From: Pristiophorus japonicus
Taxonomy: Eukaryota
Reading direction: 5' to 3'
DNA: 64,000 bases
Assembly (NCBI RefSeq): GCF_044704955.1
Contig: NC_091995.1
Coordinates: forward strand, 86,614,001 to 86,678,000
The position numbers were made by a program, and so were the translations under genes. Below the pieces are notes generated by a model. That model did not search any database and had not been told where the DNA came from. It saw only the letters and a list, made by a program, of their open reading frames with translations. Shown one piece after another: positions 1 to 64,000 of the stretch (position 1 is the stretch's first letter; the number at the start of each line of letters is the position of its first letter).

Positions 1-532
1 GGTGTAGAACCGGTATCTCGCCATCAGAACGCTTTCCTTCGGGTTCAGATGCTCCCGGACCAGTGTGCACAAATCATCATACGATTTCCCTGTGGATTTC
101 GCTGGAGAAAGCAGATTTTTCATGAGGCCATACGTTGGTGCCCCGCAGACAATGAGGATAATCGCTCTTCGCTTGGCAGCGTTCGCTTCTCCTTCCAGCT
201 CGTTGGCCATGAAATATTGGTCGAGTCGCTCCATGAAGGTTTCCCAATAATCTCCCTCCGAGAATTTCTCCAGGATGCCCACTGTTCTCTGCATCGTTGG
301 GTTCGTCAACTGTATCTCGTCGTCAGTTGTTATGTATGAATAAAGAGTCTGACTGGATACTGTGAGCTCAAAATAAAGTGTGACCTGAGTGATTTTTTTA
401 TTGCAGGTCTCTAGAGTGCCTCTCCAGCCTGTGAGGCCTCCTTAAGTACCTGTGCTCCCAAGGGATTGTGGGATCACTTGGGACTCCAGTGGATGAGCCC
501 TCTGATGACTGTACAAGTTTACATATATAACA
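1..532 (-). mobile_element. 5' end of an inner Gypsy (Mag-like) LTR retrotransposon: LTR 328-532, PBS, frameshifted gag start; continues off the left edge
   Basis: LTR bounded by TGTTAT...ATAACA. Minus strand reads LTR-ACTGACGACGAG (decayed TGGCGACGAG PBS), then MQRTVGILEKF/DYWETFMERLDQYFMANEL...VCGAPTYGLMKNLL, homologous to the gag at 2474-2704. Confidence 0.85.
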
Positions 533-2925
533 GTTTACATGGGTCATAATGTACCAGCGGCTTGTTCGAGCAAAGCAGATTGGTGGCTTTCTCGAAAGCT
601 CTGTCTTGCAATACGCCCCACACCCAGTTGTTGCCTTTTCTCAATAGCATATGCAGTGGTTTAAGTAAGGTGCTCAATTTAGGTCGGAAGTTACCAAAGT
701 AGTTGAGTAGACACAGGAACGAACGCAGCTCTGTCACGTTCTACGGCTTGGGTGCATTCTTGATGGCTTTGGTTTTCACGTCAGTAGGTCAGATGCCATC
801 AGCGGCGATTTTCCTCCCGAGGAATTCGACCTCCGGTACCATGAAGACGCACTTCGAGCATTTAAGTCTGAGTCCCACTCTGTCCAAATGCAGTAGAACC
901 TCTTCCAGGTTGTTCAGATGTTCCTTGGAGTCACGATCGGTGATCAGAATGTCATCTTGGAACATGACGGTTCTGGGAACGGACTTCAGTAGACTTTCCA
1001 TATTCCTCTGGAATATTGCTGCAGCCGAGCGAATTCCAAACGGGCACCTGTGGTAAATAAACAGTCCCTTGTGCAACGTCTCGACCAACTCCTGCGTCAT
1101 ATAGGCCAATGTCATGTCCAGTTTTATGAACAACTTCCCTCCGGCTAGCGTCGCAAACAAGTCATCAGCTTTTGGTAACTGGTACTGATCTTGTTTTGAA
1201 ACCCTGTTGATCGTAGCCTTGTAGTCTCCACAGACTCTGACATGTGCCATCACTTTTCAGCACAGGAACAATGGGGCTGGCCCATTCATTAAACTCGACT
1301 GGTGATATGATCCCTTCACGCTGGAGTCTGTCCAGTTCAATTTCGACCTTCTCCCTCATCATATACGGCACTGCCCGAGCTTTATGATGGACGGGTCTTG
1401 CATCTGAATCCACGTGGATCTGCACCATGGCTCCCGTGAAGTTGCCGATACCCGGTTCGAACAGCGAGGGGAACTTGCTCAATACTTGGACACATGTATC
1501 TTCCTCTGACGACAACGCCTTTATGTCGTTCCAGTCGCATCTGATTTTCTCCAACCAGCTCCTGCTGAGCAGTGTTGGGACATTGCCTGGAACAATCCAC
1601 AGCGGTATCTCGTGAACCGCACCGTTATACGACACATTACTTTGTGCACTGCCAATCACCTTTATCAGTTCTTTGGTGTACGTGCGCAGCTTGGCATTAA
1701 CAGGGCTCAGCCTGGGCCTCGCAGTCTTAGTATCTCACAGCTTATTAAATGCCCTCTCGCCCCTGTGTCCAGTTCCATCGATACCCGTATCCCGTTAAAC
1801 TTCACATTAATCAAAATTGGTTTACTCTTGGTTATGAAAGAGTACAGTCCATACACTTCCTCCTCTGGCACCTCGGATTGCGTATCCGGATCCGGGCTAG
1901 TCTGACTCTCATCCTCCACGTGGTGTGTCGCAGCACGCTTGCTCATCTGCGGACACTTGCGCTGGAGATGCCCCACTCTCAGGCAGCCTTTGCAACTATA
2001 TTGCTTAAATCGGCACTGCTGGTGCCGGTGATTTCCCCCACAACCCCAACACGGAGAAGTCGGATACATTCCCGCTGGCGGACTTTGGGCAGCCACAGGT
2101 TTCGCGAACGCAGCCGGATAGGCCCTGCCATGTGCCGCTCTGCCGAACACCGAATCAATCGCAGTTACAGTACTTGCCGAGGTTCGGTTCTTCACCGATA
2201 TTTGCTTTAAACTCCTGTCTGTCGTCATACATGGTTGAGTGATCTGGATGGTCCTTTTTAAATCCAACTCTTCCACTGCCAGAAGTTTGTGCAGAATCAC
2301 CTCGTGGTTGATACCGATAACAAAGAAGCATATCTGCCAACACTGTCCCGAACTGGCATGGTCCCGCTAGACCTCTCAGGTCGGCAACGAATTCTGGCCC
2401 TCCGATCGAAGGTGTGTATAAAACCTATATCTCGAGATGATGATGCCGTTGTCTGGCTTGAGGTGCTCCCGTACTAAGTACACAACTCCTCGTACGTTTT
2501 CTCTGTTGGATCACTAGGCATAAGTAGATTCTTTATCAGACTGTAGATCTTTGAACCGCACACAGTGAGGAACACGGCCCCGCGCCGATCTTCATCGTCA
2601 ACCCCCTTCATTTTGTTGGCCACGAAGTACTGGTTCAATCGGCTCACAAAGTCTGCCCAATCTTCTCCCTCCACGAATCGCTCTAAAAATTCAATTGTGC
2701 TCATTTTGCAAACAAAGGTTCTTGTATTCTCGTCGCCAAATGTACAAACTGAGTACTGTTTAACTGAACAAGGTACAACCTTGTTTCTGCTTTATTTAGA
2801 CCCAAAGTGTCTGACTCACAAAATGGCTGGCCTTTTATACCAGAGCAGCACCATGTGCGTGCTGCTCAATGGCCTCCGACAATGACACCATCTGGTGGCC
2901 AGAAGCAGCATGTACATACATGAGA
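533..2925 (-). mobile_element. Outer Gypsy (Mag-like) LTR retrotransposon: degenerate gag-protease-RT with 5' LTR (2741-~2925) and tRNA-Ser-type PBS
   Basis: ORF fragments give gag MSTIEFLERF..., two Zn knuckles (CWGCGGNH..C, CKGCLRVGHLQRKC), protease MELDTGA, RT WASPIVPV / PFGI / FQDDIL / FLG and ELRSFL..LNYF. PBS TGGCGACGAG directly follows LTR end at 2741. Multiple frameshifts. Confidence 0.92.
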
Positions 2926-3676
2926 GTTTCCTCTGCCCACCTTTGGCTCACTTGCCGTGAAGGAGTTCCTCCACACCTCTGCACCCACCTTGGACCCGCC
3001 CTCGAGCCGAAGGAACGCTACTTGTTGAGTCAGCATCGGTTGTGGTGGGGCAATTAGGCCCTCCTGAAAGCGAGTGAAAGAAGAAAGCATTGTGGAAGGA
3101 GCAGCCTGCGCAAAGGGCAATATGGGTGGGGGGGAGGGGGGGGCGGGGAGGAATAAGTCAATATTTGAAAGAACACAGACTCGGGCATACCTGGGAAAAT
3201 TGGCTGTGGAAAGGATTAGCTCCCCTGGACGAGGTTCCTCCGGTTTGTGAACAGGCTTACGACAAAGAAGCCTTTGAGGACACCAGCACCCTTTCTGTAT
3301 GTAAATATACAGAGGCATCCTGGTTGGCCCAAGGCAAACCTAGCTTAATGCCAAGGACATGTTGGACATATTAAGCTCTCGCAGTTAAGGCACTGTTTGG
3401 GAAGTAAAGCTGTTAATATCTGATTGGCAGAGGTGAGGTAAAGGAACACATTGCCAGGATTAATTTAGCTCTCTTGGCATTAGATTAAAATACTGAATTC
3501 GCTCGGGTAATCTAACTATAAAGCACTAATGGTTCTCAGGAGATTGAAGTGCAGAAAGCTGTGAATTCTGGAAATCTAAAATTAAAACAGAAAATGCCAG
3601 CAACTCATGGAAGAGCCATCCACATCGGAATAGAGATGACTATTTGAGGTGTAGGCCTTTAATTTAAATTGTAAGG

Positions 3677-4235
3677 TGTCTGACATGGCTCAATGGGTAA
3701 CACTCTCAACCTCGGAGTCAGAAGGTTGTGGGTTCGAGTCCCACTCCAGGGACTTGAACACAAAAATCCAGGCTGGTACTCCCAGCGCAGTGCTGAGGGA
3801 GTGCCGCACTGTCGGAGGTGCTGCCTTTCACAGGGGATGATAAAACCGAGGCCCCGTCTGCTCTCTCAGGTGGACCTAAATGATCCCACAACTCTATTTT
3901 GAAAAAGAGCAGGGGCATTCTCTCTGGTGTCCTGCCTAATATTTATTCCTCAACCAACATCACTGAAAACAGATTTTAAAAAAAGGTTAATACGCAAAGA
4001 AAGGTCAAAACTGCGAGAGTCGGAGGGCAGGGTATCTGATGGAGAGGGACACCGTCAAGCCGCATCTGATCATTGTCACACTGCTGTTTGTGGGAGCTTG
4101 CTGTGCGTAAGTTGGCTGCCGTGTTTCCCACATTACAACAGTGACTACACCCCAAAAGTACTTCATTGGCTGTAAAGGGCTTTGCGACGTCCTGAGGTTG
4201 TGAAAGGCGCTATATAAATGCACGACTTTCTCTTT
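3677..4235 (+). mobile_element. tRNA-headed DeuSINE (SacSINE1-like) with an internal insertion
   Basis: A/B-box head (TGGCTCAATGG...GGTTCGAGTCCC), core GTGGGAGCTTGCTGTGCG, L2-like tail GAAAGGCGCTATATAAATGCA. Confidence 0.85.
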
Positions 4236-4395
4236 TTTCTTATTATTTCCGATAAACTTCCCATTTTTTTCCCTGCCACTCCCGTCTTTCCCTGGGGAGA
4301 TGGCAGTCTGGCCTCGCGCTCATGACAAAAGGAAAGGTCAAAGCAGCAAGTCTCGGAGAGCAGGCTCTCCGGCTATGGGGGAAGGATCACTGACA

Positions 4396-4902
4396 GGGGT
4401 ACGGTAGTATAGTGGTTTTGTCACTGGGCCAGTAATCCCCAGGCCTGGACTAATGATCCAGAGACATGAGTTCAAATCCCACCACGGCAGCTGGGGAATT
4501 TAAATTCAGTTAATTAAATAAATCTGGAATTTAAAAAGCTAGTATCAGTAGTGGTGACCATGAAACCACCGGATTGTCATAAAAACCCATCTGGTTCACT
4601 AATGTCCCTTTAGGGAAGGAAATCTGCCGCCCTTACCCGGTCTGGCCAATATGTGACTCCAGACACACAGCAACGTGGTTGACTCTTAACTGCCCCTCTG
4701 AAATGGCCCAGTGAGACATTCAGTTGTACCAAACCGTACGGCAAAGTCAGCACTGTGTGGGAGCACCTTCACCACACGGGACTGCAGCGGTTCAAGAAGG
4801 CGGCTCGCCACCACCACCTTCCCAAGGGGCAACTAGGGATGGGCAATAAATGCCGGCCTTGCCAGCGACACCCACATCCCGTGAACGAATAAGTAAAAAA
4901 TA
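4396..4902 (+). mobile_element. Second tRNA-derived SINE family with a LINE-derived tail
   Basis: Head GGTAGTATAGTGG...GAGTTCAAATCCC; tail matches the LINE 3' end at 59610-59740. Partial copies near 26610-26810 and 48232-48555. Confidence 0.8.
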
Positions 4903-5847
4903 AAATGTCAAGCCTCATCCTGCCCTCATGGGATGTCCACACACCCACGCTGCCCAGTGAAGTCCGCTGGTGAGCGATCGCAAGTGGGATCCCTCCCCTT
5001 CCACACCTCCTTCCACAGCCGAGAGAGGCCGAGGACAAGTGATGGCAAATCAGTGTGGGAGAAATTTGACCGGGCCTCTGTTGCGGCGTTAATCCGGGCG
5101 GAGCGGTACTTTTAGCGCCTTGAAAAAGGTTGCACCTCGCGCCCAGAAATTCATCCAATTCGGTCAAAGAGCTGACGGGGGCGATAAATCAGCCGTTGCA
5201 CACCAGAGCTCAGGGGGGGGCGGGCGATAACCAAAGTTTGGTCGATACATTTTACGGGCTCATTGCGCATGCGCAGAACTCCGAATCAGCTCCCTGGAAA
5301 AGCCGAGTCTTAAAGGCGCAGCATAGTAATGCACCCATTAAAGTTTTCAAAATCACTTGTTTTCGAGCTGCACTGCTATATGTCTGTCTGCCGCGGCAAA
5401 CTCGGAGGCTCATGCACCGTGCTGTGTGTTAATGTTGCACTGACTGTGACCTCCCGAGGGAAACACTTCCTCATCCCTTTCAGTAGCCCCGGTGCCCTGG
5501 TCTAATATTTATCCCTCAATCAACAGCAGTAAAACAGATTATCTGCTCACCCCCACCTTGATGTTTGTGGGAGCTTGCTGTGCGCAAATTGGCTGCAAAG
5601 TGCTTTGGGACATCCTGAGGTCGTGAAAGGCGCTATATAAATGCAAGTGTTTCTTTCTTTCCATTATGGAGGCATAAGATAGTGCAATAGCTGAAAGCAA
5701 TCAGCAAATCACTGTTCACCTCCCTGGTTAACCTGTTACTGAAAGCTTCCCTGGATCCCGAGGCTAGGATACACACTCTCAAAGGTTTGGGAGATGGGAG
5801 TCGCCAATGAGACTGATCCGAGATACGAAACCAAAATAAGCGAGGTT

Positions 5848-6563
5848 TGAACATAAGAACATAAGAACATAAAAAATAGGAGCAGGAGTAGGCCATACTG
5901 CCCCTCGAGTGTGCTCCGCCATTTAATACGATCATGGCTGATCTGATCATGGGCTCAGCTCCACTTCCCCGCCCACTCCCCATAACCCCTTATCCCCTTA
6001 TCGTTTAAGAAACTGTCTATTTCTGTCTTAAATTTATTCAATGTCCCAGCTTCCACAGCTCTCTGAGGGAGCGAATTCCACATATTTACAACCCTCTGAG
6101 AGAAGAAATTTCTTCTCATCTCAGGTTTAAATGGGCAGCACCTTATTCTAAGATCATGCCCCCTAGTTCTAGTCTCCCCCATCAGCGGAAACATCCTCTC
6201 TGCATCCACCTTGTCAAGCCCCCCCATAATCTTATACGTTTCGATAAGATCACCCCTCATTCTTCTGAATTCCAATGAGTAGAGGCCCAACCCACTCAAC
6301 CTTTCCTCATAAGTCAACCCCCTCATCTCCGGAATCAACCGAGTGAACCTTCTCTGAACTGCCTCCAAAGCAAGTATACCCTTTCGTAAATATGGAAACC
6401 AAAACTGCACGCAGTATTCCAGGCATGGCCTCACCAATACCCTGTATAACTGTAGTAAGACTTCCCTGCTTTTATACTCCGTCCCCTTTGCAATAAAGGC
6501 CAAGATACCATTGGCCTTCCTGATCACTTGCTGTACCTGCATACTAACCTTTTGCGTTTCATG
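5848..6563 (-). mobile_element. 5'-truncated CR1 LINE (ORF2 C-terminus and 3'UTR)
   Basis: ORF 5955-6569 LVRPCLEYCVQFW...LEFRRMRGDLIETYKI...FFSQRVVNMWNSLP; (TTCTTATG)n-type tail. Confidence 0.93.
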
Positions 6564-7348
6564 AAGCAATGCTAAAACATATCAGATCGCTTATTTATTT
6601 GTGACGCATTATGGAGTCTTCGAGAAAAGAGCATCTCTTAAACATAACGTTAGTTACATGGTTTCCACGAGCTCTCTAGCTTAAGTTAGGCCGTGACAGT
6701 TTTTCAGATGCTCACTGCTGCAAATCGGATTCTGCCCACTTTGTCCATCTTTGCAACAACTCACCACTCCCCCTGCTGGCTTTTGCAGATATTTACCTGA
6801 ATAACGCAGCAGAGCAAATAGTGAAAAGACAAATGAACATTTCAGGTGTAAAGCCCGGCTGCTGAGGAAGCTCCTGTTTTGTATTTACTGATTTTTTTTA
6901 TTTCAGTTTTGCAACTTCTTCCAGCTCTGCCTCACCACCACTTCTCTCGACCCCTCCACGGTCTCTAAGTTGTCAGACTGCTTGTCCGACATCAGCAGAA
7001 ATTTTCTCCAATTAAATATTGGGACGACCGAAGCCATAGTTTTCGGTCCCCGCCACAAACTGCCTTCCCTAGCCACTGACTCCATCCCTCTCCCTAGCAT
7101 CTGTCTTGGGCTGAACCAGACTGTTCGCAACCTTGGTGTCATATTTGACCCTAATATGAGCTTCCGACCACATATCCGCAGCATAACTAAGACCGCCTAT
7201 TTCCACCTCCGTAACATCGCCCATCTCCACCTCTTGCCTCAGCTCATCCGCTGCTGAAGCCCTCATCCATGCCTTTGTTACCTCCAGACTTGACTATTCC
7301 AACGCACTCCTGGCCGGCCTCCCACATTCTACCCTATGTAAACTAGAG

Positions 7349-7973
7349 AACATACATAAGAGCATAAGAATTAGGAACAGGAGTAGGCCATCTAGCCCCT
7401 CGAGCCTGCTCCGCCATTCAACAAGATCATGGCTGATCTGGCCGTGGACTCAGCTCCACTTACCCGCCCGCTCCCCCTAACCCTTAATTCCTTTATTGGT
7501 TAAAAATCTATCTATCTGTGATTTGAATACATTCAATGAGCTAGCCTCAACTGCTTCCTTAGGCAGAGAATTCCACAGATTCGCAACCCTCTGGGAGAAG
7601 AAATTCCTTCTCAACTCAGTTTTAAATTGGCTCCCCCGTATTTTGAGGCTGTGCCCCCTAGTTCTAGTCTCCCCTACCAGTGGAAACAACCTCTCTGCCT
7701 CTATCTTGTCTATCCCTTTCATGATTTTAAATGTTTCTATAAGATCACCCCTCATCCTTCTGAACTCCAACGAGTAAAGACCCAGTCTACTCAATCTATC
7801 ATCATAAGGTAACCCCCTCATCTCCGGAATCAGCCTAGTGAAGCGTCTCTGTACCCCCTCCAAAGCTAGTATATCCTTCCTTAAGTAAGGTGACCAAAAC
7901 TGCATGCAGTACTCCAGGTGCGGCCTCACCAATATCCTGTACAGTTGCAGCAGGACCTCCCTGCTTTTGTACT
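7349..7973 (-). mobile_element. 5'-truncated CR1 LINE nested in L2
   Basis: ORF 7477-8034 LVRPHLEYCMQFWSPYLRKD...NFFSQRVANLWNSLP. Confidence 0.92.
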
Positions 7974-7993
7974 CGAGGTGATCCAAAACTCGG

Positions 7994-8200
7994 CTGCCCC
8001 ATGTCCTAACTCGCACCGAGTCCCGCTCACCCATAACCCCCTGTGCTCACTGCCCCATGTCCTAACTCGCACCGAGTCCCGCTCACCCATAACCCCCTGT
8101 GCTCACTGTCCCATGTCCTAACTCGCACCGAGTCCCCCTCACCCATAACCCCCTGTGCTCACTGCCCCGTGTCCTAGCTCGCACCAAGCCCTGCTCACCC
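7994..8200. repeat. 56-bp minisatellite (~3.6 copies) made from L2 coding sequence
   Basis: Unit CTGCCCCATGTCCTAACTCGCACCGAGTCCCGCTCACCCATAACCCCCTGTGCTCA starts at 7994, 8050, 8106, 8162. Confidence 0.92.
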
Positions 8201-8724
8201 GCTGTGCTCGCTGACCTACATTGGCTCCCGGTTAAGCAACAGCTCAATTTCAAAATTCTCATCCTAGTTTTCAAATCTCTCCATGACCTCGCCCCCCCCC
8301 TCTCCCTATCTCTGTAATCTCCACCAGTCCCACAATCCCCCGAGACTGCGCTCCTCTAATTCTGCCCCTCTTGAGCATCCCTGATTATAATCGCTCCACC
8401 ATCGGTGGCCGTGCCTTCTGTTTCCTGAGCCCCAAACTCTGGAACTCCCTCCCTAAACCTTTCCCCCTCTCTAACTCTCTCTCCTGCTTCAGATGCTCCT
8501 TAAAACCGACCTCTTTGGTCATCTGCCGTAATTTCTTCTTATGTAGCTCGGTCAAATGTAATTTTTTTTGTCTTATAACGCTTCTGTGAAGCACCTTGGG
8601 GCGTTTTGCTGTGTTAAAGGTGCTACATAAATACAAGTTGTTGTTTGTTTGTATTAAACAGTCAATGCTTGATACCTGGCCTGACTCCAACATTCTGACA
8701 CAAGCTGCTAAATACTTCAAAAGT

Positions 8725-9075
8725 CAACCACTGTGGATGCTGGAAATCTGAAATAAAAACAGCAAATGCTGGAAATACTTAGCTGGCCAGGCAGCAGCTG
8801 TGGAGAGAGAAACAGAGTTTGCGTTTCAGCTCGATGTTGGAGAGGTAACAGGTTTTAAGCAAGTAAACCTCAGCCTCTGTACTTCCACGGCGGAGGGGAA
8901 TCCTCGATGAGGAAAAAGGAAGACATATCGGAAGTATTGGTATGGAAGGTGGCGTCGTCAGAACAGATGCGACGGAGACGGAGAAACTGAGAGAATGGAG
9001 TCCTTACAGGAAGTGAGGTGGGAGGAAGTGTAGCCCAGGTAGCTGTGGGAGTTGGCGGGCTTATAGTAGAAGGAT
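8725..9075 (-). mobile_element. Penelope-like element fragment (RT C-terminus plus terminal-repeat sequence)
   Basis: Minus strand YKPANSHSYLGY...FSQFLRLRRICSDD. Related GCTGGAAAT...CTGTGGAGAGAGAAACAGAG repeats also near 9940-10235, 14310, 24420, 27318, 28365-28730. Confidence 0.75.
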
Positions 9076-9290
9076 TACCCTCCTCTGGACCCATCTTTTG
9101 TTTTGCTTGTCTCATTACTGTAACGTATAAGAACATAAGAACATAAGAATTAGGAACAGGAGTAGGCCATCTAGCCCCTCGAGCCTGCTCCGCCATTCAA
9201 CAAGATCATGGCTGATCTGGCCGTGGACTCAGCTCCACTTACCCGCCCGCTCCCCGTCACCCTTAATTCCCTTATTGGTTTCCCCTTATT

Positions 9291-9939
9291 TGTATGCACC
9301 TGTGAGTATGCTCACAGGTTTGTGGAGCTGTTGTTGTCGGAGGGGAGTGGGCAGGTCTGAAGGCCTTCTCGTAGGACTGCTCCTGGGCATGGCCAATGTG
9401 GCCATGAGCCGGTCCAGGTGGCGGGCGGTCGAGGGGGCTGTTTAGCCCGACTGCCTGCCTCTTTTCCGCGGTTACATCCGAGCCAGGGTGTCCCTGGAGA
9501 TGGAGCACGCGGTGTCCAATGGTACGCTCGCGGCCTTCCGCGAGAGGTGGACACCAGCGGGACTGGAGTGTATCATCACCCCCGGCAACCAAATTTTAAT
9601 TTAATTTAAGTTTAATGTCTAAAGTTTAATTTGTTTAATGTGTCGGTTTTAGTGCCCCTTTAACGAGGGGGCATTTGATTATTGTTTCAATTGAAATAGT
9701 TGTAGAGCTGTTGAGTTGGGAGTGGCTTAGCCAGTCATGTGATGTTCACAACACTCAATAAAACCGCAGCCAGTTGGGTTCGGGGGATCCACGATGAGGC
9801 AGGTGGTTGTAAGCCTGGTGGATGAACTGGTAATGTGTAGTGTGATTGTTAAACCTTTTGCTAATAAACCAACTAGTTTTTAATTGCAATGTGTTGCTGT
9901 GAATTCAGAAACAAAGAACCCGTGAAACAAATACATTAC
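9291..9939 (+). mobile_element. Solo LTR (TGTAATGTAT...ATACATTACA family) split by a Tx1 insertion
   Basis: 9291-9333 plus 9700-9939 align to the intact minus-strand copy at 25745-26019; AATAAA present; ends ATACATTACA. Confidence 0.8.
9334..9699 (+). mobile_element. Tx1-clade non-LTR retrotransposon 3' fragment with 14-bp TSD
   Basis: Encodes LLVGLLLGMA.VA...DCLPLFRGYIRARVSLEMEHAVS.GTLAAFRERW, resembling the Tx1 ORF2 C-terminus. Flanks TTGTGGAGCTGTTG (9320-9333) and TTGTAGAGCTGTTG (9700-9713). Confidence 0.75.
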
Positions 9940-10502
9940 AATTACCATCATCCCTTTTGATTCTCTAATCTCTCCTGCCTTCCACCCTATCACAGACCTT
10001 CGCTTTTGTTCTTTCCTCCCCTCCCTGCTTTCCCGGCCCCGACACCTGCTTAAAAACCTGTTACGTCAGTAACAATTTTCCAGTTCTGACGAATGCTCGA
10101 CCTAAACCGTTAGAGCTCTGTTTCTCTCTCCACGGAAGCTGCCTGACCCACTGCGAGTTTCCAGCATTCCCTGTTTGCAATGTCAGATTCCCAACATCCC
10201 GCAGCGTTTGGGCATTTGCAGCCAAGTTTTTGTTTCCGATGTAGACCCCCTGCATTAGAACCGAAAGAAATTTCTTCTGGACAATGAAGAGCCTTTAAGT
10301 AGGATGGGAATGAAGGGGAAGTCAGGGAGGAAATCAAAACAAACAAGAGAGGAAACATGGGAAGAATGTGCAGACGTGCCAACTCTGGCCGACCTATCGC
10401 GAGGGAGGCGAATTTCGAAGTAAAATTAATCCTCACTCGTGATCTCGCGATGGAAGTTGTAGGGGATAGCGGAAAGGCTTCTCTTTCCACGAGCGGACCC
10501 CC

Positions 10503-11110
10503 TGATATAAGGGGTCGACACTCATCCCAATCCGTGTAGCAACCCTTGAAGTTAATAGACGGAGATGGAAGGCAAGGTTCGATTAACTTTAATCACTAAA
10601 CGGTTCAGGAGCAATTTCTCAACACAGCCGCCTGTGAGTGGAAACGCTCTGCGAACAGCAAATTCAGACATCTTTTATACAATTTCAAAGACCCCGTTAC
10701 TGCCCCAATACAACCTCCCACAACTCCTGATTGGTTACCTTATCAGTAATACCTTGGATTGACAGACCAGTGTCTTAAGGCAGCTTCAGGCTTTCTCGAG
10801 GGTGAGCTCATCTTGTTAGAATGTGCTGAGCTGGCGGCCTTTGTCTCGGGTTGGTTATTGGGGCTATCGAGCTCTGTTATAATTGCAGTGTTAGGAATGG
10901 ACATAGGCCTTTGTAATGGTCACTTTTATATAAGGGTGTGTAAAGGAAATAACAAAGCTGAATGAGTAATTACGGGAGGCCCCATCACAGGAAACCCAGA
11001 GGGGCAGATAAACAGGGCAAGGGGTCAAACGTGACAATGGAAAAACTCCATCTGATCAAGGCAAGAGAGATAAGATAACATTCCAATGTGCTAATAAACC
11101 GTTGGGACAC
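10503..11110. mobile_element. Rearranged ERV-like LTR sequence related to 13403-13955
   Basis: 10859-10884 and 10988-11056 are reverse-complement homologues of 13925-13950 and 13681-13752. 10503-10790 has minus-strand CCAAT, TATAAAA and ATTAAA in LTR order. Confidence 0.5.
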
Positions 11111-11488
11111 AGTGAGGTTTATGGAGTACTGGGGATAGGCGTGTCTGAATTGTACCTTTACTTTGAATGCCAAGGATTTCAGCTATACACCTTTTCTGGC
11201 GAACTAACTTAAAACATTTCGTATATACCCCTAATGCCAAAGCTATTTTTCCTCTTACAGAAGGGACAGAACCCCACCCCACCCCCCCCTCCCCCCCCGT
11301 GGATTTTTTTTTTCTAGAGCTGGTCGTGTCGCCTTGTGACGTCAGTAATCGGTGAGCAACGGGCGCGTGTGCTTCCTGTCCGGGGGTGGAGGGGTGGGGG
11401 GCAAAGGTCGGCGAGGGGGTGGGGGGAGTCGGTGGGGGAGTTGGGGGGACAACACACAAGGCTTCAGCCTCACGGGGCTGGGAGGGGG

Positions 11489-12115
11489 NNNNNNNNNNNN
11501 NNNNNNNNNNNNNNNNNNNNNNNNNNNNNNNNNNNNNNNNNNNNNNNNNNNNNNNNNNNNNNNNNNNNNNNNNNNNNNNNNNNNNNNNNNNNNNNNNNNN
11601 NNNNNNNNNNNNNNNNNNNNNNNNNNNNNNNNNNNNNNNNNNNNNNNNNNNNNNNNNNNNNNNNNNNNNNNNNNNNNNNNNNNNNNNNNNNNNNNNNNNN
11701 NNNNNNNNNNNNNNNNNNNNNNNNNNNNNNNNNNNNNNNNNNNNNNNNNNNNNNNNNNNNNNNNNNNNNNNNNNNNNNNNNNNNNNNNNNNNNNNNNNNN
11801 NNNNNNNNNNNNNNNNNNNNNNNNNNNNNNNNNNNNNNNNNNNNNNNNNNNNNNNNNNNNNNNNNNNNNNNNNNNNNNNNNNNNNNNNNNNNNNNNNNNN
11901 NNNNNNNNNNNNNNNNNNNNNNNNNNNNNNNNNNNNNNNNNNNNNNNNNNNNNNNNNNNNNNNNNNNNNNNNNNNNNNNNNNNNNNNNNNNNNNNNNNNN
12001 NNNNNNNNNNNNNNNNNNNNNNNNNNNNNNNNNNNNNNNNNNNNNNNNNNNNNNNNNNNNNNNNNNNNNNNNNNNNNNNNNNNNNNNNNNNNNNNNNNNN
12101 NNNNNNNNNNNNNNN
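11489..12115. other. Assembly gap (627 N) within a G-rich/CpG-rich region
   Basis: Run of N flanked by G-tracts on the left and CpG-rich sequence on the right. Confidence 1.
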
Positions 12116-12298
12116 CCTCCCTGCTCGTCCGTCCTCTGTTCCACAGCCTGATTTGAGCTGGGGTCGACAGCTACAAAGTCGAGGACGAGATAAGTGTCCC
12201 CGGTGTTACTTCACGTTGTCGCCGACATGGTTATTTTTCTTCACCGGTGGAAGTACGTGGTCCCGATGGGACATTGTGCAAAATATTTAAATTATTAA

Positions 12299-12768
12299 AG
12301 ACTTGCATTTATATAGCGCCTTTCACGACCACCGGACGTCTCAAAGCGCTTTACAGCCAATGAAGTACTTTTGGAGTGTAGTCACTGTTGTAAAGCGGGA
12401 AACACGGCAGCCAATTTGCGCACAGCAAGCTCCCACAAACAGCAATGTGATAATGACCAGATAATCTTTTTTTTTGGTGATGTTGGTTGAGGGATAAATA
12501 TTGGCCCCAGGGCACCTGGGGATAACTCCCCCTGCTTTTCCTCAAAATAGCGCCATGGGACCTTTTGCATCCACCTGAGAGAGCAGACGGGGCCTAGGTT
12601 TAACGTCTCATCCAAAAGACGGCACCTCCCACAGTGCAGCGCTCCCTCAGCACTACACTGAGAGTGTCAGCTTAGATTTTTTGTGCTCGAGTCCCTAGAG
12701 TGGGACTTGAGCCCACAACCTTCTGACTCAGAGGCAAGGGGGCTGCCCACTGAGCCACCGTCTGACAC
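12299..12768 (-). mobile_element. Full-length DeuSINE (SacSINE1-like)
   Basis: Reverse complement of the head, core and tail seen at 22300-22768. Confidence 0.9.
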
Positions 12769-13402
12769 TGCAGACCCCAGCCTGCTTTCTTTTGCTTTCC
12801 GAAATCTAACATTTCGTGTTTCCAGATTCAACAGGGAACTTCGCCCTATAACCACTCACTGAGACATCGAATGTAGTCCTGGATATTAATCCAGAGGCAG
12901 CAATGGAGGGGAGTCTGTAAATAAAGCTCCAATTGGATCATTCCTAAACCACATGAGGGATGTTAGCCAAAAGATACCAGACAATTCTTTCCCTCTTTTT
13001 ACCATAGTTCCATAGGAAAATTATCTGAAAATTTACCATCCTTATCTAAGGGTGGTCAGATGCCTAAAGTTATCTGAAAATACTGAATTAGCAGAACTTC
13101 CCTTTATTTTGGTCTACGAATTTGGGTTTACGCTAATATTTTTGTACAATCTATACTTAGGAAAGCACGGCACTGCCATTTCAATATCTTCATACTTTAA
13201 TAAAATATGAACATGAAACCTTCCCAACAGCTACTGGAAGTCAATCTTTCCTGGGATTTATTTTTGAGTGCGCCGCTCCTTTAAGTGGCTGTGTGGCCCA
13301 ATCTAATTTTCGCGAATGCGCGGTTATTACAGATCGAAAAGCCGGGGAGCGGCCCGTGTGTGACCTCCAGACCGCTGTGCGACCTCGCAGCTTAAGGGGA
13401 AC

Positions 13403-13955
13403 CGGAGTGGAGTATTTAAAATAAACACTCAACACCAGGTCCGGGTTCGAAGATTCAAGTCGTCTTTATTCGCACCGGTGGGGAGACCGCCTGCTCTCTG
13501 TCTGTAGCCAGGCTTCTCCGATGATACAAAGTTCCAAGCAACCTTTCATACAACTTAATGATGCATGTCAGTCTCATGCACGATCCCCCCCATGCCGTTT
13601 AATTGGCCCAAAGCCCGCGTGCACAATCGCTGTTTGACGAATTCCATTTTGCGTCACACAATCATTGGCCTATGTCTCACACCAGATGGAGTTTCTCCAG
13701 CGTGTCACCTCTGACCCCCTTGCCATGCTTAACTGCCTCTCTGAGCCTCCTGAGGTTCAACACTTTAGCTATTTGTAATTGTCCTCAGGTTACACAGCTT
13801 GCAACAGTTAATCATTCCGACATGTTATTCTCAGCGTTATCTCTTCTGCCTGTTAAACAACTTAGAAAGCTGACTAAAGCCTATTTAGCTCTTTTTAGTC
13901 CCACAACCCATTCTTTAACCCTTTAATTATAACAGAGCTCGAAAGCCCCACTTCA
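13403..13955 (-). mobile_element. Solo LTR (ERV-like), 553 bp, 5-bp TSD GGAAC
   Basis: Minus strand TGAAGTGG...CCACTCCG imperfect terminal repeats; CCAAT boxes, TATA-like element and AATAAA in order; GGAAC at 13398-13402 and 13956-13960. Confidence 0.65.
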
Positions 13956-13960
13956 GGAAC

Positions 13961-14197
13961 TGTCATGTATGTAGACCATGTGTACTAACTGTATAGTCAC
14001 ATAAGGTGTGCCACCAGAGGGCACTGTGGTGGGAGACCTGAGGGTCACCTGCATAGATGTGCAGGGCCCAGTATAAAAGGCTGCCCACCATGCTTGTGCC
14101 TCACTCTGAGTTAGAATAAATGGGACTAAGGTCACAACAGCTCAAGTACAATACTAGACCTCGTGGAGTCATTCATAAGAGTATTAAAGACATAACA
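13961..14197 (+). mobile_element. Gypsy-type solo LTR, 237 bp, 5-bp TSD GGAAC
   Basis: TGTCATG...CATAACA termini, internal TATAAAA and AATAAA, GGAAC on both sides, CCACCAGAGGGCAC at 14011-14024. Confidence 0.9.
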
Positions 14198-15949
14198 GGA
14201 ACATTGCTGAACGCGAAAGACTCCAGCAGCTGTTAACACAAACACTATCATCGTAATCTTAAACTGAAATGCACAGCAACGTGGCGATAACAGGTCGGAT
14301 TTTGGAGAAATAAAATCAGAAAATGCTGGAAGTACTCAGCAGAACAGGCAGCATCTGTGGAGAGAGAGGCAGGTTTAATGTTTCAGGTCGATGACCTTTC
14401 TTCTGACGAAAGGTCATTGACCTGAAACGTTAACTCTGGTTCTCTAGCTTTCTGCTGAGCACATTGTGATTGCATTGTGCTTGCAGGAGGATTGTATTAA
14501 TATCCACAGGGTTATTGGCACGACTGCACCTTGTTCACCTTGTGCTTGCTGACCAAATCTCTCGCCCCTTATTATCTCTGCAACCTCCTCCAGCCCGACC
14601 ACCCTCTGAGATTTTTATGCTCCTCCAATTCTGGCCTCATGCACATCGCTGATTTGTATCGCTCCACCATTATCGCCTGTACCTTCAGCAGTCTAGGTCC
14701 TGGATATATTCAAGAGGGAGTTAGATATGGCCCTTACGGCTAAGGTGATCAAGGGGTATGGAGAGAAAGCAAGAAAGAGGTATTGAGGGAATGATCAGCC
14801 ATGATCTTATTGAAAGGTGGTGCAGGCTCAAAGGGCTGAATAGCCTACTCCTGCACCTATTTTCTATGTTTCTATGTTTCTATGTCCTAAGCTCTGGAAT
14901 TCCCTCCCTAAACTGTTCTGCCTCTTTACCTCTCTCTCCTCCTTTAAGACGTCCTTAAAACCTACTTTGACCAAGCTTTTTGTGACTAATTCCAACATCT
15001 CCTTATGTGGCTCAGTATCAAATTGTGTTTGATAATCACACCTGTGAAGCGCCTTGGGACGTTTTACTACTTTCAAGGCACTATATAAATGCAAGTTCTT
15101 GTTCTTGAGTGTTCGGAGTAGTGAGGGCCAAGCAGTTGGGAAGCTGGTTTGGTCTTTGTCCCGGACTACCTTCAGTGCCATTTTCAGAAAATGGCTGGCT
15201 GGCCACCATAGTTAGGATTGATAATTTATGGTGAGCAAGAGTAGCACAGATTACAAGCCCAGTTAAAAATATTTATGTACACGCTTTATATTTTGAGATG
15301 TAAAGTACATGCAAAGTCTTTTGGATGAGACGTTAAATCGAGGAGCCTGTCCTCAGGGGCTCTCTCAGGTAGAATATGGGAAATGTCATTAAAAATTCAT
15401 CATTATTAAAAAAAACTGATTATCTGGTCATTATCACATTGCTGTTTGTGGGAGCTTGCTGAGCGCAAATTGGCTGCTGCGTTTCCTACATTACAACAGT
15501 GAAGACATTTCAAAAAGTACTTTATTGGCTGTAAAGCGCTTTGGGGCATCCAATGGTCGTGGAAGGCGCTATATAAATGCAAGTCTTTCTTTCTAAGGAT
15601 TTTAGGCGCGAGGTGCTTGCAACAATGACTGTTATCTCTTGGTAATTCTGCCCGCGCTTTGTGATAGAACAAAAAAAAGACGAAAAGCTTATGCTCCTGA
15701 CCCCATTTGGCTGATGGAGCTTTTATAAGAGACAGATTAAGAGTGAAATGTAATTCCCTTGGGTAACCAGGAGCACAAGGTAGATAATTATTTTTTAATT
15801 AAAACTCATAATTAGTAATTTTAGTTTCTGGCGACTGCATCTGGACCCAAATTTATGTTCATTGCCTCGCCACATTATCTAAAAAAAATGTATGTTTTAA
15901 TAAAAAGAGAATGGGTGGGGGTCGCTTAGCAACGCAAGGCAGGCTTCAT

Positions 15950-16162
15950 AGCGGCCTACACTTCCGGCGCATTCTAACCTGCTGACGGGCCGGAAGCGGG
16001 GATTGACTGACGTGCGGCCGAGCAATCAGCGGGCAGGGCGGTGAGGTCACCCCCGAGCGTGGACCAATCACGGGGCGCGAGGGGGGCGGGACCGGCCGGC
16101 AGCAGGTTTGTGTGAGGTGCGGAGGCACTCGCGATTGTCTTCCTTTGCTTGGTTAATAAAAG
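15950..16162 (+). promoter_or_regulatory. KMT5C: CpG-island promoter and putative non-coding exon 1 of KMT5C
   Basis: ETS CCGGAAG (15990), CRE half-sites, CCAAT (16064), GC boxes, then consensus donor AG|GTAAGT at 16162/16163. Link to KMT5C inferred from position. Confidence 0.7.
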
Positions 16163-16810
16163 GTAAGTCTTGCGGGGATCTTTTATTTTTTTTTGCAATG
16201 CTTAAATGTTATTTTTAAAGTTTTAGGTTTTTTGGGGGAGGGGATGTCTTTTGGAACATTTAACAAAATAATTGCAGAGCCTGTAAAGGGGAATCTTAAG
16301 CTATTGCTCTTTGTTTACAAAAAGATACTGTCAATGTCCAGCAGATTCAGCCCTGTTTTTAAAGACTTGCATTTCTATAGCGCCTTTCGCAGCCTCAGGA
16401 CGTCCCGAAACGCTTCACAGCCAATGAAGCACTTTCAGAGTGCAGTCACTGTTGTAAATGTGGGAAACGCAGCGGCCAGTTTGCGCACAGCAAGCTCCCA
16501 CAAACAGCAATGTGATAATGACCCAGATCATCTTTTCCTTTTAGTGATGTCGGTTGAGTGATAAATATTAGCCCCAGGACACCGGGGAATAACGTCTCCT
16601 CCCCCTGCTCTTCTTCGAAATAGTGCCCGCGGGGATCTTTTGCGTCCACCTGAGAAGGCGCTTCACGGGAGCATTGTCGCATGAACAAAATTTGACACCG
16701 AGCCCACATAAGGAGAGATTGGGACAGGTCACCAAAGGCTTGGTCAGGGAGGTAGGTTTTAAGGAGCGTCTTAAAGGAGGAGAGGTAGAGAGGGAGTTCT
16801 AAAGCTAAGA

Positions 16811-17316
16811 AAGAAAGACTTGGATTTATATAGCGTCTTTCACAACCACCGGATGTCTCAAAACCCTTTCCAGCCAATGAAGTACTTTTGGAGTGTAGTC
16901 GCTGTTGTAATGTGGGAAACGCGGCAGGCAACTAGCGCACAGCAAGCTCCCACAAACAGCAATGTGATAAAGACCAGATCATTTGGTTTTGTTATGTTGA
17001 TTGAAGGATAAATATTGATTATGATCTAGATTATGAGGGATTACATTTGGTTGATTGTGGGTGAAATATCGGCCAGGACACCGGGGATAACTCCTGTGCT
17101 TTTCTTCGAAATAGTGGGCGTGGGATCTTTTACATCCGCCTGAGACGGCAGACGGGGCCTCGGTTTTATGTCTCATCCGAAAGATGGCACCTCCGATGGT
17201 GCGGCAGTCCCTCAGCACTGCACTGGGAGTGTCAGCCTAGATTTTGGAGCGGGACTTGAGCCCACAACCCTCTGACTCAGAGATAAGGGTGCTACCCACT
17301 GAGCCACGGCTGACAC
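16811..17316 (-). mobile_element. DeuSINE (SacSINE1-like)
   Basis: Head, core and tail in reverse orientation; partial copy also at 16360-16655. Confidence 0.88.
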
Positions 17317-17489
17317 TCTTACTGTCCTCCTTGAGTTTTAGAGATATCACAATTTCTCATTTTCAATTTCCTGACTTTTCTGTATCAGTTTTCTCCCCTG
17401 AGGGCGCTGTTTTCTGCTGGGTGCGATTGGAGGGATGCTGGTCCCTACTCACCTGCCGATATCCCATTCTCCACCTGTGAGCCTAGATA

Positions 17490-18262
17490 AACTTGCATTT
17501 ATATAGCGCCTTGAACGTAGTAAAATGTCCCAGGGCGCTTCCTTTTTGACACCGAGCCACATCAGGAAATATTAGGACAAATGACCAAAAGCTTAAGGGG
17601 AGTCTTAAAGGAGGAGAGAGAGGTTTGGGGAGGGAATTCTAGAGCTTAGGGCCACGGCCGCTGAAGGCACGACCGCCGATGGTGGAGCGATGGAAATCAG
17701 GGACATGCAAGAGGCCAGAATTGGAGGTGTGGATAGATCTCGAAGGGTTGTCAGCGATGTTTCCTTTCATTGTTTTTTGGTTGCGCGGCCCATTCGAATT
17801 TCCGCGCAGGCGTGTTTTGTTTAATTCCAAAGCCGGTGAGCTGGCTACGTGCGACTTCCAGACAGACAGCACGCGCCTCAAAAGGAAGGTTTGTTGTCGG
17901 GCAGGAGGAGGTTACAGAGATAGGGAGGGCCGAGGCCATGGAGATTTGAAAGCAGTGATAAATGTTAGAATCTCGCTGGCTCCCGGTCCGACGACAATGT
18001 AGGTCAGTGAGCGCTGGGGTGATGGGTGAAAGGGATTTGGTGCAAGGGATTTGGTGCGAGTTAGGACGTGGGCAGCCGAGTTTTTGGATGAGCTCAAGTT
18101 TACGGAGGGTGTAAGGTGGGAGGCAGGCCAGGAGAGTATTTTAATATTCGAGTCTAGAGGTAACAAAGGCGTGGATGAGGGTTTCATCAGCAGCTGAGCG
18201 GAGGCAAGTGATACTATGGAGATGGAAGTAGGCAGTTTTGCTGATGGAGGGAATATGTGGTC
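17490..18262 (-). mobile_element. L2 fragment with an internal unrelated insertion
   Basis: L2 tail, GGRAF..PKL, AFVTSRLEY motifs. Confidence 0.8.
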
Positions 18263-18264
18263 GG

Positions 18265-18660
18265 AAGAAAGAAAGATTTGGATTTATATAGCGCCTTTCA
18301 CGACCACCCGGATGTCTCAAAGCGCTTTGCAGCCAATGAAGTACTTTTGGAGTGTAGTCACTGTTGTAATGTGGGAAATGCGGCAGCCAATTTGCGCACA
18401 GCAAGCTCCCACAAACAGCAATGTGATAATGACTAGATCATCTGTTTTTTTTTGTTATGTTGATTGAGGGATAAATATTGGCCCAGGACACCGGGGAGAA
18501 CTCCCCTGCTCTTCTTCGAAATAGCGCCACGGGATCTTTTACGTCCACCTGAGAGAGCAGAAGGGGGCCTCGGTTTAACGTCTCATACGAAAGACGACAG
18601 CTCCCTCAGCGCTGCACTGGAGTGTCAGCCTAGATTGTGCTCGGGTCCCTGGAGTGGGGA
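18265..18660 (-). mobile_element. DeuSINE, head truncated
   Basis: Core and tail match the family. Confidence 0.85.
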
Positions 18661-20168
18661 ACTAAGGGAGGAGAGAGGACCTGATGAGTTGAGGTGGAGG
18701 TGACGAACCACCGAGGGGATGAGAAGTCGCTCGGTGCAGAGGCTGAGGGAGGAAAGCAGTGGGTGTCAGTGCACTGCTCAGCTGTAGGGAAGCGTTGCAG
18801 ACAAGTCTGATCCTGTCTGCTTCACACCCGCATCTTCCAGCAAGCGCTCCCACTTCGGCCCATCGCATCCCGAGTCAGCCCTGTCGTGTCCCCGTTTTGG
18901 AATGTAGAACTTGCTACCACAGGAAATAGTCGAGGTGAAGAGCAGCGATGCGTTTTCGGGGAAGTACATGAGGTAGGCGGCTATGCTGTTAGAGCGGGAG
19001 GAGGCTCGTGTGGAGCATAAACACCATCATAGAGCAGTTGGGCCGAATGGCATGTTTCTGGCTGTACATTCTCTGCATCCGTGCCTTTATCACCTCCAGA
19101 CTCGATTACACCCAATGCTCCCCTGGTTGTCCTTCCATTCCCCCTACCTTCATAAACTCTAGCTCGTCCAACACATTGCTGCCTGTGTCCTACCCCGCAC
19201 CAAGCCTCACTCCATCCTTGCTGTGCTGCACTGTTTCCCAGACCCTCAGCTCCTGGAATTGAAATGTTTCAAGCTTGAATTTCAATCCTTCCGTGGCCTC
19301 CTCCTCTGTAACGTCTTTCAGCCTTACAGCCTTCTCGCACCTCGGACCGAAGTCTCCAATCCTCTAACTACAGCATCTTGTGCATCCTTCCCTGCGCAGT
19401 TGGTGGTCACCCCTTCCACCACCTCGGCTCTTTGACCAAGCTTTTAGTTGCCCCCGGGACAGCGCCTCTCGCGAGGGTCGGAACAGGGGGCGCTAAAGGT
19501 TTTGCAGCCGCTTGGCAAATTCAGTGTGCCGTTACCGGTGGTGCTGACGAGTATTGCCCGGAATACTCCACACCCCCCCCGGTATCGACCCACTTTAAAA
19601 ATGTGTTTTGCGCTGTAAGCTGGTGGCTGACTGCCAACGCAAACCATTTCCCGCCGCTAAATTTATCCCCCGTCCGACATTAACGTCTCAAAAAAACCAC
19701 CAACCTAATTTCCAGCCCCTAATCTGTCCTTGCACATGCCTCTGAAGCTCTTCCACATTAAAGGCACCACACAAACACATATTGTTGCTGGATCGCCTCG
19801 AGTGGGCGCTCCGGCCAGTATTCCGCTCCCAAACCCAAGGGCCCAGTTGCAGTGCTCCAATTGTACCCCGCTGAATGGACTAATTTTCTTTGGACAACAT
19901 AACTTCTAAGAGGAACAGTGTTAAGAAGGAAGCCACAGAGTGGTTCTAATGGCCTGGTGGGTGTACACTACCAAGCAATAAAGAAGGGTTTGATCGCTTA
20001 ACGAGCTGCTGTGGCTATTATAATTGGACCTCAGCACTCTGGACTGGGGAGGGGAGAACTCGTCCAGAGTTTACACTCCTATTCGGTCACCCTTGCTGGA
20101 AAGTGCAGCTATGTCAGCGTCCGGCTCAGCTGTATTGTCCTTCGCAGTCAAATAGTCGGACAGCACTC

Positions 20169-20744
20169 GGGGAGAAATTTGGTTGGATAGCGCCCTCCCC
20201 TGCGAGGGGGCGTTGAAGTGTTTGCAGCCGTGACACCGGCATTCACGCCGCTCGGCAAATTCAGTGTGCCGGTATCGGCCGGTACTGAGGAGTATCGCCC
20301 AGGAGATTAATGTCGGTGTGCAACACCCCCGGTAATTTGGTTTGTGCTGCACCCGTAGCGCCCCCCCCCTTGTGACCCCGCCGGAGAAAGCTGGTGTGCA
20401 GAGCTGTCCCGGGGGACTAAGGGAAGGAATGACTGCGTGAGGCAAGTGTGATGGATATTTTATTTTTGTTTTTACGATTTAACTTTTATTTGGGGTGAGT
20501 AATGTATAAGGAATGTTTTTTGTTCCGACTCTCTCTTTTGTTGGGGCGCTACGAAGTCGTCTCTTTAGCACGGGATATTCAGTTGCTCACCCGGCCCAGT
20601 GCCCTGAGAGAAGTGTGGAACGCTTCCCTTAGTGCTTCGCTCCACTGCCGGGACGCAACCACTGAACTATGTGGCTGCTGTCGCTATATTTAGCGACCGC
20701 CCAACGTTAACACCTCAAGAACCCTCCAACCAAATTTCCAGCCC
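20169..20744. mobile_element. Non-autonomous DNA transposon (MITE-like)
   Basis: Imperfect TIRs GGGGAGAAATTT / AAATTTCCAGCCC; internal GGCAAATTCAGTGTGCCG shared with 19450-19720. Confidence 0.55.
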
Positions 20745-20792
20745 GCAATGTCTAAGCTCGGAAATGAAAAGCGTCACTTAAGTGAAGTACTC

Positions 20793-21215
20793 ATCATCAT
20801 AGACGGTCCCTCGAACAAGGGTGACTTCCTTCCACATGAGTTCGCAGATGTTTCAATGAAGTACCCGATGTTCCTGTCCTGAACTCCAATTGAGGCGTGG
20901 ATTTTTTTAACGTGGGGTGACCGTTGCACACCAGCCACCACACGGGCTCGACAGAGCCAGGTCTTGGTCCAGTGGCAAGGGTCAACAGGACGACTGACGA
21001 CCAGCTCTGCTGCACGGACCTAGTGCGCGCACATATCGCACAGTGTGGGCTGGCCCGTGCTCTGTCCTGGGCCCTCGGCTCTTCTGGGCCCCGTACCCTC
21101 CTTCGCCGCACCTCCGCCACAATCCCTCACCGCCTCTCTGCCACAAAAACACTCGCCGCAACTCCGCCACGACCTCCCGTCGCACCTCCACACCAAATAT
21201 TCGCCGAACCTCCGT
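20793..21215 (-). mobile_element. Non-autonomous element with RTE-type 3' tail and degenerate CGCCGCACCTCC tandem repeats at its 5' side
   Basis: Homologous to 51353-51637 (-) and 52215-52525 (+); tail resembles GGAAGCAAGTC..CTCG..CGAGGGAC.GCCTATGATGATG. Confidence 0.7.
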
Positions 21216-21569
21216 CACGTGCTAGAGGGTTGCTGGCAGTCTCCAGTGCGGGGATCGCAATCCACCACAAAGCGGCATCTTCAGCGAAAAGATGTAGACG
21301 GCCTTCGAGAAGGTTTGTGCCACGATGTGATGGCCCATTTGAGTTTTGGGCTCGTGCCAGAGTTTATCTGCTTTTCTCTTGCCTGCCTCAGTGCCCCCGG
21401 TTTGTTCTCCGAAACCGGTCTCTGGCTCATCTATAAGGCGCTAGAAAAGTTTGGGCCTCAAGCGGAATGTTGCCTAATTGGCTATTGCGAATTATTCGTG
21501 CCTCTTTATGTTGCCTGGCTGGTGCGGCACCACAAAAGCGCTTAAAATGGCGCCGACCATTCTAGGACA

Positions 21570-21935
21570 CTGCAGCCAATGTTCACGCAGCTGCTATCAA
21601 CCCACGAACCAGACAGACGGAATCGTGGGACGCACGCAACGTAAAGAATCACTGACCCAATCAGCAGAGGTCCCTCCCTGGCTTCCACCTCCCTCGAAGG
21701 CAGTGAACAGCGCTCGACCCAATCCACACGGGGCACAGACGGTGCACCACAGGTGAAAGATGAGAGGCGGCCAGAAGTGTGGCCACGAGTCCCAGACCAC
21801 TGAACACATCACGTCAACCTGCCCGCTGAGATCTGTTGCGGGAGGCACCTCATTTCTCCACTCGACACCTCAGGAGCCCATCGAATGGCGAGCCAAACAA
21901 GACATCCCATTATAAGCTTTTGGCGTCATACGAAA
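21570..21935 (+). mobile_element. Vingi/Ingi-like LINE 3' fragment (degenerate)
   Basis: Translates PPGFHLPRRQ*TAL..IHTGH.RC...CGHESQTTEHITSTCPLR (C-terminal Zn knuckle); 3' end GTCATACGAA. Confidence 0.65.
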
Positions 21936-22064
21936 GTAGCCTTCACGCCTCAACCTTAATAATTGTGATGGGCTATTTGGCCACTGTGGAGCATCACAAC
22001 CCTAATCCTGTCCTCCTTAATATACACGCGGCAAGGGTCACAGTGGAGGAAGAGCATCCGGGAG

Positions 22065-22283
22065 GGCACTGAGCACCTCGAGTCTTGTCACCGAGAGCAT
22101 GCAGAAAACAAGCGCAGGCAGCAGAAGGAGTGTGCGGCAAACCAGACTTTCCTTCAACCAACGTCTGTCCCACCTGTGACAGAGACTGTAATTCCCGTAT
22201 TGGACTGTTCAGTCACCTGAGGACTCACTTTCAGAGTGGAAGCAAGTCTTCCTCGATTTCGAGGGACTGCCTACGATGATGAC
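22065..22283 (+). mobile_element. RTE LINE 3' end
   Basis: CPTCDRDCNSRIGLFSHLRTH C-terminal finger and GAGGGACTGCCTACGATGATG tail. Confidence 0.8.
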
Positions 22284-22299
22284 GTGTAAGGACCTTTAC

Positions 22300-22768
22300 T
22301 GTCAGCCGTGGCTCAGTGGGCAGCACTCTCGCCTCTGAGTAAGAAAGTTGTGGGTTCAAGTCCCACTTCAGGAACTTGAGCACATAAATCTAGGCTGACA
22401 CTCCCAGTGCAGTGCTGAGGGAGCGCTACACTGTCAGGGGTGTCATCTTTCGGATGAGGCGTTAAACCGAGGCCTCCGTCTGCTTTCTCAGATGGATGTA
22501 AAAGATCCCACGGCACTATTTTGAAGAAGAGCACAGGAGTTATCCCCGGTGTCCTGGGCCAATATTTATCCCTCAATCAACATCACAAAAACGGATTATC
22601 TGGTCATGATCATATTGCTGTTTGTGGGAGCTTGCTGTGCGCAAGTTTGCTGCCGTGTTTCCCACATTACAACAGTGACTACACGCTAAAAGTACTTATT
22701 TGGCTATAAAGAGCTTTGAGATGTCCAGTGGTAGTGAAAGGCGCTATATAAATGCAAGTCTTTCTTTT
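22300..22768 (+). mobile_element. Full-length DeuSINE (SacSINE1-like)
   Basis: GTCAGCCGTGGCTCAGTGG...GGTTCAAGTCCC head, core, L2-like tail ending CAAGTCTTTCTTT. Confidence 0.9.
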
Positions 22769-23116
22769 GACTAACTCCCCCGTTCATTAACCCGGCAGCG
22801 CTGTCGTGCCTTATCTGCTATCCTGGCTCAGTTCCGTTAACTCTGCACAGAATGGGAAGTGAGCCTGAAAGTTTGTGTTCTGCATGGCTCAGGAGTGCTT
22901 CACCAGGATGTGTACTCAACTGAGGAATTGAGAAAGCTTGACTGTTGACGACAGTTTGTTTGCATTGTGTGACAAGGAGTTAGTTTGTTCGAAGAGTTTA
23001 CAGTATCGAGCAGCTCAGAGCTTGGGAGCTGAACATTTATAAGTTTCTGGGTCTGGTGAAAGAAAAGAGAGATTTAGAGATCTGGATTTCATTACAGCTC
23101 TAATTATTTTTTTTTA

Positions 23117-23505
23117 AAAGACTTGCATTTCTATAGCGCCTTTCACGACCACCAGACGTTTCAAAGTGCTTTACAGCCAATGAAGTACTTTTGGAGGGTA
23201 GTCACAGTTGTTTTGTGGGAAACGCGGCAGCCAACTTGCGCACAGCAAGCTCCCACAAACAGCAATGTGATGATGACCAGATAATCTGTTTTTGTTATGT
23301 TGATTGAGGGATAAATATTGGCCAGGACACTGGGGATAACTCCCCCTGCTCTTTTTCGAAATAGTGCCATGGGATCTTTTACGTCTGCCCAAGAGAGCAG
23401 ACGGGGCCTCGGTTTAACGTCTTATCCGAAAGAAGGCACCTCCGACAGTGCAGCGCTCCCTCAGCACTGCACTGGGAATGTCAGCCTAGATCTATGTGCT
23501 CAGGT
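23117..23505 (-). mobile_element. DeuSINE, head truncated
   Basis: Family core and tail on the minus strand. Confidence 0.88.
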
Positions 23506-23596
23506 TCCTGCAGCATGTTATCATTACTTTGTGTGGTTGTTTAATCTGATGTGTTCTTTCTAAATGCAGGAAACAACAGTATGGTGATTGCAGGAC

Positions 23597-23706
23597 ATGG
23601 AATCCATACGCGTGACAGCTAGAGATCTCTGTGAATATGATGATCTCGCAACGAGCCTGGTGCTGGATCCTTACTTGGGTTTTCAAACCCACAAAATGAA
23701 CATCAG
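23597..23706 (+). CDS. KMT5C: KMT5C coding exon 1 (exon begins 23570, ATG 23597)
   Basis: [36 protein letters not shown]; short N-terminus as in KMT5C (human [29 protein letters not shown]), unlike KMT5B; donor AG|GTAAAC. Confidence 0.93.
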
Positions 23707-23745
23707 GTAAACGTTCGACAAATCAAGTCAGTGGCTTTTCTTCTT

Positions 23746-24195
23746 GTGTCAGCCGTGGCTCAGTGGGCAGCACTCTCACCTGAGTCAGAAGGTTGTGGGT
23801 TCAAGTCCCACTGCAGAGACTTGAGCACATAAATCCAGGCTGACACTCCCAGTGCAGTGCTGAGGGAGTGCTACACTGTCAGGGGTGTCATCTTTCGGAT
23901 GAGACGTTAAACCGAGGACCCGTCTGCTCTCTCAGATGGATGTAAAAGATCCCACGGCACTATTTTGAAGAAGAGCACAGGAGTTATCCCCGGTGTCCTG
24001 GGCCAATATTTATCCCTCAATCAGTATAACAAAAACAGATTATCTGGTCATTATCACAGTGCTGTTTGTGGGAGCTTGCTGTGCGCTAACAGGCTGCAGC
24101 GTTTCCTACATTTCAACAGTGACTATACTTCATTGGCTGTGAAGTGCTTTGGGCGTTGTGAGGTCATGAAAGGCGCTATAGAAATGCAAGCCTTG
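23746..24195 (+). mobile_element. Full-length DeuSINE
   Basis: Head, core and tail present. Confidence 0.9.
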
Positions 24196-24909
24196 CTTCC
24201 TTGGCTGTAGCCAATCTGGTTGAGCTCGGTCAACCAAAGGTCCACTGGAAATGTTTAAACTGCCTGCACTGATTAAATGATTTGATCGGATAGATAGAGA
24301 GAAACTCTTTCCTCAGGTGGGGAGATTCCAGAATAACGGGGCATAACCTGAAAACTAGAGATAGGCAGTTGTGGGTGCTGTCAGGAAGCACTTCTTCACA
24401 CAAAGGGCGGTGGGACTCTGGAATAAAAACAACAAAATGCTGAAAACACTCCGCGAGTCAGGTAGCATCTGTGGAGAGAGAAACAGAGTTAACGTTTCAG
24501 GTCAATTACTTTTTGTCAGAACTGGAAAAAGTTAGAGATGTAACAGGTTTTAGGCAAGTGCAGAGGCAGGGAAAGGCGAAGAAAGAACAAAAGGGATGTT
24601 CTGGGAGCTTGCTGTGCACTAACTGGCTTCAGTGTTTCCTACATTACAACAGTGACTGCACAACAAAAAGTACTTTATTGGCTGTAAAGCACTTTGGGAT
24701 GTCCTGAGGTCATGAAAGGCGCTATAGAAATGCAAGTCCTTCTTCCAGGAGAGATTAAATGACAAAAGGGATGATGGTGCAAGGGACCTTGTGCACAAAT
24801 TGGCTGCTGTGTTTGCTTACATTACAATGGTGACTGCACTTCAGAAACACTGTGTTGGATGTGAAATGCTTTGGTACATCCTGAGGTCGTGAAGATGCTA
24901 TATAAATTA

Positions 24910-25322
24910 AATAGAGCCTATATTCTCTAGTGTTTGGAAGGTGATTTCATTGAAACGTATAAAATTCATAAGGGGCTTCACAGGGTAGATGCAGGGAGGA
25001 TGTTTCCCCCTGGCTGGGAAGTCTAGAACCAAGGGTCACAGTCTCAGAATAAAGGGGTCGGCCATTTAGGACTGCGATGAGGAGAAATTTCTTCACTCAA
25101 AAGGTTGTAATTATTTGAAATTCTCTACCCCAGAGGGCTGTGGAGGCTCAGTTGTTGAGTATATTCAAGGCAGAGATCGATAGATTTTTGGATACTAAGG
25201 AGATATGTGATCGGGCGGGAAAGTGGAGTTGAGGTAGAAATCATCCAGGATCTCATTGAATGGCGGAGCAGGCTCGAGGGGCCGAATGGCCGACTCCTGC
25301 TTCTCATTCTTATTTTCTTATT
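24910..25322 (+). mobile_element. CR1 3' fragment
   Basis: CR1 ORF2 end and 3'UTR GGGCCGAATGGCC...TTCTTAT. Confidence 0.85.
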
Positions 25323-25509
25323 AAGTCTTTATTTTCTTTCGTGGCTTATGGCTGACTGCTGATTTCCTTTTGGTGAGACTGTATTTTAGTTGCCAACCAT
25401 TAAGCCTTTGAGGATACACAGAACTTCTGCTTATTGTTTTGTTCTTGTTCGACTTGGGTGTAAAGTAACGAGTGTAATTCTCTACGCTCTGTGGTTATTT
25501 TCATTCTAG

Positions 25510-25675
25510 CAATCGACCCGCTGTAAGGAGACACCAATACCTCAGGGACATTCTACAAAAGTTTCTTAAGTCACGAGACTTGGAGACTGTGTATCGGGCC
25601 TTGACGCTGGGAGACTGGGCCTGGTATTACTTCCTGCACAAAACACCTCTCGAAGAAGAAATATTCAAAGCTCAG
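25510..25675 (+). CDS. KMT5C: KMT5C coding exon 2 (166 nt)
   Basis: NRPAVRRHQYLRDILQKFLKSRDLETVYRALTLGDWAWYYF...IFKAQ; TAG acceptor, CAG|GTGAGT donor, phase-compatible. Confidence 0.93.
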
Positions 25676-25744
25676 GTGAGTGAACAGGTGGATCTTTCGT
25701 TTCCTGAAGGTGCTGAGTCTTGTGGGGGTTCAAATGTTAGGTGT

Positions 25745-26019
25745 TGTAATGTATCTGCTTCTTGGGTTCTTTGCTTAAGAATTCATAGCAACACATTGCT
25801 ATTAAGACTAATTGCTTTATTAGCATACGGTTTAACAATCACACTACACATTACCAGTTCATCCACCAGGCTCACAACCATCTGCCTCATTGTGGATCCC
25901 CCAAACCCAACTGGCTGGGGTTTTATTGAGTCGTGTGAACATCACTTGACTGGCTAAGCCACTCACAATGCAGCAGCTCAACCAACCTGTGAGCATGCTC
26001 GCAGGGTGCATACATTACA
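25745..26019 (-). mobile_element. Intact solo LTR, 275 bp
   Basis: 10-bp terminal inverted repeat TGTAATGTAT...ATACATTACA; same family as 9291-9939, 30068-30304 and 31360-31410. Confidence 0.85.
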
Positions 26020-26873
26020 GCAGTCCTCGCCACCACGCCCAAGTGCCCAATCTTCGTGCATATGCCTAGACAGGATTTTGTAGACTATTCAACTGTGGAG
26101 GTCATCATTGCCACGCCCTATTCCAATCTTCACCCATCGTCCATACGTGGATTTTGCAAGACATGACAGGATGGGCGGGAAATAACCCCCTGGATGATTT
26201 TCTGTTTCTTTGTTCCCTCCTCCCTAACTACAAGTGCTGTGGCTCAGTGGGTGGCACTCTCGCCTCCAGGTCAGAATGTTGTCGGCTCAAGCCCCACTCT
26301 AGAGACTTGAGCACAAAGATCTAGGCTTACACTCCAGTTGGTTATGAGGGAGCGCTGCACTATTGGAGGTGCCGTCTTTCAGTTGAGACGTTAAACCGAG
26401 GTCCTATCTGGTGGACATAAAAGATCCCACGGCAATATTTCGAAGAAGAGCAGGGGAGTTATCCCTAGTGTCCTGACCAATTATTTAAGATCCGGCATGA
26501 TCTTATTGAATGGTGGAGCAGCCTCGAGGGGCTGTGTGGCCTTACAACAGTGACCACACCCCCACGCATACCCCCCACACATCCACACGCCCCTCCTACA
26601 CCCCCCCGGACTAGTGGATTGTCGTAAAAACCCATCTGGTTCACTAATGTCCTTTAGGGAAGGAAATGTGACTGCAGACACACAGCAAGGTGGTTGACTC
26701 ATAACTGCCCCTGAAATGGCAGCTCACCAACTTCTCGAGGGCAATCAGGCATGGGTAATAAATGCTGGCTTTGCCAGTGGCACCCACATCGCGTGAATGA
26801 ATAAGAAAAAAATAATTTACTGTAGAAATGTTTTATTTATTTGTTAAACTCCTGACTTCTGGCCTTGATTTAG

Positions 26874-26983
26874 GTATTCCGTTACCTTCGAATATTCCTA
26901 CCTGAAAGTGGCTTTGAAATTCTACCGTGTAATCGATATTCTTCAGAATCCAACGGAGCCAAGATTGTGTCCTTGAGAAAGTG
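26874..26983 (+). CDS. KMT5C: KMT5C coding exon 3 (110 nt)
   Basis: [37 protein letters not shown]; AG/GT boundaries. Confidence 0.95.
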
Positions 26984-27512
26984 GTATGTTTCTTTGCCTT
27001 TAATATGATACAAGCCTTGGAGTGGATGGTGTCGTGGGCTAAGACGTTGGCCTGTCTCTTCTGTAACTTGGGTTGAAGTCCAGCCAGGCTAATAGAAAAA
27101 ACGTGTCAGCTTTGCTCAGTTGGTTGCACACGTGTCTCTCTGTCAGAAGATCACGAGTTCAAGTCCCACTCCAGGACCTGAGCACCAAGCCCAGGCTGAC
27201 GGTTCAGTGCAAATGCTGCACTTTTGGATGAGATAAAACAATGGTCCTGGCTGCCTGTTCAGGTGGACACAAACGATCCCATGCTGCAATTCAGAAAAGA
27301 GCAGAGAGTTCTCCAAAAGCAAAATACTGCGGATGCTGGAATCTGGAATAAGAACAGAAAATGCTGGTAATCTCAGCGGGTCAGGCAGCATCTGTGGCGA
27401 GGAAGCAGAGTTAACGTTTCGGGTCGATGACCCTCCATCAGAACTAGAGAATTCTCGAAGTCGTCTGGCCAATATTTATCCCCCAGCCTACGTAACTAAA
27501 AAGAAGATATTA

Positions 27513-28230
27513 TAAGAACATAAGAAATAGGAACAGGAGTAGGCCATATGGCCCCTCGAGCCTGCTCCGCCATTCAATAAGATCATGGCTGATCTGATCA
27601 TGAACTCAGCTCCACTTCCCTGCCCGCACCCCATAACCTCTTATCTCTTTATCGTTTAAGAAACTGTCTATTTCTTTCTTAAATTTATTCAATGTCCCAG
27701 CTTCCACAGCTCTCTGAGGCAACAAATTTCACAGATTTACAACCCTCTGAGAGAAGAAATTTCTCCTCATCTCTGTTTTAAGATCATGCCCTCTAGTTCT
27801 AGTCTCTCCCATCAGTGGAAACATTCTCTCTGCATCCACCTTGTCAAGCCCCTCATAATCTTATACATTTTGATAAGATCACCTCTCATTCTTCTGAATT
27901 CAAATGAGTAGAGGCCCAACCTACTCAACCTTTCCTCATAAGTCAACCCCTGCATCTCCAGAATCAACCTAGTGAAACTTCTCTGAACTGCCTCCAATGC
28001 AAGTCCTTCCTTAAATACGGAGACCAAAACTGCACGCAGTATTCCAGGTGTGGCCTCACCAATACCCTGTATAACTGTAGCAAGACTTCCCTGCTTTTAT
28101 ACTCCTTTGCAATAAAAGCCAAGATTCCATTGGCCTTCCTGATCACTTGCTGTACCTGCATACTATCCTTTTGTGTTTCATGCACCAGGACCCCCAGGTC
28201 CCGCTGTACTGCAGCACTTTGCAATCTTTC
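27513..28230 (-). mobile_element. 5'-truncated CR1
   Basis: RDLGVLVH...LVRPHLEYCVQFWSPYL; same subfamily as 5848-6563 and 63380-64000. Confidence 0.9.
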
Positions 28231-29306
28231 TCTGGTCATTGTGCGCAGATTGGCTGATGCGTTTCCTACATTACAACAGTAACTACACCTCAAAACTACG
28301 TCATTGGCTGTAAAGCGCTGAGAGACAATCCGAAGTTGTGAAAGGTGCTCGTCTTTTTATACAAAAGCAAAATACTGCGGATGCTGGAATCTCGATTAAA
28401 AACAGAAACTGCTGGAAATTGCCCATCCCTAATTTGGCAGTTGGTCATTATCCCTCCATTCACACCCTATCTTGACTAATGCTTTTCTAATTCCTGACAT
28501 TCCCATTTCAATTCGGCCCATCATCCCTTTTGTCTCTCTAATCTCTCCTGCCTTCCACCCTATCACAGACCTTCCCTTTTGTTCTTTCTTCCCCTCCCCC
28601 TTTCAGTACTTGTTAAGAATCTGTTCATCTCGAACACTTCAGTTCTGACGAAGGGTCATCGACCCGAAATGTTAACTCTGTTTCCTCTCCACACATGGTG
28701 CTGGGATTTCCAGTATTTTCCGACTTTTTTATGATTGCCTACTGGGGCATCATGTCAGCTGGAGCTCACCGAGGAAGCTTGCAACTGGCCACAATGGCAC
28801 ATCTTTGGCATAAGAACAAATTAACCCTAGGCTGCTTTTTCATACCACGTTTCTATTTTTCCTCCCAAAGTGGATAACTTCACCTTTCTCCACATTATAT
28901 TCCAGTTGCCTTGTACTTGCCCACTCACTTAGCCTGTCTATATCCCCTTGAAGCCTCTTTGCATCCTCCTCACAACTTACATTCCCACCGAGCTTTGTAT
29001 CATGAGCAAACTTGGATATATTACATTTGGTCCCCTCATCCAAATCATTGATACCCTGGATGTGTGTGTTATTTTATCCCTCCCTCACACTGAGGTGAAG
29101 AGGCCAGTTGTAGGGCCCTTGCTACATCCTTGACTGGGCTAAGCTAACTCCGCAAAGTCTGTGCATCCCAGGATCTTTCTGGTTTGCACAAAACAGTGCA
29201 TTTACCAGCCGAGCCACTGGGGTTTGTGCGGTAATGTCTTGGAGCAGCTTTCCCCCGACCCCAAAACACCACCTGTTTAATCAGCAGTTTGGTTCTTATT
29301 CAACAG

Positions 29307-29470
29307 GAAGGAGAATGATAAGATCGAGCTGCTTGTCGGCTGCCTGGCAGAACTTTCCGAAGAGGAGGAATCCCTCCTGCGCCCAGGGGAGAATGACTTC
29401 AGCGTGATGTACTCCACCCGCAAAAAATGTGCCCAGCTCTGGCTGGGGCCTGCTTCCTTCATCAACCACG
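29307..29470 (+). CDS. KMT5C: KMT5C coding exon 4 (SET domain, 164 nt)
   Basis: [54 protein letters not shown]; CAG acceptor, G|GTATGT donor. Confidence 0.96.
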
Positions 29471-30067
29471 GTATGTGGATAACTGGCCTTTTACAGGGGA
29501 AGGGAAATCGGAGGGGAGGTACTTTTTGTCAAAAGTATTCCGCCAATTTTATTTGATATAATTAAACACTTCGAGAAATCTTCTGACTTTTTTTTTTGAG
29601 ATATAAATGATCTTGGGGAGATGTGCCAGGTCTGGGTGCCTCTGCTTTGCTCACTCTGTGACATGTCACTGACAAGGACCGAGATGAGGAGAAACTTCTT
29701 CACCCAGAGAGTGGTGAACCTGTGGAATTCTCTACCACAGAAAGTTGTTGAGGCCAATTCACTAAATATATTCAAAAAGGAGTTGGATGTAGTCCTTACT
29801 ACTAGGGGGATCAAGGGGTATGGCGAGAAAGCAGGAATGGGGTACTGAAGTTGCATGTTCAGCCATGAACTCATTGAATGGTGGTGCAGGCTAGAAGGGC
29901 CGAATGGCCTACTCCTGCACCTATTTTCTATGTTTCTATGTTTCTTTAGTGCTCTGAAGTGGCTCCACTGGTGCAATGTATCCATTGAACATTGCACGCT
30001 TGGGTTTGAATCCCATCTTCGTCATTATTGTGTTAAACTTTGACGCTTCTGGTTGTTTACTGAAAGA

Positions 30068-30304
30068 GTTGTAGAGCTGTCGCATTGCGAGTGGCTTAGC
30101 CAGTCACGTGATGTTCACAAGACTCAATAAAACCCCAGCCAGTTGGGTCTAGGTCATCCACGATGAGGTATGCAGTTGTGAACCCAGTGGATGAACTGGT
30201 AATGTGTAGTGTGATTGTTCAACCTTTGTTAATAAACTAACTAGTTCTTAATAGCAATATGTTGTTATGAATGCTTAATACATTCATGAAGCAAATACAT
30301 TACA
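30068..30304 (+). mobile_element. 3' part of the same LTR family, beginning at the Tx1 target site
   Basis: GTTGTAGAGCTGTCG...ATACATTACA; aligns to 9699-9939. Confidence 0.8.
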
Positions 30305-30403
30305 ATTGGAAACAGTGAATCCACGGCTTTTGTCCAAGCCCCGGGGCCTAACCCAGAGCTAGCTGACCCCGAAATGCCTCTATAGCAGCTAGTGGCCCAG
30401 CTT

Positions 30404-30762
30404 AAGAACATAAGAAATAGGAGTGGGAGTCGGCTATTCAGCCCCTCGAGCCTGCTCTGCCATTCAATATCATGGCTGATCTTCGACCTCAACTCAACTT
30501 TCCTGCTTGATCCCCATATCCCTTGATTCCCGCTAAAATTCTATCGATCTCCGCCTTGAATATACTCAACGACTCTGCATCCACAGACCTCTGGGGCAGA
30601 GAATTTCAAAGATTCACAACTCTCTGAGTGAAGAAATTCCTCCTCAGCTCAGTCTTAAATGGCCGACCCCTTATCCTGAGACTGTGCCCCCTGGTTCTAG
30701 ACACTCCAGCCATGGGGAAACAACCTCTCAGCATCTACCCTGTCAATCCCCCTCAGAATCTT
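30404..30762 (-). mobile_element. CR1 3' fragment
   Basis: AAGAACATAAGAAATAGG tail and CR1 ORF2 end. Confidence 0.85.
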
Positions 30763-31634
30763 ATTACAGCACAAAGCCTCAAGGTGATCTTGGTCCTATT
30801 TGACCACGGAGCCATGATCTGTCTTTGGATTTTCTTTGCTTATAGCTACCATTTACACCACAGGCATCTAACTAGGATGTAGCCATGATATAAAAAGAAG
30901 ATAATGTGCGTATAGAAATACCAGTGGAAACACAAGTCCTATCTTTGCTGGCCTGTTGTCCTGATTTCAGGACGGTAAAGTTTGCGCCCGGGAACAGTTT
31001 GCGCCTCAGTCATCAAAATTGGGCAGCTGGGCCCCGAGTGTGGGGCGGAGCGCTAAGGGAGGCGTTACACACCTCTCTCGGGGCACTAAGCTGGCTGAGC
31101 ATGGGAAAATCCCGAGCTAAACAGCCGGCCTTGGAGCACTCTAAGTGAGGCCTGGAAGAAAACAAAAAACCTGAAAAACCCACCAAAAACATTCCCAATA
31201 AATAACTCACGCCACCACAACATAAAACAGTTTAAAGAAAAAGAAGAAAAAAAAATCACACTTGCCTGAGGTCGACATTACTTACCTCACTGTGGCCGCG
31301 ACAGCTCAGAACGCCTGCTTCCACAGACGGTCCCAGCAGGGCGCTCTACAGAGAGCTAATGTGTTGCTATGAATTCGTAGGCAAAGAACCCATGAAGCAA
31401 ATACATTACAGAAACTTCAGCAAAGCCCATTGGAAGTCTCGGTAAACCACATCATCGGGCTTCCCGCAGTCCACTTGGGATGTAACTTCCTCAAAGAAGT
31501 CAAGGAGGTTTGGTCAGGCACAATTGAGCCTTTCTGAATCCCTATTGGTTGCTGTTTACTAGGTCATTATTGTGCAGATTATCCTCACATATCCTTTACT
31601 CCTAATAATCAATACTACTGTACACTGTACTGTA

Positions 31635-32195
31635 CATCGTTATAGGCAGTCCCTCGGAATTGAGGAAGACTTGCTTCCACTCTAAAAATGAGTCCTTAGG
31701 TGACTGAACAGTCCAATACACAGTCCCTGTCACAGGTGGGACAGATAGTCGTTGAGGGAAAGGGTGGGTGGGACTGGTTTACCGCACGCTCTTTCCACTG
31801 CCTGCGCTTGATTTCTGCATGCTCTCGGCGATGAGACTCGAGGTGCTCAGCGCCCTCCCGGATGCACTTCCTCCACTTAGGGACTCCCAGGTGTCAGTGG
31901 TGATGTTGCACTTTATCAGGGAGGCTTTGAGGGTGTCCTTGTAACGTTTCCTCTGCCCACCTTTGGCTTGTTTGCTGTGAAGGAGTTCGAGTAGAGCGCT
32001 TGCTTTGGGAGTCTCGTGTCTGGCATGCGGACAATGTGGCTTGCCCAGTGGAGCTGATCAAGTGGCTCAGAGAAATGGGCCATGTACAGTAGACACCTCA
32101 AGTCGCAGGAGAAATACCACCAACGATGTCTCCGCAAGATCCTGCAAATCCCCTGGGAGGACAGATGCACCAACGTTGGCGTCCTTGATCAGGCC
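31635..32195 (-). mobile_element. RTE LINE fragment, internally rearranged
   Basis: LHWASHIVRMPDTRLPKQALYS motif and RTE tail; 32065-32195 is in the opposite orientation. Confidence 0.8.
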
Positions 32196-32243
32196 AAAAA
32201 CTATACTGTACACCATACTGAAGTAAGGCTAATGAGTCTATAG

Positions 32244-32376
32244 CAATGTTCCCTCTAATTTTTTCTGGCACCGCGCAGCCTCTTTAAGAGGCTGTGCAGG
32301 CCACATAAAATAATGCGCATGCGCGGTTTTTACATTGCGTGGGATCCCTGGAGTGCGCAACTGAAGGGGAACGTTG
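32244..32376. mobile_element. hAT-like MITE, 133 bp
   Basis: TIRs CAATGTTCCC / GGGAACGTTG; 8-bp flanks GTCTATAG / GTATGTAG (6/8). Related copies near 13240-13402 and 33860-33945. Confidence 0.7.
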
Positions 32377-32865
32377 GTATGTAGTTGCCGGTTTTGTTCA
32401 CCTTTTTGACAATGGGCATCACACTAGCATGTTTCCAGTCTACTGATATCTCCCCAGTGGCTATCGCCTTCCTCTTAATGATCGTTGATGTCTCTCCGAT
32501 CTCCTCCCCGAGTCTCTTTCAGCACTCTGGGATAAATATCACCGAACCCTGGGGATTTATCTGTCTGGAACCCTTTAGACGTTCCACCTTCCATCTAATT
32601 AATGTCGATCCTTTAAATGAACCAAGTGAATTTTGCATTCAACGCTGTTCTGAATCAAGGTTTACTGTATTAAAATGGTGAACTTGATTCTCTTACTGTT
32701 CTAAACAGACGTTAGAGAGTGGTTGCATCATCAGAGTCAACAAATGTATTACTTGCAAACCAGGCATTGTGCTCAAAAGTTTCTATTTTTTTTGAAAGGT
32801 GCATGTTTGAATAAAGTTAATTGTATTAATATATTTTTTTTCTCTTTTCTCTCTGTGTCCCGAAG

Positions 32866-32885
32866 ACTGCAGATCAAACTGTAAG
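32866..32885 (+). CDS. KMT5C: KMT5C coding exon 5, 20-nt micro-exon
   Basis: Long pyrimidine tract, AAG acceptor, ACTGCAGATCAAACTGTAAG|GTAAGA; supplies DCRSNCK and restores frame between INH and FVP. Confidence 0.92.
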
Positions 32886-33147
32886 GTAAGAGAGCGGTCA
32901 TTCTCTCAGCGGGTTTTATACTGTCGGAGCAGCAGCCTCGTGTTGAACTAGGGGATTGTCCTGTCACTCTCAGCGCCACACTCAAATCATTTTCAAATCA
33001 TCGTCAAATTCATATCATTTTAAAATTTTACTCATTTTTTTTCCAACCCCTCACAAAGTTGCCAACTCGCGTTGGGAGTGTCAGCTTGGCTCTGAATCAG
33101 CAGATTTGGAGTTCAACCCTGCAGCACACCTGAACACAATAATAGAC

Positions 33148-33553
33148 ATCATAGAACTTTACAGCACGGAAGGAGGCCATTTTGGCCCATCGTGTCCACG
33201 CCGGATGACAAAGAGCTATCCAGATAATCCCACTTTCCAGCTCTAGTTCCGTAGCCCTGTAGGTTACGGCACTTCAAGTGCACATCCAAGTACTTTTTAA
33301 ATCTGGTGAGGGTTTCTGCCTCTACCACCCTTTCAGGCAATGAGTTCCAGACCCCCACCACCCTCTGGGTGAAGAAATTTCCCCTCAAACCCCCTCTAAA
33401 CCTCCTACCAATTACTTTAGATCTATGCCCCCTGGTTGTTGACCCCTCTGCTAAGGGAAATAGGTCCTTCCTATCCACTCTATCTAGGCCCCTCATAATT
33501 TTATACACCTCAATCAGGTATCCCCTCAGCCTCCTCTGCTCCAAATAAAACCA
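33148..33553 (-). mobile_element. CR1 3' fragment (second subfamily)
   Basis: EQRRLRGYLIEVYKIM...NFFTQRVVGVWNSLPERVV; same subfamily as 56557-57115. Confidence 0.9.
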
Positions 33554-35128
33554 AAGAGATAATCTATCTCAGCGTGGTACTCGGGGAGTGCTGCATTGTC
33601 TGAGTTGCTGTTTTTTTATTTTGAATGAGATGTTTTAGCAGGTGGCTCTGTCTGCCTGTTTAAGAACATAAGGAATAGGAGCAAGATTCGGCAATTTGGC
33701 CTCTCGAGCCTGCTCCGCCATTTAATAAGATCATGGCTGATCTGATCTTGGACTCAGCTCCACTTTCCTGCCCGTTCCCCATGACCCTTGACCCCCGTTT
33801 AGGTGGATATAAAAGCAGTTCAAAAAATTACTTCTACTGACCAACACAGGCCGGGACCGGCTTTTGCAATGTTAAAGTTCGCATGCGCGGAGCTGTCAAT
33901 AGGGATTGCATGCCATCCCCCCCCAAAGAATGATGGGAAACATTGCTCCTAGCCAACATTGTTTCCTCTTGCAGTACTACCTAAACCGAGTAACAGGCCT
34001 TCACCTCACTTGCTGTTTTTGTGCTTGGATAATTGGCTGCCATGTTTGGCTACAAAAGATTGAGGCCTTCAGTGCAAAAGTAATTTGTCGGCTGTGTTTT
34101 GGCACGTCCCGTGGATCTGAAAAGATTTTAATTTGCTCACTTGGTGTTCGTACACGAGCGCTGGTAATTAGGAGCGCTACTCCACCCCCCCCACATACGA
34201 TAAAATGCATTTATATCGCGCCTTGAACGTAGTAAAATTTCCCAAGGAGCTTCGGAGGCACATTATCAGCCAAAATCTGACACCAATCCCTGCTCTGTGC
34301 GGATCTCGGGTGAAGATTAAACAAAAGGATGTTGGAAATATGAAAATACACAGCAAGTCTGTCAGCATTTGGAAAGACAAGATGAAGTTTTGGATAGGGA
34401 CCCTTTATTGGAGCCTTGTATATCATCCGATACTTCACACTTTTTAAACCCAGGTTTTTAAACCCATTCACAGGTTATTAAACCCATTTCCTGCCTTTAC
34501 TGGGACTCGAGATCTGTTTTTATTTCAATTGTGATCAAAAACAGCAACAACTAGTATTTATACAGCGCCTTTAGCGTAGCAAAACATCCCAAGGCTCTTC
34601 ACAGGAGCGTTATCAGACAAGGTTTGACACCAAGCCACATAAGGGGATTTTAGGGCAGGCTTGGTCAAAGAGAGGGGTTTTAAGGAGCGTCTTAGAGGAT
34701 AGAGAGGTTTAGGAAGGGAATTCCAGAGCTTACGGCCTCGGCAACGGAAGGCACGGCTACCGATGATAGATGGATTGAAATCGGGGATGCACAAGAGGCC
34801 AGAATTAGAGGAGCGCAGAGATCTCGGAGTGTTGTCGGGCTGGAGGAGATTATTGTTTTGAGGAGCGTCTTAAAGGGGTAGAGAGGCGGAGAGGTTTAGG
34901 AAGGGAGTTCTCGAGACAGCACAGCTAAAAGTGGAAAGTCACGGCAGAAGGCAGTCAAGGGTTCTGGGGAGTGGGCAGGGAAGTGGAGTTGAGGCCAAGA
35001 TCAGATCAGCCGTGAGCTTACTGAACGACTGAGCAGGCTCGAGGGGCCAAATGACCTGCTCCTGCTCCTGTTTCCTGCTGCTTTGTGATTCACATCCGTC
35101 TCGTATTTCTCTTTCGTTTCTTACACAG

Positions 35129-35265
35129 TTTGTTCCAACTGAAGGCGACCGGGCGTGTGTCAAAGTGCTTCGAGACATCGATCCCGGAGATGAGATCACC
35201 TGTTACTACGGTGACAGTTTTTTTGGTGAAAACAATGAGCTGTGCGAATGCTACACGTGTGAAAG
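35129..35265 (+). CDS. KMT5C: KMT5C coding exon 6 (SET C-terminus/post-SET, 137 nt)
   Basis: [46 protein letters not shown]. Confidence 0.96.
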
Positions 35266-35541
35266 GTGAGGAGTTAAAATAACCCTGAGTTTTTCCCTAG
35301 GCCGCCTCATCCAGTGTCAGAAACCTTAAGTTGAACGCAACTATTGCAGTGGCTTTTGCCGTCACCATACATTTTAGGCTGGCTTTTGGCATTATATTGA
35401 AGGGCTATGCCAGCACCCATTAACTATACACCAGCAGCAATCAACACCTCCCTGGGAACTAGTGAATGATCAGAAATCCAGTAATGAAGACCCATTTTTT
35501 ATTATTATTTTTTTTTAAAGAGTTGACCTTTACATTTTACG

Positions 35542-36006
35542 TGTCAGCTGTGGCTCAGTGGGCAGCACCCTCGCCTCTGAGTCAGAAGGTTGTGGGTTCA
35601 AGTCCCACTCCAGGGACTTGAGCACAAAAATCTAGTCTGACATTCCAGCGCAGAGGTGAGGGAGTGCTGCACTGTTGGAGGTGCCATTCTTTTGGATGAG
35701 ACGTTAAACCAAGGCCCCGTCTGCTCTCTCAGGTGAAAGTAAAAGATCCCATGGCACTATTTCGAAGAAGAGCAGGGGGAGTTATCCCCGGTGTCCCAGC
35801 CAATATTTATCCCTCACTCAACATCCCTAAAACAGATTATCTGGTCATTATCACAGATAAATTGTGGGAGCTTGCTGTGCGCAAATTGGCTGCCGCGTTT
35901 CCTACAACAGGGACTACAGTTTAAAAAAAATACTGCGTTGGTTGTAAAGCACTTTGGGACATCTGGTGGTCGTGAAAGGCGCTATATAAATGCAAGTCTT
36001 TTTTTT
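35542..36006 (+). mobile_element. Full-length DeuSINE abutting a KMT5C splice acceptor
   Basis: Head at 35542; tail AAATGCAAGTCTTTTTTTT runs directly into CCAG|exon. Confidence 0.9.
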
Positions 36007-36010
36007 CCAG

Positions 36011-36192
36011 GCGAGGAGAAGGAGCCTTCAGGATGAAGAAGCGTGATGTTGAGATGGACGCCCTCTGCAAGTACGGACTGAGAGAGACGGACAGTCGCTT
36101 GAGTCGTATGAAAGAGAAGGGCAAAGGGAGACGGCCCAATGCAACGCGTGTTGATTTGTACCAGAAAACCCCCGAGAGGCCGCTGTGGCAGA
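36011..36192 (+). CDS. KMT5C: KMT5C coding exon 7 (182 nt)
   Basis: RGEGAFRMKK...KYGLRETDSRLSR...PLWQ; donor A|GTGAGT. Confidence 0.92.
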
Positions 36193-36221
36193 GTGAGTAC
36201 TGTCGCGGAAGAAGTTTATGC

Positions 36222-36585
36222 TTCAATCCCTCCATGGCCTCGCCCCCTCCCTATCTCTGTAATCTCCTCCAGCCCCACCACCACCCCCGAGATGTCTGCG
36301 CTCCTCTAATTCTGCCCTCTTGAGCACCCCTGATTATAAATGCTCAACCATTGGTGGCCGTGCCTTCTGTTGCCTGGGCCCCAAACTCTGGAACTCCCTG
36401 CTTGAACCTTTCCACCTCTCTACCTCTCTCTCCTCCTTCAAGACGCTCCTTAAAACCTACCTCTTTGACCAAGCTATACTAATTTCTACTTATGCAGCTC
36501 GGTGTCAAATTTTTATCGCATAATACATGTGAAGTGCCTTGGGATGTTTCGCTACGTTAAAGGTGCTATATAAATGCAAGTTCTT
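36222..36585 (+). mobile_element. L2 3' fragment
   Basis: APPYLCNLLQP, GGRAFCCLGPKLWNSL, L2 tail. Confidence 0.85.
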
Positions 36586-36826
36586 CTTATTGGGAGGGTC
36601 AGGATATCTGGATTATGGCTCTGTTGCTGGGCTGGGGGTGGGCAATGCAACATTCAAAAAGGTTCTCTGAACCGGGAGTCTCCTTTCAACAATAGTTGAG
36701 CACAATAAAATTAATCAGCGAGTTGAAACCATTACTGTTCACAAGATAATTACGGATTAGGAAGATCATTTGGCTCATTGTAACATCTTGCAGCATCCAA
36801 ATAATTCTGAAATGTTTTGCAGGGTT

Positions 36827-39032
36827 TTCATAGAAACATAGATATAGAAACATAGAAAATAGGTGCAGGAGTAGGCCATTCGGCCCTTTGAGCCTGCACC
36901 GCCATTCAATGAGTTCGTGGCTGAACATGCAACTTCAGTACCCCATTCCTGCTTTCTCGCCATACCCCTTGATCCCCCTAGTAGTAAGGACTACATCTAA
37001 CTCCTTTTTGAATATATTTAGTGAATTGGCCTCAACAACTTTCTGTGGCAGAGAATTCCACAGGTTCACCACTCTCTGGGTGAAGAAGTTTCTCCTCATC
37101 TCGGTCCTAAATGGCTTACCCCTTATCCTTAGACTGTGACCCCTGGTTCTGGACTTCCCCAACATTGGGAACATTCTTCCTGCATGTAACCTGTCTAAAC
37201 CCGTCAGAATTTTAAACGTTTCTATGAGATCCCCTCTCATTCTTCTGAACTCCAGTGAATACAAGCCCAGTTGATCCAGTCTTTCTTGATATGTCAGTCC
37301 CGCCATCCCGGGAATCAGTCTGGTGAACCTTCGTTGCGCTCCCTCAATGGCAAGAATGTCCTTCCTCAAGTCAGGAGACCAAAACTGTACACAATACCCC
37401 AGGTGTGGCCTCACCAAGGCCCTGTACAACTGTAGTAACACCTCCCTGCCCCTGTACTCAAATCCCCTCGCTATGAAGGCCAACATGCCATTTGCTTTCT
37501 TAACCACCTGCATGTCAACCTTCAATGACTGATGTACCATGACACCCAGGTCTCATTGCACCTCCCCTTTTCCTAATCTGTCACCATTCAGATAATAGTC
37601 TGTCTCTCTGTTTTTACCACCAAAGTGGATAACCTCACATTTATCCACATTATACTTCATCTGCCATGCATTTGCCCACTCACCTAACCTATCCAAGTCA
37701 CTCTGCAGCCTCATAGCATCATCCTCGCAGCTCACACTGCCACCCAACTTAGTGTCATCTGCAAATTTGGAGATACTATATTTAATCCCCTCGTCTAAAT
37801 CATTAATGTACAATGTAAACAGCTGGGGCCCCAGCACAGAACCTTGCGGTACCCCACTAGTTACTGCCTGCCATTCTGAAAAGTACCCATTTACTCCTAT
37901 TTGCTTCCTGTCTGACAACCAGTTCTCAATCCACGTCAGCACACTACCCCCAATCCCATGTGCTTTAACTTTGCACATTAATCTCTTGTGTGGGACCTTG
38001 TCGAAAGCCTTCTGAAAGTCCAAACACACCACATCAACTGGTTTTCCCTTTTCCACTCTACTGGAAACATCCTCAAAAAATTCCAGAAAATTTGTCAAGC
38101 ATGATTTCCCTTTCACAAATCCATGCTGACTTGGACCTATCATGTCACCTCTTTCCAAATGTGCTGCTATGACATCCTTAATAATTGATTCCATCATTTT
38201 ACCCACTGCCGATGTCACGCTGACCGGTCTATAATTCCCTGTTTTCTCTCTCCCTCCTTTTTTAAAAAGTGGTGTTACATTGGCTACCCTCCATTCCATC
38301 GGAACTGATCCAGAGTCTATGGAATGTTGGAAAATGCATCTGCTATTTCCAAGGCCACCTCCTTAAGTACTCTGGGATGCAGACCATCAGGCCCTGGGGA
38401 TTTATCGGCCTTCAATCCCATCAATTTACCCAACACAATTTCCCGACTAATAAGGATTTCCCTCAGTTCCTCCTTCTTACTAGACCTTCTGACCCCTTTT
38501 ATATCCGGAAGGTTGTTTTTGTCCTCTTTAGTGAATACCGAACCAAAGTACTTGTTCAATTGGTCTGCCATTTCTTTGTTCCCAGTTATGACTTCTCCTG
38601 ATTCTGACTGCAGGGGACCTACATTTGTCTTTACTAAACTTTTTCTCTTTACATATCTATCGAAGCTTTTGCAGTCCATTTTAATGTTCCCTGCAAGCTT
38701 CCTTTCTTACTCTATTTTCCCTGCCCTAATCAAACCCTTTGTCCTCCTCTGCTGAGTTCTACATTTCTCCCAGTCCCCGGGTTCGCTGCTATTTCTGGCC
38801 AATTTGTATGCCACTTCGTTGGCTTTAATACTATCCTGATTTCCCTAGATAGCCATGGTTGAGCCACCTTCCCTTATTTATTTTTACGCCAGACAGGGAT
38901 GTACAATTGTTGTAGTTCATCCATGCAGTCTCTAAATTGCCCATCCACTGTCAACCCCTGAAGTATCATTCGCCAATCAATCCTAGCCAATTCACGCCTC
39001 ATACCTTCAAAATTACCCTTCTTTAAGTTCTG
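36827..39032 (-). mobile_element. 2.2-kb 5'-truncated CR1 LINE with broken RT domain
   Basis: KSPGPDGLHPRVL, NYRPVS, QHGF..GKSCLTN, DFQKAFDKVPH, GVPQGSVLGP, KFADD; split over several ORFs. Confidence 0.96.
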
Positions 39033-39359
39033 GAGCAGAATTACATCTCTGGTTAATTCAAAATATTCCAAATAATATCCCCGCATTAAAAGCTGGTTTA
39101 AAGGTGTGATAGAGGTTATAGGCACCTCGTCCTCTCTCTGGAATCTATCCCGGTATGTGCACAGGGACCAATTCACTATCAGAGCTCTCACTTATAGTTA
39201 CTGGCCCACATTGAGCGGGCGCTGTCGATATACTGGGCATCTCATTCACATTTAAACCTGGATCAAACCCGCACCGTCAGATACCCCTCTTTAAGTTCTG
39301 GACCACCTCCACTACTCTTCCAGGAAGTCCATTTCTTACATTGAGTCCTAAATTTGCCT

Positions 39360-41157
39360 TTCAGCTGTTAGCTGTGGCTCGGCGGTCATCGTTCTCGCCT
39401 CTGTCAGAAGGCTGTGGGTTCAAGTCCCCACTCCAGGAACTTGAGCACATAATTCTAGGCTGCCACTCCCAGTGTAGTGCTGAGGGAGTGCTGCAATGTC
39501 GGAGGTGCCGTCTTTCAGATGAGACGTTAAACCGAGGCCCTGTCTGCCCTCTCAAATGGACGTAAAAGATCCCACGGCACTATTTCGAGGAAGAGAAAGG
39601 GGAGTTACCCCGGGATAAATCGCTCAGTCAACATAACAAAAAAAAAACAGATTATCTGGTCCTTTATCACATTGCTGTTTATGGGAGAGACTCTAGAGCT
39701 GAGGGCTTTAGCAGCTGAAGGCACAGCCGCCAATGGTGGAGCGATGAATATCGGGGAAGCCAGAATTGGAGGAGTGTAGAAATCTTGGAGGGTTGTAGGG
39801 CTGGTGGAGGTTCCAGAGATAGGGAGGAGCGAGGCCATGGAGGGATTTGAAAGGATGAGAATTTTTAAATCGTGGCGTTGCTTAACCAATGTAGGTCAGC
39901 AAGCACATGGGTGAACAGAACTTTGCGCGAGTTAGGATACGGGCAGCAGAGCTTTGAATAAACTCAAGTTTACGTTGGGGGAGGCCAGCCAGGAGAGCAG
40001 TGGAATAGTCAAGTCTGGAGGTCACAAAGGCATAGATGAAGGTTTCAGCAGCAGATGAGCTGAGGGAGAGGTAATGTTACGGAGGTGGAAATAGACGGTG
40101 TCAGTGATGGTGTGGACATGTGGTTGGAAGCTCGTCTTCAACTCGAGGTCCTAAAATTCCAACGAAGGCAGCAGTGGAAATGCTATAATTGGCACCAGTA
40201 TCCTTGTGATGTAGACGAGGAGGAAAGTAGTGCAATTTAACTGCAATGCAGTCAACCCGACTGGATTGTGCATGTGAATGCAAAGTGAGGCCAGAATCAC
40301 CTTAGCTGTGATGCCCTCCTTGGTCTAATAGCCTTCCAAACCTCACTGTCTTGCTTGCAACAACAACAACTTGTATTTATATAGCGCCTTTAACGTAGTG
40401 AAACGTCCCAAGGCGCTTCGTAGCAGTGTTAGGCGATAAAAATTTGACACCGAGCCACATAAGTAGAAATTAGCGCAGGTGACTAAACGCTTGGTCAAAG
40501 AGTTATGTTTTAAGGAGCGTCTTGAAGGAGGAAAGAGTGGTGGAGAGGTTTAGGAAGGGAGCTCCAGAGCTTGGGGCCAAGGCAACAGAAGGCACAGCCA
40601 CCGATGGTGGAGTGATTATAATCAGGGATGCTCAGGAGGGCAGATTTAGAAGAGCGGTTGTGAAGCTGAAGGAGATTAGAGATGGGGATTGGCGAGGCCA
40701 TGGAGGGATTTGAAAATAAGGATGTGAATTTTGAAATCGAGGCGTTGCTTAACCGGGAGCCAATGTAGGTCGGCGAGCACAGCGGGTGATGGGTCAGCAG
40801 GACTTGGTGCGAGTTAGGACAAGGGGCAGCCAGGTTTTGGATCACCTCCAGTTTATGTAGGGTAAAGTGTGAGAGGCCAGCCGGGAGTGCGTTGGAATCG
40901 TCAAGTCTAGAGGTAACAAAGGCAGGGATGAGGGCTTCAGCAGCAGATAAGCTGAGGCATGGGAGGAGACGGGTGACTTTATACAGGTGGAAATGGGCGG
41001 TCTTAGTTATGCTGCGGATATGTGGTCGAAAGCTCACTTCAGGGTCAATTGTGACACCAAGGTTGCGAATAGTCGGGTTCAGCCTCAGACAGGAGTTAAG
41101 AGAGAGGGGTGGAGTCAGTGGCTAGGGAACGGCGTTTGTGGCGGGGACCGAAAACAA
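39360..41157. mobile_element. Cluster: partial DeuSINE (39360-39690, +) and two L2 fragments (39690-40150 and 40357-41157, -)
   Basis: SINE head; L2 ORF 40510-41037 AFVTSRLDDSNAL...GGCAFCCLGPKLW; (TTG)n tail. Confidence 0.85.
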
Positions 41158-41303
41158 TGCACATCATGATTGGACACATGGGTGAGGGACCAGCAAGATT
41201 AATGCCTTCAGGGCAAAAGAAAACTGGCTTTGGGACCTCACCTTGTTGGGACTCCCTAATGCTTGCTAAATCTTACGGCTATTTTTTTTTTTTTTAACTT
41301 CAG

Positions 41304-42874
41304 CTTCAACCGCAAGGCTCTCCTTAACTTTGAGGAGGAGCAGACGAGGGAAATGGAGACGGCGGACCCCGCGGAGCGCCCGCTCAAAGTCGGCGTCCGC
41401 GCTTTCGTCGGCGGTGCTGCAGCCGCAGAACTTCCAGGACGGCAGTGGGAAGGAGGTGGCGAGCGACCGAGGCGCGACGGAGCATCTGCGGAATGGCAGC
41501 AGGACTGCCTGTGGCGGGGGGGAGCCTGGGCCGCAAAAGCGGACGGGGGAAAGACTTCACCGCGGCTTCGGGTACACCTCGACGTTGCAGCTCCAGCCCA
41601 CGGCGAGGAGAGTTGACCCCGGCGCGCCCGAGACTTTCCTGGGGCCAGACGGCGTGGCCCTGAAGCACTTGCGGGTGGACTTGTACGACTGCGCCGATCT
41701 CGCCGGGACGCTGACCCATCTGAACGAGTCGGCCACACGGAAACTTGGGCGGTATTTGTGGGACAAACCGGAGGTAGACTCGGACCCCGCTGCCTCTCGG
41801 CGGCCAGAAGAGATGACCAACCCGAAAGCTCCTGCAGGCACCAGTCGAGTCCCAGCCTGCAAGCCCAACCCGAGAAAGTCGTCGAAGGCAACTTGGAAGA
41901 ATTTGATTGGTCTCGGTTTACCGGCTGAAGCGAACGCTCCTTCGCCGCACCAAGCTCCTTCGCCCAAACCGCAGAGCACAAATGTAGCCCGCCCTCCAGG
42001 CCAACGTCCTCTTGATTCGCAGACGGGCAGCGAGAGGGTGTCTGGCAGCACGGTGACGAGGAAGAGGCGGCGAAGGAGGCGGAAGAGGGCGCTGAAAAAG
42101 AGGGCGAATCAAAGGCGGAAGAGCTCGCCAAGCCCGGAGACGTTGCCGAGGAGAGCGTTCGGTTTGACCCATTTCGTGAAGATAGATTTGAGCAAGGACG
42201 CGGTCCTGGTAACGAGCGTCAAGAACGAAGCACCGCGCTCTGCGCAGAGCAACGCCAGCCCTCAGCAAAACTGCCGTCGGGGCGCGGCGGACGAGAGCGC
42301 GGCGGAAATGCGCGACGTCCGCGTGGTGCTGGAGGACATTTCGAAGCTCTGCGAGTCGGCCACGCGCACGTGGTACGTGCGGAGGAGATTGGCCGCCAGG
42401 CTGAGCGTGGGAGGAGAGGGAGGGAGCGGCTGGCTGGATCCCAAAATGGGGTCGCGGGTGGCGGGCGGCGGAGCGCTGAGGACTGTGCGCTGCGCTCGGC
42501 CGTGCGCCCCGGGGAACCAGCGGGCGGCGGGCGCAGCGGGACTGGGGCCCGGCGGCGGGCGCGCGCCGACGGCGGCCGCAGCAGGACTGGCGGACGGCCC
42601 GAGGCACGGCGCTGCCCAGTGCAAGCGGGCCCGCCGTTTCCCCGGCTCCGCGCAGGACACCAGGGCGCGCGGCGCGGCGGCGCCGGGTCCCCCGCGGGGC
42701 GGACCGTGCGGCGAGGGCGTGCTGGCCCACAGCTGCTTTGTCTCTGCGGTGGAGGATGGCAAAAGGCCTGCGGCTTTCACTCCGTTCGCTCGGTCCAAAC
42801 GCCTGCGTCTGGTGGTCAGCAACGGCTCCATCGACTTCGACATCTCCTCTTCGACCAGCGAAGATTCCGTCTGA
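41304..42874 (+). CDS. KMT5C: KMT5C terminal coding exon (1571 nt, basic and low-complexity)
   Basis: Acceptor T-run..AACTTCAG; phase 1 joins in frame to ORF 41330-42874; ends KRLRLVVSNGSIDFDI, matching the KMT5C C-terminal KRLRLVVSHGSIDLD motif. Total CDS 2460 nt = 819 aa. Confidence 0.9.
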
Positions 42875-43663
42875 GTATTACGTCGGGGCAGGACGTGGGT
42901 TTTTTTTTTTAAAATTTCCCTCAAGGAATCTTCTGTGGAAACCGGGAAAAATTCTATTTCTGATCTTTCCCACAGAGACACGGCGTAAAATCCCCCCCTC
43001 CTGCTTGTGTTACTGGTTAGCTCAGTGGTTGCTGTCGCCCAGTTTGCACAATGATTTTTTATCACTTTGTGACGGTGGAGCTGTGCTTGACCCTGCCCCC
43101 ATCACTCCCCCCCCCCCCCCCCCCCCCCCCGCCAAGGTCTGAATCTGAACCGTACCGAACTGGAAGGCCCAAGGGGCTTTGGCACCCGGTCTGCGGATGG
43201 TGCCTGATCTCAACCGGGTCAGGGGCGATCGGCCTCTGAGCCGTTGGCGGAGGGCAGGGGAGAATCCGCTGGGGTGCCCTCCGTGGTCAAATAGGCGACA
43301 CTTAAGGTTAACAGGGCCCTTAGGCGAGATGCTCGAGTCCTGCAGCTGTACCCCAGGAGTTATGAGGGGACAGTGGAAGGTGGGTTGGGGGAATGGAACA
43401 TTAGAAGAACCAAATAAATCGCTGTGCAAACTAGGAAGTGGCTGTTACCAATGTTCCCTTTAATTTTCGGGGGAGGGGGGGTGGGGTTGATGCGGCCCCT
43501 TTAAGGTGCTGACCGACCCATTCAGAATACCGTGCGCTGTCGTGGTTTTGCCCCGTTAAGCCGGAGAGCCGGCTGCGCGGGAGCCCCAGAGCACTGCGCG
43601 GCTGCACAGCTGAAAAGGAACATCGGCTGTGCCTGTCCTGCTGGGTGCTTTGGGCAGTGGGTT

Positions 43664-43669
43664 AATAAA
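43664..43669 (+). terminator. Candidate KMT5C polyadenylation signal
   Basis: AATAAA about 790 nt after the stop with GT/T-rich sequence downstream; another AATAAA near 43413. Confidence 0.35.
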
Positions 43670-45147
43670 GCAAGTAGCTCATGAACTGGCAAGTCATGTT
43701 GCCAATAAGGAACAGCTCGCAAAAATGTGAGCTTTGTTTTTGAGCTTTATTTCTGAGTATTCCTTTTTAAATAGAATCTGAAGTACACTCTCACACCTTC
43801 TCGACTCAGTCCCAGGGACAAAGCTTCGTATAACCTCAGGATAACAACTTCTGGTGCTTATCGGTTGGTTGATGTGCTTCGATTTCCTTCCTCATAAGAA
43901 AAAAGTAAAAAAATGTTTTTCTTCAAAAGCAACGTTTGTTCTTTGTGTCTGTGAAGTCTGCGAGGAGTTCTGTTTATTTCCTGTCTCTTAAGTCGTTCGA
44001 ACTGAATCGAAGTCTGAAGGCTCAGACCGACCCACAGGGAATGGACAAGGAGTCTCGGTATTGTCACCAGCATGTCACAGAATCATACAACAACTTGTAT
44101 TTATATAGCGCCTTTAATGTAGTGAAATGTCCCATGGCGCTTCACAGGTGTATTATGAGACAAAGAATTCGACACCGAGCTGCATAAGGAGAAATGAGGG
44201 CAGGTGACCAATAGCTTGGTCTGCACGGCACACGAAACCTAACGTTGAAAAAGCCAGTCCCAGAGCTTGCAGAGAACACTGCAATTAGTCCCACTCCTCC
44301 ACTCTTTCCCCACAGCCCTGCAATTATTTTTTGTTCCTTTTCAAGTATGTATATCCAATTCTCTTTTGAAAGTTACAATTGAATCTGCTTCCACCCCCCC
44401 TCCAGATCGTAACAACTTACTGCGTTTAAAAAAAAAAACTCATCTCCCCGACCGCCCCCCTACACCTCCAGTTCTTTTGCCAGTGTAGTTTCGGTAACGT
44501 GTGATGGCAGGCTTGTTATGGGAAACACTCATATTGATTCAGTTATTGATTCAGACCGTCCAAACGTGGGCTGTGTCTGCAGAGAGTAGTCTGGGCATTA
44601 TAGCATTAAGCTGAAGTCCTGAGGGTGGGAGCCATTTGAAGTGATGATTTAAGAGCATCACACAAACCTCAACATTTAAAGTGTATGGTTAAAGTGTTTC
44701 CTTTATAGCTTCCGGGTACTCAATATATGTTAATATATTTCCTGACAACACTGGGTCTGGATCTGTAGAACACAGGTTGAGAACATGCCGTGTGTGTGCT
44801 TGCATGCATGTGCAAGCTCCCTCTCCCAATCTGGGCTGGGTTTTAAAAAATCTTCGACTGAGCGGCAAGTGTCTCTTAGCTGTTCGCTAGAAACAATAAG
44901 ATATTAAATTGCTGCTTCTTTGAATATACTCACAGAATCATAGACGTTTACAGCGCAAAAGGTGCCGACCGACAAAGAGCTACCCAGCCTAATCCCACTT
45001 TCCAGCTCTTGGTCCGTAGCCCTGTAGGTCACGTCACTTCAAGTGCACATCCAAGTACTTTTTCAGGCAGTGAGTTCCAGACCCCCACCACCCTCTGGGT
45101 GAAAAAGGTTCTCCTCAAATCCCCTCTAATCCTTCCACCAATTACTT

Positions 45148-46458
45148 TAAATGGTATGTTGGCCTTCATAGCTAGGGGATTTGAGTATAGGAGCAGGGAG
45201 GTCTTGGTGAGGCCCCACCTGGAATATTGTGTTCAGTTTTGGTCTTCTAATCTGAGAAGGACGTTCTTGCTATTGAGGGAGTGCAGCGAAGGTTCACCAG
45301 ACTGATTCCTGGGATGGCTGGACTGACATATGAGGAGAGACTGGATCAACTGGACCTTTATACATTGGAGTTTAGAAGGATGAGAGGGGATCTCATAGAG
45401 ACATATAAAATTCTGACGGGTCGGGACAGGTTAGATGCAGGTAGAATGTTCCCGATGTTGGGAAATTCCAGAACCGGGGACATAGTCTTAGGATAAGTGG
45501 TAGGCCATTTAGGACCGAGATGAGGAGAAACTTCTTCACTCAGAGAATTGTGAATCTGTGGAATTCTCTACCACAGAAAGTTGTTGAGGCCAGTTCATTG
45601 GATATATTCAAGAGGGAGTTAGATGTGGCCCTTACGGCTAAAGGGATCAAGAAGTATGGAGAGAAAGCAGGAAAGGGGTACTGAGGTGAATGATCAGCCA
45701 TGATCTTATTGAATGGTGGTGCAGGCTCGAAGGGCCAAATGGCCTACTCCACCTATTTTCTATGTTTCTATGCCCCCTGATTATTGGCCTCTCTGCGACG
45801 GGTTAGTGCATACTGTGCAACTAAGGATAAAAAAACAGGAATTAAGATAAAAATAGCATTTTATTGCATGTTTTATTATGTCATGGATTTAGACTGCTTT
45901 GCATAAAAACAGACCTGACCTCAGTCTCCTTAACTAATAACTAGGGCACTTGATGTGGCATAGCAATAACTTGTGTCCCCTGACTTTCTCACATTGCTGT
46001 TCTTCATCGAGTTGTATCTCTATAAAGCAATTTGTGGTATTTAAGAGTTCTATAATTCTGGAATTTAGAAGAATGAGAGGGGATCACATAGAAACATATA
46101 AAATTCTGACGGGATTGGACAGGAAGAATGTTCCCGATGTTGGGGAAGTCCAGAACCAGGGGTCACAGTCTAAGGGTAAGGGGTAAGCCATTTAGGACTG
46201 AGATGAGGAGAAACTTCTTCACTCAGAGAATTGTGAATCTGTGGAATTCTCTACCACAGAAAGTTGTTGAGGCCAGTTCGTTAGATATATTCAAAAGGGA
46301 GTTAGATATGGCCCTTACGGCTAAAGGGATCAAGAAGTATGGAGAGAAAGCAGGAATGGGGTACTAAAGTTGCATGATCAGCCATGATCATATTGAATGG
46401 TGGTGCAGGTTCGAAGGGCTGAATGGCCTACTCCTGCACCTACTTTCTATGTTTCTAT
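45148..46458 (+). mobile_element. Two tandem CR1 3' fragments (45148-45772, 46056-46458)
   Basis: LVRPHLEYCVQFW, LEFRRMRGD, NFFTQRIVNLWNSLP; (TTCTATG)n tails. Confidence 0.9.
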
Positions 46459-46964
46459 AAATGCACGTTGCTTGTTATTGTACAGGGGTGTAATATACAA
46501 TCAATCTTGCTGCGTATGTGGGTCATCCGTTGCTCAGATGAGGTCAGTAATTTAAAAATATGGGAGTAAATTGTAATCAGGTAACGGGGTCATGGCACTT
46601 ATTGTTGAAGCTAAATCTGCAGTAATATCTTATTTAAATGTATTAAAGTTGCAACTAAATAATCCTTTTAATGAATCTAATCAATTTGGAAATATTTGTC
46701 CCAAGTATTAGATTTGCCATCCCTTTGTTTTTCTGCCCATTGTTATTAATATTTTTAACAATATATTTTCATTTGGCTTCGTAATCAAGGAATTGTCTGG
46801 CTGTGTGAGGGAACTGAATTGACGGACACAGTCGAACATTCATGTTAATACTAATAATTACTATGGCAAGGTGTGTGGTCTTCTCTCCCTTTCTGTGGGC
46901 TGCCTACACCACACACTATTCCGTAGAGAAGCTGTTTTAAACGTGGAGAGGTTTTTTTCCACTA

Positions 46965-48860
46965 ATAATAACTTTTATTTATAGAGTGTCTTTAACGTAG
47001 TAAAATGTCCCAAGGCGCTTCACAACAGTGTTACGAGACAAACAGATAAATTTGACACCGAGCCGCAAAAGAAGAAATTAGGGCAGATGTCCAAAAGCTT
47101 GGTTAAAGAGGAAGGTTTTAAGGAGCACCTTAAGGAAGGAAAGAGAGGTGTAGGGAGGGAGTTCCAGAGCTTGTGGCCCAGGTAACAGAAGGCATGGCCA
47201 CCGATGGTTGAGCGATCATAATCAGGGATGCTCAAGAGGGCAGAATTTGAGGAGCGCAGACATCTCGGGGGGGTTGTGATGCTGAAAAAGATTAGCGAGA
47301 TGGGTAGGGTGGGGAGGGGGGAGTCCAAAACTTGAGGTCATAAATATAAGATAGACACTAATAAATCCAATAGGGAATTCGGGAGAAACTTTTTTACTCA
47401 GATAGTGGTTAAAATTTGGAATGGTTGAGGTGAATAGAATAGACGCATTTAGAACATAAGAAATAGGAGCAGGAGTCGGCCATTAGGCCCCTCGAGCCTG
47501 CTCCGCCATTCAATAAGATCATGGCTGATCTACCTCAACTCTACCTTCCCGCACTATCCCCTTATCTGTTGGTTCCCTTAGTATCCAAAAATCTATTAGT
47601 TTCAGTCTTGAATATACTCAACGACTGAGCATCCATAGCCCTCTGAGGTAGAGAATTCCATAGGTTCGCAACCCTTTAAGTGAAGAAATTCCTTCTCATC
47701 TCCGTTCTAAATGGTCGTCCCCTTATTCTGAGACTGTGACCCCTGGTTCTAGACTCCCCAGCCAGGGGAAACAGCCTCCCCACATCTACCCTGTCCATTT
47801 CAATGAGGGGAAGCCAGATGCGAACAGAAGGAAGAAAGGAATAGGAGGATATGCTGGTGGGGTTAGATGAGGGAGTAGGAGGCTCATGTGGAGCATAAAC
47901 ACCGGCACAGACCACTTGGGCTGAACGACCTGTTTCTATGAAGTATATTCTGTGTAATCTTATCGTTACTTGTTTGGGAGGATCGCTAATTTTTCCTCAC
48001 CGTAACACTGCTATTTATGAAAAGTTAACTCTTCTCCCCCGATGGCTCAACTAATTTAAATTTTCTTTTTTCCACTAATAATAGCTTTTATTTATATAGC
48101 GCTTTTAACGAGTAAAATGTCCCAAGACGCTTCACAGCAGTGTTACAAGACAAGACCGATAAATTTGACACCGAGCCGCATAAGAAGAAATTAGGGCAGA
48201 TGACCAAAAGCTTGGTTAAAGAGGTAGGTTCACATTGGACGTCGCTGGCAAGACCAGCATTTATTGCCTATTCCTAATTGCCCTCAAGAAGGTGGTGGTG
48301 AGCCACCTTCTTGAATACAATAGAGTGGCTCGCTGGGTCACTTCAGAGGGCAGTTAAAAGTCAACCACATCGCTGTGAGTCTGGAGTCGCATATAGGCCA
48401 GACCAGGTAAGGACGGCAGATTTCCTTTCCGAAAGGACTTTAGTGAACTAGATGGGTTTTTACAACAGTCCGGTAGTTTCATGGTCACCATTACGGATAC
48501 TAGTTTTTTTTATTCCAGATTCTATTTAATTGAATTTAAATTCCCCAGCTGCCGTGTACGTACCGAGGTCAGAAACATACCCAGTCTGTGCGGAGTTACT
48601 TGATCTCGGGAGTGCTACAACGAGAGGGCCCAGGGTTAGAGAGATGGGGAGGGGGTTGCGGGGAGATAAAAGTCCAGTGGGAGTTCACACCTGACCGATA
48701 TTTAGGGGAACCGATAGGGTAGATGGAGAGAAACTGTTTCCTCTGGTTAGGAATTCTAGGACTAGGGGGCACAGTCTGAAATTTAGAGCCAGGCCTTTCA
48801 GGAGTGAAATTAGGAAATACGTCTTCGCACAAAGGGTGGTAGAAGTTTGGAACTCTCAGT
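46965..48860. mobile_element. Cluster of L2, CR1 and second-family SINE fragments
   Basis: L2 (46965-47300, 48080-48230), CR1 (47451-47795, 48700-48857), SINE (48232-48555) by similarity to other copies in the window. Confidence 0.75.
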
Positions 48861-49566
48861 GTCAGCTATGGCTCAGTGGGTAGCACACTCGCATCTGAGT
48901 CAGAAGGTGGTGGGAGAGTTTCCCAGGCTACTTATGTCTACCCTGTGACGTAAGTGGTGCTGGCAGGGGCTTGGGGCGGGGGAGCTGTTTTAAGCAGGGA
49001 AAAACTGCAAAATAAATTAATGGAGCAATGCATTTTTGGAGGTATTCCAGAAAGTGTTTCAGCTGGAGAGTGATTCTGACTTTTATCGCTCATTTGCCAT
49101 TTATGTTCTCCCCACTTGCACACGGTGCAACATTGCCTGCAGGACAGATTTCTGGCCTGCCCCCAAACCAATGCACAGTACAAGGAGATACACGAGGGCA
49201 AGATGGACTTAACTGCTCCTTCATGTTTTTTGTCTGGCTTCTCCCCACTCCTCCCCGGCCACACAGAAGCAAATACATCACACATCGTGCCACTCCATAA
49301 CCATGAAGTTGAGATTAGGAACATGCCCTGTCGGTAGTCCCAGGTACAAATCCATAGCTTGCCACTCCCTGTGGTGCCCAGGATATTGTACCATCCAAGT
49401 CTCACCTGTGCTGGCCTTATGACATTGCAAGCGAACCCTCCCACTGCAAAGAGCCATTATTCTGACTAGATCTACATTCAACAGGTTTGCCTGCAACATT
49501 GGGGCGGGGTGGGGGGGGGGGGGGGGCACGTATTCAGGAGTCCTTCCAAGTTGATCAAGAAAGTAA

Positions 49567-50030
49567 AAGAAAGACTTGCATTTATATAGCGTCTTTCACG
49601 ACCAGCAGACGTCCCAAAGTGCTTTACAGCCAATGAAGTACTTATGGAGTGTAGTCATTGCTGTAATGTGGGAAATGTGGCAGCCAATTTGTGCACAGCA
49701 AGCTCCCGCAAACAGATAATGACCAGATAATCTGTTTTTGTTATGTTGGTTGAGGGATAAATATTGGCTCCAGGACATCGGGGATAACTCCCCTGCTCTT
49801 CTTCGAAATAGTGCCATGGGATCTTTTGCATCCACCTGAGATAGCAGACGGGGCCTCGGTTTAACATCTCAACCGAAAGGCGGCACCTCTGACAGTGTAG
49901 CACTCCCTCAGCCCTGCACTGGGAGTATCAGCCTAGATTTATGTGCTCAAGGATCCCTGGAGTGGGACTTCAACCCACAACCTTCTGACTCAGAGGTGAG
50001 CGTGCTGCCCACTGAGCCACAGCTGACACT
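49567..50030 (-). mobile_element. Full-length DeuSINE
   Basis: Head, core and tail; partial copy at 50598-50865. Confidence 0.9.
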
Positions 50031-51022
50031 CAAGTCGTACGGCACCTGTCTTTTTGTAATAGGAACTATCTCATTAAGATCAACAGCAATTGTCTGTTCT
50101 TTCCAATTCTCTCCTTAACTGATTTTGAACAATAAAACCGAATTGATAAATGGTAAAGGACTAGTCTGCTGAAGCACAAAAGTCGATTTAAGCCGATGTG
50201 TGAAATCGGTGTGGTCCTTAACTACTATCCTCATTAGCTTTGTGCGAATGTGTGAACGTGTGTGTTTACACACACAAAATAGATGACACTCAATACTTTC
50301 ACTTAACCTGATCGCTAAGGACAGAATAAATTTGGAGAACAAGCAGAACAACTGAATTTCCTGCTTGCGTTACGTAGGAGATCAGCCATGATCTTATTGA
50401 TGGAGCACACTTGAGGGGCCAAATGGCCTACTCCTGCTCCTATTTCTTATGTTATGTTCTTGTGTACTCTTAATAGCTCTGCATCAAGGGTTTCACAGAC
50501 CTGCTTCCACCCAGCTCCCAGGAGCTTGAGGGAAAAGCCACTCCAATCTTGGCATTTAGATCGCATGGAAACCACTATTTAAAGGTTGCAAAAAAAGGTC
50601 TTGCCATTTATATAGCGCTTTTCATGACCATCGGACATCCCAAAGTGCTTTACAGCCAATGAAGTACTTTTTGAAGTGTAGTCACTGTTGTAATGTAGGA
50701 AACGCGACAGCCAATTTGCACACAGCAAGCTCCCACAAACAGGAATGTGGTAACCAGATAATCTGTTTTTAGTGATGTTGGTTGAGGGACAGTTATTGAC
50801 CAGGACACCTGGCGATAACTTCCCTGCTCTTCTTCGAAATAGTGCCGTGGGTACTTTTATGTCCCGCTTTTATGCCCTTCTCCTCCAGGCGAAAACTGCC
50901 CTGTAGGCGCTAACGTGGCTATAAAAAGGGGCAATTTCGCCCCCTAAGATTCCACAGAGGCGACCATTGCACCTGCAACCTATAAACCAATACATGCAGA
51001 GGGCACTGACAACCCTCTGGTG

Positions 51023-51825
51023 GGTAATTTCTAGTCTGTGGTAAGTTAGCGGATCTTGGCGTCGACAGCAGCTGAGTGCTACACCTTCCTGAAAAAAAAG
51101 ACTTGTCTTTGTGAAGTATAGTCACTTGTAATGTGGGAAACGTGGCAGCCAATTTGCGCATAGCAAGCACCAACAAATAGCAATGTGATCATGGCCAGAT
51201 AATCTCTGTTTTTGTCATGTTGATTGAGGGATAAATATTGGCCTAGGACACCGGGGATAGCTCCCCTGCTCTTCTTGGAAATAGCGTCGTGGGATCGTTT
51301 ACATCCACCTGAGAGAGCGGACGGGACCTCGGTTTAACGTCTCATCCAAAAGTCATCATCATAGGCGGTCTCTTGTATCGAGGATGATTTGCTTCCATGG
51401 CAAAAAGGGATGAGTTCACAGGTGTTTCAATGAAGGACCTAATATTCCAGATCCCAAACTACATGCTGAAGGGTGGAAGATGCCTGTGCGTGGATTTTTT
51501 TAACTTGGGGTGACCGTTGCACACCAGCCACCACACGGGCTTGACAGAGCCAGGTCTTGGTCCATTGGCATGGGTTAACCAAGACAACTGGAGACCAGCT
51601 CTGCTGCACGGACATGTCGCAGTGTGGTCTGCCCCTGGATCTGGTCATGATCACATTGCTGTTTGTAGGTGCTTGCTATGCGCAAATTGGCTGCCGCGTT
51701 TCCCACATTACAAGTGACTATACTTCAAAAAGGCACGTCTTTTTTTCAGGAAGATGGCGCCAACTGTAGCACCCAGCTGCTGTCGACGCCGAGATCCGCT
51801 AACTTACCACAGACTAGAAATTACC
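51023..51825. repeat. Inverted duplication, arms 51023-51200 and 51639-51825
   Basis: GGTAATTTCTAGTCTGTGGTAAGTTAGCGGATC... is the reverse complement of ...GATCCGCTAACTTACCACAGACTAGAAATTACC; ORFs 50919(-) and 51669(+) are near-identical. Confidence 0.92.
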
Positions 51826-52839
51826 TCTCGCCTCTCCTGGATGCTGATCACATTGCACCACAATCGCTCCTGCAACCCAACCTCACCGCTCCTGCTGTAC
51901 CTGCCCACGCTCCAATCAGCAACCTGGACCTTGGCGACGTCCAATCTAATCACCCTCTTCACTGCCGTCGCTCTCCAGCACACACTGTACCTTGAAGTGG
52001 TACGCTCCTTTGAAGGCCCCGACCTGCTGACGATCCTTGCAGATGATCATCCGAAAGACGGCACCTCCGACAGAACAGCATTCCCTCAGCACTGCACTGG
52101 GAATGTCAGCACAAGTCTCCGGAGTGGGACTTAAACTCACAACCTTCTGACTCGCGGGCGAGTGTGCTACCCATGGAGCCACAGCTGACACTGAAAGTGT
52201 TGAATGACTACTGTGATAGGGGCCCAGGGGCAGCACGGGCCAGCCCACACTGCGATATGTGTGTGCACTAGGTCCATGCAGCAGAGCAGGTCTCCAATGG
52301 TCTTGGTTAACCCTTGCCACTGGGTAACGACTTAGCTCTGTCAAGCCTGTGTGGTGGCTGGTGTGCAATGGTCACCACATGTTTAAAAAAATTCCAAGCA
52401 CAGGCATCTTCCACCCTTCAAGATTTAGTTCGGACCTGGAATTTTAGGTCCATCATTGAAATACCTGTGAACTTTTTGGCGTGGAAGCAAGTCATCCTCG
52501 ATTCGAGGGACTGCCTGTGATGATGAAGATCCCCAACTTTGGAGATAAGGCAGCTGAAGGCACGACCACCAATAGTGGAACGATGAGAATCGGGATACCC
52601 AGCAGTTATTGTCTACCCTGTAATCAATGTTTGCCCTCGTTCACAGAGACGATATAGAGACATGTATCCTAATTTCAAGGGACCGCCTAAGATGAGATGA
52701 AAGGCGCGCAAGTCTTTATTTCTTTTTATAAGTTTATTCCTTTATTAGGTGTTCCCATCTAAAAAAAAAGGCAGTAGGATATTTTGTTTCTTATTTTTGT
52801 TTGGTGTGGCCCTGGGACCCTCCAGCCAGCCTCTCCTGC

Positions 52840-53250
52840 TGGCCCACTGAGCCAAGTGCTGCGGGGCAAAGGGGCTGGGCTGTCCAAGATGGCGGCGTAG
52901 GGTTGAGCAACACACACACACAGGCGAGCGCACAATTGCCCCGCAATGACGTCACCTCCGGCCGACCCGACGCCACAAGGGGGTGACGCAGCTTCCGGCA
53001 AAATGGTGGCGCCCACGGGCTGAGTGAGCGAGAGAAAGCTTTTTTTTTAAAAAAAAAAGAAGACGCTGGAAGAATCTGGAAAGGCCGAGCAGCTTCTTGC
53101 GTGGGCGGCGCGGCGGGAATTACAGGACGGAGCGTGGCCGGCCGGCGGGCGAGGAGCGGGTGAGAGCGCGGGTTGCGGGGAGGCTTTTAAATATTTAAAT
53201 CTCTTAATGGCAGCCTTCAGTGAGCGCGGCCTGTGGAGGCGGCCATTGTG
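52840..53250 (+). promoter_or_regulatory. HSPBP1: CpG-island promoter and non-coding first exon of HSPBP1
   Basis: YY1-type CAAGATGGCGGC (52885), CRE TGACGTCA (52947), ETS CTTCCGG; candidate donors GA|GTGAGC (53023/4) and GG|GTGAGA (~53160). Confidence 0.72.
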
Positions 53251-53931
53251 CTCAGTGATGGGGCAGATTATTCCCATCGTCATCACCATCACAGGCAGCC
53301 CCTCGGAATCGAGGAAGACCTAGAAACATGCTCCCACTCTAAAAGTGAGTTCTCAGGTGATTGAACAGTCCAGTGCGGGAATCACAGTCTCTGTCACAGG
53401 TGGGACAGACAGTGGTTGAAGGAAAGGGTGGGTGGGGTGGGGAGGGGAGGGGAGTCTGGTTTGCCGCTCGCTCCTTCCGCTGCCTGCGCTTGATTTTCTG
53501 CCTGCTCTCGGCCAATACTTATCCCTCAATCAACATGACGAAAACAGATTCTCCGGTCGTTATCACATTGCTGTTTGTGAGAGCTTGCTGTGCGCAGTTG
53601 CCTGGGCCCCAAGCTCTGGAACTCCCTCCCTAAACCTCTCCGCCTCTATCTCCTCCTTTCATCATCATAGGCCGTCCCTCGGGGTCGAGGATGACTTGCT
53701 TCCACACCAAAAATGAGTACTCAGGTGACTGATGATCTCATTTTAAATGGTGGAAGGTGACTGTGAATGAATTCTTTTAACGTGAGGTGGCCGTTGCACA
53801 CCAGCTACTTTAAGTCGCCCCTTAAAACCTACCTCTTGGTGCCCTATCCTGATATCTCTTTTTATAATCACTTGGTGTCATCTATAAACTTGGACATATG
53901 GCTCTCTATTCCTTTATAAGTCATTTATAAA

Positions 53932-54710
53932 TATCACAGGCAGTCCCTCGGAATCGAGGAAGACTTGCTTCCACACTAAAAGTGAGTTCTCGGGTGGCTG
54001 AACAGTCCAATACGGAAATTCCAGTCTCTGTCACAGGTGGGACAGACAGTGGTTGAAGGAAAGGGTGGGCGAGGAGTCTGGGTTGCCGCACGCTCCTTCC
54101 GCTGCCTGCGCTTGGTTTCTGCATGCTCTCGGCGACGAGACTCGAGGTGCTCAGCGCCCTCCCGGATGCTCTTCCTCCACTTAGGGCGGACTGGTCTTGG
54201 ACCAGGGACTCACCAGAGTCGTTGGGGGGGGATGTTGCATTTTTTCAAGGCGGCTTTGAGGGTGTCCTTGTCATGTTTTCTCTGCCCACCTGGGGCTCGC
54301 CTGCCGTAGCTCGGAGTAGAGCGCCTGTTTCAGGAGTCAAGCATCGAGCATGCGGACGATGTGGCCCGCCCACCGGAGCCAGTCGAGTGCGGTCAATGCC
54401 TCGATGCTGGGGATATTGGACGAGAGAGATCGCTGACGTTGGTGTGCCTATCCTGCTAATAAATTTGCAGGATTTTGCCGAGGCAGCGTTGGCGGTACTG
54501 TTCCCGTGCTTTGAGGTGCCTGCTGTACATAGTCTATGTCTCCGAATCTTAGAGGAGGGCGGGTATCACTACTGCTCTGTTGACCGTGAACTTGCTGTTG
54601 CGTTTGAGATCCTGGTCTTCGAACATTTTTTTCCTCAGGCAGCCGGATGCTGCACTGGCACACTGAAGGTGGACTTCGTCATCGATGTCTGCCCTTGCTG
54701 ATAGTATGCT
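53932..54710 (-). mobile_element. RTE LINE 3' fragment
   Basis: Same tail and body as 31635-32060; shorter copy at 53280-53500. Confidence 0.8.
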
Positions 54711-55391
54711 CCCAAGTTATGGTAAGTGGTCCACATTGACCAAGGTCTCATTGTGGATCTTGATAACCGGGGAGCCGTACTGTGTGGCGGGCGGCTGGTT
54801 GGTAGACGACCTGTGTCTTACTCTTATATGGTCATTATCACATTGCTGTCTGTGGGAGCTTGCTGTGCGCAAATTGGCTGCCGCGTTTCCTACATTGCAA
54901 CAGTGACTTCATTGGCTGTAAAGGGCTTTGGGACATCCAGTGGTAGTGAAAGATGCTATATAAATGCAAGTCTTTCTTTCTATAGTGCCACCCTCGGGAT
55001 GTCCCAAAGCGCTTTACAGCCATTGAAGTACTTTCTTTTGGAGTGTAGTCACTGTCGTAATGTAGGAAACAGGGCCTTGGTTTAACATCTCATCTGAAAG
55101 ATGGATATGATAGGAAAGTGAAGATGAGGCAAGACCATCAGGCCCATATACGATCCATTTGACAGTAGAGCCTCATACACCAGTCTCCTCATCAGCCAAT
55201 AATGCTAATTCAGTCATGAAAACTCGAGATTATTCCTATCCAAAAGCAATGGGGGCTTCCACCTCACTGGAGTGGTGGAAAGAATTTGGTGCAGCTTTGA
55301 AGATTTTCCTCGTTCACACTTTCCTCATCCACAATAGTTGCTTGATGATTAAAAGATTTTTTTTTTCCTTCCAGATTGAGGTTACTTTAAA

Positions 55392-55517
55392 ATGGCGGAA
55401 GGTGGACCTGAGAGAAACAGGCAGCATCCAAACAATCTCCAGGGTCTGCTGAGACTCGCAGTGGAGGCAGGGTCCGTGGGTGACACCGCTCCTGAATTAC
55501 ATCCCATGACAGAAGAT
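55392..55517 (+). CDS. HSPBP1: HSPBP1 coding exon 1 (exon begins 55375)
   Basis: AAAATGG Kozak; MAEGGPERNRQHPNNLQGLLRLAVEAGS...PMTED (Fes1/HspBP1 N-terminal NLQGLL motif); T|GTAAGT donor. Confidence 0.92.
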
Positions 55518-55633
55518 GTAAGTATGATTCTACTTGACCTTTCCTCCCCTTCCACACCCTACCTAATGGTCTACTGTTTAAAGGCATCGCAAGCTGTACA
55601 GATCAGACAGTTTTACATTCGATCACTGGTCAT

Positions 55634-57115
55634 TAATCTCCTCCAGCCCCACAATCCCACCGAGATGTCTGCGCTCCTCTAATTCTGCCCTCTTGAGCAT
55701 CCCTGATTGTAATCGCTCAACCACCCGTGGCCGTGCCTTCTGTTGCCTGGGTCCCAAGCTCTGGAACTCCCTGCCTGAACCTCTCCACCTCTCTACCTCT
55801 CTTTCCTCCTTCAAGATGCTCCTTACAACTGACCTCTTTGACCAAGCTAATTTCTCATGCAGCTCGGTGTCGAATTTTTTTTATCTCGTAACACTCTGGA
55901 GCGCCTTGGGACGTTTCACTACATGAAAGGCGCTATTTAGATACAAGTTATTGTTGTTTAGACAAGATTCCTGATGTGAGCCTGGGGAGCAATACAACGA
56001 CTGACTGCAGCTTTTGGAAACCGGAAACAAAAACGGAAACATGGCAGGTCAGGCAGCATTTTATTGTGTGTGTGTGGGAGGGGGCCATTCAGCCTCTCAA
56101 GCCTGATCCACCACTCAATGAGATCGCGGCTGATCTGCGACCTAACTCCATATACTCGTCTTTGCCCATATCCCTTTATATGTTTGGTTAACAAAAAGCT
56201 ATCAATCTCAGATTTAAAATTAACAATTAACCCAGCATCCAATTTGCGGAGGAGAGTTCCAAACTTTCACCACCCTTTTTGTGTGTAGAAGTGTTTCCTA
56301 ATTTCACTCCTGAAAGGTCTGGCTCTTAATTTTTAGACTATGCCCCTAGTCCTAGACTCCCCAACTACCAGAAATAGTCTCTCTGTCTACCCTATCTGTT
56401 CCCCTTAATATCCTGAAAACTTTTATCAGATCACCCCTTAACGTTCTAAATTCCAGGGAATACAACACTACTATGTGTAATCTCTCCTCATAACTTAACC
56501 CTTGACTTCTGGGTGTCATTCTGGTAAACCTATGCTGCACTCCCTCCAAGACCAATTTGGTTAGGCCACAGCTGGAGTACTGCATGCAGTTCTGGTCACC
56601 GCCTTACAGAAAGGATGTGATTGCAATGGAGAGAGTACAGAGGAGATTTACGAGGATGTTGCCAGGAGTGGAGAATCTCAGCTATGAGGATAGATTGGAT
56701 AGGCTGGATTTGCTTTCCTTGGAACAGAGGAGGCTGAGGGGAGACCTTATTGTGCAGTATAAAATTATGAGGGGCCTAGCTATAGTGGATAGAAAGGGCC
56801 CATTTCCCTTCGCAGAGAGGTCAACAACCAGGCAGCATAAATTTAAAATAATTGATAAAAGGTTTAGAGGGGATTCGAAGGGAAATTTCTTCACCCAGAG
56901 GATGGTGGGGGTCTGGAACTCGCTGCCTGAAAGGGTGGTAGAGGCAGAAACCCTCACCACATTTAAAAAGTACTTGGATGTGCACTTGAAGTGCTGTAAC
57001 CCACAGGGCTACGGACCAAGAGCTGGAGAGTGGGATTAGGCTGGATAGCCTCTTGTTGGCCGGCGCGGACACGATGGGCCGAAATGGCCTCCTTCTGTGC
57101 TGTAAATTTCTATGA
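55634..57115. mobile_element. L2 fragment (55634-55958, +) and back-to-back CR1 fragments (56080-56550 -, 56557-57115 +)
   Basis: RAFCCLGPKLWNSLP; VRPQLEYCMQFWSP...FFTQRMVGVWNSLP. Confidence 0.87.
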
Positions 57116-57257
57116 TCGGTTACATTGGTTTGTCCACTAAGATGCTGCGAGGTGGGGGTGCTATTTTTCCCCTTTAGTCCACCCGCTCCTCTGTGTAGTG
57201 CGTGTATTGCTGCAATTTAATAACGGCCTCTCTCTCTTTCTGCCTCTGTCCCCTCAG

Positions 57258-57441
57258 CGCAGACAGTGGCTGCAGGAAGCATTGTCGGACGCATTTAACG
57301 GACAGCTGGATGAAGTTAAACAGATCAAAGATTGTCTGCAAATTCTGGACACATCCGACGACGACACAAGCGAGGAAGGACGGAGGTGGAATGCACTCGA
57401 TACTGTGTCGGACTTGTGCGAAAACCTCGACAATGCAAGAG
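57258..57441 (+). CDS. HSPBP1: HSPBP1 coding exon 2 (184 nt)
   Basis: RRQWLQEALSDAF...DLCENLDNAR; CAG acceptor, G|GTACGT donor. Confidence 0.95.
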
Positions 57442-58133
57442 GTACGTAATGTTATCCGTGAGGCTTGGGAGTCTTTTTCCCATTTTTATTCAGACTTTAA
57501 AAAAAAGACTTTCATTTATACAGCGCTTTTCACAACAGTGGGACATCCCAGAGCGCTTTACAGCCAGTAAGAGCATAAGAAATAGGAGCAGGAGTCGGGC
57601 ATTTGGCCCCTCGAGCCTGCGCCGCCATTCAATAAGATCATGGCCTCAGCTCCACTTCTCTGCCTGTTCCCCATAACCCTTCACTCCTTTATTGTTCCAA
57701 AATCTGTCTATCTCCACTTTGAATATATTCAATGGCCCAGCCTCCACAGCTCTCTGGGGCAGAGAATTCCAAAGATTCACGACCCTCTGAGAAGAAATTC
57801 CATCTCATTTCCATTTTAAATGTTCTTAAACTATACCCCTAGTTCTAGATTCCCCCATGAGGGGAAACATCCTCTCTGCATCTACCTTGTCGAGCCCCCT
57901 CAGAATCTTTATGTTTCAATAAGATCACCTCTCTTTCTTCTAAACTCCAATGAATACAGGCCCAACCTGCTCAACCTTTCTTCATAAGACAGTGAAATAC
58001 TTTTGCAGTGTAGTCACTGTTGTAATGTTGGATACGATGGGGAGTGGGAACCATGGCTGATATTCTCCACTAGCTAGCCCCGGGGAACTATGGTCACTGA
58101 GTCGGCAGATTTATTAACCTCCCCTTTGCTTAG

Positions 58134-58358
58134 ATTTCTGTAAGCTGGCCGGCATGCAGCTGGTGGTGACAAACTTCCTGGAATGCCCGGACCCCGAGCT
58201 GCGATGGCGAACGGCACACCTCATCGGCACGTGCAGCCAGAATAACCCCTTCGTCCAGGAGCACGTGCTGAGCCTGGGCGCCATGCCCAAACTGCTGGAC
58301 CTCCTGAACAGCGACAACAGCGAAATGGTTCGAATCAAGGCTCTCTTTGCTGTATCGT
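58134..58358 (+). CDS. HSPBP1: HSPBP1 coding exon 3 (225 nt, ARM repeats)
   Basis: DFCKLAGMQL...LRWRTAHLIGTCSQNNPFVQE...VRIKALFAVS; T|GTAAGT donor. Confidence 0.96.
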
Positions 58359-58480
58359 GTAAGTGCCTCGCCTTGCGTGATCATATCGGGGGGGGAGGGG
58401 GGAGGGAGGAAGAGAGATATTTGAGAGAGACATTAGAAGGCGGGCAAAAGTTTCCTCTGTTAGCCCCTGTATTGAAAGAG

Positions 58481-58924
58481 AGAACTTGCATTTATATAGC
58501 GCCTTTCACAACTTCAGGACGTCCCAGAGTGCCTTACAGCCAATGAAGTACTTTTTGAGTGTAGTCACTGTTGTAATGTGGGAAACCCGGCAGCCAATTT
58601 GCGCACAGCAAGCTCCCACAAACAGCAATGTGATAATGACCCAGATAATCTGTTTTTTGTGATGTTGATTGAGGCGTAAATTTTGGCCCCAGGACACCGG
58701 GTATAGCTCAACTGCTCCTCTTCGAAATGGGATCTTTTACATCCATTTGAGAGGGCAGCTTAACGTCTCATCCGAACGACGGCACTTCTGACAGTGCGCC
58801 ACTCCCTCAGCACTGCACTGGGAGTGTCGGCCTAGATTTTTGTGCTCAAGTCCCTGGAGTGGGGCTTAAACTGACAACCTTCTGACTCAGAGACGAGTGT
58901 GCTACCCGCTGAGCCACAGCTGAC
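58481..58924 (-). mobile_element. Full-length DeuSINE
   Basis: Head, core and tail on the minus strand. Confidence 0.9.
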
Positions 58925-59093
58925 TATAGTCACATTGCCGCCTAATACTGGCACAGGTCTGAGCGACTGCTGCACTGGCTTGTATATGCTGTTACGACAG
59001 GAGCAGGTGTTTGTAATGCTGCGCAACGTTTGAAAGTTGACGAGATGTTAATTTAACTCTGTTTATTCCCCCCCCCCCCCCCCACCCTTTCAG

Positions 59094-59249
59094 GCTTGGT
59101 GCGCGAGCAGGAGGCTGGCTTGTTGGAGTTTGTCGAGCACGACGGTTTCTCGGTGTTGATGAGGGCCATGCAGAGCGGCATTGAGAAGCTGAAGGTGAAA
59201 GCTGCCTTTCTGCTGCAGAACCTGCTCATCAGCAGCCCTGAGCACAAAG
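59094..59249 (+). CDS. HSPBP1: HSPBP1 coding exon 4 (156 nt)
   Basis: CLVREQEAGLLEFVEHDGFSVLMRAMQSGIEKLKVKAAFLLQNLLISSPEHK. Confidence 0.96.
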
Positions 59250-59609
59250 GTCAGAATTTGGCTTAATAATGGAGGGGTGGGAGGGGGGCTGGGGGGAATC
59301 GGAGCGGGTGCGCGTGCGTGTCTTCCTTGCCCAAACTTAATGTGCTGCGATTGGGTTTGTAATTTTTTTTTTTTTTCCTTCTCCCACTTTTTTCTCCTCT
59401 GCTCTCCTGAAGGTGCTGACTCGTGCTCGGATACAGTTCCACACAGGCCCGTTGTCCCCAGTAAGTATTGGCAGGCTATTCAATCACAGGAGGCCTCGTA
59501 GCTCAGCACGATTCTGCCCTTATTGGACAGCCATACACACGCGCGCTCTTTTCCAGCAAGAGTCACTATAATAAATACCAGAAACGCCCAGATCGTTTTT
59601 CTTTTTTTA

Positions 59610-60335
59610 ATAGTTCATTGGATGTGGGCGTCGCTGGCAAGGCCGGCATTTATTGCCCATCCCTAATTGCCCCGTGAGAAGGTGGTGGTGAGTCGCCTTC
59701 TTGAACCGCTGCAGTCCGTGTGGTGAAGATGCTCCCCCAGTGCTTTTAGGGACGGAGTTCCAGGATTTTGACCCAGCGATGGTAAAGGAACGGCCGATAT
59801 ATTTCCAAGGCAGGATAGTGTGTAGCTTGGAGGGGAACGTGGAGGTGGTGGTGTTCCCATGCGCCTGCTGCCCTTGTCCTTCTCGGTGGCAGAGGTTGCG
59901 GGTTTGGGAGTCTTGGCGAGTTGCTGCAGTGCATCTTGTGAATGGTGCGCACTGCAGCCAGGGGGCGCCGGTGGTGGAGGGAGTGAATGTTGAAGGTGGT
60001 GGATGGGGTACCGATCAAGCGGCCTGCTTTGTCCTGGATGCTGTCGAGCTTCTTGTGTGTTGTTGGAGCTGCACTCATCCAGGCAAGTGGAGAGTGTTCC
60101 ATCACACTCCTGACTTGTACCTTGTAGATGGTGGAAAGGCTTTGGGGAGTCAGGAGGTGAGACACTCGCCGCAGAATACCCAGCCTCTGACCTGCTCTTG
60201 TTGCCACAGTATTTATGTGGCTGGTCCAGTTAAGTTTCTGGTCAATGGATGTTGATGGTGGGGATTCGGCGATGGTAATGCTATTGAATGTCAAGGGACG
60301 GTGGTTAGACTCTCGCTTGTTGGAGATCTGATTTC
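59610..60335 (-). mobile_element. CR1-group LINE 3' fragment of a distinct family, partner of the second SINE
   Basis: IDQKLNWTSHI...QRLGILRR...IYKVQVRSVME..PLAWM...LDSIQ; 3' end shared with SINE 4396-4902. Confidence 0.85.
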
Positions 60336-61013
60336 TCACAGACGTGTCTGCCCTAGTGTGTGTGTGGTGCCCTCTATAGTTGAATGACCGCCTAATACCC
60401 GTACCTGTCTCGGGGCCACTGAAGCTAATTGCTCTCCAACCGCTTCCCAGGCTGCGATCAGCTGAAGCAACGAAGATCAGATTTCGTATCTGGAGCCAAC
60501 TGCTCTAAATAGCTTTTGGAGCACGGCAGCCAGCACAGTGACCCCACTCGGGAGGAGTTCACACTGTAGCATCAGTGCTGAATGGTCTTGCTTCACACCC
60601 ACTCTGTGATTCCAGTGAAAAGGCAGTCAGAGCGTGACCTGACCTGACACAAGAGCCAAGAAAAGGAGGACAGGCCGTTTAGACCATAACACACAATTTA
60701 CACACTGTAGCTTTAGCATCAGTGCAAAGCCTGGGCACTGATGCTAAACTTGCAGTCAGCAGGGAGCTGGGAGGCATGTTGCTTGATGCCAGCTGCCATT
60801 TATTCCGGGTCTATGGACGTGCGACGTTTCCTTGAAAAGCTGTTACAGCAGCACAGTGCGCCTGTAGTTTTGTTCCTCTTGTGCCATTGAGAGTCAAGGA
60901 TTAAGTGAAGCTCAGCCAGTTTTCGGTCTCACAAGCCAAGCTCCCAAGGTTTCAGTCCTTGCTGACTTGGCTACTCTTGTATTGAAACGCTGCATTGAGC
61001 CTCTAAATTATCG

Positions 61014-61470
61014 GTGTCAGTGGGCAGCACTCTCGCCTCTGAGTCAGAAGGTTGTGGGTTCAAGTCCCACTCCAGAGACTTGACCACAAAAATCTAGGAA
61101 TTCCAGGGCAGTGTTGAGGGAGCGCTGCACTGTCGGAGGTGCCGTCTTTCGGGTGAGCATTAAACCGAGTCCCCGCCTGCGCTCTCAGGTGGACGTAAAC
61201 GATCCCACAGCCACTATTTCGAAGAAGAGCAGGGGGAGTTATCCCTAATGTCCTGGCCAATATTTATCCCTCAATCAGCATAACGAAAAAAACAGATTAT
61301 CTGGTCGTCATCACATTGCTGTTTGTGTGAGCTTGCTGTGCGCAAATTGGCTGCTGCGTTTCCCACATTTACAACAGTGACTACACTCCAAAAGTACTTC
61401 ATTGGCTGTAAAGTGCTTTGAGACGTCCGGTGGTTGTGAAATGCGCTATATGAATGCAGGTCTTTCTTTT
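61014..61470 (+). mobile_element. DeuSINE
   Basis: Head, core and tail. Confidence 0.9.
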
Positions 61471-62027
61471 CTCCTGTGTTCACACCCCGTCCCTCGACCC
61501 ATGTTGGACGTACACGTGCAGAACCCTCGGGTAAAGGCAGGATCGGGCGACGCTCCCCCACCCCCCCCAGGTGTTCGAATAGCCTGCTAACACTGCGGAC
61601 ACAAATAGAACTGCAGTTCAGCAAAGAGCCAGTGCTTCAGGCGGGGAAGGGGTGAAGAACCAGGCTTGATGGGACATATTGAGAGAGCACGACAGAGCTG
61701 CACTGCCCAGGTGCAACGAGAGCATATCAACGGGTTTAAATTCCCCGTGCTCCAAGCAGTGTTCCTTTTGGGTGTGTGGCCCATTCAAAATACCGCGTAT
61801 TGCGCAGGAGCTGCAGAGTGCTGTGCAGGCGCGTGGCTGGAAGGGAACATTGGCTCCCAGCAGTCCTGGTGATGTGCAAGCAGATCCCTGGAGCGTCCTT
61901 TTAACAATAGAAAGGCAGGAGTATTGCCTTTTTAAAAGAGGGGAGGCAAGTAAATGAAATGTAGCGGGGACGTTGAAACCGCAAGTCCAACAGTAAAGAT
62001 TAAAGTTTGCTACTTTGCTTCCTACAG

Positions 62028-62124
62028 ACGTGCTGTGCTCAATGGGGATGGTACAGCAGTTAGTGTCGCTCATACAGACCGAACATGATGCCTTCCATGA
62101 GCATGTTCTGGGTGCACTGTGCAG
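62028..62124 (+). CDS. HSPBP1: HSPBP1 coding exon 5 (97 nt); gene continues beyond the window
   Basis: DVLCSMGMVQQLVSLIQTEHDAFHEHVLGALC; CAG acceptor, AG|GTAGGT donor. Confidence 0.95.
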
Positions 62125-63379
62125 GTAGGTTGTACGAAGCTTTTTCACCCACCCTCCGCCTTCCAGTCTATCACTGCCGTGTCCCCCCGTTTCCCCCCCC
62201 CACTCTTTTTATTTTCTCTCCGACTGTTGGCACTGCATACTGTTCCTCCAGTTATCCACTCGTCTTCAGGCTGTGTGTGTCTCGGCAGACTATTTAACCA
62301 GGGAGGACTTCGTGGCCCGAACCGATTCCTGTTCGCATTCACCGTCCACATGGGTTCCAACAGGGGAACCCTTGGTTAGCCGGACACACGGGTTCCAGTG
62401 GGAGCTGGTGCATCGAGTCTTGATCATTAATACATGGAGGATGTGGGGAGGAGCAAATCTGTGTAAGGTGGGCATGTTTGCACTTTGGAGGTCCGAGAGG
62501 AGAATGCCTGTGCCCACCTTTGTGATTCTTCCCCACCTCCCTCCCGAACCAGGGCTACGGGGTCCGGTTGCACTCCCAAACCCTACCCCTCCTTTAGTCA
62601 CTGCTTTGCTGACTGAGATGGTTGGACCATTCCAGACCTATACGTACAGCAACAATTTGTGTTTATACCGTGCCCCTCTTAACCCGGAGCTGGGTGCCAA
62701 GCAGGTTGTTAGGCCACTTGGGTAGCCGAGGCCATTGGCATGGTTAAAGAGAGAGAGGTTTATAAAGGGGCTTTCAAAGGCAGAGAGGGGTAGCAAGGGC
62801 AAGTGATTTAGGAAGAGAGTTAGAATCATAGAATGGTTACAGTACGGAAGAGGGCCATTTGGCCCATCAAGCCCACAAATACTGTGGCAACAAGAGCAGG
62901 TCAGAGGCTGAGTATTCGGTGAGTGTCTCACTTCCTGACTCCCAGTTAGGCCCACTTTCCCCCCGCCCTTTCCACGTAGCCCTGCTAATTTTTTTACCTT
63001 CAGATACTTCTCCAACACCCTTTTGAAAGATCAGATTGAGTCTGCCTCCAACACCCTGTCACGCAGTGAATTCCCGATCCCGACCACTCGCTGCGTAAAA
63101 ACAGGTTTTTTTTCTTGCGTTGACTTTGGTGCTTCTGCCAATCACCTTAAATCTGTTCTCAACCCTTCCGGCAACAGTTTCCCTCCATCTACTCTGTCCA
63201 GATAGTTGAAAGGAAGGAACGTCGTGGTTGAAGGGCCAGTCCCTGATGGAGGAGGTGGTAAATAATTCCCCAATGTGGGCTATGCGGAAAGTGCAAAGGA
63301 GTGGGACTAATTCGATTGAGTCGGCACCAGCACGATGGGCTGAATGCTGTAAGCTTCTACGAAATAGGATGGGGCAAGT

Positions 63380-64000
63380 GATCTTGGCCTTTATTGCAAA
63401 GGGGGTGGAGTATAAAAGCAGGAAGTCTTGTTATAGCTGTACAGGGTATTGGTGAGGCCACACCTGGAATACTGCGTGCAGTTTTGGTTTCCATATTTAC
63501 GAAAGGATATTCTTGCTGTGGACGCAGTTCAGAGAAGGTTCACTCGGTTGATTCCGGGGATGAGGGGGTTGACTTATGAGGAAGGGTTGAGTTGGTTGGG
63601 CCTCTACTCATTGGAATTCAGAAGAATGAGAGGTGATCTTATCGAAACGTATAAGATTATGAGGGGGCTTGACAAGGTGGATGCAGAGAAGATGTTTCCA
63701 CTAGTGGGGGAGACTAGAACTAGAGGGCATGATCTTAGAATAAGGGGCCGCCCATTTAAAACAGAGATGAGGAGAAATTTCTTCTCTGAGAGTTGTAAAT
63801 CTGTGGAATTCGCTGCCTCAGAGAGCTGTGGAAGCTGGGACATTGAATAAATTTAAGACAGAAATAGACAGTTTCTTAAACGATAAGGGGTCAAGGGTTA
63901 TGGGGAGCGGGCAGGGAAGTGGAGCTGAGTCCATGATCAGATCAGCCATGATCTTATTGAGTGGCGGAGCAGGCTCGAGGGGCCTTATGGCCTACACCCG
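63380..64000 (+). mobile_element. 5'-truncated CR1
   Basis: VRPHLEYCVQFWFPYLRKD...EMRRNFF; very similar to 5848-6563. Confidence 0.92.

Follow-up and report, generated by a model that had tools for sequence, protein, structure and literature searches.

Within the Tx1 clade of LINEs, the Tx1-Mar/Keno group takes in the families Tx1-8_Crp and Tx1-4_AMi. Crocodilian Tx1 families preferring LTR retrotransposons, namely Tx1-8_Crp, Tx1-4_AMi and Tx1-Mar/SINEU, have been published, and in the part of that paper drawn on here the criterion for target specificity is that more than 20% of the flanks are of one repeat type, independently 5'-truncated copies included (Kojima 2015, PMC4494074). According to the passages on R1 elements used here, R1 transcripts carry downstream target sequence that may anneal to the nicked strand (PMC2718515, PMC7265360) and R1 arrays are extended by further insertions into the 5' duplication (PMC2718515); PMC4640811, again used in part, provides the general setting only. 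How site-specific LINEs change their targets is an open question, and the usual families are too diverged for comparison. Site-specific vertebrate LINEs are also of interest as tools for gene insertion. The family described here comprises close relatives with four targets, intact copies, a 5' polarity marker and many off-target insertions, and the roles of protein and RNA therefore become directly testable.

The window, that is, the whole 64,000-nucleotide stretch of the Pristiophorus japonicus genome analysed here, contains a Tx1 copy inside an LTR. A sequence-only reading had placed this arrangement at 9291..9939, with a Tx1-like ORF2 3' fragment at 9334-9699 and a 14-bp target-site duplication. 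The fragment, the duplication and the start of the span are borne out, and the end moves to 9940, where the LTR stops. The features are as follows:

9291..9333, + strand: left part of a Gypsy-type solo LTR (LTR positions 6-49; 86% to the intact LTR; first 5 bp diverged or lost)
9297..9302, + strand: upstream signal CACCTG, 18 bp ahead of the TGTGGAGC core of the duplication; half of an LTR palindrome
9320..9333, + strand: target-site duplication, 5' copy, TTGTGGAGCTGTTG
9334..9699, + strand: 5'-truncated Tx1-clade LINE, family A, older tail type (ORF2 end and 3' UTR, without poly(A))
9652..9674, + strand: GC-rich inverted repeat of the 3' UTR (predicted hairpin), recurring in related copies
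9700..9713, + strand: target-site duplication, 3' copy, TTGTAGAGCTGTTG
9700..9940, + strand: right part of the LTR (LTR positions 38-275)
9820-9830, + strand: empty second Tx1 target, site C, GGATGAACTGG, inside the right LTR part

The ORF2 3' end is in frame at 9335-9604 and spans about the 89 last codons, with a single internal stop and the terminal stop at 9602-9604. The copy is 87% identical to a full-length copy (L118), 85-86% identical to intact family B, and 84-87% identical to the 3' end of an intact sister copy (L136). An inverted repeat of the LTR, ACCTGTGAG-N4-CTCACAGGT, lies at 9298-9319 and takes up most of the 18 bp that separate the target from the upstream signal.

The target repeat is a solo LTR of 275 bp with TGT...ACA ends. 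Of 30 LTR copies, 22 are flanked by a 5-bp duplication that matches in 4 or 5 positions, a primer-binding-site-like TGGCG adjoins 80 copies (LTR+TGGCG junctions), and both an RT frame (E=4e-10) and a gag-like frame (E=0.017, below the cutoff) lie downstream of the LTR in L122 and L123. Because of the 5-bp duplications, the primer-binding site and the gag/RT interior, a DNA transposon with 10-bp inverted ends was ruled out as the target. The domain order RT-RNase H-integrase was looked at in the same two loci, whose interiors are interrupted or deleted, and we take the element to be of the Gypsy type, partly from the likeness of the gag and RT frames. The intact LTR of the window, which the sequence-only reading had described as holding the site once, does so as a diverged variant:

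25745..26019, - strand: uninterrupted LTR copy, diverged target site, no 5-bp duplication left here

An LTR 3' fragment (positions 223-275) also lies at 31358-31410 of the window, and a decayed Gypsy-like gag-pol at 703-2900 (- strand) has an LTR end and a primer-binding site that differ from those of the target LTR. Among LTRs followed by AAAATGGCG (L091-L102), about 6-7 of 10 have a Tx1 tail at the site. The window also carries exons of host type at 29300-29480, 41270-42874 and 57200-59300, one of them about 0.5 kb from the LTR copy at 29972-30304; they resemble exons of a Suv4-20-like SET-domain histone methyltransferase and of an HSPBP1-like nucleotide-exchange factor of Hsp70.

The 5.9-Gb genome was searched with the Tx1 3' end, which gave 3,876 candidates, of which 40 were scored and 30 fetched. 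By hand count, 21 of the 29 other fetched top loci are on target, 18 running straight into the LTR right half and 3 via tandem units, and 8 are off target. A tail-anchored pattern gave 41 distinct places once 8 duplicate rows had been dropped. Hand counting assigned 24 of these directly to the LTR half, 5 to the full motif with other sequence behind it and 12 to partial or off-target sequence; one of the 12 was later found in the LTR, so that 30 of 41 are at the site and copies with unrelated 3' flanks are a minority. For a single tail type, 1,534 exact tail-site junctions were counted against 0 for the reversed control, far above chance, and the LTR breakpoints cluster at GTTGTAGAGCTG. The copies have a target-site duplication (13-16 bp overall), a fixed 3' end and variable 5' truncation, as in target-primed reverse transcription. 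There are 71 full-length 5' junctions at the LTR (the family-A junction form being taken from L186), and whole elements lie between both LTR halves in L198, L200, L206 and L209. Of 3,779 LTR left halves with the exact site, 1,552 continue as empty LTR; among the first 20 non-empty ones sampled, 16 hold Tx1 and have 15 distinct 5' breaks between them, and the other 4 are empty sites changed by mutation. From these counts, occupancy of the exact sites is estimated at near 47%, and the striking of about half of one element's LTRs is a clear example of parasitism between mobile elements. With the LTR half at 24 and the site at 30 of the 41 places, and with 15 breaks in 16 copies, the family also lies above the published threshold for target specificity. 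We are thus close to certain that it targets this single LTR site in a sequence-specific manner, as had been suggested from the window.

TTGG variants of the LTR site were considered as insertion-resistant, which the counts do not support: among the first 100 sites, 4 of 7 are empty, vs 34 of 93 for TTTG, and 2 of the other 3 are occupied. At their 5' junctions, the full-length family-A copies in the LTR at L195, L196, L206, L209 and L212 read GGTGTGTAGAGC, vs GGTTTGTAGAGC in the LTR, hinting that the 5' end of the RNA bears its own copy of the target.

A third LTR copy had been described as beginning at the same position, at 30068, behind a similar tail. Both points stand, and the sequence upstream is a piece resembling tRNA-Ser(GCT) in place of a Tx1 body:

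29967-29971 and 30305-30309: 5-bp duplication of the third LTR copy, ACTGG / ATTGG
29972..29981, + strand: left stub of the third LTR copy, TGCAATGTAT; about 27 bp of LTR deleted at the 5' junction
29980..30058, + strand: retrocopied 3' half of a tRNA-Ser(GCT)-like gene plus genomic trailer to the T-run; aligns to L109 and L110
30059..30068, + strand: 10-nt Tx1-type tail, ACTGAAAGAG, linking the tRNA piece to the target site
30069..30304, + strand: right part of the third LTR copy, beginning at the target site

A second Tx1 body at 30068 was therefore rejected, the insert being the tRNA-like 3' half with its trailer. Nor is this copy a duplication of the junction at 9699, since it has its own 5-bp LTR duplication and a different insert and hence represents an independent event. 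Rfam made no call for the tRNA fragment of the window, and ARAGORN called 1 of 15 related loci. When the tRNA piece was searched, 15 of 16 matches were fetched; three others are joined to a Tx1 tail, two of them at the target (L104 and L109) and one off target (L111), and the remaining 11 resemble tRNA loci without the tail. At L173, two full 5S rRNA copies lie at the target. The junctions suggest that a template switch is the likely cause of this cargo, in which the reverse transcriptase would jump from the end of the Tx1 RNA onto Pol III RNAs, a pre-tRNA at 30068 and 5S rRNA elsewhere. A switch from LINE RNA to Pol III RNA is also the origin of the U6/LINE-1 chimeric retrocopies. The present chimeras resemble these in the kind of switch and differ in a Tx1 part that may measure just 10 nt, in having pre-tRNA or 5S rRNA as cargo and in landing at a specific target. 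The tRNA-Ser(GCT)-like sequence captured at 29980-30025 has a 3' end complementary to the primer-binding site of the LTR element (TGGCGACRAGRATGGGA-like; L091-L102); this match may be a coincidence, because the captured piece has a genomic trailer and not CCA.

A protein search returned many intact 1306-aa ORF2 frames, often 7.2 kb apart, and the LTR site is absent from all 20 fetched intact-ORF2 copies. The intact sister copy L136 has a 702-aa ORF1 and a 1306-aa stop-to-stop ORF2 with PF03372, PF00078 and PF13966; an ORF1 together with an ORF2 carrying an APE endonuclease, a reverse transcriptase and a C-terminal zinc finger places the family in the Tx1 clade. Partial ORF2 matches were found to Heterodontus and Hemitrygon proteins (69-70%). 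Relatives using four targets, the LTR site above (site A) and three others, are about 80-95% identical in DNA and include intact copies. Family B has the target TTCATGCACAAGGA, antisense in a CR1-type LINE; its tail pattern occurs at 791 places, and of the first 100, 81 are on the B target and 0 on the LTR site. Family D has the target TCTGTGGAC, at the equivalent codons of another CR1 family (569 junctions, control 1), and site C is TGAACTGG, at LTR position ~159 (280 junctions, control 10). The B/D flanks translated antisense read ...KFADDTK...DLGVLVHE / DLGVPVHR...YCVQFWSP, motifs that we take to be those of CR1. An empty family-B target, TTCATGCACCAGGAC, lies in a CR1-type copy at position 28177 of the window.

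The order in which these targets were adopted was approached from two sides. A quick tree that included four outgroups unites the 11 CR1-targeting rows in a single clade (SH-aLRT 91), in which D is basal; branches with SH-aLRT of only 83-89 nest this clade among the LTR-targeting copies. The tree left out 16 of 20 young B rows and all copies with more than 35% gaps, and its outgroups were Tx1-like only, with no L1. End branches become shorter from A to D and older B, and then to young B. The 5' ends give a polarity separate from the tree. Family A starts directly after its own duplication, some D copies open with GGTGGAGCTGTTG, which is left over from the LTR target, and continue into an A-type 5' UTR, and B copies start with CCAAT and a decayed relic, so that, judged from these 5' ends, the LTR target appears as a relic in CR1-targeting copies. 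The path would run from LTR site A to CR1 site D and on to CR1 site B, with LTR site C as a side branch.

Many copies stand in tandem arrays. After removal of 7 overlapping loci, the 5' break in LTR arrays is common (within 12 nt) to 38 of 54 adjacent units, vs 58 of 2,211 pairs from different loci. In the young B arrays, the first 40 nt are identical between neighbours in 15 of 17 cases, with a mean of 0.29 differences vs 4.31 between arrays, and the likeness fades by ~1 kb. Over the last 200 nt, differences are as large within arrays (7.9 and 7.6) as between them (6.4 and 9.0; 14 arrays). As the 5' ends are shared and the 3' ends are not, tandem duplication was ruled out as the source of the young B arrays, and a newcomer likely takes its 5' end from the resident copy: a copy entering the duplication at its neighbour's 5' end would finish by pairing with or copying that neighbour. 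In old A arrays, divergence is 10-12% within arrays and 12-16% in the control, which is indecisive alone, and unit lengths differ. L281:3424-7364 holds a run of seven truncated Tx1 units with one common 5' break. Near the Tx1 array of L068, an open frame at 3-608 (oriented) resembles a retroviral envelope transmembrane region.

To see what sets the target, sequences around the insertion points were compared. CACCTG lies 18 bp ahead of the duplication core at sites A, B and D, and CAGGTG lies at 17 bp for site C. Among 38 off-target or partial loci, 26 yielded a 5' junction, 3 of which were variants of the canonical target, leaving 23 true off-targets; the 12 loci without a junction were left out. 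An exact CANNTG within 1 nt of the position is present in 9 of the 23, vs a background of 1.4-1.5% (p=1e-7 with a 4% null). By family, it is present in 7 of 11 B off-targets and in 2 of 12 A off-targets (p=0.08, 4% null), and two of the 12 junction-less loci, both B, were later recovered with one CACCTG and one 5-of-6 match. The first bases at A off-targets are TTG in 9 of 11 and TTC in 0, and those at B off-targets are TTC in 13 of 17 and TTG in 0, a difference with p=3e-7 as computed ahead of three reassignments. At the TTGG-variant LTR sites of L277 and L276, the 3' junction is slipped by one base or the G is replaced. The GT ahead of the 3' duplication is derived from the element, because other bases stand there in empty sites.

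From these comparisons, we consider it probable that site choice has two parts. The ORF2 protein would bind the CANNTG signal ~18 bp upstream of the nick, and the 3' end of the RNA would pair with the first 4-5 target bases; insertion would proceed by target-primed reverse transcription from a Tx1 RNA without poly(A) that may read through into the flank of the donor copy. RNA pairing alone was dropped as a targeting model on the upstream-motif test. Several points count against the two-part mechanism: the upstream signal, strong in B, is weak in A; none of the off-target copies seen carries canonical target over a long stretch at its 3' junction alone; and the switch is also tracked by 8 ORF1 columns and by 8 ORF2 columns that lie outside the endonuclease, changes that could alter how the protein reads the nick.

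The strongest alternative, which we hold to be unlikely, is that specificity lies in the protein only, ORF2p recognising the bases at the nick as well as the motif upstream, with few substitutions retuning it at each switch. The candidates are C67S, I163M and I201V in the endonuclease, or D1008N, E1063G, V1102A and S1124R in the C-terminal part. Residue I201 lies within an SR(I/V)DR motif, and the L1 counterpart of this motif is near the DNA. Between 21 LTR-targeting and 27 CR1-targeting copies, diagnostic columns number 11 of 1,299 in ORF2 and 8 of 697 in ORF1 (the 'B2' group of this comparison contained the two D copies), and the 11 ORF2 columns, which track the CR1-targeting clade, fit a retuned protein, as does the view, in the part of Kojima 2015 (PMC4494074) used here, that target choice is set mainly by the endonuclease. 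However, only 3 of the 11 are in the endonuclease and none is exclusive, each change also occurring in LTR-targeting copies (S in 4 of 19, M in 2 of 19, V in 6 of 20), and the VRPGVGW loop is common to most copies of both groups. Retuning would moreover be required at each of three switches between targets that are alike in only 2-6 first bases.

Considerably less probable is the recruitment of the Tx1 particle by a host E-box-binding factor sitting on CACCTG, CAGCTG, CAGGTG or CAGATG, with RNA pairing setting the exact register. The off-target motif allows either of the central pairs and both orientations, which suits such a factor. Sites of bHLH and ZEB/Snail proteins tolerate variation of both kinds. 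The fixed spacing of 17-19 bp is, however, equally explained by the element's own protein.

Finally, an explanation without targeting, in which the LTR half travels by 3' transduction or in which duplication or the Gypsy element itself multiplied Tx1 and LTR as one composite, draws on the 3' flanks being mostly one and the same LTR half and on an AATAAA ~55 nt downstream in the LTR. It is extremely improbable, and transduction and hitchhiking are rejected, because both LTR halves flank inserts with many 5' breakpoints, off-target copies have duplications of their own (matched length 10-16 bp) and no LTR sequence, and one site receives copies with differing tail subtypes as well as unrelated cargo (tRNA, 5S).

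Returning to the two-part mechanism, an RNA reading into the donor's flank would mean that a donor sitting in a new repeat with the upstream signal hands on a new target, with no need for a new endonuclease. That the target is heritable via RNA in this way, a fixed, protein-read CANNTG anchor being combined with a 4-5-base code copied from the flank, and that the family so moved from the LTR to two CR1 sites with its endonuclease essentially unchanged, is a tentative proposal to which we give slightly less than even chances. If it is true, former targets would accumulate as a stack at the 5' end, and a change of the RNA flank alone could suffice to redirect intact copies.

The best named full-length match to ORF2 is Tx1L of Xenopus laevis (YTX2_XENLA), with 49% identity over 99% of ORF2. 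In ORF2, domain order and target type, the two compare as follows: both have the order APE-RT-zinc finger and take another mobile element as target (Tx1D for Tx1L), whereas the target here is an LTR, or CR1 LINEs in the sister families, and not a DNA transposon. Like R1 of Drosophila and Bombyx as described in the passages used (PMC2718515, PMC7265360), the present family is of the APE type, makes a 14-bp duplication, probably forms arrays through insertion into the 5' duplication and is proposed to have a read-through RNA that may anneal; R1, in contrast, holds to its 28S rDNA site across species, whereas the target here would have changed serially. Neighbours with common 5' truncation points, an upstream hexamer and a serial change of target are not mentioned in those R1 passages. 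In the literature covered, which does not extend to Repbase Reports and subscription journals, no report was found of this Tx1 family, its target switching, CR1 as a Tx1 target, or shared 5' breaks. The crocodilian families, compared by their description in the part of the source used, are old (85-87% to consensus), whereas the family here has young intact copies and four resolved targets. LTR-preferring Tx1 elements are therefore already known, and what is added here is four targets, a near-constant endonuclease, a common upstream signal, relic targets and copied 5' ends.
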